NCBI GenBank assembly: GCA_965224245.1
Contig: OZ245046.1
Location: 2,304,001 to 2,368,000, forward strand
From: Candidatus Eiseniibacteriota bacterium
Lineage (GTDB): Bacteria > Eisenbacteria > RBG-16-71-46 > CAZAMP01
Direction of reading: 5' to 3'
Length of the DNA: 64,000 nucleotides
This document shows, one piece after another, positions 1-64,000 of this stretch. Position numbers and translations under genes: made by a program. The notes beneath the pieces are model-generated. The model had not been told where the DNA came from. It searched no databases and saw nothing but the letters and a program-made list of their open reading frames with translations. Each line of letters opens with the position of its first letter. Positions within the stretch are counted from its first letter, which is position 1.

Positions 1-1305
1 GCGCGGTTCTTCGCCGAGCCCAACACACCGCATTCTCCCCGCTCGAACGTGCGCCCGCGCGACGACGATCGCGACGGGCTGGTCGACGAGGACGGGCCCG
101 AGGACCTGAACGGCGACGGCGTGATCACGCTGATGCGCAAGCACGATCCGTTCGGCGCGTACAAGACCGGCGAGGATCTCCGCAGCCTGGTGGCGCGCGA
201 GCTGGACGAGAACGGCGAGTGGACGCTCTACTGGTACGAAGGCCTCGACAACGACGGCGACGGCCGGATCAACGAGGACTCCCGCGGCGGCGTCGACCTG
301 AACCGCAACTTTCCCGCCGACTGGCAGCCGGAAGCGACCCAGTCGGGCGCCGGACCGTATCCGGGCTCCGAGCCCGAGATTCGCGCGATCATCGAGTTCA
401 TTCACGACCGGCCCAACATCGCCGCGCTCCAGACTTTCCACAACGTGGGCAACCTGATCCTGTATCCGTTCGGCGCGCGCTCGGCGGAGGACCTGCCCGG
501 ACGCGATCGGCGCGTGTACGAGATCATGGCCGAGCGCGGGCGCGAGATCCTGACCGATTACGACCCGGGGAGCATCCGGGACGACCTGTACCACGTGTAC
601 GGAACGACGGTCGCGTTCGGGTATCTCCACCACGGCGCGGTGTCGTTCTCGAACGAGCTCTGGAGCTGGGTCGTGGACTACGACGGGGACGGCACGATCA
701 CGATGTCCGAGCGCCTGAAGTGGAGCGACGAGCGGCTCGGCGGTGATGCGTTCGTCGAGTGGACGCCGTTCCAGCACCCCGAGCTGGGCGAGATCGAGAT
801 CGGCGGCTGGACGCAGTTCCACTCGCGGGTGCCCCCGGTGGGATACCTGGCCGAGATGTGCCGGCTGAACGCCGACTTCGTCCTCTTCCACGCCGACGCG
901 ATGCCGAGGCTGTCCATCACCCGATCCGAGACGAGCGCGCTCGGCGACGGAACGATCGCGCTCGACGTGTTCGTCGCCAACACGGGGATCATGGATAGCT
1001 ATCCCGAGATCTCCGCGCAGCTCGGCATCGCGCGACCGGTGGTGGCCACGGTGTCCGTGGCCGGCGGCGCCCGTGCGCTCGACGGCTACGTCCGCCCGCG
1101 CGAGCACGCCAGGGTCACCAGGACGTTCGACCCCGTGGATCGCCGCACACCCGATCCGGCCCGCGTGGAGGTCGGACAGATCCACGGGGGCCAGGAGATC
1201 GCGATCCGCTGGCTCCTCGAGGCCCCCGCCGGCAGCCGGGCCACGGTCCGGATCGCCGGGGACAAGTGCGGTCGGGCCGAGGCGGTCGTGACGCTCGAGC
1301 CGTGA
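1..1305 (+). CDS. M14-family zinc carboxypeptidase (5' truncated by window edge)
   Basis: Frame is open from base 1. Motifs GVDLNRNFP, GPYPGSEPE, TFHN..LILYP and FSNELW; DxDGDG Ca-binding-like loops. Confidence 0.85.
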   Translation, partial: ARFFAEPNTPHSPRSNVRPRDDDRDGLVDEDGPEDLNGDGVITLMRKHDPFGAYKTGEDLRSLVARELDENGEWTLYWYEGLDNDGDGRINEDSRGGVDLNRNFPADWQPEATQSGAGPYPGSEPEIRAIIEFIHDRPNIAALQTFHNVGNLILYPFGARSAEDLPGRDRRVYEIMAERGREILTDYDPGSIRDDLYHVYGTTVAFGYLHHGAVSFSNELWSWVVDYDGDGTITMSERLKWSDERLGGDAFVEWTPFQHPELGEIEIGGWTQFHSRVPPVGYLAEMCRLNADFVLFHADAMPRLSITRSETSALGDGTIALDVFVANTGIMDSYPEISAQLGIARPVVATVSVAGGARALDGYVRPREHARVTRTFDPVDRRTPDPARVEVGQIHGGQEIAIRWLLEAPAGSRATVRIAGDKCGRAEAVVTLEP

Positions 1306-1346
1306 GCCGTGAGCCGCTAGCGGCTCCGCGAAGGGCCCCGGGCCTC

Positions 1347-1375
1347 TTCGACGGGGACGCGCGCTGTGCTATCAT
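1347..1375 (+). promoter_or_regulatory. putative sigma70 promoter TTCGAC-N17-TATCAT with extended TGn
   Basis: Hexamers 17 nt apart upstream of the gene at 1464. Confidence 0.35.
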
Positions 1376-1463
1376 CCGGCCGCAACCGGTCCGACATGAC
1401 TCACTCGCGTTGGCAAGACAATCCCCCGCTTGGATGGATATCGACGTGTCAGGAGGCAACCGC

Positions 1464-2786
1464 ATGCACGTTCGGAGCACGGTGTCGCTGGGATTGGCGA
1501 GCGTCTTGACGACGCTCGTGGTGAGCAGCGCGGCCGCGGTCTACGACTACGAGGTGGTCGTCGCCGCGCCATCGAACTACGTCAAGGTGGCCGAGTTCGA
1601 GATCGGCAACTTCAAGCACACCTTCACGAACACCGGCGACCAGACGGATACCTACCGCATGGTGATCACCGAGGCCGAGTACTTCACCGGGGACGACATC
1701 ACGATCGGCTGGACCATGTGCACGACCACGGCCTGCGTGGTCCCCGGCATCGCCGACGAGATCACGCTCGCGCCCGGCGAGAGCGACACCGTCACCGTGA
1801 AGATCAGCACCTTCTCGACGCTCGGCGGCGGCACGTGCCGGCTCCGCATCGAGTCCGTGGGCTCGGGCGTCGCCAACGAGTACGACTACGGTGGCATCAT
1901 CCTGGGCACCGAGTTGATCCTGATCGACGACGACGGCGGCACCGACGACGACGACGACGTCATCGCCGCGCTGGAGAGCGGGCTCACGAGCTACGCGGTG
2001 TTCGACACGTCGATCCAGTCCCTGGTCGACTCGGGCATCGAGATGTCCGACGCGGCCTGCCTGATCTACCACTCCGGCTACTCGTCCAGCGGCACGCTGA
2101 CCGCGGGCGATGCCGACTACCTGGCCGCCTACCTGGACGACGCCGGGAGCCTTCTCGTGTCCGGTGACGATCTCTTCGACGAGATCGATGGGAGCTCCTT
2201 CGCGACCACGTATCTCGCCGCCGGACTCGGGGGCTCCGCCGCGGGCCAGACGATCGTCAACGGCGTCCCGGCCAGCCCGCTGGGGTCCACCGGATCGTAT
2301 CCGCTCTCGCCGGTCTCTCCCGACGTGCTGACCGGAACCGCGGCGTACGAGTACGGGAACGAGACCACCGCCGGCGTTCTTCACGACGGCGGCTCCTACA
2401 AGACGCTCTCGCTCGGCTTCGCGCTGGCCGGCCTCGGCGCGTCCGACATCCTGGCCGTCGTCGAGGAGGCGTGCACGTGGCTCCGCGACGCGCTCGCCAC
2501 GCCGGTGGTGTCGGGCCCCGCGTTGATCCAGACGTCGGCCTATCCGAACCCGTTCCGCCGCTCGGCGCGCATCCGGCTGACGGCATCGGAGACGATCGGC
2601 GACGACGTGCGCGTGACGCTCTACGACGTGAGCGGCCGGCGGATCTCGGTGCTGCACGACGGTCCGATCGGCGTCGGTGAGACCGAGCTCGCCGTGGACG
2701 GCGCCGGCCTGCCGAACGGCGTGTACGTGTACCGTGTGGAGTCCGGACAGGCGGTGACGACGGGCGCGGTCACGCTCGTGAGATAG
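1464..2786 (+). CDS. secreted protein with T9SS type A-like C-terminal domain
   Basis: AGGAGG RBS, then ATG 1464 and a signal peptide. C-terminus AYPNPF...LYDVSGRR...LPNGVYVYRV...VTLVR. Confidence 0.75.
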   Translation: MHVRSTVSLGLASVLTTLVVSSAAAVYDYEVVVAAPSNYVKVAEFEIGNFKHTFTNTGDQTDTYRMVITEAEYFTGDDITIGWTMCTTTACVVPGIADEITLAPGESDTVTVKISTFSTLGGGTCRLRIESVGSGVANEYDYGGIILGTELILIDDDGGTDDDDDVIAALESGLTSYAVFDTSIQSLVDSGIEMSDAACLIYHSGYSSSGTLTAGDADYLAAYLDDAGSLLVSGDDLFDEIDGSSFATTYLAAGLGGSAAGQTIVNGVPASPLGSTGSYPLSPVSPDVLTGTAAYEYGNETTAGVLHDGGSYKTLSLGFALAGLGASDILAVVEEACTWLRDALATPVVSGPALIQTSAYPNPFRRSARIRLTASETIGDDVRVTLYDVSGRRISVLHDGPIGVGETELAVDGAGLPNGVYVYRVESGQAVTTGAVTLVR

Positions 2787-2859
2787 CGCCACCGGGGTTT
2801 CGGGAGGACGCGGGCGGTCGCCGACCGTCCGCGTTCTCGTGTCCGGAGGATCCGGCGAC

Positions 2860-5565
2860 TCACGCCGGCGCGTCGACCCCGGTCTCCCCCTCGCTCCGAT
2901 GCGCGGCCGCGGCACCGCCGCCACGTCCCACCCGGGTGCCGTCGCCGGCGGCCCATGCCTCCCGGCAGCGCACGAGCTCGGGATGTTCGGGCTCCCAGGC
3001 GTCGGCCAGGACCGCCATCGCGCGAGACAGCTCGGCCCGGAAGTCACGGCCGCTGGCGGTCCGGAGACCGGAGCGCGCGCGGACGGCCATCGCCTCGGCG
3101 GTCAGCGGCGCGTCGTCTCCGTAGTGATCGCGGCGAACGCGCACGACATCCTCGGCGATCTCCAGCGCTTCGTCGCATCGATCGACGTCGACGAGCATCC
3201 GGGCCAGCTCGAGCCGGAGGTTCATCAGCTGGGGATGGCGCGGGCCCAGTGATTCCGACATCGACGCGCACACCGACGTCAACTGCGACATTGCCTCCTC
3301 GGTGCGGCCCTGTCGGTGCCGGAGGAGTGCCAGCCCGCTGCGATGGCCCTCGGTGTCCGGATGATCTTCACCCCTCCGGCGGGCGCTCGCGTCGATCGCA
3401 CGCCGGAAGAGTCGCTCCGCCTCGTCGAGCCGGCCGGTGTCGCGCAGGATCGAGGCCAGGTTGAAGCGCGAGACGGCCACGTCCGGATGTTCCGATCCCA
3501 GGAGCCGGACTCGAAGTGCGAGTACCTCCCGGGCCAGGGGCTCGGCACCCACGGGATCGCCCAGCCGGCGGTGCGCGATCATCAGGTTGGAGAGCGCGTT
3601 GGCCACGTGGACGTGGTCGTCGCCGTAGCGCCGGCGGCGGGCCGCCAGCACCTGCCGGAGCAGATGCTGCGACTGGCGCGCGTGACCCATGCGCTGCAGC
3701 AGCACGCCGAGGTTGTTGAGCGTGCTCAGGACCGACACGTCGTCGTCGGGCAGGTGCCGCCGCTTGATCCGGAGCGCCTCCTCGTGCAGCGCCCGCGCGC
3801 GCGACGGCCGGCCCCGACGCTCGACGAGAATGGCGAGGTCGTTCATCCGGGACGCCACCACGAGGTGGTCCTCCCCGTACGTCTCGCGTGTCAGCTCCAG
3901 CGCCTCGCGAAACGCCGACTCGGCCGCGTCGAACTCGGCCAGCTCCTGGTGCGCGGTGGCCAGGCACTGGAGCGTCTCGACGAGCCGGTGGTCGCGTTCG
4001 CCGTAGAGCCTCCGGCGATCGGCGATCGACCGGCGAAGCACCCCCAGCGCGGCGTCGGGATCGCCGATGTCGAGGTAGATGCGACCGAACGTGGTCAGGA
4101 GATCGACTCGCGCGTCCGGCTCGTCGGCCAGCGCGTCGTCGACGTGCCCGGCCGACCAGTCCAGAAGATCGCGCGCCTTCAGGTCGGGATCGCCGCCGAC
4201 GGGTCCCACGCGCTCGAACATCACGGCCAGAAAGCTCAGCATGCTGTCGGCGCGCCGGACCTGCCGGGCCACCTCGCGGACGGCGGTCGACTCGGGTCCC
4301 CGGCGGCGCCGGCGTCCACGACGGATCCACGTGCCGGGGCGCCGCCAGGCGCGGCCGCCGCGGTCCAGGGGCTCGCCGGCGAGCACGCGGTCGAGGTCGC
4401 GGGCCAGCGCGTCGGCATCGGGATGGCGGCCCTCGACCGACCGCGACAGCGCGCGCGCGACGACCCGATCGAGGTCGCCCGACAGCTCGCGACTCAGCGC
4501 GTCGGGGCGCGTTCCCCGGGCCAGAGCCACGGGGTTGGGGTGGATCCGCTCGCTCGAGCCGTCCGCGCGCAGGATGTCGGCGGTGGAGAGGACGGCCTCG
4601 CTGGGTGGCGGTGGATCACGATCGAGGATCGCGCGCTCGGTCTCGCCGACGCTCCAGCTCGCGGTGGCGTGGGGATGCCGCCCGGTCAAGAGCTGGTACA
4701 GGAGAATGCCGAGCGAAAACACGTCCGACGGCGGTCCCACGACGTCACCCCGGATCTGCTCGGGTGACGCGTAGCGCGGGGTCAAGACCCGCTGTGCAGT
4801 GCGCGTCAGCGTGGCGTCGTACGCCTCGGGCGCACGGCCCTCGACCCATCTGGCGATCCCGAAGTCGAGCACCTTCGCCTCGGCCGACGTGGAGACGAGC
4901 ACGTTCGAAGGCTTGATGTCGCGGTGCACGACGTGATTCCGGTGCGCGTGCCCCACGCCGCGACACGCGTCGCGGAGCAGACGCACGCGGTCCGCGACGC
5001 CCAGCCGGTGCCGATCCGCGTACTCGGTGATCGGCGAGCCGTCGACGTGCTCCATGACGAGATACGGGCGCCCGTCCGGCGCGACGCCGTGTCCCTCGTG
5101 ACGCGCCACGTTGTGATGGGTCAGGCTGGCCAGGATGCGTCCCTCGCGCTCGAAGCGGCGGACGGTCTCGGCATCGGTCAGGTCGGCGCGCAGGAGCTTG
5201 ATCGCGACCTCGCGTCCTTCGGGATCGCTCTCGGGCCGGGCCAGATGGACCGACCCCATCCCCCCCTCGCCGAGCGAGCGCACGAGCGTGTACCCGGGTA
5301 TCGCCACCTCAGGCGGGGCGTCCGGCCCCGCCTCCCCGTCACGCGCGGCGGGGGATGCGATCGTCCGCCCGATCGATCGGGCACGCTCGAGGAAGTCGCC
5401 GCACGTGGCGTCGGCGTCCAGGATCGCGCGGACCTCCCGCATCAGCTCCGGTCGCGAGCCGGTCACGCTTCGCAGCACGCGCTCGCGATCGTCCGGAGGC
5501 GCATCGAGCACGCGGGCCGCCGCGGCCTCGATCTCGGACCAGGAGATCGGATCGGACGGGGTCAT
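2860..5565 (-). CDS. Hanks-type Ser/Thr protein kinase with C-terminal TPR repeats
   Basis: LGEGGMGSV, VAIK, HRDIKPSN, DFG, TPRYASPEQ; kinesin-light-chain-like TPRs (HPDVAVSRFNLA). ATG overlaps the stop of the ECF gene. Confidence 0.92.
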   Translation of the reverse strand: MTPSDPISWSEIEAAAARVLDAPPDDRERVLRSVTGSRPELMREVRAILDADATCGDFLERARSIGRTIASPAARDGEAGPDAPPEVAIPGYTLVRSLGEGGMGSVHLARPESDPEGREVAIKLLRADLTDAETVRRFEREGRILASLTHHNVARHEGHGVAPDGRPYLVMEHVDGSPITEYADRHRLGVADRVRLLRDACRGVGHAHRNHVVHRDIKPSNVLVSTSAEAKVLDFGIARWVEGRAPEAYDATLTRTAQRVLTPRYASPEQIRGDVVGPPSDVFSLGILLYQLLTGRHPHATASWSVGETERAILDRDPPPPSEAVLSTADILRADGSSERIHPNPVALARGTRPDALSRELSGDLDRVVARALSRSVEGRHPDADALARDLDRVLAGEPLDRGGRAWRRPGTWIRRGRRRRRGPESTAVREVARQVRRADSMLSFLAVMFERVGPVGGDPDLKARDLLDWSAGHVDDALADEPDARVDLLTTFGRIYLDIGDPDAALGVLRRSIADRRRLYGERDHRLVETLQCLATAHQELAEFDAAESAFREALELTRETYGEDHLVVASRMNDLAILVERRGRPSRARALHEEALRIKRRHLPDDDVSVLSTLNNLGVLLQRMGHARQSQHLLRQVLAARRRRYGDDHVHVANALSNLMIAHRRLGDPVGAEPLAREVLALRVRLLGSEHPDVAVSRFNLASILRDTGRLDEAERLFRRAIDASARRRGEDHPDTEGHRSGLALLRHRQGRTEEAMSQLTSVCASMSESLGPRHPQLMNLRLELARMLVDVDRCDEALEIAEDVVRVRRDHYGDDAPLTAEAMAVRARSGLRTASGRDFRAELSRAMAVLADAWEPEHPELVRCREAWAAGDGTRVGRGGGAAAAHRSEGETGVDAPA

Positions 5566-6179
5566 CGATCCGCCCCGCCGTCGCGGTCGGGCGCCGTGTC
5601 CTCGTCGCTCATGACCCGGTACAGAAAGGCCCGCGCGATGCGCCAGTCGCGCTTCACGGTGCGCTCGCTGGAGCCCAGGATCTCGGCCACCTCGGCCACT
5701 TCGAACCCCGCGAAGAACCGGAGCTCGACCACCTGCCGGAGGCGCGGGTTGCGCTCGTCGAGGAGGTCCAGCGCACGATCCAGCGCCAGCACGTCGAGCT
5801 CGTCCTGCTCGGGATCGGCGCCGGAGTGAAGCAGGGCTTCCAGCGGCGCCAGGTCGAGCACGGCGTCGCCACCGCCACGCTTCTCGGCGGTGCGGGCCCG
5901 GTGGGCATCCACCGCGATCTGCCGCATCGCACGCGCGGCGGTGGCGAAGAAGTGAGCCCGATCGGAGGGCGCGATGCGCGAGCGATCGACGAGCTTCAGG
6001 TAGGTCTCGTGAACGAGGGCGGTGGGGCCGACGGTGGGCGTGCCCGGCCGGTGGGCGAGCTGACGACCGGCCAGGGCACGGAGGTCGTCGTAGACGCAGG
6101 CGTAGAGCTCTTCGACCGCCCCCGGGGATCCGTCGCGGATCGCGACGAGGATCCGCGTGACGTCTCGGGCATCCGACAT
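5562..6179 (-). CDS. ECF-type RNA polymerase sigma factor (kinase-associated, ECF43-like)
   Basis: DVTRIL, VYDDLRALA, PTALVHETYLKL, VVELRFFAG, SERTVKRDWRIARAFL. Confidence 0.9.
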   Translation of the reverse strand: MSDARDVTRILVAIRDGSPGAVEELYACVYDDLRALAGRQLAHRPGTPTVGPTALVHETYLKLVDRSRIAPSDRAHFFATAARAMRQIAVDAHRARTAEKRGGGDAVLDLAPLEALLHSGADPEQDELDVLALDRALDLLDERNPRLRQVVELRFFAGFEVAEVAEILGSSERTVKRDWRIARAFLYRVMSDEDTAPDRDGGADR

Positions 6180-6271
6180 CGACCGCCCCCTCGGGATCGG
6201 GATGACCCGATCGTAGCACGGGGGCGGTCGATGCCCGATCGCGGCGGTCCGCCGCACCGGGGGTGCGGCGA

Positions 6272-7555
6272 TCACCGCACCAGGGTCATGGTCCGGGTGG
6301 TCACGGCGCCGTCCACGGTCAGACGGTAGAAGTACGTCCCCGGCGACATCTGCCGTCCGTCGGCCGACCGACCGTCCCACGACACCGACCACCGGCCGTC
6401 CGAGAGCGGGCGGTCGAGCAGCGTGGTCACCAGGCGCCCGGCCACGTCCATAACCTCGAGACGGGCGTGTCCGGCGTGATCGAGCTCGAAGCCGATGGCC
6501 GTGCGCGGCGTGAACGGGTTGGGCCGGTTCTGGGCCAGCCGGGGCGGAACGACCATCGAGGCGCCGTCCCCGACGGCGAGGATCCCGATGTCCTCGATCT
6601 CGTCATCGCCGCCGAGGCCGGGCAGCTCCGGCAGCGCGCCGGGAGCCGGACGGAGAAGGATCATGATCTCGTCACCCGGCACGAGCGGCACGCTCTCGAA
6701 CAGGCCGAGCCAGCCACCGCCGCAGCCGCAGTCCCACCACAGGTACGAGTCGCAGAATGCCGGGATCCCGTTGATGGCCCCGCACTGGTTTCCGCAGCCC
6801 ACCGTGAAGCAGCCCTGGTCGTAGATCTGGTCGGCCTGTGCGGGGATTCCGATCGACGACACGGCGACTCCGTTGACCCGCAGCTCGAGCTCGCCGTCGA
6901 GGTTCAGTCGACCCGACGGACCGTGGAACGAGAACGTGCCGTGCGCCTCGACGTCGTAGCCGCCGCCGGCCACCTCGGTCAGCTCGAGTCCGTCGACGCT
7001 CCGATTCCAGGCGAGGGGGTCGCCTTCCCAGGGCTCGTCCACGCCGTTGTCGGTGTCGTCGTTGTCGGGCGCGGTGCCCGGAACCGGCTGGAGCACGACG
7101 CTGACCACCTCGCCGGTGGCGATCGTCATCGGCGGGAACTCGGTGGAGATCCAGAGCCCGCAGTCACAGTCGCAGCCGACGGGGCCGCACTCCTCGTAGC
7201 AGTGGAGCGCCACGCTGGCGCCGTTCAGCGTGGCACTGCCGCAGGTTCCGTTGCAGGGCGGTCCGAAGGGACAGCTCCCCCCCGATCCGCCATCGATGGT
7301 GATCGATTCGGTCCGGGTGTCCACGAGGCTCCTTCCGATGAAGAGCAGCACCTCGGTGGAGTAGTCGAGAGGGTCCGCGGTCGCCTCGACGTCGACCGTC
7401 CAGTGCGCGGCGATGATCTGCTGTCCCGTTCCCGCGGGATCCGGGACGATCGAGAGCGTGTGGGCCTGTCGGTTTCCGGGGGCCTGAGCGGCGGCCATCG
7501 AGACCACGAACGACGTGGTGAGCGCGCCCACGAGCGCGGCGACGATCCGGTTCAT
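6272..7555 (-). CDS. secreted Cys-rich protein with FlgD-Ig/T9SS-like C-terminal domain
   Basis: GGAGG RBS and signal peptide; two Cys-rich modules; LAQNRPNPF...WDGRSADG...PGTYFYRL. Confidence 0.75.
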   Translation of the reverse strand: MNRIVAALVGALTTSFVVSMAAAQAPGNRQAHTLSIVPDPAGTGQQIIAAHWTVDVEATADPLDYSTEVLLFIGRSLVDTRTESITIDGGSGGSCPFGPPCNGTCGSATLNGASVALHCYEECGPVGCDCDCGLWISTEFPPMTIATGEVVSVVLQPVPGTAPDNDDTDNGVDEPWEGDPLAWNRSVDGLELTEVAGGGYDVEAHGTFSFHGPSGRLNLDGELELRVNGVAVSSIGIPAQADQIYDQGCFTVGCGNQCGAINGIPAFCDSYLWWDCGCGGGWLGLFESVPLVPGDEIMILLRPAPGALPELPGLGGDDEIEDIGILAVGDGASMVVPPRLAQNRPNPFTPRTAIGFELDHAGHARLEVMDVAGRLVTTLLDRPLSDGRWSVSWDGRSADGRQMSPGTYFYRLTVDGAVTTRTMTLVR

Positions 7556-7820
7556 TGTGTCCTCCGTATCCTGGGCCTCGCGGGCGCGGGCGGCGCCGCG
7601 AGCGTCACCCACAGATACGGAAGCATCCGACGCCAGGGGCCAGGGTAGGCGAGTTTTTCTTCGATCATCCCGCCGCGCGACGCACGGGACGGGCTGCCGG
7701 CCCCGGCGCACGTCCACAACCTGCCGCACCGGCGCGGGAGTGCTGAGGGAATGGCGAGCCACGAGCATCGGATGCGTCACGGTGCCGGTGGATCCCGGTC
7801 CGAACGACGATTCGATACGT

Positions 7821-9170
7821 TCACTCGTCGGCCGCCGCGGTCACGACCCCGTCCCCCTCCGCCTCGCCCGGCACGAGGACCCAGCCGTCCGCGAGGGACA
7901 GCGACCAGCCGTCCCCGTGGATCTCGGGATCGGTCGACGTCGGGGCGGGTACGACCACCGCGGTCACGCCCAGGGACGATCGTTCGAGCAGCACCCCACC
8001 CGACGACACCGTCAGCGTGCCCCAGCCGCCGCGGACCTCCGCCGTCGTGAGCACCTGACCGACGCCGTCGAAGATGCTGACTCCGTTGGGGTCGAAGCCG
8101 TACCCGAACGCCTCGTCCACGGGCAGCGTGAGCGTCGGCCCGTCGACGTACCGCGCGACGTACGCCGCCTGCGTGCGCGCATGCTGCTCGGCTCTCTCGC
8201 GCTCGTCTTCCCGGAGCGGCACGCCGTCGTACGATGCGAGCCGGTCGTCCAGGTCCTCGGTCGGCGTCGGGTCGAGCGCGAGCGCACCGGCCAGCACCGC
8301 CGGAAGGTCGGTCGAGGCGTCCACGCGCTCGTGCCACCCGGGTGCGGCGTCATCCAGCAGGAGCCCGTACGCGGGACCGGTCGCGTAGGCGAAGCTCCGC
8401 GTCATCGGCTCGGATCCGGCGCGCGCGTCGTAGCCCTCGATCGACTTCACCGCCCAGCCCGCGCGTGCCCGCTCGGGAATGGCCACGCGGATCCCCGTGT
8501 ACTCGGCCAGCCCCTCGTTGAGCTCGAGCGCGCGCTCCTCGGCCGCCGCGCCGGGGTGCGCGTCGTGACGCCGGGCACGGAACGCCAGCGCGTCGGCGAT
8601 CGCGGCGAGTCGCTCCTCGCCAACGGTGGCCAGCGCGCGCGCCAGCGCGCGGAGCTCGAGCCGGATCCAGAGGCGTCCCGTCTCGGAATCGAGGTGCGCG
8701 TTCATCGGGCTCGCCATCGGCAGCCCGATCTCGGGGCCCAGCCGGTGGAAGAGCTCGTGCGCGAGGAGGCGACGACGCTCGTGGTGTCCCACCGGCAGCG
8801 GCCAGCGGAGCATCGTCCAGCGCGTGCCGGACCAGTCGATGGCCGTGTTCGCGATCGCTTCTCCGTGGGGCAGCGTGCCGACCCACACGCCGTCGCTCGG
8901 CGTGAGGTGTCCCTCCTCGTCGGGTTCGTTCGCGACCACACGCCGGGTCACGGCCTCCACCACGAGCAGCGGTCCGGCCAGGCGGCCCGGCCACGGGCTC
9001 GAAGGCCCCAGCTCGCGCGCCTCGTCGAAGATCGTCCGCGCCCGCTCCAGGGGGATCGGATCGGCACGAGCCGCATCGGGGCCGGCGATCCCGATCGCGA
9101 GCAGGATCCCGACGAGTGACTCCGAAAGCATTCGGACTTTGACGGACGAGGTTCGCGAGGTCATGGACAT
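7821..9170 (-). CDS. secreted putative zinc metallopeptidase (gluzincin-like); start may be 9131
   Basis: LLAHELFH (HExxH) plus downstream NEGLAEY; hydrophobic N-terminal signal. Confidence 0.6.
   Translation of the reverse strand: MSMTSRTSSVKVRMLSESLVGILLAIGIAGPDAARADPIPLERARTIFDEARELGPSSPWPGRLAGPLLVVEAVTRRVVANEPDEEGHLTPSDGVWVGTLPHGEAIANTAIDWSGTRWTMLRWPLPVGHHERRRLLAHELFHRLGPEIGLPMASPMNAHLDSETGRLWIRLELRALARALATVGEERLAAIADALAFRARRHDAHPGAAAEERALELNEGLAEYTGIRVAIPERARAGWAVKSIEGYDARAGSEPMTRSFAYATGPAYGLLLDDAAPGWHERVDASTDLPAVLAGALALDPTPTEDLDDRLASYDGVPLREDERERAEQHARTQAAYVARYVDGPTLTLPVDEAFGYGFDPNGVSIFDGVGQVLTTAEVRGGWGTLTVSSGGVLLERSSLGVTAVVVPAPTSTDPEIHGDGWSLSLADGWVLVPGEAEGDGVVTAAADE
9121..9140. promoter_or_regulatory. 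putative BlaI-family operator, copy 2 (TCCGAA-N4-TTCGGA-CTTT)
   Basis: Same palindrome as at 10875-10898; overlaps in-frame ATG 9131 of the peptidase gene. Confidence 0.55.
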
Positions 9171-9177
9171 CTCCAGT

Positions 9178-10455
9178 TCACCGCTGGGTGTCAGCGGTGG
9201 GAACGGGTGGACGGGCCGGCCACCGGATCTCCCCACCGGGGAGCAGCATGAGCCGGACAGTACGCTCGGGATCCGGGGCGACGAGGGTGACGCGAGCGCC
9301 TCGCTGGCGGATCTGATCGCGAGAGAGCGGCGCGCCCGCGATCGTCGCCCCGACCGCGCGTCCTCGATCGACCGACAGCACGAAGCTCCCGGCGGGATCG
9401 GTCGCGTCGACCGTGAACGAGGCGCCGTCCGCGGCCAGAATGTGCGACTGCCAGACGCTGGACGCCGTGACGGCACGCGCCGTCGGCTCGATCGACCGAC
9501 TCGTCGCGACCGTGTGGACGAGGATGATCGCCAGCGCCAGCGTCAGGCCCCGGAGGGTTCCATGCGTGGCCGCCCGCGTGGTCGCCGGGCGCTGGAGTCG
9601 CCGGACCCGCGCCACGACGTCGCCGCCGCCGGCTCCGGGACTGGCGATGGACGGCCTCCCCACCTCCAGAGCGACCTTCGTGAGCGCCCGGGCGTACCGC
9701 CGACGCGTGCGGGCCGTGGTGGCGAGATCGTCGCAGCAGCGTTCGCGAGCCTCGTCGATCACGCGCGACATCCACCGGGCCGCGGGATGAAACGCGAGGA
9801 GCGCGAGCGCGATCTCCTGAGCCACGCTCGCGATCAGGTCGCGTCGCCTCACGTGGGCCAGCTCGTGCGCGAGGATCGCGTCGAGCTCGTCGTCAGAGAG
9901 CGTCGCGAGAAGTCGGGACGGGATCAGGACCGTCGGCCCGAAGACGTCGACGACGCTCGGTGATCGTGCGTGATCGGAGAGGCGCACCCGAGGCGGGTCC
10001 GAAAGGCCGAGACGCCATCCCTGCCTCTCGACGCGTGCGACGAGATCGACCGGGGCCGGTGAGCCGAGACGTGCCAGGCGCCTCGCCGTCACGATCGCGC
10101 GGGCCAGCCTCCCCATCCCGGCGAGAGACACCATGCACCAGAGCCCGCCGATCCACGGCAGGACCGGGGTCAGGAGCGCCGGTGCGTCCCCCCCTCGCAT
10201 GACGTTGTCCGCGGTGGGCTGGGCGGCCGGCGCGAGGAGCATCGAGACGACCGTCCCCGCAGCGAGCAGCGGCAGCGCCAGAAGCAGCGTCAGCCCGACG
10301 GAGTGGCGGAGCTCGGGCGAACTCCGGGGCCGCGCTCCGATCACCACCGAGAACAGCCCGGCCGCGAGCACCGCCTGCCACGCTGCGTGGAGCGCGGTCA
10401 CGCCGGCGAGAAGGAGTGCCCACTGCAACGTGAAGCCCGTCATCGTCGGGCTCAC
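9178..10455 (-). CDS. BlaR1/MecR1-like M56 family membrane metallopeptidase
   Basis: TM segments, ILAHELAHVRRRD, FHPAARW, RERCCD. GTGA overlap with the blaI-like gene. No penicillin-binding domain. Confidence 0.9.
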   Translation of the reverse strand: MSPTMTGFTLQWALLLAGVTALHAAWQAVLAAGLFSVVIGARPRSSPELRHSVGLTLLLALPLLAAGTVVSMLLAPAAQPTADNVMRGGDAPALLTPVLPWIGGLWCMVSLAGMGRLARAIVTARRLARLGSPAPVDLVARVERQGWRLGLSDPPRVRLSDHARSPSVVDVFGPTVLIPSRLLATLSDDELDAILAHELAHVRRRDLIASVAQEIALALLAFHPAARWMSRVIDEARERCCDDLATTARTRRRYARALTKVALEVGRPSIASPGAGGGDVVARVRRLQRPATTRAATHGTLRGLTLALAIILVHTVATSRSIEPTARAVTASSVWQSHILAADGASFTVDATDPAGSFVLSVDRGRAVGATIAGAPLSRDQIRQRGARVTLVAPDPERTVRLMLLPGGEIRWPARPPVPTADTQR

Positions 10456-10826
10456 TCCTCGAGCTCGGCGATGAGAGCCCGGAGCTCCTCGATCTCGGCC
10501 TCGCTGAGCGGCTGGCTCCCCAGCGCCTGGAGGGCCAGCGCGCTCGCCGACCCCCCGAAGACACGATCGGTGAGGTCATCCACGAAGCTCCGCTGCGTCT
10601 CGGTCTCGTCGACGCAGGCGGTGTACACGTGCGCTCGCGCGCTCTCGTCCCGCGCCACGAGGCCCTTCTGAACCATGATGTTCAGGAGCTTGCCGACGGT
10701 GTTGTAGCCGAACTCGTCGCGGCTCGGGAGCGCGCGATGAACGTCCCGCACCGTGGCCGCGCCCATCCCCCAGAGGACCCGGAGGATCTCGAGCTCACGC
10801 CCCGAGGGCAGTCTGTCCGTGCCCAT
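10452..10826 (-). CDS. BlaI/MecI/CopY family transcriptional repressor
   Basis: ELEILRVLW...ATVRDVH...GYNTV...KGLVARD...FGGSASAL. Confidence 0.92.
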   Translation of the reverse strand: MGTDRLPSGRELEILRVLWGMGAATVRDVHRALPSRDEFGYNTVGKLLNIMVQKGLVARDESARAHVYTACVDETETQRSFVDDLTDRVFGGSASALALQALGSQPLSEAEIEELRALIAELEE

Positions 10827-10874
10827 GGCGAACGCTCCCGATGGAGATTGGGAATCCGAAGACGTCGGAAGACG

Positions 10875-10898
10875 AAAGTCCGAAACCGTTCGGACTTT
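10875..10898. promoter_or_regulatory. putative BlaI-family operator, copy 1 (AAAGTCCGAA-ACCG-TTCGGACTTT)
   Basis: Perfect 10-bp inverted repeat upstream of the repressor; a related TCCGA-N5-TCGGA lies at 10855-10869. Confidence 0.65.
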
Positions 10899-10931
10899 AC
10901 CGACAGATCCGGCGATCGTCAAGAGAGGCGA

Positions 10932-12491
10932 CTAGAGCACCCGCCGCACGGCGTCGATGATGGTCCCGTCCACCCACTTGATCGCGGCCACGAACTCCTC
11001 GCCGAGGCTCGGCCGGGCCGGCTTGCCGCCGCAGAGGCGCTCGACCTCGGCCTGGAGCTCTCGGATGTCGACCAGCGGCAGCCTGGAGCCGCTCGCCCGG
11101 AGCGCGTCGAGAAGGTCCGTCCGGCGGGGATTGATCGCGATGCCCCGCTCGGTGGCCACGACGTCGATCAGCTCGCCGGGCCCACAGAGCGTCGTGACCT
11201 CGTCCACGATCACGGGGATCCGATCGCGGAACGACGGCAGCGCCAGGATCGTGCACCGCGAGAAGAGACAGTTCTGCCATCCGCCGATGCCGTGGAGGAG
11301 CCGCCCGTCGGAGTGCGTGACCACGTTCGCGTTGAAGTCCACGTCGACCTCGGTCGCGCCCAGGACGACCACGTCCACCATCGACGCGAAGTTGCCCTTG
11401 CCGTGGTAGTTGTAGCTCGTGAAGGGGCTCGTGTTCACGTGGCCGGGATTCTCGCGCATGGAGCGGACGCCCTCGAGGTCGAACGTCTGCCCGTCGAGGA
11501 TGTAGTCGGTCAGCCCCTCCTCCAGCATCGCGACCGCGTAGCGTGTGCTGCCCGCGCGCACGAAGCGCGCCTTCACGCCGGCCTCACGCATCATGCCCCC
11601 GAGCATGTCCACGAACGCCAGGCTGATGCCGCCGGCCCCGGCCTGGAACGAGAACCCGTCGCGCATGATGCCGCTGTCGCGCACGAACGCCGCCACGTGC
11701 TCGGCGATCAGGAGGCGATCGGGGCTCTTGGTGATCTCGGTGGTGCCCGACACGATCTTTTCGGGGATGCCCACGCGATCCACCACGACGACCTGATCCA
11801 CGTTGTTGCCCTGGATCTGCCAGGGGATGCACGGGAACGGCACCAGGTTGTCGGTGACCACGATCACGTGGTCCGCGTACAGCGAGTCGGCCAGCGCGAA
11901 GCCGAGGAGCCCGCACGCGCTCGGGCCGCGATCGCCGGTGGCGTTGCCGAAGGGATCGGCGGTGGGCGCGGCGATCACGGCGACGTCGATGTGCACCTCG
12001 CCGTCCTGGATGGCCTGCCAGCGCCCGCCGTGACTCCGGAGGACGCCCATCCCTCGCATCTTCCCCATCGAGCAGTAATCGCCCAGGGGACCGTTCATCG
12101 ATCCCTCGATGTGGTGGATCGTGCCGTCCTCGAGGTACGGGATCAGGTGCGCGTGACACGGGAACGACGCCGACGGAAACCACCGGAGATCGCGCACGCC
12201 GAGCTCGTGACAGGCGTCGAACACCATGTTGGCCACGAGGTCGCCGTCGCGGAAGTGATGATGCGTGCCGATCGTCATGCCGTCGCGCACGCCGGCCCGG
12301 CGAAGCGCCTCGACGAGCGACCCCACGCGCTTGTCGCCGTCGGCGGGATAGTCGCGGCACGATCGCACCGGGGGCGCCGCCTTGGGCGTGGCCGGCGCCA
12401 ACGCGCCCGCGCCCCGGAAGGGCTCGGCGCTGTGCCCGTTCACGGCCGCCGGCACCCGGCGACCGGCCGCGTTCTGGATCACGTCGGTCAC
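10932..12491 (-). CDS. citF: citrate lyase alpha subunit (CoA-transferase)-like
   Basis: GMTIGTHHHFRDGD, LRSHGGR, FSFQAGAGG, LGATEVDVDFNANVVTHSDG, HGIGG, DGTIIDAV. GTG overlaps the upstream stop. Confidence 0.9.
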   Translation of the reverse strand: MTDVIQNAAGRRVPAAVNGHSAEPFRGAGALAPATPKAAPPVRSCRDYPADGDKRVGSLVEALRRAGVRDGMTIGTHHHFRDGDLVANMVFDACHELGVRDLRWFPSASFPCHAHLIPYLEDGTIHHIEGSMNGPLGDYCSMGKMRGMGVLRSHGGRWQAIQDGEVHIDVAVIAAPTADPFGNATGDRGPSACGLLGFALADSLYADHVIVVTDNLVPFPCIPWQIQGNNVDQVVVVDRVGIPEKIVSGTTEITKSPDRLLIAEHVAAFVRDSGIMRDGFSFQAGAGGISLAFVDMLGGMMREAGVKARFVRAGSTRYAVAMLEEGLTDYILDGQTFDLEGVRSMRENPGHVNTSPFTSYNYHGKGNFASMVDVVVLGATEVDVDFNANVVTHSDGRLLHGIGGWQNCLFSRCTILALPSFRDRIPVIVDEVTTLCGPGELIDVVATERGIAINPRRTDLLDALRASGSRLPLVDIRELQAEVERLCGGKPARPSLGEEFVAAIKWVDGTIIDAVRRVL

Positions 12492-13699
12492 GAGTCCGCC
12501 TCCTCCCGCCAGTCCGGGGAGAGCCGCCCGGCGTGGATGGCCAGCTCGACGGTGCGCACCGCGCGCTTCACCACCGGTGGATCGATCATCTTGGTGCCCA
12601 GCGAGACCACGCCTAGCCCCTTCGCGGTGGCGTCCTCGAACACGCGCACGATCTTCTTCGCGCGCTCGAGCTCGGCCTCCCCGGGGGCGAACGCGTCGTG
12701 GATCACGCGGATCTGGCGCGGGTGGATGCAGCCCATGCCGTCGAAGCCGAGCGCCTTGGAGCGCGCCGCGCTCGCCCGAAGCCCCTCCTCGTTGCCCACG
12801 TCCGAGTACACGGAGTCGATCGGCTGGACGCCGGCGGCCCGCGCGGCGTTCACGACCTGCGCGCGTGCCCAGGCGCTCTCCTCGCCGCCCGCCGTGCGCT
12901 CGGCGCCGATGTCGGCGGTGTAGTCCTCGAGACCGATGGCCAGCGCCACCACGTGCTCGGATGCCGACGCGATCGCGAACGCCTCGATCGCGCCCCGCGC
13001 GCTCTCGACGATCGGCATCAGGAACGTGGGCGACGCCACCGACGCGGCCTCGCGCACGGCGTCGACCTTCGCCGCCACGCGGCGGACGTCGTCGGCGCTC
13101 TCGCACTTGGGGATCAGGACGAGGTGCGTGTTCATGGGGACGATGGCCTCGAGATCGGTCAGGCCCCGCTCGCCCTGATTGATGCGCACCATGCGTTCGG
13201 CCCCGCGGAAGTCGAGCGTGCCGAGCGCGTGGCGGACGAGCATGCGCGCGGCGTCCTTCTCGGACGGGGCCACGCTATCCTCGAGATCCAGGATCAGCCC
13301 GTCGGCGCTGTGAAGGGCTGCGTTCAGCATGAACTTGGGCTCGTTGCCGGGCAGGTACAGCCGCGATCGCCGGAACCGGCCGCGCGAGGACGTCTCGTGC
13401 GACGACGTGGCCCGCTCGAGCGGGAGCGCTGGCGCGTCCGGTCGCGCGCGTCGCACCGCCGCCTCCAACCGTGCCGCGATCACGAACGGCAGCGCGCCGG
13501 TGTCCTCGATCGTCACGAGGGCATCGGTGACCCCGAGCGCGGCGAGAATCGATCGCGTCTCGGTGGTGATCGAGTCCCCGTAAAGTGATCCGACCTTCGA
13601 GGTCAGCGTGATCTCGATCCCGCCGGACTCCCGCAGCTCGACCCGAACCCACGCGTCCGATCGCACGTCGGGTCCTCGACGGCCCGCTTCCCCATGCAT
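12488..13699 (-). CDS. citE: citrate lyase acyl-carrier (CitD) - beta subunit (CitE) fusion
   Basis: N-terminal ~85 aa CitD-like (EAG...RSD, SKV..LYG, DTGALPFVIAARLEAA), then RRSRLYLPGN, LDLEDSV, VRIN, EDYTAD, CIHPRQ, KMIDPP. Confidence 0.88.
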   Translation of the reverse strand: MHGEAGRRGPDVRSDAWVRVELRESGGIEITLTSKVGSLYGDSITTETRSILAALGVTDALVTIEDTGALPFVIAARLEAAVRRARPDAPALPLERATSSHETSSRGRFRRSRLYLPGNEPKFMLNAALHSADGLILDLEDSVAPSEKDAARMLVRHALGTLDFRGAERMVRINQGERGLTDLEAIVPMNTHLVLIPKCESADDVRRVAAKVDAVREAASVASPTFLMPIVESARGAIEAFAIASASEHVVALAIGLEDYTADIGAERTAGGEESAWARAQVVNAARAAGVQPIDSVYSDVGNEEGLRASAARSKALGFDGMGCIHPRQIRVIHDAFAPGEAELERAKKIVRVFEDATAKGLGVVSLGTKMIDPPVVKRAVRTVELAIHAGRLSPDWREEADS

Positions 13700-13828
13700 G
13701 TCCGCCTCCAGGGTCGATCAGGGCGAAATGAACCCGGAGACTGTACGCGCGGCGACTCGACGGGGGCAACCGCGTTACGTCAGGGTTCGACTCGGCGGCC
13801 GGTCGTCGGGTCGGGCTCGGACCGTCGG

Positions 13829-14722
13829 CTACGACCCGGCGGCGTCGTCCATCTCGCCCCCCGAGGAGTGGGAGGCGACCGCGGCCAGCACGCTGCCCAC
13901 GCGGTGGGCGTACGTGTGGCGGGCCATCACGCGCTCGCGACCGCGCTCGGCGATCTTGGTCCGGCGGTCGGGGTCGTCGAGGTGCTTGCGCACGGCGGCC
14001 AGGAGGCTCTTCTCGTCGGTGTAGAAGGCCACCTCGTGCCCGTCGCGGAAGAGCTCGTCGATGCCGGTGCCCACGGTGCGGTTGGTCACCAGGAGGTTCC
14101 CGGTGGCCAGCACCTCGAACGTGCGCTCGTTGATGTCGGTGTCGGGGCTCTCGTTGAACACGACGCGCCCCTGGCAGAACGTGCGCGCCGCGTCCTCGCC
14201 CTCGAGCCCCTCCACGATCAGACAGTGGAAGTTCGTCTGGAGCGTGTGGAGCATCGCGTCGCGTCGCTTCTGATCGCCGGGGAATCCATCGTCCACGAAC
14301 ACCACGTCGTAGTCGGGCTCGCCGTCGTAGGGCCGGAAGATCCGATGGTCCGCGCCATAGGGCAGCCAGTAGGTGTGCGGGTAGACGCCGCGGAGCGGGT
14401 TCACGAAGCGCTTCTGGGGGCAGAACACCAGATCGAACTGCGTGGCCAGGCGGAGATGTGCTCCCAGCCGCGCGGCGGCGTCCAGGACGTGGTAGGCGCA
14501 CGTGATCCCGCGGTCGCGAGCCGGTCCCAGATCGGGCGTCTCGCCGGATCCGAACACGAAGACCAGCTCGGTGTCCGGGAACTGCCGGAGCGCCTGGTCG
14601 AGCGTTCGGATCTGATGCCGCGATCCGACGGCCACGGGGGCGTGCCCGAGGTACGCCGCGTACTGGAAGTACGACGCCCAGGGCGATCCCGCCTCCGGCT
14701 CGCAGTGAAACACGATGCGCAA
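13829..14722 (-). CDS. CgeB-like glycosyltransferase (GT-B C-terminal domain)
   Basis: GGAGGA RBS and TTG 14722; YWLPYGAD, DINERTFEVLATG, IAERGRERVMARHTYAHRV. Confidence 0.75.
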   Translation of the reverse strand: MRIVFHCEPEAGSPWASYFQYAAYLGHAPVAVGSRHQIRTLDQALRQFPDTELVFVFGSGETPDLGPARDRGITCAYHVLDAAARLGAHLRLATQFDLVFCPQKRFVNPLRGVYPHTYWLPYGADHRIFRPYDGEPDYDVVFVDDGFPGDQKRRDAMLHTLQTNFHCLIVEGLEGEDAARTFCQGRVVFNESPDTDINERTFEVLATGNLLVTNRTVGTGIDELFRDGHEVAFYTDEKSLLAAVRKHLDDPDRRTKIAERGRERVMARHTYAHRVGSVLAAVASHSSGGEMDDAAGS

Positions 14723-14830
14723 GTGTGTCCTCCAACCGGCTTCTCGAAGCCGTCGGTTTCCGGTATGTTGTTCGTCGCCCGACCGGCGTAACTGTAGCGA
14801 GAACGGAACTTTCTTCGGCGAGGTCCCCCC

Positions 14831-15292
14831 GTGGACATCCTTCCGACCCAGAAAGAGGGGCACCTGATCGTCGCCGCGCTCCGCATCATCGAGCATCGGG
14901 AGGGCCGCCCCGGCGGCCCCGACGAGGTCGCCACGCTCCTCGCTCTCCAGCGCGAGGAGGTCGCCCACTGGTGCCGCGGACTGGAACGCCACGGCGTCCT
15001 CGGCCGCATCGAGAACCCGTTCGACGTGCGCTACGAGCTCCGCGACCACACCCGGCTCGAGACGCTCCCCGCCGCGCACGACGCATCGGTGCTGCGCGAG
15101 GAGGTCGACGCGTTTCGCGAGCGCGCCGAGGAGCGGAACGCCGACCTCGACGAGCTGTTCGGCGTGGGCATGGCCGACCGGAAGAAGAAGGACATGAACA
15201 AGCTCGAGAAGGAGCTGAAGCGCTTCCAGAAGTCCGGTCGCGGCCGCTCCCCGTTCGACCGCCCGAGCGACCCCTCCGACGAGGACGAGTGA
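14831..15292 (+). CDS. hypothetical protein (possible winged-helix N-terminus, coiled-coil C-terminus)
   Basis: GAGG RBS before GTG; strong GC3 codon pattern; EVATLLAL..EEVAHWCRGLERHGVL. Confidence 0.65.
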   Translation: MDILPTQKEGHLIVAALRIIEHREGRPGGPDEVATLLALQREEVAHWCRGLERHGVLGRIENPFDVRYELRDHTRLETLPAAHDASVLREEVDAFRERAEERNADLDELFGVGMADRKKKDMNKLEKELKRFQKSGRGRSPFDRPSDPSDEDE

Positions 15293-15374
15293 CCGCCTTC
15301 GCTCTTCACTTCAGGTCCCGACTACAAGCCGATATTGAAACACACTCTACGGCCGAGATCCACGACGCGTACGA

Positions 15375-17183
15375 TCACCGGGCGACGGTGACCCGCCACG
15401 TCCGCCGGCTCGATCCGGCGTCGACGACCACCCAGTAGACGCCGGGCGGCGCCGGCGCTCCGGACGCGAGCGCGCCGTCCCAGCTGACGGCCCCGGCGCG
15501 ATCGGGCCGAACGGTGACGCGGCGCACGAGGCGCCCGGCCGCGTCGTGAACGTCGAGCCGCGCCTCGACGTTCTCGGCGAGCGCGGCGTCGATCCGCACC
15601 GCTCCCCCGGTCGGGTTCGGCGCGGGGGGCGACGTCGCACCGCTCACCGCCGGCGCGATCGCGCTCGCGAGAGCCCGTGGCTCGTCTCGGCCGATCCCGT
15701 GGAGGCGGTACCGGATGCGGCCGGTCTCAGCCCGTTCGTCGACGACCTCGTACCGGTCGCCGATCGCCTGCCCCCCGCAGAGGACCTCGGCGACCACGCG
15801 ATCGCCTGTCCGCGCACCGGCGACGACCCGGAACCCGGGGCACCCATCGCCGGCCGCGTACCACGAGAGCCGGACCCGCCGATCGCCGAGCCGCTCGGCC
15901 CGGAAGCCGCTCGTCTGGACCGGGACGAGCTCGCACGCGTTCAGGAGCACCGAGACGCTGCCGTCGAAGTAGTCGGTCACGACGACGTCGGGGCGGAGAT
16001 CCCGGTCCAGGTCCGCGATGGCTGCGGCCCTGGGATACTGGCCGAGCGGGAAGCTGCGCGCCGGCGCGAACGTCCCGTCCCCCAGCCCGACGAGCACCGA
16101 GAGGTCGTCGTCGTGCGAGTTCGGGGTGACGATGTCGAGAAAGCCGTCGCCGGTGAGATCGGCCGTGGCCAGGAAGCCCGGGCTCACGTCCGAGCCGTCA
16201 CCCACGGTGTAGAACACCGCGGGCGCGTACGTCCCCGTCGGCTGGCCGCCGTCGGTGACGGCGAGGAGAATCGCCACGTCGTTGCTCGAGGCATTGGCGA
16301 TGGCCAGGTCGGGCACGTCGTCGGCGTCGAAGCGTCCGGCCACGACGCCGACCGGCGTCACGCCCACGTCGTACGACGCGTCCAGCGTGAACGACGTGCC
16401 GTCGCCGGTGGCCAGGAAGACCTGACACACGCGATCGGTGCCGCAGACGACGATGGCATCGAGGTGCTCGTCGGCGTCCGCGTGGAGGAGCGCCACCGCG
16501 GCGGGTCCGTCACCGGTGGGGATTCGCTCGCGCGGGGTTACCAGCGACCCGTCGCCCGTGCCCAGGAGCACGACGAGCTCGTCGGTGTCTCGCGCGGTGA
16601 CGACGAGGTCCACGCGCGTGTCGCCGTCGACGTCGCCGGTGGCGAGCGCGGTGGGGTTCGGGCCGACGCCGCGAATCACGTCGGGGCGGAAGCTCCCCGC
16701 CCACGTCCCGGCGGCGCCGTCGCCGATCAGCACGACGAGCGAGTCCGACGACGCGAAGGTGTTGGCCACGACGACGTCGTCGATGCCGTCCCCGTCGAGG
16801 TCGGCGATCGCGAACTCCCTCGGGAAGTTGCCCGCCGGGGTCACGATCGCGCCGTCGAGGGGCGTGAACGTGCCGTCCCCGTGGCCGGGCATGACGATGA
16901 ACGCGTCGCTGCCCTCGGCGGTGACCCCGAGGTCGAGATGACCGTCGCGGTCGAAGTCGTGGGGCTCGATCCACCAGGTGCCGATCCCGGCGTCGAGCAC
17001 CAGGGGGACGTCGAACGCGGGACACTCGTCCCCGGCGCGCGAGACGGCCGCCGCGGCGAGCGCCGTGACCGAGACCACGAGGGCAATCGGGACGGCGACC
17101 GCGAGCCGCGCCCGGACCGACCGGACGCGGATCGGGGCGAGGGGGTCCGGGGTCCCGTGCGAATGAGGAGTGCGTTTCGACAT
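15375..17183 (-). CDS. FG-GAP/VCBS repeat beta-propeller protein with FlgD-Ig-like C-terminus
   Basis: Repeated DFDRDGHLD, DLDGDGIDD, DVDGDTRVD motifs; C-terminal PNP...DAAGRLVR...WDG...PGVYW. Confidence 0.8.
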   Translation of the reverse strand: MSKRTPHSHGTPDPLAPIRVRSVRARLAVAVPIALVVSVTALAAAAVSRAGDECPAFDVPLVLDAGIGTWWIEPHDFDRDGHLDLGVTAEGSDAFIVMPGHGDGTFTPLDGAIVTPAGNFPREFAIADLDGDGIDDVVVANTFASSDSLVVLIGDGAAGTWAGSFRPDVIRGVGPNPTALATGDVDGDTRVDLVVTARDTDELVVLLGTGDGSLVTPRERIPTGDGPAAVALLHADADEHLDAIVVCGTDRVCQVFLATGDGTSFTLDASYDVGVTPVGVVAGRFDADDVPDLAIANASSNDVAILLAVTDGGQPTGTYAPAVFYTVGDGSDVSPGFLATADLTGDGFLDIVTPNSHDDDLSVLVGLGDGTFAPARSFPLGQYPRAAAIADLDRDLRPDVVVTDYFDGSVSVLLNACELVPVQTSGFRAERLGDRRVRLSWYAAGDGCPGFRVVAGARTGDRVVAEVLCGGQAIGDRYEVVDERAETGRIRYRLHGIGRDEPRALASAIAPAVSGATSPPAPNPTGGAVRIDAALAENVEARLDVHDAAGRLVRRVTVRPDRAGAVSWDGALASGAPAPPGVYWVVVDAGSSRRTWRVTVAR

Positions 17184-17189
17184 CGGACG

Positions 17190-17244
17190 ATCATAACCCA
17201 TCGGGACGCGGCCCTTTGCCCCGCCGGGGGCCGGACCGTACACT
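17190..17244. promoter_or_regulatory. divergent promoters, both possibly leaderless
   Basis: Plus strand: TTGCCC(17216)-N17-TACACT(17239), ATG 7 nt later. Minus strand: TATGAT (17195-17190), ATG 6 nt later. No SD on either side. Confidence 0.45.
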
Positions 17245-17251
17245 CGCGCGC

Positions 17252-18457
17252 ATGGACACCGCCCCGCCGGCGCCGCGACGCCGCCGCTCACGCGTTCTCG
17301 GGAACCTCGCCCTCGCCCTCGGCTCGACCCTCGTGGTGGTCATCCTGGCGGAGGTGGCCGTGCGGACCTGGAACCCGGTCCCGCGGATGCCTCACCGCTT
17401 CTCCCCGAAGACGCTCTACGAGCCCGTCCCCGGCGCCACGTTCACGTACCAGCGTCGGGAGTTCCGGCAGGAGATCCGGTACACGGCCCTCGGCCTGCGC
17501 GATCGTCCGCTCGACCCGGCCAAGCCGCCCGGGGTCCGCCGCGTCCTGGTCATCGGGGACTCGTTCGCCGAGGCGCTGGAGGTCGCCCTGGACGAGAGCT
17601 TCTCGCGCCGGCTCGAGGCCGAGCTGGACCGCCTCGGGAGCCCGGCCGAGGTCGTGAACCTCGGCGTCAGCGGCTACAGCACCGTGCAGGCCCTCCGCCG
17701 GCTGGACGCCCTCGGCTGGCGGTTCGCCCCCGACGACGTCGTGTACCTCGCGCATCCGAACGACTTCGCCGACAACGTGAGTGGCGACGCGAGTGCGCTC
17801 TACACGGTCAGCGAGTCGGGCTCGCTGACCTTCCGGGATCTCGAGGTCCCGGGCATCGAGCGGCGGCTGCGATCGGTGCACGACTGGCTGAAGCGCCGTT
17901 CGTCGCTGTACCAGCTCGCACGGGCGGGACGACTGGGCCGTTCGCCGCGCCCCCCCGAGCCGGGGGTCGGCGAGGACGCGCGGGACGCACGGGGTGTCAG
18001 GGAACCCATTCCCGACCGGCAACGTGACATCATGGCTGCGGCCCTCCAGACCCTGGCCGCCGCCTGCGACGCGCACGGCGCCCGGCTCTGGGTGACGATG
18101 GCCACCGCGAAGGACCCCGCCGCCGCGGCTCGGGACCGGCGCCAGACGCCGGTGTCGGTGCTGGCCGGGCTGGCCTCGGAGGTGAACGTGCCGTTCGTGG
18201 ATCTCAGGCCGACGTTTCGATCCCCCGAGGCGGCGCGCGGGCGGGCGTTCTTCGAGATCGACGGCCACTGGAACGCGATCGGACACCGGCTGGCGGCCCG
18301 GGACGTGGCGCGCGCGCTGGTCGGTGGCGGACGCCGTGCCGATGACCGCCGGGCGCCCGCCAGAGACGGCGGCGGCGCCTCGACCCCGACGACGATCGCC
18401 GACGACCGCGGCCGGCCGGGCGTGCCGGATGCCGCCCTGCCCCCCCCTCATCCGTGA
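17252..18457 (+). CDS. SGNH/GDSL hydrolase (AlgX/AlgJ-like), membrane anchored
   Basis: N-terminal TM; VIGDSF, VNLGVSGYS, NDF, DGHWNAIGH. Confidence 0.85.
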   Translation: MDTAPPAPRRRRSRVLGNLALALGSTLVVVILAEVAVRTWNPVPRMPHRFSPKTLYEPVPGATFTYQRREFRQEIRYTALGLRDRPLDPAKPPGVRRVLVIGDSFAEALEVALDESFSRRLEAELDRLGSPAEVVNLGVSGYSTVQALRRLDALGWRFAPDDVVYLAHPNDFADNVSGDASALYTVSESGSLTFRDLEVPGIERRLRSVHDWLKRRSSLYQLARAGRLGRSPRPPEPGVGEDARDARGVREPIPDRQRDIMAAALQTLAAACDAHGARLWVTMATAKDPAAAARDRRQTPVSVLAGLASEVNVPFVDLRPTFRSPEAARGRAFFEIDGHWNAIGHRLAARDVARALVGGGRRADDRRAPARDGGGASTPTTIADDRGRPGVPDAALPPPHP

Positions 18458-18470
18458 GGACGATGCGCAC

Positions 18471-19133
18471 ATGCACGACGACGACTTCATCCCCTACACC
18501 GGACCCGACCTGACCCCCGACGCCGGACGACGGGCCGGCGAGCGCTTCGAGACCGAGATGGCGTCACGCCGGAGCGTGCGTCACTTCCGCGACACGCCGG
18601 TGCCGGCCGACATGATCGCGCGCGCGGTCCGGGTCGCGTCCCGGGCGCCCTCGGGCGCCAATCAGCAGCCGTGGACGTTCGTCGCGGTCTCGGACCCGGA
18701 CGTGAAGCGGCGCATCCGCCTGGCCGCCGAGCGCGAGGAGCGCGAGAACTACGAGGGTCGCTTCCCCGAGCGGTGGCTCGAGGACCTCCGCCACCTGGGC
18801 ACGAACGCCGAGAAGCCGTATCTCGAGATCGTTCCCTGGCTCATCGTCGTGTTTCGTCAGACCACCGCGCCCGACGGCTCGCGGCACTACTACACGTCCG
18901 AGTCGGTGGGACTGGCCTGCGGCTTCCTGTTCGCGGCGCTCCACGTTCAGGGGCTGGCCACGCTCTGCCACACGCCCAACCCGATGCGCTTCCTCAGCGA
19001 GATCCTCGAGCGCCCGGCCCACGAGAAGCCCTACATGCTGATCCCGGTCGGGTATCCCAGCGAGGACTGCCGCGTCCCGAACATCTCGAAGAAGTCGCTC
19101 GACGAGGTTCTCGTCGTGGTCGGGGATCACTAG
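18471..19133 (+). CDS. nitroreductase family, iodotyrosine deiodinase-like
   Basis: RRSVRHF, APSGANQQPW, EERENY, KPYL, ESVGLACG, HTPNPM, IPVGYP. Confidence 0.85.
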   Translation: MHDDDFIPYTGPDLTPDAGRRAGERFETEMASRRSVRHFRDTPVPADMIARAVRVASRAPSGANQQPWTFVAVSDPDVKRRIRLAAEREERENYEGRFPERWLEDLRHLGTNAEKPYLEIVPWLIVVFRQTTAPDGSRHYYTSESVGLACGFLFAALHVQGLATLCHTPNPMRFLSEILERPAHEKPYMLIPVGYPSEDCRVPNISKKSLDEVLVVVGDH

Positions 19134-19135
19134 AC

Positions 19136-27595: not shown

Positions 27596-29740
27596 ATGCG
27601 ACACGAAACGGCTCTCACGTCCGCCGCGGCCGCCATGCTCGCCATTGCGGCGGTCTCCATCGCCGGGGAGACGTGCGTCGACCATGCCGACGCCCCGTTC
27701 GTACTGGGCGGCGTCGACACGCCGGGAGAAGCCCAGGCGGTCGCGATCGACGGCACCCTGGCCGTGGTCGCGGACGGCACGGGTGGGCTCCGCGTGCTCG
27801 ACGTGACCGATCTCGAGAACCCACTGGAGACCGGGGCCCTCGCCGCGACGCCGGTGGTCGACGTGGCGCTCGCCGGGGCGACGGCGATCGCGGTGACGGG
27901 CGCGTCGCTCGAAGCCGTCGACGTGTCGGACCCGTCGACCCCGACGGTGCTGGCCTCCCTCCCGATCGCCGACGGGGCGACGCGGGTGGTCATCGCGGGC
28001 ACCCACGCCTACACCATCGGCTCGACCGGGCTGCACGTCGTCGACGTGTCGACCCCCAGCGTGCCCTCGGTGGTCGGCTCGGTGGTCGTCGGTGCGCCCA
28101 ACGACGTCGACGTCGACGGCACGCACGCCTACGTCGTCACGGCCACGGGGATCACGGTCGTCGACGTCACGACGCCTGCCGTGCCCGCCGTCGTGGGGTC
28201 GTACGTCGATCCGGCCGGTGACGACTGGCGCCGCATCGCGGTCCGGGGCGATCACGCCTATGCGCTCGTGGCCTCGGGGTTCAGTGACGCCCTTCGCATC
28301 GTCGACATCCGTGATCCCGCGAACCCGGATCCCGGATCGGGTCCGTCCCTCGCCGACGGAACCCGGGACGTCACGTCGACCGAGACCCACGTGTACGTCA
28401 CCGCGGGAAGCCCGCGGCCAGGCGTGCACGTGCTCGTGCGCGGCGGCTCCCCGCATCTGACCCGGCTCTCGTTCGTCGACACACGCGACGAGGCCCGCGG
28501 CATCGCGATCACGACCGATCGTCTCGTCGTCGCGTGCGACGTCACCGGCGCCTGCACCGTCGACCCGTCCCGGCCGGGGCATGCCGCCTACCTCGACCTG
28601 GTCACGCACGACGTCGACATCCACGAGGACCTCGCCGCCGTCGCGTCCGGGAACAGCACCGTCACGCTTCTCGACGTGAGCGATCCCATCGCACCGGGGG
28701 TGCTGTCGACGATCGCGGTCGCCGGCACCCTGTTCCAGCTCGCGCACGATGGCGCGACCCTGTACGGGGTCGGAACCGGCGGACTCGACGTCATCGATAC
28801 ATCCGATCCCACCGCGCCGGTCCACGTGACGACGATCGACCCCGGCGAGCCGCTCCACGACGTCGCGCTCGTGGGCTCCCATCTCCTGGTCCACGACGGA
28901 GCGGACCTGCGCGTCTACGATCGGTCGATCCCCACCGCGCCGGTGCTGGCTCACTCGGTCGGCCTTCCCGGGACCGTGGAGCAGCTCCGGATCGTGGGTG
29001 ATCACGCCTACGTGTGTCACTCGAACGGGCTCACCCTCGTCGACGTCGCCGATCCCGCCGCGGCCGCGATTCTGAGCGAGCTGTCGATCGACTTCGGGGC
29101 GCTCGCGTCGGCGGTTCACGGCTCGATCGCCTACGTCACCGACTTCGGCTTCGATGCCCTGCACGCGGTCGACGTCAGCGATCCCACGAACCCGACGATT
29201 CTCTTCACCCAGGAGTTCGCCGTCCAGTACGGCCTCGCCATGGAGGTACGGTGGCCCTACCTCTACGTCGGCGGCTTCGACCCCGGCTTCTGGGTCTACG
29301 ACATCACCGATCCCGTCGCCCCGGCGCTCCTGGCCACGCAGAGGACGTACGCGCTGACCGAGGACTTCGAGATTCACGGTGACTACCTGTACCTGGGGAA
29401 CGGCACCGACCTTCGTGTCATGCCGCTCCAGTGCGATCCGCTGGTCGGGGTCGATCCCTCCGTCGTCGTCCCGGCGACGCCGCTCGCGCTGGAGCTACCT
29501 CGCCCGATGCCGGCGGCGGGTCCGATGAGCGTGGACCTGGTCGTCTCCGCGCCGGCCTGGGTCCGGGCGACGGTGCACGACGTCTCGGGGCGCCGGATCG
29601 ACGCGGTGTTCGAGGGACGACTCGACGCGGGTCGACACACGCTCCGGTGGGACACGCGCCGGCACGCGTCCGGGACGTACTACCTGACGGCATGTAGCGA
29701 GGCGACCGCGGTCACGCGCCGGGTCGTCGTCGTGCGATAG
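27596..29740 (+). CDS. LVIVD-repeat secreted protein with T9SS-like C-terminal domain
   Basis: AGGAGG RBS; many GLxVVDVSDPxxP repeats; HDVSGRR...SGTYYL...VVVVR. Confidence 0.85.
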   Translation: MRHETALTSAAAAMLAIAAVSIAGETCVDHADAPFVLGGVDTPGEAQAVAIDGTLAVVADGTGGLRVLDVTDLENPLETGALAATPVVDVALAGATAIAVTGASLEAVDVSDPSTPTVLASLPIADGATRVVIAGTHAYTIGSTGLHVVDVSTPSVPSVVGSVVVGAPNDVDVDGTHAYVVTATGITVVDVTTPAVPAVVGSYVDPAGDDWRRIAVRGDHAYALVASGFSDALRIVDIRDPANPDPGSGPSLADGTRDVTSTETHVYVTAGSPRPGVHVLVRGGSPHLTRLSFVDTRDEARGIAITTDRLVVACDVTGACTVDPSRPGHAAYLDLVTHDVDIHEDLAAVASGNSTVTLLDVSDPIAPGVLSTIAVAGTLFQLAHDGATLYGVGTGGLDVIDTSDPTAPVHVTTIDPGEPLHDVALVGSHLLVHDGADLRVYDRSIPTAPVLAHSVGLPGTVEQLRIVGDHAYVCHSNGLTLVDVADPAAAAILSELSIDFGALASAVHGSIAYVTDFGFDALHAVDVSDPTNPTILFTQEFAVQYGLAMEVRWPYLYVGGFDPGFWVYDITDPVAPALLATQRTYALTEDFEIHGDYLYLGNGTDLRVMPLQCDPLVGVDPSVVVPATPLALELPRPMPAAGPMSVDLVVSAPAWVRATVHDVSGRRIDAVFEGRLDAGRHTLRWDTRRHASGTYYLTACSEATAVTRRVVVVR

Positions 29741-29845
29741 AGACGAACGCGCCGACCGGGCAAGCCGTCACGGGCGCTGCACGTGATGGTACACGTCGCG
29801 AGGCCCTGCCACGGTTCGCCGCGTTCCGACTCAGGGAGGTGAGGC

Positions 29846-30817
29846 ATGCTCACGACGGAGAGGACGCTCGCGCTCGTGCTTCTCACGGCGTCCGTCACAT
29901 CTGGTGGCGCGCGCGCCGAACCGGCCGTCCTCGTGGTCCAGGAGCTCTCCCACGTCTCCGGGCAGGCCAGCGCATGGACTCACGAGAGCACGGACGAAGG
30001 CGTGGTGGAGCACTGCGTCTTCGACGACGCATGGAGCACGTCGGATCTACCGGTCGGATCGTGGCTCGACTGGAGCGCGACCTGCGACGACGCCCTGGCT
30101 CGGATCTCCATCTACAGCGGCGATCTGGACGGCCTCTACCAGATCGACGTCGCGGTTCGGGGAGCTCGCACACCCCCCGTCACGCAGGGTGCCGAGATCG
30201 ACGTCTCGTTTCGAAGTGCCTTTCGGGTCCTGGGTGCCGAGGCGTTCACGCCTCAGTTCCGGGTCCGCACCTGGGGCAGTCACGGTGGGACGCACGTCGT
30301 GGCCATGCTGTCGAACGATGCGGACGTCCTCGACACCTTCGACCATACGTCGCTGGCCGGGGAGACGTTCGTCGAGCTCGTGACCCTGAGCGGGGCCGTC
30401 ACCGCCGACGAGATCCTCTATCTCGACCTCGAGATCGCGTCTGAGTCCCCGGATGGCACGAACTTCGTGGACGTCGGCACGTTCACGTACGGCGCACCCG
30501 TGGTCGTCGACGTGCCCGCAGGAGCCGGGCAAACGCCTGGCCCGCCGGCGCTGCATCTCTGGCCGAACCCGATGCGATCCCGAGCGAGCGGGTTCATCGA
30601 CGTTGCCGCCGGCGGTCCCGCCCTCGTCTTCGTGTCCGATGTGGCCGGCCGGCGTGTTTCGACCCTGCTCGCGAGCAATCTCGCCCCCGGACGGCATCGG
30701 CTGAGCTGGAACGGAACCGACCACGATGGCGTTCCGGTTGCGCCCGGCGTCTACTTCGTGAGCGTCTCCCTCGGGTCGGCGGTGCCGGGCTCTCAGCGAA
30801 TCGTCGTCGCCCCCTGA
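29846..30817 (+). CDS. secreted protein with FlgD-Ig/T9SS-like C-terminal domain
   Basis: GAGGTGAGG RBS and signal peptide; WPNPM...DVAGRRV...WNGTD...PGVYFV. Confidence 0.7.
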   Translation: MLTTERTLALVLLTASVTSGGARAEPAVLVVQELSHVSGQASAWTHESTDEGVVEHCVFDDAWSTSDLPVGSWLDWSATCDDALARISIYSGDLDGLYQIDVAVRGARTPPVTQGAEIDVSFRSAFRVLGAEAFTPQFRVRTWGSHGGTHVVAMLSNDADVLDTFDHTSLAGETFVELVTLSGAVTADEILYLDLEIASESPDGTNFVDVGTFTYGAPVVVDVPAGAGQTPGPPALHLWPNPMRSRASGFIDVAAGGPALVFVSDVAGRRVSTLLASNLAPGRHRLSWNGTDHDGVPVAPGVYFVSVSLGSAVPGSQRIVVAP

Positions 30818-31062
30818 GCACGGGTTCGCGGCTTCCCCGATCGTGCCGCATCACGGGCAACCGATCACGCGTCGTGGCGAGACGTCTGGTCCCCGAAGGA
30901 CAACGCTCCGCCCGTGAGAGGCCGGGCTCCGTCACACCCGCATGCAACGTTTCCGGCGCCGAACGTCACTCATTCGAAGAACAGCTGTCGGGCCCATGCC
31001 ACACCCGACCCATTCCGCTCGTAGCGGACCGATCCGCCACTTCTCCAGACCGGAGCCACGAG

Positions 31063-32313
31063 ATGACGGTTCTCGCCTCGCATCGCCATCACACGACCAT
31101 GGCCGTCGTGACCGTCCTCGGCCTGATCGCCGGGACCACCAACGCGGCGATCGCCGACGTGCGCGTTCACGCGCCCGACATCGCCACCGAGCGACCCGCC
31201 GACGCAATCGCGGCGTTCGACGAGGGAATGGCGCTTCTCGGGGCGTCCGAGTGGGAGCAGGCGGGACACGTGTTCACCTCGCTCGTCGAGGAGCACCCGG
31301 ACTACGCGATGGCCTGGTACCAGCTCGGCTATTGCCACCTGATGGGGGGCCAGCACGCCGGCGCCGCGGCGGCGTGGGAGCGGTCGGCGGAGCTGGGATG
31401 GCTCCCCGCGGAGAGCCGGTACAACCTCGCCTGCGCGCTCGCCCTCGCGGGACGGTCCGAGCGCGCGCTCGACGCCCTCGAGGCATCGGTGGAGCTCGGC
31501 TACGTGGACGTCGAGGCCATGGCGAAGGACGCGGACCTCGCGTCGCTCCGGGAGCTCGCGCGGTTCCAGGCGCTCGTGGGGCGCGAGCCGCGCTTCGTCG
31601 TCGTCGGCGGTGAGCCCATCACGTTCGAGTCGGCGGCGGAGGGGCGAACGGTCCACGGCGTTCTGTACCCGGCGCCCGCGTCTCCCCGGGAGTCGGCGAC
31701 CTTCCTCCTGTTCCATCAGGCCGGATCGAACTACGCCGAGTACGCCCCGATCGCCCCGCGCCTGGTCGAGATGGGCTTCAACGTGCTCGCGATCGACGCG
31801 CTCGGCGGTGGGGCGAGCTGGGGGCGCCTGAACGAGACCGTGAAGGCCCACGGAGCGCGGGGCACCGGCGCCGACGCGATCGAGGACTTTCGGGGCGCGC
31901 TGTCCTTCCTCGATCGGGAGGGGTACCGCGGGCCGCGCGTCCTCTGGGGCTCGAGCTACAGCGTCGGACGCGTCCTGGCCCTGTTGTCGGAGCCACGCGA
32001 GGACGTCGTGGCCGGCGTGGCCTTCTCCGGGGGACGGGCCCTCGCCCGGGAGCTCGAGGACGGATCGGCGCTGGCCACGCGCATCCGGGTGCCCGTCTTC
32101 TTCTCGCTGCCCGTGTGGGAGTACGACCTCGCCTGGAAGGCGCGCTTCGACTCGGTGGCCAGCGAGGACAAGTGGCTCTACGTCCCGACCGAGGGTGGGG
32201 CGCACGGCTCGTCCATGCTCCGTCCCGATCGCAATCCGATCGGACACGAGGCGGCGTGGGCGGAGCTGACGGCGTTCATCGACGCGTTCGTCCCCGCGCG
32301 GCAGGGCTCGTAG
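31063..32313 (+). CDS. TPR plus alpha/beta-hydrolase fusion, secreted
   Basis: YNLACALAL TPR; FHQAGS..EY, WGSSYS nucleophile elbow, AHGSS. Confidence 0.75.
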   Translation: MTVLASHRHHTTMAVVTVLGLIAGTTNAAIADVRVHAPDIATERPADAIAAFDEGMALLGASEWEQAGHVFTSLVEEHPDYAMAWYQLGYCHLMGGQHAGAAAAWERSAELGWLPAESRYNLACALALAGRSERALDALEASVELGYVDVEAMAKDADLASLRELARFQALVGREPRFVVVGGEPITFESAAEGRTVHGVLYPAPASPRESATFLLFHQAGSNYAEYAPIAPRLVEMGFNVLAIDALGGGASWGRLNETVKAHGARGTGADAIEDFRGALSFLDREGYRGPRVLWGSSYSVGRVLALLSEPREDVVAGVAFSGGRALARELEDGSALATRIRVPVFFSLPVWEYDLAWKARFDSVASEDKWLYVPTEGGAHGSSMLRPDRNPIGHEAAWAELTAFIDAFVPARQGS

Positions 32314-32350
32314 AACGCCGTCCTCGCGCGGCGACTCACCGGCCGCGCGA

Positions 32351-33051
32351 CTACCGGTACACGGTCCGCAGCCGTGACCAGCCCAGCCTCCGGACCGGGG
32401 TCTCGTCGACGCACTCGGGATCCACCCGGAGGATCATCGTCGTTCCGCATGCCGGGCAGTCGATGATCTCCGGGAGTCGAACCCAGTCGGGATGGCCGAG
32501 GCCTCGCTCCGGAACACCGCGGGCTGGCTCGCGTCGGGAACGGCGCCGATGCCCCACTGGAATCCGCGGAGGTCGGGGGTCACCGACACCCAGTACGGTC
32601 TCTCGGCGTGGAAGGTCAGCGGCTCGGGAAGCCGGAGCCCCGCGCACTGCCCGAATGCGGCACTGTCCCCGTCCGGGACGCGCCAGCGCCAGATCTCGGT
32701 GCCCGGCACACCGTCCGCGTCGGCGTAGAAACGGACCGTCCACCAGTAGATCGGGTGGCCGAACGCGGTCCCGATCTCCCAGGCGACCCAGCCGAGCTCC
32801 AGGATCGGGCAGGTGCCCGGCACGAACCGCGTGGCCGCCTCGGCGGAGACCGGATCCCCGTCGTGAGAGGCCACGGCCAGGAGCTCGTCCGGCCAGCCGG
32901 GAGCGGGGCAATCGTCGTACTCGCCCCCGTACCAGCCCGGATTGTCGGGCCGCATCTCGAACGGGCCATCGACGATGACCTGGCTCCGGGACGACGTGGC
33001 CCCGGCGGCGATCAGCACGAGAAGCGTCACCATGCAGCACGAGAGCTTCAT
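32351..33051 (-). pseudogene. secreted protein with an apparent 1-nt frameshift near 32502 (pseudogene or sequencing error)
   Basis: GGAGG RBS and signal peptide MKLSCC. The frame runs to AVFRSE, then a different frame continues LGHPDWV...TPVRRLGWSRLRTVYR-stop at 32351. Confidence 0.6.
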
Positions 33052-33081
33052 CGATCCTCCGATCGGCAGCACGGAAGCACG

Positions 33082-36000
33082 CTAGCGCAGAATCACGAGC
33101 TTCGCCGCTCCCCGGAAGCCGCGCGCCGTGACGAGTCGTGCCCAGTAGATCCCCGACCCGACGGCCGCACCGCCGTCGTCGCGACCGTCCCAGACGATCA
33201 CGTGACGGGCGGCCGTCCGTGCCTCGTCGGCGAGCGTTCGCACGTGGCGACCCGTGACGTCGAACACCTCCAGCCGGACGTGCGTGTCGTGGGCGAGATC
33301 GAAGCGGATCGTCGTCCGCGGGTTGAAGGGGTTCGGTGAGGAACCGTGGAGCACGGTGCGCCTCGGGGCCGATGCCGCGGCCTCGTCCGCCGCCACCACG
33401 ATGTCCTCGGGGTTCCAGAGCGCATCGCTCCCCGCCGGGACGTTCATCCACGTGAAGACGTCCTCGACGCGGCGCGTGATCGCGGCGCGATCGGAGCCGC
33501 AGTCAGTGCCAGTCCACCCGTCCGGCGTGGACCGGAGGTGATGGAGCGAGAACGCGTCCAGGAGCACCGTGTAGTTCACCGGATACCCCGGTGCAAGGCG
33601 CTCGTTCGAGACCGAAGCCACGAGGGTGGCCTGGTCGTCGTCCTGATCCACGTACAGGAGGTTCTCCGCACCGTCCCCGGCCGGCTCGATGACGTCGAGA
33701 CGGATCAGACTCGAGCATCCGTTGCCCCGGACCGACGCGTAGGAATCCGCCGACATCGGGAAGTGGGCGCCCGCGCCCCGGTCCAGGCGAACACACAGGC
33801 TGTGGTCACCGGTCGCGCTGTAGTAGTACCGCGTGGTGGCGAGGTCGGCCATCGCGTAGTCGGCGAGAAGCGCGTTCGCCGCGGGTCGATCGGCGTCCGC
33901 GAGGGTCCGGGGCAGCCGGTCACCCGACAGCCAGAGACCGCGTGTGACGGACCAGCGATCGAAGGCGTCCGTGTCCAGCCACTCACGCAGCAGCTCGGCA
34001 TCGTCGTCCCGGAGCGCCTCGGCCAGCGTGCCCGTGTTGTAGATGAGCGTCCGGTACATCATCGACTGGTAGCGCGTCATCCCGTTCTCGCCGCCGGATT
34101 GCCGGGCGAGGGGGACGCCCGACTCTGCGGTCGCGCGCTGGTAGTCGTAGCGATCCCACCGGTCGTGTGCGCCACCACCGTCGTCGATGGCGGTCCCGAG
34201 ATGGGGCCGGAGGCCGTCGTCCTCGATGACCCGCTGCGCGCCCGTATCGAAGGCATCGACGTACAGGACCATCGGCGCCAGCACCTCTCCCCCGAACGTG
34301 CCGTAGCCGGGGAGCGCCTCCATCTCGAGGAAGAAGCCGCCGGTGGTGTCGGGCGCGAACGACTCCTCGATCGCCCCGGGACGGCGGCCGGTGAAGAAGT
34401 ACTCGACCGTGGTGCCCGGTGTGAAGAGCCCGTCCGGAAGCACCTTCGACGTCGCACGGCTCTCCTCCCCGTCCGGCCAGTAGTACGTCGCGTAGCGATC
34501 GGGCTCGACGCCGATCGCGGTCTCTGCCGTGTCGAGCCGGGCCTTGGCCCAGCCCGGGAAGAGCGGATCGGACCCGGGCTGGTTCCGGGGATCGGTGAAG
34601 AACGGATGCCCGAGGTCAAGCGCGGGGCCCGGTCGCACGCGGAAGTTCAGGTACGCCTCGATCCCCTCGGGGCCGATGACGACCGCGGAGTCTCCGAGGA
34701 GGGCAACGGGGTAGAAGGGGTTTCGAGTGGTGATGGGCACGTTCACGTCGATCGGGGACGAGGGGTGGAGGGAGCTCACACGCGGGTACGCGTCCTGGAA
34801 CGCGAGCTCGACCGACAGCGGCGGGTCGGGCGAGTCGAAGAAGCCGAGTCGCACATCGTCCCAGTAGGGTGACTGGTTCGTCTGCTCGGGTCCCGTGCAG
34901 TAGGCGGTGCCAAAGTCGTCGCACTCCCCGAGGAGCACAAAGACGGCCCGGATCGAGTCGACCTCGGCCGGAACGAACTCGCTGTTGTCCACTTGGAGCG
35001 TCGTGCAGCGCGCCCCGCCGAGTCCCGAGAAGACGTACCCTCCCTCACCCGCCGGCTGGAGCGTCCAGCCCACGACCCCGGTCATGGGGCAGGTCCACGG
35101 GTAGTAGTCCATCGTGACGCGGTACCCGACGCCGTTCGACGTGGGCGTGTCCTCCCAGACGCCCCACCGGAAGAGCTTCCGCAGTCCGTGGACGCCACTG
35201 CCCGAGCCGACGTAGGCCACGTTGGAGCCGATCTCTTCTCGTTGCCCGTCCGGATGCGGCCAGTTCGACCCATCTGTGACCGCGGCGAGCATGACGTGTC
35301 CGTCCACCGGACACACACACGTCTCCTCGAAGGATTCGAGATCCTCGAGCGGGGCGACGAGTAGATACGAGCCGATCGGGTCGTCGGCCTCGGCCACCCA
35401 GCCGTCGGTGGGGGTTCCGTCGGGCTCGAAGGTGGCCAGATCCTCGAAGCCGGTGCCGCTGACGTGCACGTCGTCCACCCCGAAGGGTCCGAACCGGGAG
35501 TTGAGATAGCCGCTGAACGAATCGAGCCCGTCGGAGTAGAGCGGATCGGACGCGAAGCAGAAGACAACGTCGAACGCTCCCCCCACGTCCGGGAGATCGC
35601 CCGCCTGGATCTCGATCACGTCGTGCGCGGGCGCGTCCGGGGTTCCGATCGCCGTGCCCTCCTCGTGGGCCCCCGAGTAGCCCCACCCCTCCGGCGTGGC
35701 CCATGCGGACGAGTTGAGAGGGTTCGACCAGACGCCGTCGACCCGGGTGTAGACGTACGTGTAGTCGAACTGGGTCTCGCTGTCGGCGAAGTAGTCGAAG
35801 TCGAGGGCGACCGTGCCGCCGCCGTACGTGAACGTCTTCGACAGATACTGATCCCAGTTGTTCGTGTAGCCCGCGCCGCCGGGCCAGCAGAGCGCACGCG
35901 CCTCGTCCTCGTGCGCGCCCACCCACATCGATCCCGTCGACCCGCCCTCGGTGATCACCGGGCACGGCGTCGTGATGTGAGCCGCACAGGAGTCCGCGGT

Positions 36001-36381
36001 GACGTGACGGAACCAGATCCCCTCGTCGGTGAGATCGATGGACGACCATCCCTGCAGCGTGCCGTCCTCGAAGTCCCAAACCCCGCCCTCCACGGCGAGG
36101 CCGGTGACGGGGTCCTGCCCGCCGTACCAGGTGGTCTCCACGAGCGCCGCGCTCGCGCGGGCGTGTGCGAGGGCCGCCTTCGGGGGATCGAAGCGCTCGT
36201 CGGCCGTACCAGGCGACGAGACGTCGAGACGCTCGCGGACCGGGGACGTCGCGACGGCGCCGCTCGCGATCACGAGAGACCCGAGGAGGATGGCGATCGA
36301 TCGACGCCCGACCGAGTGACATCCGATCAGATCACGGCAGGCGACGAGCAACCCCGTGGCGCTTTGACGTTTCGGGCGCAC
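33082..36381 (-). CDS. large secreted protein with FlgD-Ig/T9SS-like C-terminus (paralogue A)
   Basis: GGAGGT RBS and GTG 36381; WDFE, DSETQFDYTY; PNPFNPRT...WDGRDD...SGIYW...KLVILR. Confidence 0.8.
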   Translation of the reverse strand: MRPKRQSATGLLVACRDLIGCHSVGRRSIAILLGSLVIASGAVATSPVRERLDVSSPGTADERFDPPKAALAHARASAALVETTWYGGQDPVTGLAVEGGVWDFEDGTLQGWSSIDLTDEGIWFRHVTADSCAAHITTPCPVITEGGSTGSMWVGAHEDEARALCWPGGAGYTNNWDQYLSKTFTYGGGTVALDFDYFADSETQFDYTYVYTRVDGVWSNPLNSSAWATPEGWGYSGAHEEGTAIGTPDAPAHDVIEIQAGDLPDVGGAFDVVFCFASDPLYSDGLDSFSGYLNSRFGPFGVDDVHVSGTGFEDLATFEPDGTPTDGWVAEADDPIGSYLLVAPLEDLESFEETCVCPVDGHVMLAAVTDGSNWPHPDGQREEIGSNVAYVGSGSGVHGLRKLFRWGVWEDTPTSNGVGYRVTMDYYPWTCPMTGVVGWTLQPAGEGGYVFSGLGGARCTTLQVDNSEFVPAEVDSIRAVFVLLGECDDFGTAYCTGPEQTNQSPYWDDVRLGFFDSPDPPLSVELAFQDAYPRVSSLHPSSPIDVNVPITTRNPFYPVALLGDSAVVIGPEGIEAYLNFRVRPGPALDLGHPFFTDPRNQPGSDPLFPGWAKARLDTAETAIGVEPDRYATYYWPDGEESRATSKVLPDGLFTPGTTVEYFFTGRRPGAIEESFAPDTTGGFFLEMEALPGYGTFGGEVLAPMVLYVDAFDTGAQRVIEDDGLRPHLGTAIDDGGGAHDRWDRYDYQRATAESGVPLARQSGGENGMTRYQSMMYRTLIYNTGTLAEALRDDDAELLREWLDTDAFDRWSVTRGLWLSGDRLPRTLADADRPAANALLADYAMADLATTRYYYSATGDHSLCVRLDRGAGAHFPMSADSYASVRGNGCSSLIRLDVIEPAGDGAENLLYVDQDDDQATLVASVSNERLAPGYPVNYTVLLDAFSLHHLRSTPDGWTGTDCGSDRAAITRRVEDVFTWMNVPAGSDALWNPEDIVVAADEAAASAPRRTVLHGSSPNPFNPRTTIRFDLAHDTHVRLEVFDVTGRHVRTLADEARTAARHVIVWDGRDDGGAAVGSGIYWARLVTARGFRGAAKLVILR

Positions 36382-36478
36382 GAAGTACCTCCACGGGTTC
36401 GGAGGGCGCTTGCAGTCTCGCAAACGCGCCCTGGTTGCATCCCGAGCTCGCGGCGTGATCGCGTCGCCGACGGACACG

Positions 36479-39400
36479 CTAGCGGAGCATCACGAGCTTC
36501 GTCGCTCCCCGGAAGCCGCGCGCCGTGACGAGTCGTGCCCAGTAGATCCCCGACCCGACGGCCGCACCGCCGTCGTCGCGACCGTCCCAGACGACGACGT
36601 GACGGTCGGCGGCCCGCATCTCGTCGATTAACGTGCGCACGTGGCGACCCGTGACGTCGAACACCTCCAGCCGGATGTGCGTGTCGTGGGCGAGATCGAA
36701 GCGGATCGTGGTCTGTGGGTTGAACGGGTTCGGTGACGACCCCTGGAGCACGGTGCGGCGTGGAGTCGATGCGGGCGCCTCGTTCGCCGCGACGACGATG
36801 TCCTCCGGGTTCCACAGCGCGCCGCTCCCCGTCGGGACGTTCATCCACGTGAAGACGTCCTCGACCCGTCGCGTAACCGCGGCACGATCCTCGCCGCAGA
36901 CGGTGCCCGTCCACCCGTCCGGCGTGGACCGGAGGTGATGGAGCGAGAACGCGTCCAGGAGCACCGTGTAGTTCACCGGATACCCGGGTGCAAGGCGCTC
37001 GTTCGAGACCGAGGCCACGAGGGTGGCCAGGTCGTCGTCCTGGTCGACGTACAGGAGGTTCTCCGCACCGTCGCCGATCGCCCGGAGCACGTCGAGGTCG
37101 ATCCGTCGCCGGCATCCATTGCCCCAGACCGACGCGTACGAGTCCGCCGTCATCGGGAAGTGCGCGCCCGGGCCCCGGTCCAGGCGGACGCACAGGCTGC
37201 GGTCACCGTTCGCGAAGTAGAACCCGGAGGCCAGCTCGGCCATCGCGTAGTCGGCCAGAAGCGCGTTGGCCGCGGGCCGGTCGCCGGCCGCGAGATGGGC
37301 CGCCATGTCGTCGCCCGAGAGCCAGAGCCCCCGCGCGACGGACCACCGATCGAACGCGTCGGTATCCAGCCAGTGCGTCAGGAGCGCGGCGTCCTCGTCC
37401 TGGATCACCCCGGCGCGGCCCGAGTTGTAGAGCACCGTGCGGTACATCAGCGACTGGTATCGCGTCATCCCGTTCTCGCCCCCGACCTGGCGCGCGAGGG
37501 CGACGTCGGCGCCGGGGTCGGGGCGCTGGTAGTCGTAGCGGTCCCACCGGTCGTGTGCGAGCCCCTCGTCGTCGATGGAGGTCCCGAGATGGGGCCGTAG
37601 ACCGTCGCCCTCGATGACCCGCTGCGCGCCGGTATCGAAGGCGTCGACGTACAGGACCATCGGCGCCAGCACCTCGCCCCCGAACGTGCCGTAGCCGGGG
37701 AGCGCCTCCATCTCGAGGAAGAAGCCGCCGGTGGTGTCGGGCGCGAAGGACTCCTCGATCGCCCCGGGGGCGCGGCCGGTGAAGAAGTACTCGACCGTGG
37801 TGCCGGGCGTGAAGAGCCCGTCGGGGATCACCTTCGACGTCGCGCGGCTTTCCTGTCCGTCGGGCCAGTAGTACGTCGCGAAGCGATCCGGGTCGACGCC
37901 GGTCGCGGTCTCGGCGGTGTCGAGCCGCGCCTTGGCCCACCCGGGGAAGAGCGGGTCGGAGCCGGGCTCGTTCCGGGGGTCGGTGAAGAACGGATGCCCG
38001 AGGTCCAGCGCGGGGCCGGGACGCACGCGGAAGTTCAGGTACGCCTCGATCCCCTCCTCGCCGATCACGACGGCGGAGTCGCCGAGGAGCGCCATCGGCT
38101 CGAGGGGGTCTCGGAGGTTGATGGGCACGTTCACGTCGATCGGGGACGCCGGGTGCAGCGAGTTCACCCGCGGGTAGGCGTCCTGAAACGCGAGCGCGAT
38201 CGACAGGGGCGACTCGGGCAGATCGAAGAAGCCGAGTCGCACGTTGTCCCAGTACGGCGAGTGATTGGTCTGCTCAGGTCCCGTGCAGTAGGCGGTACCA
38301 AAGTCGTCACACTCACTGAGGAGCACGAAGACGGCCCGGATGGAATCGACCTCCGCCGGAACGAACTCGCTGTTGTCCACTTGCAGCGTCGTGCAGTGCG
38401 CCCCGCCGAGCCCCGAGAAGATGTAGCTTCCCTCCCCCGCCGGCTGGAGCGTCCAGCCCACGACCCCGGTCGTCGGGCAGGTCCAAGGGTAGTAGTCCAT
38501 CGTGACGCGGTACCCCACGCCGTTCGACGTGGGCGTATCCTCCCAGACGTCCCACCGGAAGAGCTTCCGCAGTCCGTGTACGCCGCTGCCCGGCCCGACG
38601 TACACCGGGTTGGAGCCGATCTCCTCGCGCTGCTCGTCGGGATGCGGCCAGTTCGACCCATCGGTGACCGCGGCGAGCATGACGTGACCCTCCACCGGAC
38701 ACGCACACGTCTCCTCGATCGGCTGGAGATCCTCGAGGGGAGAGACGAAGAGATACGCGCCGATCGGGTCGGCGGCCTCGGCCACCCAGCCGTCGGTGGG
38801 GGTTTCGTCGGGCTCGAAGGTGGCGAGATCGTCGAGACCGGTGCCGGCGACGTGCACATCGTCCACGCCGAAGGGTCCGTAGCGGGAGTTCAGATAGCCC
38901 GAGAAGCTGTCCAGGCCGTCGGAGACGAGCGGATCGGACGCGAAGCAAAAAACGACGTCGAACTCTCCGCCCACGTCCGGCAGATCGCCCACCTGGATCT
39001 CGATCTCGTCGTGCGCGGGCGCGTCCGGGGATCCGATCGCCGTGCCCTCCTGGTGGTTGCCGGAGTAGCCCCACCCCTCCGGCGATTCCCACGCGGACGA
39101 GTTCAGCGGCAACGACCAGACGCCGTCGACCCGGGTGTAGACGTACGTGTAGTCGAACTGCGTCTCGCTGTCGGTGAAGTAGTCGAAGTCGAGGGTGACC
39201 GTGCCGCCTCCGTACGTGAACGTCTTCGTCAAGTACTGATCCCAGTTGTTCGTATAGCCCGCGCCACCGGGCCAGCACAGCGCACGGGCCTCGTCCTCGT
39301 GAGCACCCACCCACATCGATCCCGTCGAGCCGCCCTCGGTGATCACGGGGCACGGCGTCGTGAGGTGAGCCGCGCAGGAGTCGGCGGTGACGTGACGGAA

Positions 39401-39835
39401 CCAGATGCCCTCGTCGGTGAGATCGATGGACGACCATCCCTGCAGCGTGCCCTCCTCGAAGTCCCAGACCCCGCCCTCGACGGCGAGGCCGGTGACGACG
39501 TCGACTCCGCCGTACCACGTGGTGTCCAGGAGCGCCGCGCTCGCGCGAGCGTGCGCGAGAGCCGCCTCCGGGGGATCGAAGCGCTCGTCGACGGTGCCGC
39601 GCGGAGCAACGTCCAGACGCTCGCGGACCGGAGACTTCGCGACGGCGCCGCTCGCCATCAAGACGGACGCGAGGACGATTCCGATGCAGTGCGCTCCGGG
39701 TGGGCGGCGTCCGATCGAGCGGCGTCCGATCGAGCGGCGCCCCGTCGAGCGGCGCCCGGCCGAGCGGCGTCCATTCGGGCCACGTCCCACCGGGTGTGAC
39801 CGCGTCGAGAGACGTCGCCGCGCACGAGGACTCAT
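36479..39835 (-). CDS. large secreted protein with FlgD-Ig/T9SS-like C-terminus (paralogue B)
   Basis: Colinear with and highly similar to 33082-36381 over its full length; ATG 39835 follows GGAG. Confidence 0.8.
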   Translation of the reverse strand: MSPRARRRLSTRSHPVGRGPNGRRSAGRRSTGRRSIGRRSIGRRPPGAHCIGIVLASVLMASGAVAKSPVRERLDVAPRGTVDERFDPPEAALAHARASAALLDTTWYGGVDVVTGLAVEGGVWDFEEGTLQGWSSIDLTDEGIWFRHVTADSCAAHLTTPCPVITEGGSTGSMWVGAHEDEARALCWPGGAGYTNNWDQYLTKTFTYGGGTVTLDFDYFTDSETQFDYTYVYTRVDGVWSLPLNSSAWESPEGWGYSGNHQEGTAIGSPDAPAHDEIEIQVGDLPDVGGEFDVVFCFASDPLVSDGLDSFSGYLNSRYGPFGVDDVHVAGTGLDDLATFEPDETPTDGWVAEAADPIGAYLFVSPLEDLQPIEETCACPVEGHVMLAAVTDGSNWPHPDEQREEIGSNPVYVGPGSGVHGLRKLFRWDVWEDTPTSNGVGYRVTMDYYPWTCPTTGVVGWTLQPAGEGSYIFSGLGGAHCTTLQVDNSEFVPAEVDSIRAVFVLLSECDDFGTAYCTGPEQTNHSPYWDNVRLGFFDLPESPLSIALAFQDAYPRVNSLHPASPIDVNVPINLRDPLEPMALLGDSAVVIGEEGIEAYLNFRVRPGPALDLGHPFFTDPRNEPGSDPLFPGWAKARLDTAETATGVDPDRFATYYWPDGQESRATSKVIPDGLFTPGTTVEYFFTGRAPGAIEESFAPDTTGGFFLEMEALPGYGTFGGEVLAPMVLYVDAFDTGAQRVIEGDGLRPHLGTSIDDEGLAHDRWDRYDYQRPDPGADVALARQVGGENGMTRYQSLMYRTVLYNSGRAGVIQDEDAALLTHWLDTDAFDRWSVARGLWLSGDDMAAHLAAGDRPAANALLADYAMAELASGFYFANGDRSLCVRLDRGPGAHFPMTADSYASVWGNGCRRRIDLDVLRAIGDGAENLLYVDQDDDLATLVASVSNERLAPGYPVNYTVLLDAFSLHHLRSTPDGWTGTVCGEDRAAVTRRVEDVFTWMNVPTGSGALWNPEDIVVAANEAPASTPRRTVLQGSSPNPFNPQTTIRFDLAHDTHIRLEVFDVTGRHVRTLIDEMRAADRHVVVWDGRDDGGAAVGSGIYWARLVTARGFRGATKLVMLR
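39704..39772. repeat. 15-bp tandem repeat (GCGGCGTCCGATCGA, about 4.6 copies) encoding GRRS[IAT]
   Basis: Units start at 39704, 39719, 39734, 39749 and 39764. Confidence 0.85.
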
Positions 39836-39855
39836 GTCCGTCTCCCCCGTCCCTC

Positions 39856-42800
39856 TCAACGGACCCTCACGACTCGAAGCGGGCCCACGTCCGGACGATC
39901 GTCCAGCTTCAGGAAGTACACGCCGGCCGCCACGGGCAGATCGCGCGCACCGGGCCAGAGCGTCGGCCGGGTCGTGGAGACCGGCACCCGGGCCACGCGT
40001 CGCCCCGCGACGTCGTACACGTCGACCCACGCCGTCGACCGCACACGCGCGGACCCTCCGACCAGCGACAGCCGGAGCGCGGCCCGGAACGGATTCGGTC
40101 CCACCGTCAGCCGAAGGCGCTCGGCGCCGGGCTCGTCGTCGACGCCGATCGTCGTGCAGCCCTCCCCGAGGGCGCCCACGCGTTCGCCGCACGGGCTCGC
40201 CGCGGGAAGGCACGGAGAGGTGTCGGCCAGTCTGAGATCGCCGCCGGCCACGTCGCACAGGAGCGGGTCCAGCGAGAAGTTGTCGTCGATGCCGTCGAGC
40301 CCCGCCATGCATCCGGTCCAGTCGCCGCCGGAGTTTCCGTAGATGTCGGTGCAGGTGGCGCTCGGCGTCTGCGTACTCGTGCAGCGGACCGCCTCGTCCC
40401 CGGAGTTCCAGGCCACGAGCGTGCGCTCGAGATGCACCGTGCCCCCGCCCCCCTCGACGTACACGGCGGCGCCCTGGTCGGCCTCGTTCGAGACGAGCGT
40501 GCAGCCGATCAGGACCGGCGCGCACTGGCGTGCCCGGAGCGCGCCGCCGATCGGTGACGTGTTGCCGTAAGCCACGCAGTCGATGAACGTGGGCGTGCAG
40601 TCGTCGTCGGCCGACATGGCACCGCCGGCAGTGTTCGCGTGGTTGTTCCGGAAGACGCAGCCCTCGATGGTGGGGGACGCCCTGGACGACGCGGCCACGG
40701 CGGCGCCGAAGTGGGTCACCCAGGCGCCCTGGATCGTGAGATTCTGGACGCGAGTGAGGACGCCCTCGCCCTGACGAAACCAGATGCCGCGGTGGGCCTC
40801 GCCGGGCGTTCCGCCCACGTCCAGGATGCACGCGGCCGGGTCGCCGCTCAGCGAGCGAAGGGTGACCGTCTTCGCCCGGAAGTCGAGATCGCGGTTGCCG
40901 TCGCCGGTGTAGACGCCGTCGGCGAGCGCGATCGCGTGCCCCGACGGCACCGCGTCGATCGCGGCCTGGATCGTGGAGAACTCCCCCGTCCCGTCGTCCT
41001 CGAGGACGTGCACCACCGGACCATCGGGGTCGCAGCCCTCCCCGAGCGCGCCGATCACGCCGCAGTCGGCGCCGTCGGGGTGCTGACCGGGCAGGCACGG
41101 CGACCCGGCCAGGAGACCCACGTCGACGAGACCCGGCTCACAGAACAGCGGATCGGCGGAGAAGTTGCCGTCCACGCCGATCTGGTCCCAGATGGACCCC
41201 GTCCAGTCCCCGTCGGTGTTGCCGAAGACGTCGCTGCAGGACAGTGAGGCTCCGGTGCCGCCGACCGCGTCCCCTGCGCCGTTGAAGGCGACGATCGAAG
41301 CCGAGATCGTCGCCGTGGCGTCGGTGTCGGTCCCGATGGCGCTGCCGGAGTCTCCGGCGCGATTGTCGACGAAGGTGCACCGGTCGACGACCACCGCCGA
41401 GCCGGCGCTCGCGCCGAGACCGCCGCCGACGCCGCCGTCGGCGAGGTTCGCGAAGAACACCGAGCCGACGACCGTGGGCGCGCTATCCCACGAGTGAAGG
41501 GCACCGCCGTCGTCCCCGGCTCGGTTGTCGATGAACCGGCAGGACTCCACGACCGGCGCCGCGCCGCCGGTGCAGTAGAGCGCGCCTCCGTCGGCCGTGC
41601 CGCCGGCCTCGTTGCCGACGAAGTCCACGTTGCGGAGCGTGGGCGACGCGGAGATGCAGCGCACGGCGCCGCCGCATCCCGTGGGACAGCCCCCGCTGAC
41701 GCGGCCGCCGGTCAGCGTGACCCCCTCGAGGACCGAGCCCGACCCCTCGCCGAGATCGAACGACACGAGCCGGGATCCGCCCTCGCCGTCGAGGATGCAG
41801 GTTCCGGGATCGCCCGAGATCGAACGTACGACGATCGCCTTCCCGAGGTACGACAGGTCGACGTTGCCGGGGCCGGCGAACCGGCCGTCGCCGAGCGCCA
41901 CCGTGTCCGAGGTGGCGGCGGCGAGAATCGCGTCCTGGATCGTCGGCAGGTCGCCGCTCCCGTCGGGGTGCACGACGTACGTGACCGCACCCGTGTACAC
42001 GCAGCCCTCGTCCCGCGCGCCGATCCGGTCGCAGGCGGCGCCGTCGGGATGCTGTCCGGGCAGACACGGCGAGTCGCTCCGGAGCGTGAGGTCTCGCGCC
42101 AGGAGATCGCAGAAGATCGGATCCGCCGAGATGTTCCCGTCCACGCCGAGCTGGCCGGCGATGGCGCCGGTCCAGCTGCCACCCACGTTGACCGCGAGAT
42201 CCGAGCAGGTGAGAGATGCGGCGCCGGTGATGGCGCCGCCGCCCGCGGTGTAGGCGATGATGGATCGGTCGACGGTCAGCGTGGACGCGGACACGTCGAT
42301 CGCACCGCCATCGGTGGCCAGGTTGCCCACGAACGTGGAGGTCGCGATGGCCACGTCGGCGCCGGTCGAGAGCCGGAGCGCGCCGCCCCGCCCGCTCGGT
42401 GACCCGTTGTCCACGAATACCGACCCGACGATGGTCCCCGTCGAGCTGTTCCAGCCCATGGCGCCGCCGAACACGTCGGACACGTTGCCCTCGAGCGTGC
42501 ACCCGTCGAGGGTCACGCTGGAGAGGTGGATCCACATCGCGCCCCCGCTCCCCGCGGTGCAGTCGACGACGTGCGTGTCCTCGAACCGCGTGGTCGCGTT
42601 CCGGCAGTAGACCGCGCCGCCGGCCAGCACCGCCTCGTGGCTCTCCAGCACGCAGTCACGGATCGTGGGGCCGGCGCCGTTGCAGAACATGGCGCCGCCG
42701 CGACCGTCGTCGCCGCTGCCGCCCGCGTATCCGTTCCGGATCGTGATCGACTCGACGACGGTGCCGGCACCTTCACCGGTGACGAAGGACATCGCGCGAT

Positions 42801-43092
42801 CGAGCCCCACGCCGTCGGTCTCGCAGTCGAGGATGCACGCGTCCCGGTCACCCGTCTGCGAGCGCACGGTGATCGCCTTGCCCAGGAAGTCGAGGTTGCG
42901 ATTGCCGGGGCCGGTGAAGACGCCGTCGGTCAGCTCGACGACGTCGCCGTCGGAGGCGGCGGCGATGGCGTCGGCGATGGTGGCCACGTCGCCTGTGCCG
43001 TCGGGATGGACGACGATCACGTCGGCCGACGCGAGGGCCGGGAGGAGGACGGCGAGGGACAGCCCCGTGGCGCATGGACGGCTCGGACGCAC
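39856..43092 (-). CDS. three-module right-handed beta-helix (Pmp/pectin-lyase-like) protein with T9SS-like C-terminus
   Basis: Three repeats of V.PDG.GD..TI..AI...G.GN..LDF.GKAI / GGA...F..N / GN.S.DP.FC..SPCLP; GPNPF...AGVYFL. Confidence 0.85.
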   Translation of the reverse strand: MRPSRPCATGLSLAVLLPALASADVIVVHPDGTGDVATIADAIAAASDGDVVELTDGVFTGPGNRNLDFLGKAITVRSQTGDRDACILDCETDGVGLDRAMSFVTGEGAGTVVESITIRNGYAGGSGDDGRGGAMFCNGAGPTIRDCVLESHEAVLAGGAVYCRNATTRFEDTHVVDCTAGSGGAMWIHLSSVTLDGCTLEGNVSDVFGGAMGWNSSTGTIVGSVFVDNGSPSGRGGALRLSTGADVAIATSTFVGNLATDGGAIDVSASTLTVDRSIIAYTAGGGAITGAASLTCSDLAVNVGGSWTGAIAGQLGVDGNISADPIFCDLLARDLTLRSDSPCLPGQHPDGAACDRIGARDEGCVYTGAVTYVVHPDGSGDLPTIQDAILAAATSDTVALGDGRFAGPGNVDLSYLGKAIVVRSISGDPGTCILDGEGGSRLVSFDLGEGSGSVLEGVTLTGGRVSGGCPTGCGGAVRCISASPTLRNVDFVGNEAGGTADGGALYCTGGAAPVVESCRFIDNRAGDDGGALHSWDSAPTVVGSVFFANLADGGVGGGLGASAGSAVVVDRCTFVDNRAGDSGSAIGTDTDATATISASIVAFNGAGDAVGGTGASLSCSDVFGNTDGDWTGSIWDQIGVDGNFSADPLFCEPGLVDVGLLAGSPCLPGQHPDGADCGVIGALGEGCDPDGPVVHVLEDDGTGEFSTIQAAIDAVPSGHAIALADGVYTGDGNRDLDFRAKTVTLRSLSGDPAACILDVGGTPGEAHRGIWFRQGEGVLTRVQNLTIQGAWVTHFGAAVAASSRASPTIEGCVFRNNHANTAGGAMSADDDCTPTFIDCVAYGNTSPIGGALRARQCAPVLIGCTLVSNEADQGAAVYVEGGGGTVHLERTLVAWNSGDEAVRCTSTQTPSATCTDIYGNSGGDWTGCMAGLDGIDDNFSLDPLLCDVAGGDLRLADTSPCLPAASPCGERVGALGEGCTTIGVDDEPGAERLRLTVGPNPFRAALRLSLVGGSARVRSTAWVDVYDVAGRRVARVPVSTTRPTLWPGARDLPVAAGVYFLKLDDRPDVGPLRVVRVR

Positions 43093-43315
43093 GACGGACC
43101 CCCACGGGTTCGGAGGACGTCGGGAGTCTACCAGAGCGACGAGGATCGCGTCATGATCTCACCGCATGGTGATCGTCGACGAGCGACCGCGGGGCGTTCA
43201 CCGACAGGAATCGAACGCCCATCGACCGCAGCTGCTATCGTCGCGCTTGCCGATCGACTCGACAGCACGCGACCGAGTGTGACGGAACGCGACCGGACGC
43301 GGCCCAGGCGAACGC

Positions 43316-44587
43316 ATGATGCCCATCGACCCGACACAGCACGAGATCGCCGAGCTCTTCCGGCGCGAGTCCGGACGGCTCACGTCGGTCCTCACGCGTC
43401 TCCTCGGTCCCCACAACCTCGAGCTGGCCGAGGACGTCGTGCAGGAGTCGTTTGCCGCGGCGCTGACGCACTGGTCGGACGACGGCGTCCCCGACAATCC
43501 GAGCGCCTGGCTCCTCACGACGGCACGCAACCGCGTCATCGACGTGATCCGCCGCGAGCGCACGCGCCGCACGTTCGCCGACGATCTGGTCCGTTACCTC
43601 GACAGCGACTGGACGCTGAGCGCCACCGTCGACGACGCCTTCGACGAGGACGGCATCCGCGACGATCAGCTCCGGATGATCTTCATGTGCTGCCACGAGT
43701 CGCTGACCCTGGAGAACCGGATCACGCTCATCCTGAAGGTGCTCTCCGGGCTCAGCGTGCCCGCGATCGCACGCGCGCTCCTGACCACCGAGGCCACGAT
43801 CAACAAACGCCTCTACCGAACGCGACGGCGCCTCGAGGGCGTGGCGTTCGCGCTGCCGCCGCCCGATGTGAGGCGGGCCGCGCTCGACACCGTGCATACG
43901 GTGCTCTACCTCGTGTTCAACGAAGGTCATCTGTCGACGAGCCGCGAGCCGATCCTGCGCGAGCTCTGCGGCGACGCGATGATGCTGACACGCATGCTCG
44001 TCGACACACCGGGCCTCGGCAACGCGGACACCGTCGCACTCCTGGCGCTGATGTCGCTGAACGCGGCGCGCCTCGACGCACGGCTCGACGAGGACGGCGC
44101 CCTGGTGCCGCTCGACCGACAGGACCGCTCGAGGTGGAACCGATCGCTGATCACCGAGGGGTTCCGGTACCTCCAGCGCGCGTCCCGGATGGAGGCCACG
44201 ATGGCCGGGCGCTATCACCTGGAGGCCGCCATCGCAGCGCGTCACTCGTCGGCCGCGTCGTTCGCGGAGACCGACTGGGTCTCGATCTGCAATCTCTACG
44301 ACCGACTCCTCGAGGTGAGCCCGAGCCCGATGACGGCGCTGAACCGCGCGGTGGCGATCTCGTATCGCGACGGTCCCGCGGCCGCGATCCCCATGGTCGA
44401 GGCGCTCGGGCGCGATGGATCCGGGGTTCCGCGCCACACGCTGGCCGCGGTGCTGGGCAATCTCCATGCGCGGGCGGGATCGGTCCTTCGCGCGCGCGAG
44501 TGCCTCGACGATGCGCTCGCGACGGCGCCGACCGATCCCGATCGCGCGATGATCCGGGGCCAGATCGACCGCCTGCCCGGGGCATAG
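43316..44587 (+). CDS. ECF sigma factor with C-terminal extension/TPR (ECF42-like)
   Basis: LAEDVVQE, GVPDNPSAWL, DDQLRMIFMCCH, LYLVFNEG, QDRSRW, YHLEAAIAA, LNRAVA. Confidence 0.88.
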   Translation: MMPIDPTQHEIAELFRRESGRLTSVLTRLLGPHNLELAEDVVQESFAAALTHWSDDGVPDNPSAWLLTTARNRVIDVIRRERTRRTFADDLVRYLDSDWTLSATVDDAFDEDGIRDDQLRMIFMCCHESLTLENRITLILKVLSGLSVPAIARALLTTEATINKRLYRTRRRLEGVAFALPPPDVRRAALDTVHTVLYLVFNEGHLSTSREPILRELCGDAMMLTRMLVDTPGLGNADTVALLALMSLNAARLDARLDEDGALVPLDRQDRSRWNRSLITEGFRYLQRASRMEATMAGRYHLEAAIAARHSSAASFAETDWVSICNLYDRLLEVSPSPMTALNRAVAISYRDGPAAAIPMVEALGRDGSGVPRHTLAAVLGNLHARAGSVLRARECLDDALATAPTDPDRAMIRGQIDRLPGA

Positions 44588-44619
44588 CCCCGAGAGGCGG
44601 CCGGTCCCGGTGTGGCGAC

Positions 44620-44997
44620 TCAGGAGCCCCGCGTGTACTCCTCGGCCGTCATCACGCGGCGCACGAGCACCCGGCCGTCGGGGTTGTTTCGGAGGAACGG
44701 GCACCCCTTGGCCAGCTCGGTCGCGTGATCGAGCGACTCGGCCTGGATGACCGAGAAGCCGCCGATCAGCTCCTTGACCTCCGGCAGCGTGGTGTCGGTC
44801 ACGATGTCGGCGCCCCGCTTCCGCAGCGTCGCCGTGTCGGACTTCAGCGCCGCGCCGGGATTGCGGAGGTTGCCGGAGGTCTCGAGCTCCTTGAACCACG
44901 CGCCCCACTGCTCCATGACGGCCTGGAGCTCCGCCGGGGTCGCATTCGTCATCCAGTCGGGATCACCGCCCTGGTACAGAAGTAGATACTCGGTCAC
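44620..44997 (-). CDS. YciI/DGPF-like family protein
   Basis: GAGGAG RBS and GTG; YLLLY..W.AW..L..G, EVKELIGGFSVIQAESLDHATELAKGCP. Confidence 0.85.
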   Translation of the reverse strand: MTEYLLLYQGGDPDWMTNATPAELQAVMEQWGAWFKELETSGNLRNPGAALKSDTATLRKRGADIVTDTTLPEVKELIGGFSVIQAESLDHATELAKGCPFLRNNPDGRVLVRRVMTAEEYTRGS

Positions 44998-45278
44998 GTC
45001 TCTCTCCTCGGTTCGGATCGTTCGTGTCGTCGACAGTATGTCTCGGAATGCGCGTTCCGATCCAATGACGATCGGGCGGGGTGAAATGGGACAGCGTGTC
45101 CGAGTTTTTGTCGTACTCCAGGCGTGCGGGGAGCCGTCGAGGCGCGTCGCGTCACGAGACGCCGGCGGCGACGTCGAGCCTCGTGCACGGGTCGGCCCGC
45201 ACGTGCAGCACGTCGTTCTGCCGGAGGTGCCGGTGCTCGTGCACCCGGGTATTGCGGTTCGACCAGCGTGGGCGCTAC

Positions 45279-45515
45279 GGCTCGGGGTGGGCGCCTCGGG
45301 GCTCGGGGTGGGCGCCTCGGGGCTCGGGGTGGGCGCCTCGGGGCTCGGGGTAAGCGCTGTGCGGCTCGGGGTGAGCGCCTCGCGGCTCGAGGTGAGCGCC
45401 TCACGGCTCGGGGTAAGCGCCTCGCGGCTCGGGGTGAGCGCCTCGCGGCTCGGGGTGAGCGCCTCGCGGCTCGAGGTGAGCGCCTCACGGCTCGGGGTCA
45501 GTACCTCGTGGCTCC
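45279..45515. repeat. 21-bp tandem repeat, 11 copies (consensus GGCTCGGGGTGAGCGCCTCGC)
   Basis: Units at 45279+21n through 45509; no spacers. Confidence 0.95.
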
Positions 45516-45751
45516 GGATGAGCGTGGCCAAGGGTCAGTACGTGAAGGCGCGGGGGCGGTGGGCGCCGAGGGCGCGGACCGAGCGTCGTGCGGCACGCGC
45601 TTTGACGGATCGCCCGGTGTCTTGCGCGGCCACACGACCGGATCGTCCTGGATCGATCGCCACGGCGGGTTGACGACCCTCGGCGGTCGGCGCGGCAACG
45701 ATCCAGGCACACCTGGCAGCCTGTAACCTATTGTGTACAATCGCTTTATGC

Positions 45752-45780
45752 TTGACTTCGCCCGACGGTTCCGGTAGCCT
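45752..45780 (+). promoter_or_regulatory. putative sigma70 promoter TTGACT-N17-TAGCCT
   Basis: Near-consensus hexamers preceded by an AT-rich patch at 45722-45750 containing ATTG-TGTA-CAAT. Confidence 0.55.
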
Positions 45781-46016
45781 CCTCAGGTCGATCAGCCCCA
45801 GGTCGGCGAAGCACTCTCCCCTGTCGATCGAGCAGTTGCCCCGGTTCCTTCGCCGCGCACGCCCCGGGCGATGGCGTTCATCGGTCGATCTCCGTCAGCG
45901 CCGATTGATGACGCGGCTCCGTTCGCTCGGGTCGGCCGGTCGTCCGAGGCTCAACACCGTCGACTGAGGGGTGCATCATGCGGGTGTCCAGGTCCGACTC
46001 ATCGCGGGTCGCGAAC

Positions 46017-47555
46017 ATGTCCAGCACGAACACGAACCGTCTTCAGGGGACGAACGCGCAGCGCGACGCGCGCTCCCGTCTTCAGGGGACGAACGCCGGG
46101 CGCGAGGCGCGCTCCCATCGCGCCTGCCGGCGTCTGGAGCGCGTGCGACGTCTGGAAGGCCGCGCGAGCGTCGCGGTCGCGCTGTCGTTCGCCGAGATCG
46201 ACGCCGAGCACCACTATCGCGTGCTCGGCTTCACCTCGATGCTGGCGTACGCGATGGAGCGACTGGAGATGTCGGCGTCGCGGTGTCATCAGCTGCGGGG
46301 GCTGTCCGAGCGGATGCGGGAGTTCCCGGCGCTCCGCGACGCGATGGCGTCGGGCCGGCTGAGCTGGACGAAGGCGCGCGCGATCGCCCCGATCCTGACC
46401 GCCTCGTCCGCGGATGCGTGGATCGGGCTGGCGTCGCGCCTGTCGCGTCGGGAGCTGGAGCAGCGGATCGCGGACGCCCGGGGGGCGGCGCGGCGTGCGG
46501 TCGGTGGCGGGGCGCAGGAGACGATCCGGGTCGATCCGGTGCCGGCGAAGCCATCGTCACGAGGGGACGCGGCGGCGTCGCCGACGATCGGCGCGGCCGA
46601 CGTCGCGCGGGCCGCCGATGAGGCCATCGCGGCCGATCTCGCCAACGCGGACAGCATCGCCGTGTCCGGCGCCGGCGCGGACGCGGTGGCTGACTCGGCC
46701 GCAGCGGTCGACTCCGCCGCGGGGACCAACTCCACCGTCGCGGACGACTGCCCTTCGGTGGCCGACTCGGTCGCGGACGTCGACTCGGTCGCTGGGGTCG
46801 GCGATGCGGCCGTGACATCGGCGCCGACGCTCGAGGTGACTCTCGAGCTGCGCGTGCGGCTCGACACCCTCTCCCATGCGCACGCCGAGGCCGCGTGGGA
46901 GCACGCCCGGAAGCACGGGTTCCGGGGCTCGAAGGCGGAGTTCGTCGTCGCGGCGATGGCGATGTTCGCGAACGCCCTGTCGTCGGGGTCGGCGCCTCGG
47001 TCGACGTCGGCGGAAGCGGCGGCTCGGTCGACGGCGCCGTCTTCCTCATCCCCGTCGGCTTCCTCATCCCGCGTGCCTCCGTCGTCTCCGGCGTCGGCGT
47101 CGTCGGCAGCGTCCTCCTCGGCGTCATGCTCCACGCCGTCTTCCTCGTCGTCGGCGATGGTGGCAGAGGCGGGACCGCGGTCGTGCTATCAGATCGTCGT
47201 CCAGGACTGTCCGACCTGTCATCGGGCGCGCGTCGGCGATCGTCCGCTCAACGATGTCATGCGCCGGGCCATTCTCGCCGACGCGGACGTCGTCGACGCT
47301 CGCGGTCGGCGGCGCGCCAGCATCGCGCCGAGCCTGCGGCGACGCGTGCTCGCGCGCGACGAGCACCGATGCCGTGTACCCGGGTGCAACAGCCGTCATC
47401 ACCTCGCGGTGCATCATCGGCTGCCCGTGGAGCGCGGGGGTCGGAACACGATGGAGAACCTGGCCACGGTGTGCTGGCGCTGTCACGCCGCGTTGCACGC
47501 GATGCCGGTGGCCGCGGCGCGCGAGGTATGGCTCGTCGCGCGACGGCGTGAGTGA
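46017..47555 (+). CDS. HNH endonuclease with DUF222-like helical N-terminus (start 45978 or 46017)
   Basis: FAEID..HYRVLGFTSM..Y, GRLSWTKARAI; CPTC; IAPSLRRRVLARDEHRCRVPGC..LAVHH..GGRNTMENLATVCWRCH. Confidence 0.85.
   Translation: MSSTNTNRLQGTNAQRDARSRLQGTNAGREARSHRACRRLERVRRLEGRASVAVALSFAEIDAEHHYRVLGFTSMLAYAMERLEMSASRCHQLRGLSERMREFPALRDAMASGRLSWTKARAIAPILTASSADAWIGLASRLSRRELEQRIADARGAARRAVGGGAQETIRVDPVPAKPSSRGDAAASPTIGAADVARAADEAIAADLANADSIAVSGAGADAVADSAAAVDSAAGTNSTVADDCPSVADSVADVDSVAGVGDAAVTSAPTLEVTLELRVRLDTLSHAHAEAAWEHARKHGFRGSKAEFVVAAMAMFANALSSGSAPRSTSAEAAARSTAPSSSSPSASSSRVPPSSPASASSAASSSASCSTPSSSSSAMVAEAGPRSCYQIVVQDCPTCHRARVGDRPLNDVMRRAILADADVVDARGRRRASIAPSLRRRVLARDEHRCRVPGCNSRHHLAVHHRLPVERGGRNTMENLATVCWRCHAALHAMPVAAAREVWLVARRRE
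46037..46116. repeat. 39-bp tandem duplication at the 5' end of the HNH gene
   Basis: CCGTCTTCAGGGGACGAACGC starts at both 46037 and 46076. Confidence 0.85.
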
Positions 47556-47621
47556 CCGCGAGTCGTCGCACAACGGAACGAGCCCACGCGCCGGGTGCGG
47601 GAGCCGTCTCCCGCGTGCGCA

Positions 47622-47850
47622 AACCTGTCGGCGACGCGAACCTGTCGGGGACGCGAACGGGTGACGGGCTTCATGCGGATCGCGAGGGCCACGCGACGCC
47701 GAGGGGACTGCGACCGTCACGCGCCGCCGAGACACTCGCCATCGTCGCCGGCGCCGAGAGGCTGACTCGGATCCCGACGCTCTCGAGACACTACGCGAAG
47801 GCATCACCCAGGGATGGCCCGTGAAGATCGTGATGGCCCGTGAGGATCAT
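47622..47850. repeat. two short tandem duplications (17 bp x2 at 47622-47655; 19 bp x2 at 47813-47850)
   Basis: AACCTGTCGG(C/G)GACGCG twice; GATGGCCCGTGA(A/G)GATC(G/A)T twice. Confidence 0.75.
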
Positions 47851-48038
47851 GATGCACGACGGTCTCGATCTGCCACGATGGTCGGCGGGGTCACCCGGTC
47901 GAACGAGCATCCACGTGTACCATGACGTAGCCCGGCGTCCGCGGTGCCCGAGCCTCCGGAGCATCGCTCACGCAAGCGACGTCTGCAGATGCCTCGGATG
48001 CACCGCTGGTCGGCCGTCTCCACCGAGCATCCCGCTCG

Positions 48039-49454
48039 TCAGGCATCGTCTCCGACGATGGCGCGGAGCGCCCGCGCCACGTCGATGGCCGATGTGATCC
48101 CGGCGCCGCGATCGCCGAGCCCCATGACGATCGGCTGGAGATCGCCCGGCATCTCGGCCCGGCCGTGCGATCCCCGGACGAGTGACGCGTCGAGCGGGAT
48201 CACGTCCAGGAGGGTCCGGAACCCGAGCTTCTTCTTGACGATGCGCGAGCCGACGGCCAGCTTCGGCGCCTTGAGCCGCGGATCCAGGAACAGCTCCACC
48301 GGGTCGTAGCCGGGCTTGCGGTGAATGTCCACGGTTCGCGCGAAGTCGGGCGCCACGCGGTCGTCGAGCCAGTAGTAGTACGTGAACCATGCGCCCGATC
48401 GCGCGACGGCCACGAGATCCCCCGCCCGCTCGTGGTCGAGACCCGCGTCGCGCTTGCCGTCGGCTCCGAGGACGCGCTCGATGTCGGGCTCGCCCGCCAG
48501 CAGACGCGCGACCGGCTCGACGTCGTGCGGATCGCGAACGTACACGTGCGCGACCTGGTGGTCGGCCACCGCGAACGCACGACTGGCCCCGGGATCGAGC
48601 ATCTCGAGCCCGTCCTCGACCCGCACTCGCACGAGCCCCTCCCGGCGGAGGAGTCGATTGACGTGGATCGGTGTGTCCACGGGCTCGATCCCGTACTCGG
48701 ACAGGATGACCGTGCGCACGCCGCGCGCGTCGTAGTGGGCCACGAGCTCCCCGAGCACGGCGTCCACCTCGGCCACGGCGTCGCGTGCCGGGGCGCCGTC
48801 GGGGCCGTGCTTCTGGAGCGCGTAGTCGAGGTGCGGCAGGTACACCAGCGACAGCGACGGCGCGTGCCACTCGTCCACCAGACGCGCCGCGTCCGCGATC
48901 CAGCGGGTGGACACGATGGATGCCCCCGGGCCCCAGAACTGGAACAGCGGGAACCGTCCCAGCCGCTCGGTCAGCCGATCGCGGAGCTCGGGCGGCTCGG
49001 CGTAGCAGTCGGGGATCTTGCGCCCGTCGGCCTTGTAGAGCGGGCGCGGCGTCACCGCCACGTCCACCGGCGCGTACATGTTGTACCACCAGAAGAGCTT
49101 CGCCACCGAGAAGCCCGATCGCTCGCGACGCGCGCGCTCCCAGAGCTTCTCGCCGTTCACGAGACGGTTCGACTGCTTCCAGAACCGGATCTCGGCCGAC
49201 TCGCGGTCGTACCAGCCGTTGCCGACGATGCCGTGCTCGCGCGCGGTGAGCCCGGTCAGGAGGGTGGACTGCGACGTGCACGTGACCGCCGGCAGCGGCG
49301 GCGTGAAGCGCGCGTGGCCGCGCTCGTCCCGGAACGCCCGCAGCACGCGCGTGTGCTCTCCGATCAGGCGATCGGACAGCGCCACGACGAGGATGACGGC
49401 GAGTCGGTCGGACATCTCTCTCTCCGTCCTCGATGCGGGTGCGTCCGCGGTCAT
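48039..49454 (-). CDS. eboF: alkaline phosphatase / nucleotide pyrophosphatase family, EboF-like
   Basis: PAVTCTSQST, HGIVGNGW, KLFWWYNM, FPLFQFWGP, LVYLPHLDY, AVADHQVAHVY, DIHRKPGYDP, RGSHG. TGATG overlap with the upstream gene. Confidence 0.85.
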   Translation of the reverse strand: MTADAPASRTEREMSDRLAVILVVALSDRLIGEHTRVLRAFRDERGHARFTPPLPAVTCTSQSTLLTGLTAREHGIVGNGWYDRESAEIRFWKQSNRLVNGEKLWERARRERSGFSVAKLFWWYNMYAPVDVAVTPRPLYKADGRKIPDCYAEPPELRDRLTERLGRFPLFQFWGPGASIVSTRWIADAARLVDEWHAPSLSLVYLPHLDYALQKHGPDGAPARDAVAEVDAVLGELVAHYDARGVRTVILSEYGIEPVDTPIHVNRLLRREGLVRVRVEDGLEMLDPGASRAFAVADHQVAHVYVRDPHDVEPVARLLAGEPDIERVLGADGKRDAGLDHERAGDLVAVARSGAWFTYYYWLDDRVAPDFARTVDIHRKPGYDPVELFLDPRLKAPKLAVGSRIVKKKLGFRTLLDVIPLDASLVRGSHGRAEMPGDLQPIVMGLGDRGAGITSAIDVARALRAIVGDDA

Positions 49455-51193
49455 CACTCCCGGAAGCGATGCGCGAAGTGCCAGCGGAGCCGCGCGTCGA
49501 TCTGCCAGCCGTCGGCGCCGAGATCGGTGCCGGCGGCGTCGCGCCACGGGCCGCTGCGATCGATGCGCGCGGCGCTCAGCTCGACGTCGGCGCGACCGGC
49601 CAGCGGCATCGCGACGTCGGTCCGGCTCCACGTGACGCGGGCGACGCGCTCGCGTGCAACGTCCCCGGTGATCCAGTCCTTGTCCTTCTTCTCGAGCCCG
49701 AAGAACCCGATCTCGTCGCCGCGCCGACCGTCGACGAGCCCCCAGCGCGCCTGCTCGAGCTCCAGCGCGATCATCCCCCGCGTGCGCGGAATCGGCATCC
49801 GGAACGCGACGTACACGTCGTCGGCGTTCGGTCCCAGCCAGTGTCCGAGGAGCCGTCCCTCGCCGCCCAGGAGATCGTCGCGCACCAACGCGCGGCGGAT
49901 GTCCCGATCGTGGTGGAAGTACACCTGCGGATCCAGGTGCGCGAGCTCGACGTCGAGATCGGCGCCGGAGATCCCGAACGGGTTCGCCCAGCGCACCCCG
50001 ACGAGCTCCGCGAAGCTCGAGATGCCGGCCTCGTCCCCGTCCTCCGCGGCGTCCAGCACCACGAGCCGATCCAGCAGGAACTCGCCGTAGATCGTGAACG
50101 GTCGCAGGCCGACGCTGGCGTCGAGGCCGGCCACCTTCTTGTCGTCGGTGCCGGACTGATCGTAGATGTCCTGCGTCATCGCCAGGAGCACGCCCACCGG
50201 GTTCACGTACGCGAGGTCGATCCCGCGGCCCCCGTACGCCGCCGCCTCGTACAGCCCGAGGGTGACCCGTCCCGGCAAGCGCACCTCGAGCCGGTGCATT
50301 GCCACGTACGCGTCGCCGGGCACGTGGACCTCGGTGCTGTCCGGTGGGAACTTCTCGCCGGGGATGACGCTCGGCGGATCGGGTCCCCGCTGGGTCTGCG
50401 CGAACAGGCTCGTCAACGACACACGCCGCGTTCGGAGGTGTACGGACAGACCGTCCAGCGGATACGGGTTCTCGCTCAGGAAGAGTCCGCCGCGCCGACC
50501 GGTGCCCCAGCGCCGATCCTCGCGCCCGAAGCGCACCTCGGCCCACGACGTCGCGTAGAACAGCACCGCGCGGTCCAGACGGATCGACGGATCGATGGTC
50601 ACCCGATCGACGGCGGTGGGCAGGTTGTCGACCCAGGCCCGCGAGTCGGGGCGTCGCTTGAAGCGACCGTAGTCGGCGTAGAGACCCAGCTGCGCCCCGA
50701 ACGACCGTCGCACCTGAGCGTCGAGGCTCAGCTCGAAGAGGCCGCGGCGACGGGGACGCCGATCCACGAGCATCACCGAGTCGACGGTGGCCGGTCCCCC
50801 GAAGAACTCGATCGCGGCGCCGGCCTCCCACAGCACCCGCGGCGCCCCACCGGCGCCCCGGGGAACGTCGGACGGTGCAGCCGCGCCATCGGTGTCCGGC
50901 GTCCACGCATCGGCGTGGGCGGCGAGCCGCGCGAGGCGCCCGCGATCGCCGGCTCCCGCCGCCGGGTCGAGCGCGATGGACGCGATCGCATCGCGGAGGT
51001 CGCGGCGGCTCATCGGGCGCATCGCGAGCGCGCCGTCCCAGGCCCCGAGCGCGCGGAAGTGCTCGAGATGGTCGTATACCTCGTGTTCGGGCTCGACCCG
51101 GTGGATCTCCTGGGCATGCGCCCAGCCGGGAGCCGAGAAGACGATCGCCATCGCGATCCGAGTGCGTCGTCCGACACGATCCACCACGCGCAA
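49454..51193 (-). CDS. capsule assembly Wzi-like outer-membrane beta-barrel
   Basis: GGAGG RBS and TTG 51193; signal ..AHAQ; FGREDRRWGTG..GLFLSEN, HRLE, LGLYEA, YVNP, YGEFLLD, LGHWLGPNAD. Confidence 0.7.
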   Translation of the reverse strand: MRVVDRVGRRTRIAMAIVFSAPGWAHAQEIHRVEPEHEVYDHLEHFRALGAWDGALAMRPMSRRDLRDAIASIALDPAAGAGDRGRLARLAAHADAWTPDTDGAAAPSDVPRGAGGAPRVLWEAGAAIEFFGGPATVDSVMLVDRRPRRRGLFELSLDAQVRRSFGAQLGLYADYGRFKRRPDSRAWVDNLPTAVDRVTIDPSIRLDRAVLFYATSWAEVRFGREDRRWGTGRRGGLFLSENPYPLDGLSVHLRTRRVSLTSLFAQTQRGPDPPSVIPGEKFPPDSTEVHVPGDAYVAMHRLEVRLPGRVTLGLYEAAAYGGRGIDLAYVNPVGVLLAMTQDIYDQSGTDDKKVAGLDASVGLRPFTIYGEFLLDRLVVLDAAEDGDEAGISSFAELVGVRWANPFGISGADLDVELAHLDPQVYFHHDRDIRRALVRDDLLGGEGRLLGHWLGPNADDVYVAFRMPIPRTRGMIALELEQARWGLVDGRRGDEIGFFGLEKKDKDWITGDVARERVARVTWSRTDVAMPLAGRADVELSAARIDRSGPWRDAAGTDLGADGWQIDARLRWHFAHRFRE

Positions 51194-51254
51194 GCGTCGC
51201 CCTCCGGGGTTCGGGAGTCCTCGGTCGACCGTGGGGCCGGCCGAACGCGGCGGC

Positions 51255-51283
51255 ATTCTAGTGGAGCGCGATGGCGGCGACAA
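51255..51283 (-). promoter_or_regulatory. putative internal sigma70 promoter TTGTCG-N17-TAGAAT for wzi-like/eboF
   Basis: Lies in the eboC-wzi gap with exact 17-nt spacing. Confidence 0.5.
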
Positions 51284-51345
51284 ATCGCGGTCCCGGGCGC
51301 GAACGATCGGCCACGGCACCGCGCCCGGCGATCGTGCGGGATCGA

Positions 51346-52242
51346 CTACGTGCCGGCGATCCGGCGCTGCGCGAGTCGTGCGGCGGCGAACAGCCCGACC
51401 GCGGCGCCCGCAAAGCCGGTGTGTCCCAGTCGCGCGAGGACGAGCGCGTCCAGAAGGCAGAAGCCCGCGATCCACGCGGTCACCGCATCGCGCGTCCGTG
51501 CCGGAGACGATCGAGCCCGGCGCGCGGCGATCCAGAGCCACACGAGGCTCGCGATCGTGAGCACGGCAGTCGCCGGCGCCAAGCCCTGACGGTTGGGCAC
51601 CGCGATGGACAGGGCCAGCGGCGCCAGCATCGGGGCAAACGGCGTCAGGGACGCCGAGCCCCGCGCCGCTCGCTCGTGCTCGTGGCGCGCGACCACGGTC
51701 AGCCCCACCGTGTACGCGAGCACGATCAGCGCCACCGGTACGATGGGGGCGGCGAACGGCCCGTGGGTGGCGGCGTCCGCGCCGACGATCGCGGCCGCGA
51801 CGGGATACACGAGCGCGCGGCAGAGCCCCATGATCCACACCGCATGGGACCATCGCTTGTGCACGAGATCGTAGGTGATGATGGCCGCCGCGAGCCCCAT
51901 CGCGAGCGCGGCCGCGGCGACCGAGGCCGACGCGGCCGCGAGCACGCCCGCACCGAGGAGCATGCCCCCGAGACCGGCGGCCGCTCGACGTCCGATGCGG
52001 CCGGACGGGATCGGTCGGCGCGGGTTGGCCTCGCGGTCGAAGTCCGCGTCGACCACGTCGTTCAGGACCATGCCGCCGACGTACAGGCACGCCACGGACA
52101 CCAGAGCCACCGCCAGCGATCCGGGCGCGGGCCGGGCGTCGGCGATCAGCGCGCCGACGAGCACGTTCGTCAGGACCGTGGGCAGATTGGAGACACGGGC
52201 CAGCTCCGCCACCGGCGCCGCGTAGCGGAGGGATCTGGTCAT
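51346..52242 (-). CDS. eboC: UbiA-family prenyltransferase, EboC-like
   Basis: RVSNLPTV, LYVGGMVLNDVVDADFD...RPIPSG, YD..HK, MGLCR; many TMs. Confidence 0.85.
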   Translation of the reverse strand: MTRSLRYAAPVAELARVSNLPTVLTNVLVGALIADARPAPGSLAVALVSVACLYVGGMVLNDVVDADFDREANPRRPIPSGRIGRRAAAGLGGMLLGAGVLAAASASVAAAALAMGLAAAIITYDLVHKRWSHAVWIMGLCRALVYPVAAAIVGADAATHGPFAAPIVPVALIVLAYTVGLTVVARHEHERAARGSASLTPFAPMLAPLALSIAVPNRQGLAPATAVLTIASLVWLWIAARRARSSPARTRDAVTAWIAGFCLLDALVLARLGHTGFAGAAVGLFAAARLAQRRIAGT

Positions 52243-53390
52243 GCGGGTCCGATGGCGTCTCGCACCCAGGTCATCTCGGCCGCGATGGCGCTGTCGAGAT
52301 CCGCGGCGCGGTACGCCTCGGGCAGGACGTTCCATGCGTACGTCTCGACCTCGAAGTGCCGCGTCCCGTGGTGCACGAGGGCGGTCTCGATCGCATCGGC
52401 GATCTCCGACTGCGTGGTCCCGAGGATGCCCAGCGTGGACGCGAACACCGGGACGTGGAAGTGCACGCGCACCTCCGATCCCGACTCCATCGACGTCATC
52501 GGCCCCGTGGCCAGCGGGAGATCGTCGAAGAACTCCCGGCGTCCCTGGGCCTCGATCATGGTCTGGTGCAGGTAGCGATCCTCCGCGAAGTCGGAGAGCG
52601 CGGCCACCACGAGGCCCTCCTCGTCCAGCGTGGCCCGGATCGCCGACGAGATCTGGACCTTGCCCACGACGATCCCCGCCCGCGCGAGGTGCTCGATCAC
52701 CTCGGCCTGCGGCTCGAACATGACCGCGGCGTGGCACACGTCGTGACAGACGCGGATGTACCGGCGCACGGTGCGCTCGTCGCCCACCCGGAACAGGTAC
52801 TCGTGGAAGAACGTCACCACGTCCCGCACGGTGTCGAGCACGCAGCCGGGCTCGGGCTCGAGATCCAGGTGGATCGTGCGCCCGGTCTCGGCCTCGACGA
52901 GCGCCAGGTGCGCGGCCATCGCGACCAGGCGCCGCGAGGCCATCTCGAGCCCGGCGGGGGTCACGTCGCCGCGCCAGCCCACGGGCAACGTGGAGATGCT
53001 GCCCTCTTCCCCCTCGGGCAAGAGTGCGGCCAGCACGGCCACCAGCTCGCGCGTGTAGACCTCGCGAGCCTCCTCGGTCCAGTTCGGGCGGTAGACGTCG
53101 TGCTTGACCCGGCGGCCGTGGAAGTCGCCATACGGAAACCCGTTGATCGTGTACGCGATCAGGCCGCTGGACCCGAGCGTCTCGGTGAGCTCGCGCGCGC
53201 GACGAGCCCCGTCACGCGCGGCCGAGGCCGAGAGCCAGATCCCGATGGCCAGGCCGTCGGACGCCTCGATGTGCCGGCGCACACCGGCGCCGTGCCGGGC
53301 CAGGTTGGCCAGCGTCTCGGTCCACGTCGGCCCCTCGTGGACGTTCGTGCAGTACCCGAGGCGGGTGCCCGGTCCGAGTGCGTCTTTCAT
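52239..53390 (-). CDS. eboE: EboE (xylose isomerase-like TIM barrel)
   Basis: [65 protein letters not shown]. Confidence 0.9.
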
Positions 53391-54190
53391 GAGGCGTGGA
53401 ACTTCCCCGACTGCGACAGAAAGTGAAGGGGGTTCTCGTACGAGATCCGCGAGATGATCGCGTCGGGGTGACCGCGACGGCGCATCTCGCGCTGGCACTT
53501 CGGGACCGCCAGCGGATCGGACGGCCCCCAGTCGCCCGCCGAGTTGATCCACAGCCGCTCGGGGCCGACCGTCTCGATGATGTCGGCCGCGCGCTGGGGC
53601 GTGCACTTCGTGTCGGGATAGAGCGTCATGCCCGCCCAGAAGCCGCGGTCGAGGACGTCGGCGACCGTGTGCTCCTCCACGTGGTCGATGAGCACGCGTC
53701 CGGGATCGATCGCCGCGTTCGCGGCCACGCAGTCCATGATCAGGCGCGTGCCCTTTCGCTTGTCCTCGAGGTGCGGCGTGTGCACGAGGATCAGCTGATC
53801 GTGCGCGGCCGCGATCGCGATCTGCTCCTCCAGGATCGTCATCTCGTTCCGGCTGTTCTTGTTCAGCCCGATCTCGCCCACGCCGATCACGTTGGGGCGG
53901 CTCAGGAACTCGGGGATGATGGCCAGCACCTCGCGCGCGAAGCCGACGTCCTCGGCCTCCTTGGGATTGATGCAGATCCACGCGTGATGCCGGATGCCGT
54001 ACTGCGCGGCGCGCGCCGGCTCCTGCTCGGTGAGATGACGGAAGTAGTCGTGGAAGCCCTTGGCCGAGCTGCGATCGAAGCCGGCCCAGAACGCCGGCTC
54101 GGTGATCGCGACGCACCCCGCGTGGGCCATCCGCTCGTAGTCGTCGGTGGTGCGCGAGACCATGTGGATGTGAGGGTCGATGTACTTCAC
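53387..54190 (-). CDS. eboB: TatD-family hydrolase, EboB-like
   Basis: [47 protein letters not shown]. Confidence 0.9.
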
Positions 54191-54564
54191 GAGCCGTCTC
54201 CCGGCCAGGCGCCGTGCGCGCCCTTCATCCCCGCAGCGGACGGGATCGGATCGGGGGTGGGATCGCTGAACACGTCGAGCACCCGGCGGGCGCGCTCGCC
54301 CGATCCGTCGTCGAGGAGCGCCAGCGCACGCCGGAACGCGGCGACCCGGAAGTCCTCCCCGGCGCCGGCGGTATCCGCCGCGCCGGCGGTATCCGCCGCG
54401 CCGGCGGCATCGGCGGCGCCGACTACCTCGGCCGCGCCGACTACGTCGGCGGCGCGATCGAGTCGATCCAGGAACGCGGCCACGTCGATCAGCTTCGCGC
54501 GATGCTCCAGGAAGTAGGCGTCGAGAATCTGGGCCGTCGTCATCGGGCACCGACCACCGGACAT
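54187..54564 (-). CDS. small hypothetical protein in the ebo cluster
   Basis: [32 protein letters not shown]...DFR...RA..L.VFSD; GTGA overlap with eboB. Confidence 0.75.
54362..54451. repeat. 18-bp in-frame tandem repeat, 5 copies (AAD[VAT][VA]G-like)
   Basis: GCGCCGGCGGTATCCGCC-like units at 54362+18n. Confidence 0.85.
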
Positions 54565-54592
54565 GTTGCCTCCCGCCGGAACCGGGTGAACC

Positions 54593-55726
54593 TCAGGCCG
54601 CGCGCGCCAGCGAGCGCATCGCGTCGATCATCAGGCCGTGATCGATCTCACCCACGTCGACGGGCCGTCCGATGCCCTCGAGCAGCATGATCGACAGCGC
54701 GCCGCCCAGATGCTCCCGGAACTCCTCGAGTCCGGCGAGCACCGCCGCGGGCTCGGCCAGAGCCGGATGGTACAGCGAAAAGCCGAGCGCTTCGAGACAC
54801 TCCCGAATGCGAGCGCCCTCGGCCGGAGCGAGGAGCCCGGCCCGCTCGGAGTAGGCCACGTCGAGCGCGATGCCGATCGCGACCGCGGCGCCGTGGGACA
54901 GCGCGTAGCCGGTGACGGTCTCCAGACGGTGGGCGGCCCAGTGCCCGAAGTCCAGTGGACGGGAGTCCGTCAGCTCGAACGGGTCGCCGCCCTCGGTGAT
55001 GTGATCGAAGTGCAACCGGGCCGAGGCCTCCAGGAGTGGCCCCGCCGTGTCGAGATCGCGCGCGAGAATCGCGGGAGCGGCCCCTTCGACGCGCTCGAAG
55101 AGCGTTCGGTCCTTGATCAGCGCGACCTTCACGACCTCGCTGAAGCCCGAGCGCCAGGGCTCGTCGGGCAGCGACGTCAGGAGCTCGAGATCGTTCACGA
55201 CCGCCCAGGGCGGGGCGAACGTGCCGATGAAGTTCTTCTTTCCGAACGCGTTGATGCCGTTCTTGACCCCCACGCCCGAGTCGCACTGCGAGAGCGTGGT
55301 GCTGGGGACGCGAACCAGGCGAACCCCCCGGTGCGCGATGGACGCCGCAAAGCCGACCGTGTCGAGCACGGCCCCCCCGCCGACCGCGAGCACGGTCGAC
55401 CGGCGGCAGATGCCGGCGGCGTCCAGCGTGGTCAGGATCCGTTCGAGAGCGGAGCGGTCGTTCTTGATCGCCTCGCCCCCCGGCACGATCACGGGCGCCA
55501 CCGGCACGTCGACGCGCGAGGCGTGACGGTCGAGATAGGTCGCCAGCGCGCCGGTCAGCTCCGGCCGCGCCGCGGCGAGACCGCCGTCGACGAACGCGGC
55601 GACGCGGGCCCGATCCCGTCCGCCCGCGTCCAGAACGGACGCAAGCGTGGCGTTCGACGCCCCGAACACGTCGCGCGTGGTCAGGAGGCGATGACTGAAG
55701 CGGATCGAGAAACGCTGTTCGAGCAT
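54593..55726 (-). CDS. eboD: 3-dehydroquinate synthase-like sugar-phosphate cyclase, EboD-like
   Basis: PGGEAIKN, GGGAVLD, PSTTLSQCDSGVGVKNGIN, KVALIKD, RPLDFGHWAAH, HGAAVAIG, GLEEFREHLGG. Confidence 0.88.
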   Translation of the reverse strand: MLEQRFSIRFSHRLLTTRDVFGASNATLASVLDAGGRDRARVAAFVDGGLAAARPELTGALATYLDRHASRVDVPVAPVIVPGGEAIKNDRSALERILTTLDAAGICRRSTVLAVGGGAVLDTVGFAASIAHRGVRLVRVPSTTLSQCDSGVGVKNGINAFGKKNFIGTFAPPWAVVNDLELLTSLPDEPWRSGFSEVVKVALIKDRTLFERVEGAAPAILARDLDTAGPLLEASARLHFDHITEGGDPFELTDSRPLDFGHWAAHRLETVTGYALSHGAAVAIGIALDVAYSERAGLLAPAEGARIRECLEALGFSLYHPALAEPAAVLAGLEEFREHLGGALSIMLLEGIGRPVDVGEIDHGLMIDAMRSLARAA

Positions 55727-55932
55727 GGCGTCGATGCACTTGGTTGGCGAGTGGTGGGGACCGTCCGGCCGAATCAACGAGGTTCTAGCATACGGGAGCG
55801 GACGCCATCGCGCCAAGCGAGGCACGACGGGACCCGTGTAAACGGTCCGTAAAATACCCCCCGACAAGGAGTTGCCGACACCCGAGCCCGTGCGCTAGCC
55901 TGGATGACGTCATCCACGAAGGAGAGGTTCGC

Positions 55933-57312
55933 GTGCGCTGCAGCTCCCGTCGGTCGATCGCGATCGGTCTCGTCGTCCTCGCCGGCGCCGCCTGCCACGC
56001 GGGCTCCCGCGCGGGGGACGTCGCGATCGACGCGCGCGACGTCACCGCTCGAGGGGTTCCCGAGGGCGCCCTCATGCTCCAGCTCCTGGCCACCGCGCGA
56101 GTCGACGGCCAGGTACTGCCCTGCGGCTGAAAGGGCAACCGGGGCGGGTTGGCCCGGCGGGCCACCCTCATCGACTCGCTTCGGGCGGCGAACCCGAACA
56201 CGATCGTCGTGGATGCCGGCAACTTCAGCGACAACACGACGGGCACCGGCCTGCCCCTCAGCCAGTTCATCTGCGAGGTGTACGATCGGCTCGGCTACGA
56301 CGCGATCTGCCTGGGCCCGACCGACCTCCTGCACGGGCTCGACGCGTTCCACGTGGAGACGCCGATCGTGATGTCGAACGTCGAGGTCCGCGACGGCGAC
56401 TCGACGCGGCCCGCGTTCGAGCGCCATGCGATGCGCACGCTGCCCGGCGGTCTGCGCGTCGGCATCTTCGGGCTCCTGACCCAGGACCTCCCGCTGACCG
56501 TGCTCGACGCCGCCCCCGACATCGTCGTGAACGACCCCTTCGCCGTGACCGAGGAGATGCTCGACACCCTGGACCGCGAGGGCGCGGATCTCGTGGTGCT
56601 CCTGTCGCAGCTCGAGAACGCCCTGACCGACTCGGTCCTGGCCCGGAACCCGCGCATCGACGCCGCCGTGTGCGGGAGCACCACGGCCCGCCACCCGCGA
56701 CGGGCCCCGGAGGCGCTCGACGCCCGGGTCCTCTACCCCGTCTCGCGGGCCCCGAGCCTGGCCCACCTGACCCTGACCGTGTCACCCGAGGGCGACGTCC
56801 TCGACGCCGTCGCCACCGAGACCGACGTTCGTCACGCGCTCGTGCCCGATCGCGAGCTCGAGGCTCGCATGTCCGAGCTCTTCGTCGAGCTTCGCGAGCT
56901 TCGGGCCGAGACGATCGCGTCCCTCGTGACCGAGGCCGGCGGCGAGGACGCGGCCGACCGGTACGTCGGGTACGACGAGTGCGCGCAGTGCCACGTGCGC
57001 GAGCACGAGATCTGGAAGGGCTCGCCCCACGCGGGTGCGTATCGGACCCTGATCGAGCTGGGGCTCTCGGAGAACGTGGACTGCCTTCGCTGCCACGTGG
57101 TCGGCTACGGCCGGGAAGGCGGCTTCCGATCCGGGTCGGCCGAGCCCGATCTGGGCGGCGTGCAATGCGAGAGCTGCCACGGGATGGGATCGAAGCACTT
57201 CGAGCCGATCCCCGAGCATCGGCTGGAGGGCCTGTGCGTGAGATGTCACGATCAGGAGAACTCGCCCGACTTCGACCTCGACGTCTACCTCGAGCAGATC
57301 CGGCACTGGTAG
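55933..57312 (+). CDS. candidate selenoprotein: UshA/5'-nucleotidase-like domain (CxU) fused to tetraheme cytochrome c (c554-like); probable lipoprotein
   Basis: ORFs 55933-56130 and 56149-57312 share one frame. TGA 56128-56130 falls in PCG*KGNRGGLARRAT. Four CxxCH motifs (CAQCH, CLRCH, CESCH, CVRCH). Confidence 0.8.
56146..56167 (+). promoter_or_regulatory. putative bacterial SECIS hairpin
   Basis: GGGT-(T bulge)-GGCCC-GGC-GGGCC-ACCC: 9 bp stem, bulged U, G-led loop, starting 16 nt after the UGA. Confidence 0.6.
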
Positions 57313-57361
57313 CGCGCGCTCGCCGGCCCCTCGACGCCCGCGCGATCGCGGCGCCTCGACC

Positions 57362-64000: not shown

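Follow-up and report, generated by a model that had tools for sequence, protein, structure and literature searches.

The window analysed here is the whole stretch of 64,000 nucleotides of DNA from Candidatus Eiseniibacteriota, and the gene under study occupies positions 55933..57312 on its + strand, with 459 codons followed by TAG and a single in-frame TGA that we read as selenocysteine. Direct reading of the sequence reveals a Shine-Dalgarno-like AAGGAG (55919..55924, + strand) located 8 nt upstream of the GTG start, and GTG 55933 is the first start codon following a stop in its frame. Between 55933 and the TAG at 57310-57312, the sole stop is TGA 56128-56130. An earlier note on this DNA had described a 65-aa and a 387-aa ORF in one frame and split by this TGA, and read-through indeed yields a product of 459 residues containing the stretch ...LPCGU66KGNRGGLARRATLI.... 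Apart from the TGA, no defect is present in the frame of the 459-codon gene. GC3 amounts to 0.89 in 55933-56127 and 0.93 in 56131-57309 as compared to 0.65 in the 144 bases upstream of the start, and the coding bias thus runs on uninterrupted past the TGA. The G+C content of the whole window is 70.8%, and it is due to this composition that many overlapping ORFs are found on both strands.

At the N-terminus, the segment encoded by 55933..55995 (+ strand) looks like a signal peptide, possibly lipobox-bearing (L-A-G-A-A-C21). The 459-aa protein starts with VRCSSRRSIAIGLVVLAGAAC, with a layout of RCSSRRS, a hydrophobic run and A-G-A-A-C21, and Cys21 is encoded at 55993-55995, in line with the signal peptide and possible lipobox Cys noticed earlier. 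In the structure model, pLDDT values are below 50 at residues 1-4, 6-16 and 22-29, and the N-terminus is disordered there. Several relatives carry clearer lipoboxes ahead of the domain, such as L-V-S-C and V-V-G-C. We take the protein to be exported and probably held by a lipid anchor.

Gene callers report at this locus the 387-aa ORF (56149..57312, + strand), which has a TTG start and is without the signal peptide. That the gene would be truncated in this manner with a loss of its export signal had been predicted, and this is what is observed, since P0002, the public 387-aa protein present in the protein library, is identical to residues 73-459 and covers only these. Export is required, because four c-type haem motifs sit in this signal-less ORF. 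Without an export signal the 387-aa product resembles a cytoplasmic cytochrome, and hence this call cannot be right.

The gene is on its own on the + strand, flanked by a divergent 3-dehydroquinate synthase gene (54593-55867, - strand) and a convergent methyltransferase gene (57362-58216, - strand). The neighbours in the window (dehydroquinate synthase, TatD-like, methyltransferase, GDSL lipase, FadL-type porin and FabH) offer no functional lead.

The predicted selenocysteine codon and its hairpin

The TGA is the last of the three codons TGC GGC TGA (56122..56130, + strand) specifying Cys64-Gly65-Sec66, which alignment columns define as the invariant motif of the family, and the recoding site reads L-P-C64-G65-U66 (P-C-G-U). 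The first comparative set was composed of 27 homologous copies from fetched loci, 25 of which show the motif, and one of the two motif-less copies is a Sec form truncated at the end of its locus. Among the 25 motif-bearing gene copies, the same column is occupied by TGA in 20 and by TGC or TGT in five, with conserved flanks, which is the alternation of Cys and TGA at codon 66 that the note had proposed to look for. In every relative the similarity reaches beyond the TGA in the 5' direction, both flanks of the codon being conserved, and thus homologues lacking similarity upstream of the TGA, which would have spoken against read-through, were not encountered. A second set of 66 loci contains 43 TGA and 15 Cys forms; it was found with patterns derived from this single protein and is hence biased to close relatives, and it overlaps the first set, with some genomes recurring, and is not independent of it. 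By pattern, 49 of these 66 loci show the motif, and the 17 without it are cut or divergent. Each of the 61 related genomes of the same class contains homologues, a tally that takes in one unpublished genome (G053, from which no sequence was taken), and most full-length matches have exactly one TGA.

The sequence following the TGA contains a SECIS-type hairpin at 56146..56167 (+ strand), spanning the codons G-L-A-R-R-A-T and identified from sequence and comparative evidence. It has the composition GGG-U-UGGCCC / GGC / GGGCCA-CCC, that is nine pairs (three plus six) closed by a GGC loop, with U 56149 bulged, and the 9-bp hairpin with bulged U and G-led loop is thereby present as originally described. 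The hairpin starts 15 nt downstream of the UGA, and its GGC loop (56156-56158) begins 28 nt past the U of the UGA. In the bacterial SECIS consensus, a G lies early in the apical loop and the loop is some 16-37 nt from the UGA, and the position and loop of the hairpin fit this consensus. A single-sequence fold of 56120-56190 was no better than chance (z = 0.19; 111 of 200 shuffles equal), and hence the support for the hairpin is comparative. A search of 56050-56300 against Rfam at E up to 10 retrieved no SECIS family, and the two sRNA matches obtained (E 4.1 and 6) are at chance level.

Comparative evidence for the hairpin comes from several measures. In the first set, every TGA is followed by a hairpin made up of the G-G-L-A-R-R-A codons, and the core G[CT]CCGGNGGG[CT] is found in 19 of 20 TGA forms versus none of the five Cys forms. 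The one TGA form lacking this core (L046) has GGCUC/GAGUC, which represents a compensatory C-G to U-A change. In the second, overlapping set, the core is present in 43/43 TGA forms versus 0/15 Cys forms. Local folding energies average -15.1 kcal/mol in the TGA forms and -8.5 in the Cys forms. Across the 20 TGA forms, 92.5% of the cells of a 7-bp helix are paired, a level reached by 0 of 500 shuffles, with slid registers of the same helix giving 25-51%. The wobble position of Leu and that of the second Ala pair with each other as GC (10), GU (4), CG (3), AU (1) and UG (1), and no unpaired combination occurs. Such covariation of two synonymous positions is hard to explain without RNA structure.

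The machinery for selenocysteine incorporation, the presence of which had been suggested as a check, is encoded in the genome (6.94 Mb, 27 contigs), with selA (515.8 bits), selB (324 bits, or 353.4 with a C-terminal piece), selD (378.4 bits) and tRNA-Sec (71.9 bits) all found above cut-off. The selD gene carries its own single TGA. The proposal of a hidden selenoprotein is thus upheld by the TGA/Cys alternation, the TGA-linked hairpin and the Sec machinery, and on this sequence evidence the in-frame TGA almost certainly specifies selenocysteine in an exported four-haem protein. If the TGA were a true stop, the locus would consist of two genes, one for a 65-aa peptide and one for a 387-aa cytochrome starting at TTG 56149, as public gene calls and the splitting of the region in the ORF listing would have it; this is scarcely credible given the similarity upstream of the TGA in every relative, the Cys codon in five of 25 copies, the hairpin tied to the TGA, the unbroken coding bias and a 387-aa product devoid of an export signal despite its four c-type haem motifs. 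An equally slight probability is given to a pseudogene with a recent nonsense mutation or to an error in the assembly: this is an orphan copy off the conserved gene cluster with the most degenerate ligands of the members, but the TGA falls exactly at the Sec position of the family and is followed by the family's hairpin, the frame is otherwise intact and none of the invariant residues is missing. As regards an assembly error, independently assembled contigs from two runs, both of one sample that is possibly the source of the assembly itself, span 55800-57400 with 0 differences and show TGA, in place of the TGC or TGG at 56128 that would have removed the recoding site.

A nucleotidase-like fold joined to a tetrahaem domain

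Residues ~45-305, encoded by 56065..56847 (+ strand), form a 5'-nucleotidase-like (calcineurin-fold) domain that has lost its metal ligands, as determined by profile search and Foldseek. When a profile of the relatives was compared to the PDB, 5'-nucleotidases were the top matches (E 2.9e-31), followed by SoxB at ~2e-14, and SoxB was matched by 22 of 24 relatives. The AlphaFold model, obtained with an 86-row alignment, has a pLDDT of 89.3 and a pTM of 0.81, and Foldseek with this model again placed 5'-nucleotidases first (5h7w, E 1.8e-20). The fold matches, along with NF041198 as the best family, are in agreement with the UshA-like domain carrying C-G-Sec that had been recognized from the letters. 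At E up to 0.1, no Pfam match to PF00149 (Metallophos) was obtained.

The ligand columns were examined using the 86-row alignment together with an alignment to solved 5'-nucleotidases. The first Asp (position 56) is D in 32, E in 12 and S in 11 members of the family and R in this protein. At the position of the first His (58), R is found in 19 and K in 10 members with no conserved His, and this protein has D. The bridging Asp (position 97) is represented by D in 41, N in 26 and G in 14 members and by N here. The N-H of GNHE (positions 129-130) is replaced by E/P and R in the family and by P-T in this protein. Position 226, a His, is H in 39 and Q in 22 members and Q here, and position 249, also a His, is H in 44 members and S here. 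The corresponding motifs in this protein are hence R56-V-D58, G-N97, G-P-T-D131, Q226 and S249. The GNHEFD of solved enzymes pairs with l-g-e-r-e-L of the family, so that the family has G-E-R-[DE], and this protein G-P-T-D, in place of GNHE. The degeneracy of the metallophosphoesterase ligands pointed out in the note is therefore family-wide at the His of DxH (58) and at the N-H of GNHE, and the window copy is the most stripped member at the metal ligands. Part of the metal site is retained by other members (D56 in 32 rows, D97 in 41, H226 in 39 and H249 in 44), and judging from these columns a metal could matter in the family at large.

C64 is conserved in 79 of 79 rows and U/C66 likewise in 79 of the 79 rows with residues there, G71-G72 in 79 of 79 and R75 in 76 of 83. 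This protein has the N-domain fold and long linker helix in common with UshA, CD73 and SoxB, whereas its ligands are lost and Cys-Gly-Sec is inserted after motif I. This linker helix comprises residues 307-335 (56851..56937, + strand), as assigned by DSSP on the model. Such a long helix is also a feature of 5'-nucleotidases, and provided that the two helices correspond, the haem domain in the model would stand at the place of the 5'-nucleotidase substrate-binding domain. UshA and CD73 have a C-terminal nucleotide-binding domain, in contrast to the tetrahaem domain present here. A still-working 5'-nucleotidase or SoxB-type hydrolase is suggested by the homology in fold and sequence to these enzymes, but a ligand residue is kept at none of the compared metal positions and the haem domain stands in place of a C-terminal substrate-binding domain, and such an activity is accordingly given next to no probability.

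The C-terminal part encoded by 56950..57309 (+ strand) is a cytochrome c554-like tetrahaem domain, matching PF13435 with 55.7 bits versus a gathering cut-off of 20.8 and cytochrome c554 (PDB 1bvb) with E 9.3e-12; in the latter alignment, haem motifs one to three follow the same order. Its CxxCH motifs were located by direct reading of the sequence at 56980-56994, 57082-57096, 57166-57180 and 57235-57249 (+ strand), and each of the four is present in 86 of 86 rows. The fusion to a tetrahaem cytochrome c proposed in the note is thus substantiated by the four C-terminal CxxCH motifs and by the PF13435 and 1bvb matches. The domain resembles Nitrosomonas cytochrome c554 (1bvb, 1ft5; PF13435) in its four haems and in the order of the first three motifs, and differs from it in being a domain of a larger protein. 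Distal His residues are conserved at H366 (86/86 rows), H422 (86/86) and H458 (82/86). H422, which is conserved after the third motif in the UshA-like family, is absent from the c554 alignment. No further non-motif His or Met column reaching 40% was found in residues 300-459 of the 86 rows. With only three conserved non-motif His for four haems, one haem is left without a conserved sixth ligand. Cytochrome c554 has one five-coordinate haem.

Family membership and gene neighbourhood

The best family for this protein is NCBIfam NF041198 "UshA_like_PCGU", UshA-like (seleno)protein, with 194.3 bits and E 3.2e-57. This score lies below the curated NF041198 cut-off of 275, which is passed by no copy in this genome. 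The match is divided in two stretches, with residues 301-448 corresponding to model positions 359-517 of 519, and NF041198 was matched by all 24 of the 24 aligned relatives, with the best E of 4.9e-90. As NF041198 is named for the PCGU motif and also covers the haem domain, the fusion belongs to a catalogued family. These matches leave hardly any doubt that the gene belongs, as a divergent member, to the catalogued UshA-like (seleno)proteins and does not represent a kind of its own. It shares with NF041198 the P-C-G-U motif, the 5'-nucleotidase-like N-domain, the C-terminal four-haem domain, the Sec/Cys column and export, and is unlike it in that the window copy falls below the cut-off and in that the residual metal ligands kept by many members are all gone. 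Another family, NF049981 'UshA-like (seleno)protein family 2', gave a weak match over residues 49-131 (34.7 bits versus a cut-off of 140). It is alike in that its UshA-like domain carries Sec close to the first metal motif, whereas it has CxxU, 262 positions and no haem domain, as compared to CxU with a haem domain here.

UshA-like selenoproteins have been listed previously. A 2008 ocean-sampling paper has in its selenoprotein family table the entry 'COG0737, UshA-like' with the motif CxU (PMC2398784), and its discussion places UshA-like among the few major families lacking a Cys-based redox motif. The lists of selenoproteins in 2022 and 2026 reviews include 'UshA-like protein', in 2026 under NF041198, and the second family NF049981 with CxxU is listed in both (PMC9312934, PMC13188914). 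No function of UshA-like selenoproteins is stated in the entries on them in PMC2398784, PMC9312934 and PMC13188914. In the literature, no experimental paper on any family member was found, nor was anything found on selenocysteine in Eisenbacteria.

At an E threshold of 0.001, a representative library yielded 7781 matching proteins, and at 1e-30 the number was 275. The nearest relative of the window copy has 41% identity. By hand count, 42 of the 66 named loci are from MAGs labelled Candidatus Eisenbacteria or Eiseniibacteriota. The genome under study harbours three TGA-bearing copies. When the loci of 20 relatives were widened, an LptD-type gene of 1200-1470 aa was found directly upstream on the same strand in 16 of them, unlike the window copy, which has no such partner and stands apart; how the window copy is related to the LptD-linked copies is judged from pairwise identities only. 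The LptD-type gene of one locus (L049) matches PF19838 with E 3.8e-71, and the LptD-adjoining loci include a paralogous pair in this genome (C1:2986677-2989551). All the LptD-linked loci belong to one class, and the linkage may represent an inherited gene order. In two of eight long or fused forms scanned, P0035 (PF01323, E 3.4e-8) and P0040, a DsbA-like thioredoxin domain is part of the same chain, an arrangement which fits thiol chemistry.

Proposed redox function and its alternatives

Taken together, the locus very probably comprises one gene for an exported Sec protein, in which a 5'-nucleotidase fold stripped of its metal ligands is combined with a four-haem domain. According to this account, codon 66 (UGA) would be decoded as selenocysteine with the aid of the downstream hairpin. 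The 5'-nucleotidase-fold domain has lost the two-metal site and has Cys-Gly-Sec in its stead, in the loop that follows the first metal motif, and the long helix joins this N-domain to the c554-like domain predicted to bind four c-type haems. Such a protein would presumably not act as a hydrolase. We infer that Cys64 and Sec66 constitute the active site, most simply as a selenenylsulfide/selenol-thiol couple: these residues might cycle between selenol/thiol and selenenylsulfide, or else their target might be a protein thiol or a compound of sulfur or selenium, and electrons would pass between the Cys/Sec site and the periplasmic electron pool via the four haems. The idea of a non-hydrolytic scaffold presenting CxU to haems, put forward in the earlier note, is a reasonable conjecture. 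As a mechanism, a non-hydrolase with a Cys64/Sec66 redox site wired to haems is proposed tentatively, with a likelihood somewhat short of even.

Alternatively, Cys64 and Sec66 could serve as ligands, either to a metal in the old pocket or as sixth ligand or close partner of the open haem, in which latter case a Sec/Cys-haem catalytic centre would result. In favour of such a role are the presence of only the three conserved non-motif His residues (H366, H422 and H458) for four haems, the alignment of the first three haem motifs with those of c554 and its five-coordinate haem, and the retention of D56, D97, H226 and H249 in many relatives. However, this protein has R56, N97, Q226 and S249, and hence retains none of the old ligands next to C64 and U66, and the DsbA-domain fusions suit thiol exchange better. 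A ligand role is considered rather unlikely, with a probability that is nevertheless appreciable.

A more far-reaching reading can also be envisaged, since Cys-Gly-Sec at the former two-metal centre, the haem domain at the site of the nucleotide-binding domain that as a rule covers this pocket, and one haem with no conserved sixth ligand together raise the possibility of a Sec-haem centre. A new kind of catalytic centre, in which selenocysteine either is bound to an open c-type haem or cooperates with it directly, is regarded as improbable. Possible working analogues are the enzymes of sulfur metabolism with His/Cys-ligated haem, TsdA and SoxAX, which have a thiol-type residue beside a c-type haem and act on periplasmic sulfur compounds. 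The likeness is one of analogy only. If such a Sec-haem centre exists, its substrates might be a compound of sulfur or selenium or else thiols of envelope proteins, and the operon copies adjoining LptD in the class of Candidatus Eisenbacteria would then lie at the core of envelope biogenesis.

The practical value of the present analysis lies in the correction of annotation, as the P0002 gene call lacks both the signal for export and the one motif that is invariant in the N-domain. The window copy in itself adds little beyond the known members, and the function of the family is no easier to test with it. For the family as a whole, its large size and its homologues in all of the related genomes make the combination of a selenol, a gutted hydrolase pocket and four haems a clear target for biochemistry.

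Paralogues and gene neighbourhoods of the UshA-like family

The UshA-like paralogues that carry a Cys codon at the motif position (Cys-form) and those with TGA at the same position (Sec-form) often occur in tandem, within about 3 kb of each other, as seen in the source genome itself (G000:C1:2986677-2989551) and in loci L030 (1528-4377), L057, L070, L071, L074, L079, L092, L108 and L111. The UshA-like copy in the window stands without such a tandem partner. At 58128-62135 on the minus strand the window holds a series of lipid-related genes: a GDSL lipase gene, a gene for a FadL/TodX-type outer-membrane transporter and one for a FabH-like ketoacyl-ACP synthase III.

Among 20 widened related loci (L049-L068), the UshA-like gene is directly preceded on its 5' side, in 16 cases, by an LptD-type outer-membrane gene of very large size (PF19838 LptD_2, 1200-1470 aa) that shares its strand, for example at L049:3075-6764 and L068:9997-14409; these cases include one in the source genome, at G000:C1:2986677-2994085. 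In these 20 loci, ROK-kinase and Mur-ligase-like genes often precede the LptD-type gene, and cystathionine beta-synthase and gamma-lyase genes follow it in five to six. Because all the loci come from one class, this linkage may be inherited gene order.

Domain variation among relatives

The UshA-like/tetrahaem unit is joined to a DsbA-like thioredoxin domain in the homologous proteins P0035 (627 aa) and P0040 (1207 aa), and to a DUF1573 Ig-like domain in P0062. In relatives of about 860-950 aa, the N-terminal half (about 450 aa) has no Pfam match. A third TGA-bearing copy in the source genome (G000:C1:5175192-5176142) matches only over residues 4-327, and hence appears to lack the haem domain.

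Selenocysteine machinery

A tRNA-Sec gene (G000:C1:2266369-2266462, locus L013) lies about 37.5 kb before the first base of the window, and beside it (C1:2265005-2265688) is a GTPase gene matching the selB model at 67.5 bits, which is below the model cut-off. The selD match of the genome (G000:C1:4218184-4219107, locus L010) contains one in-frame TGA, and SelD of this organism is therefore probably itself also a selenoprotein.
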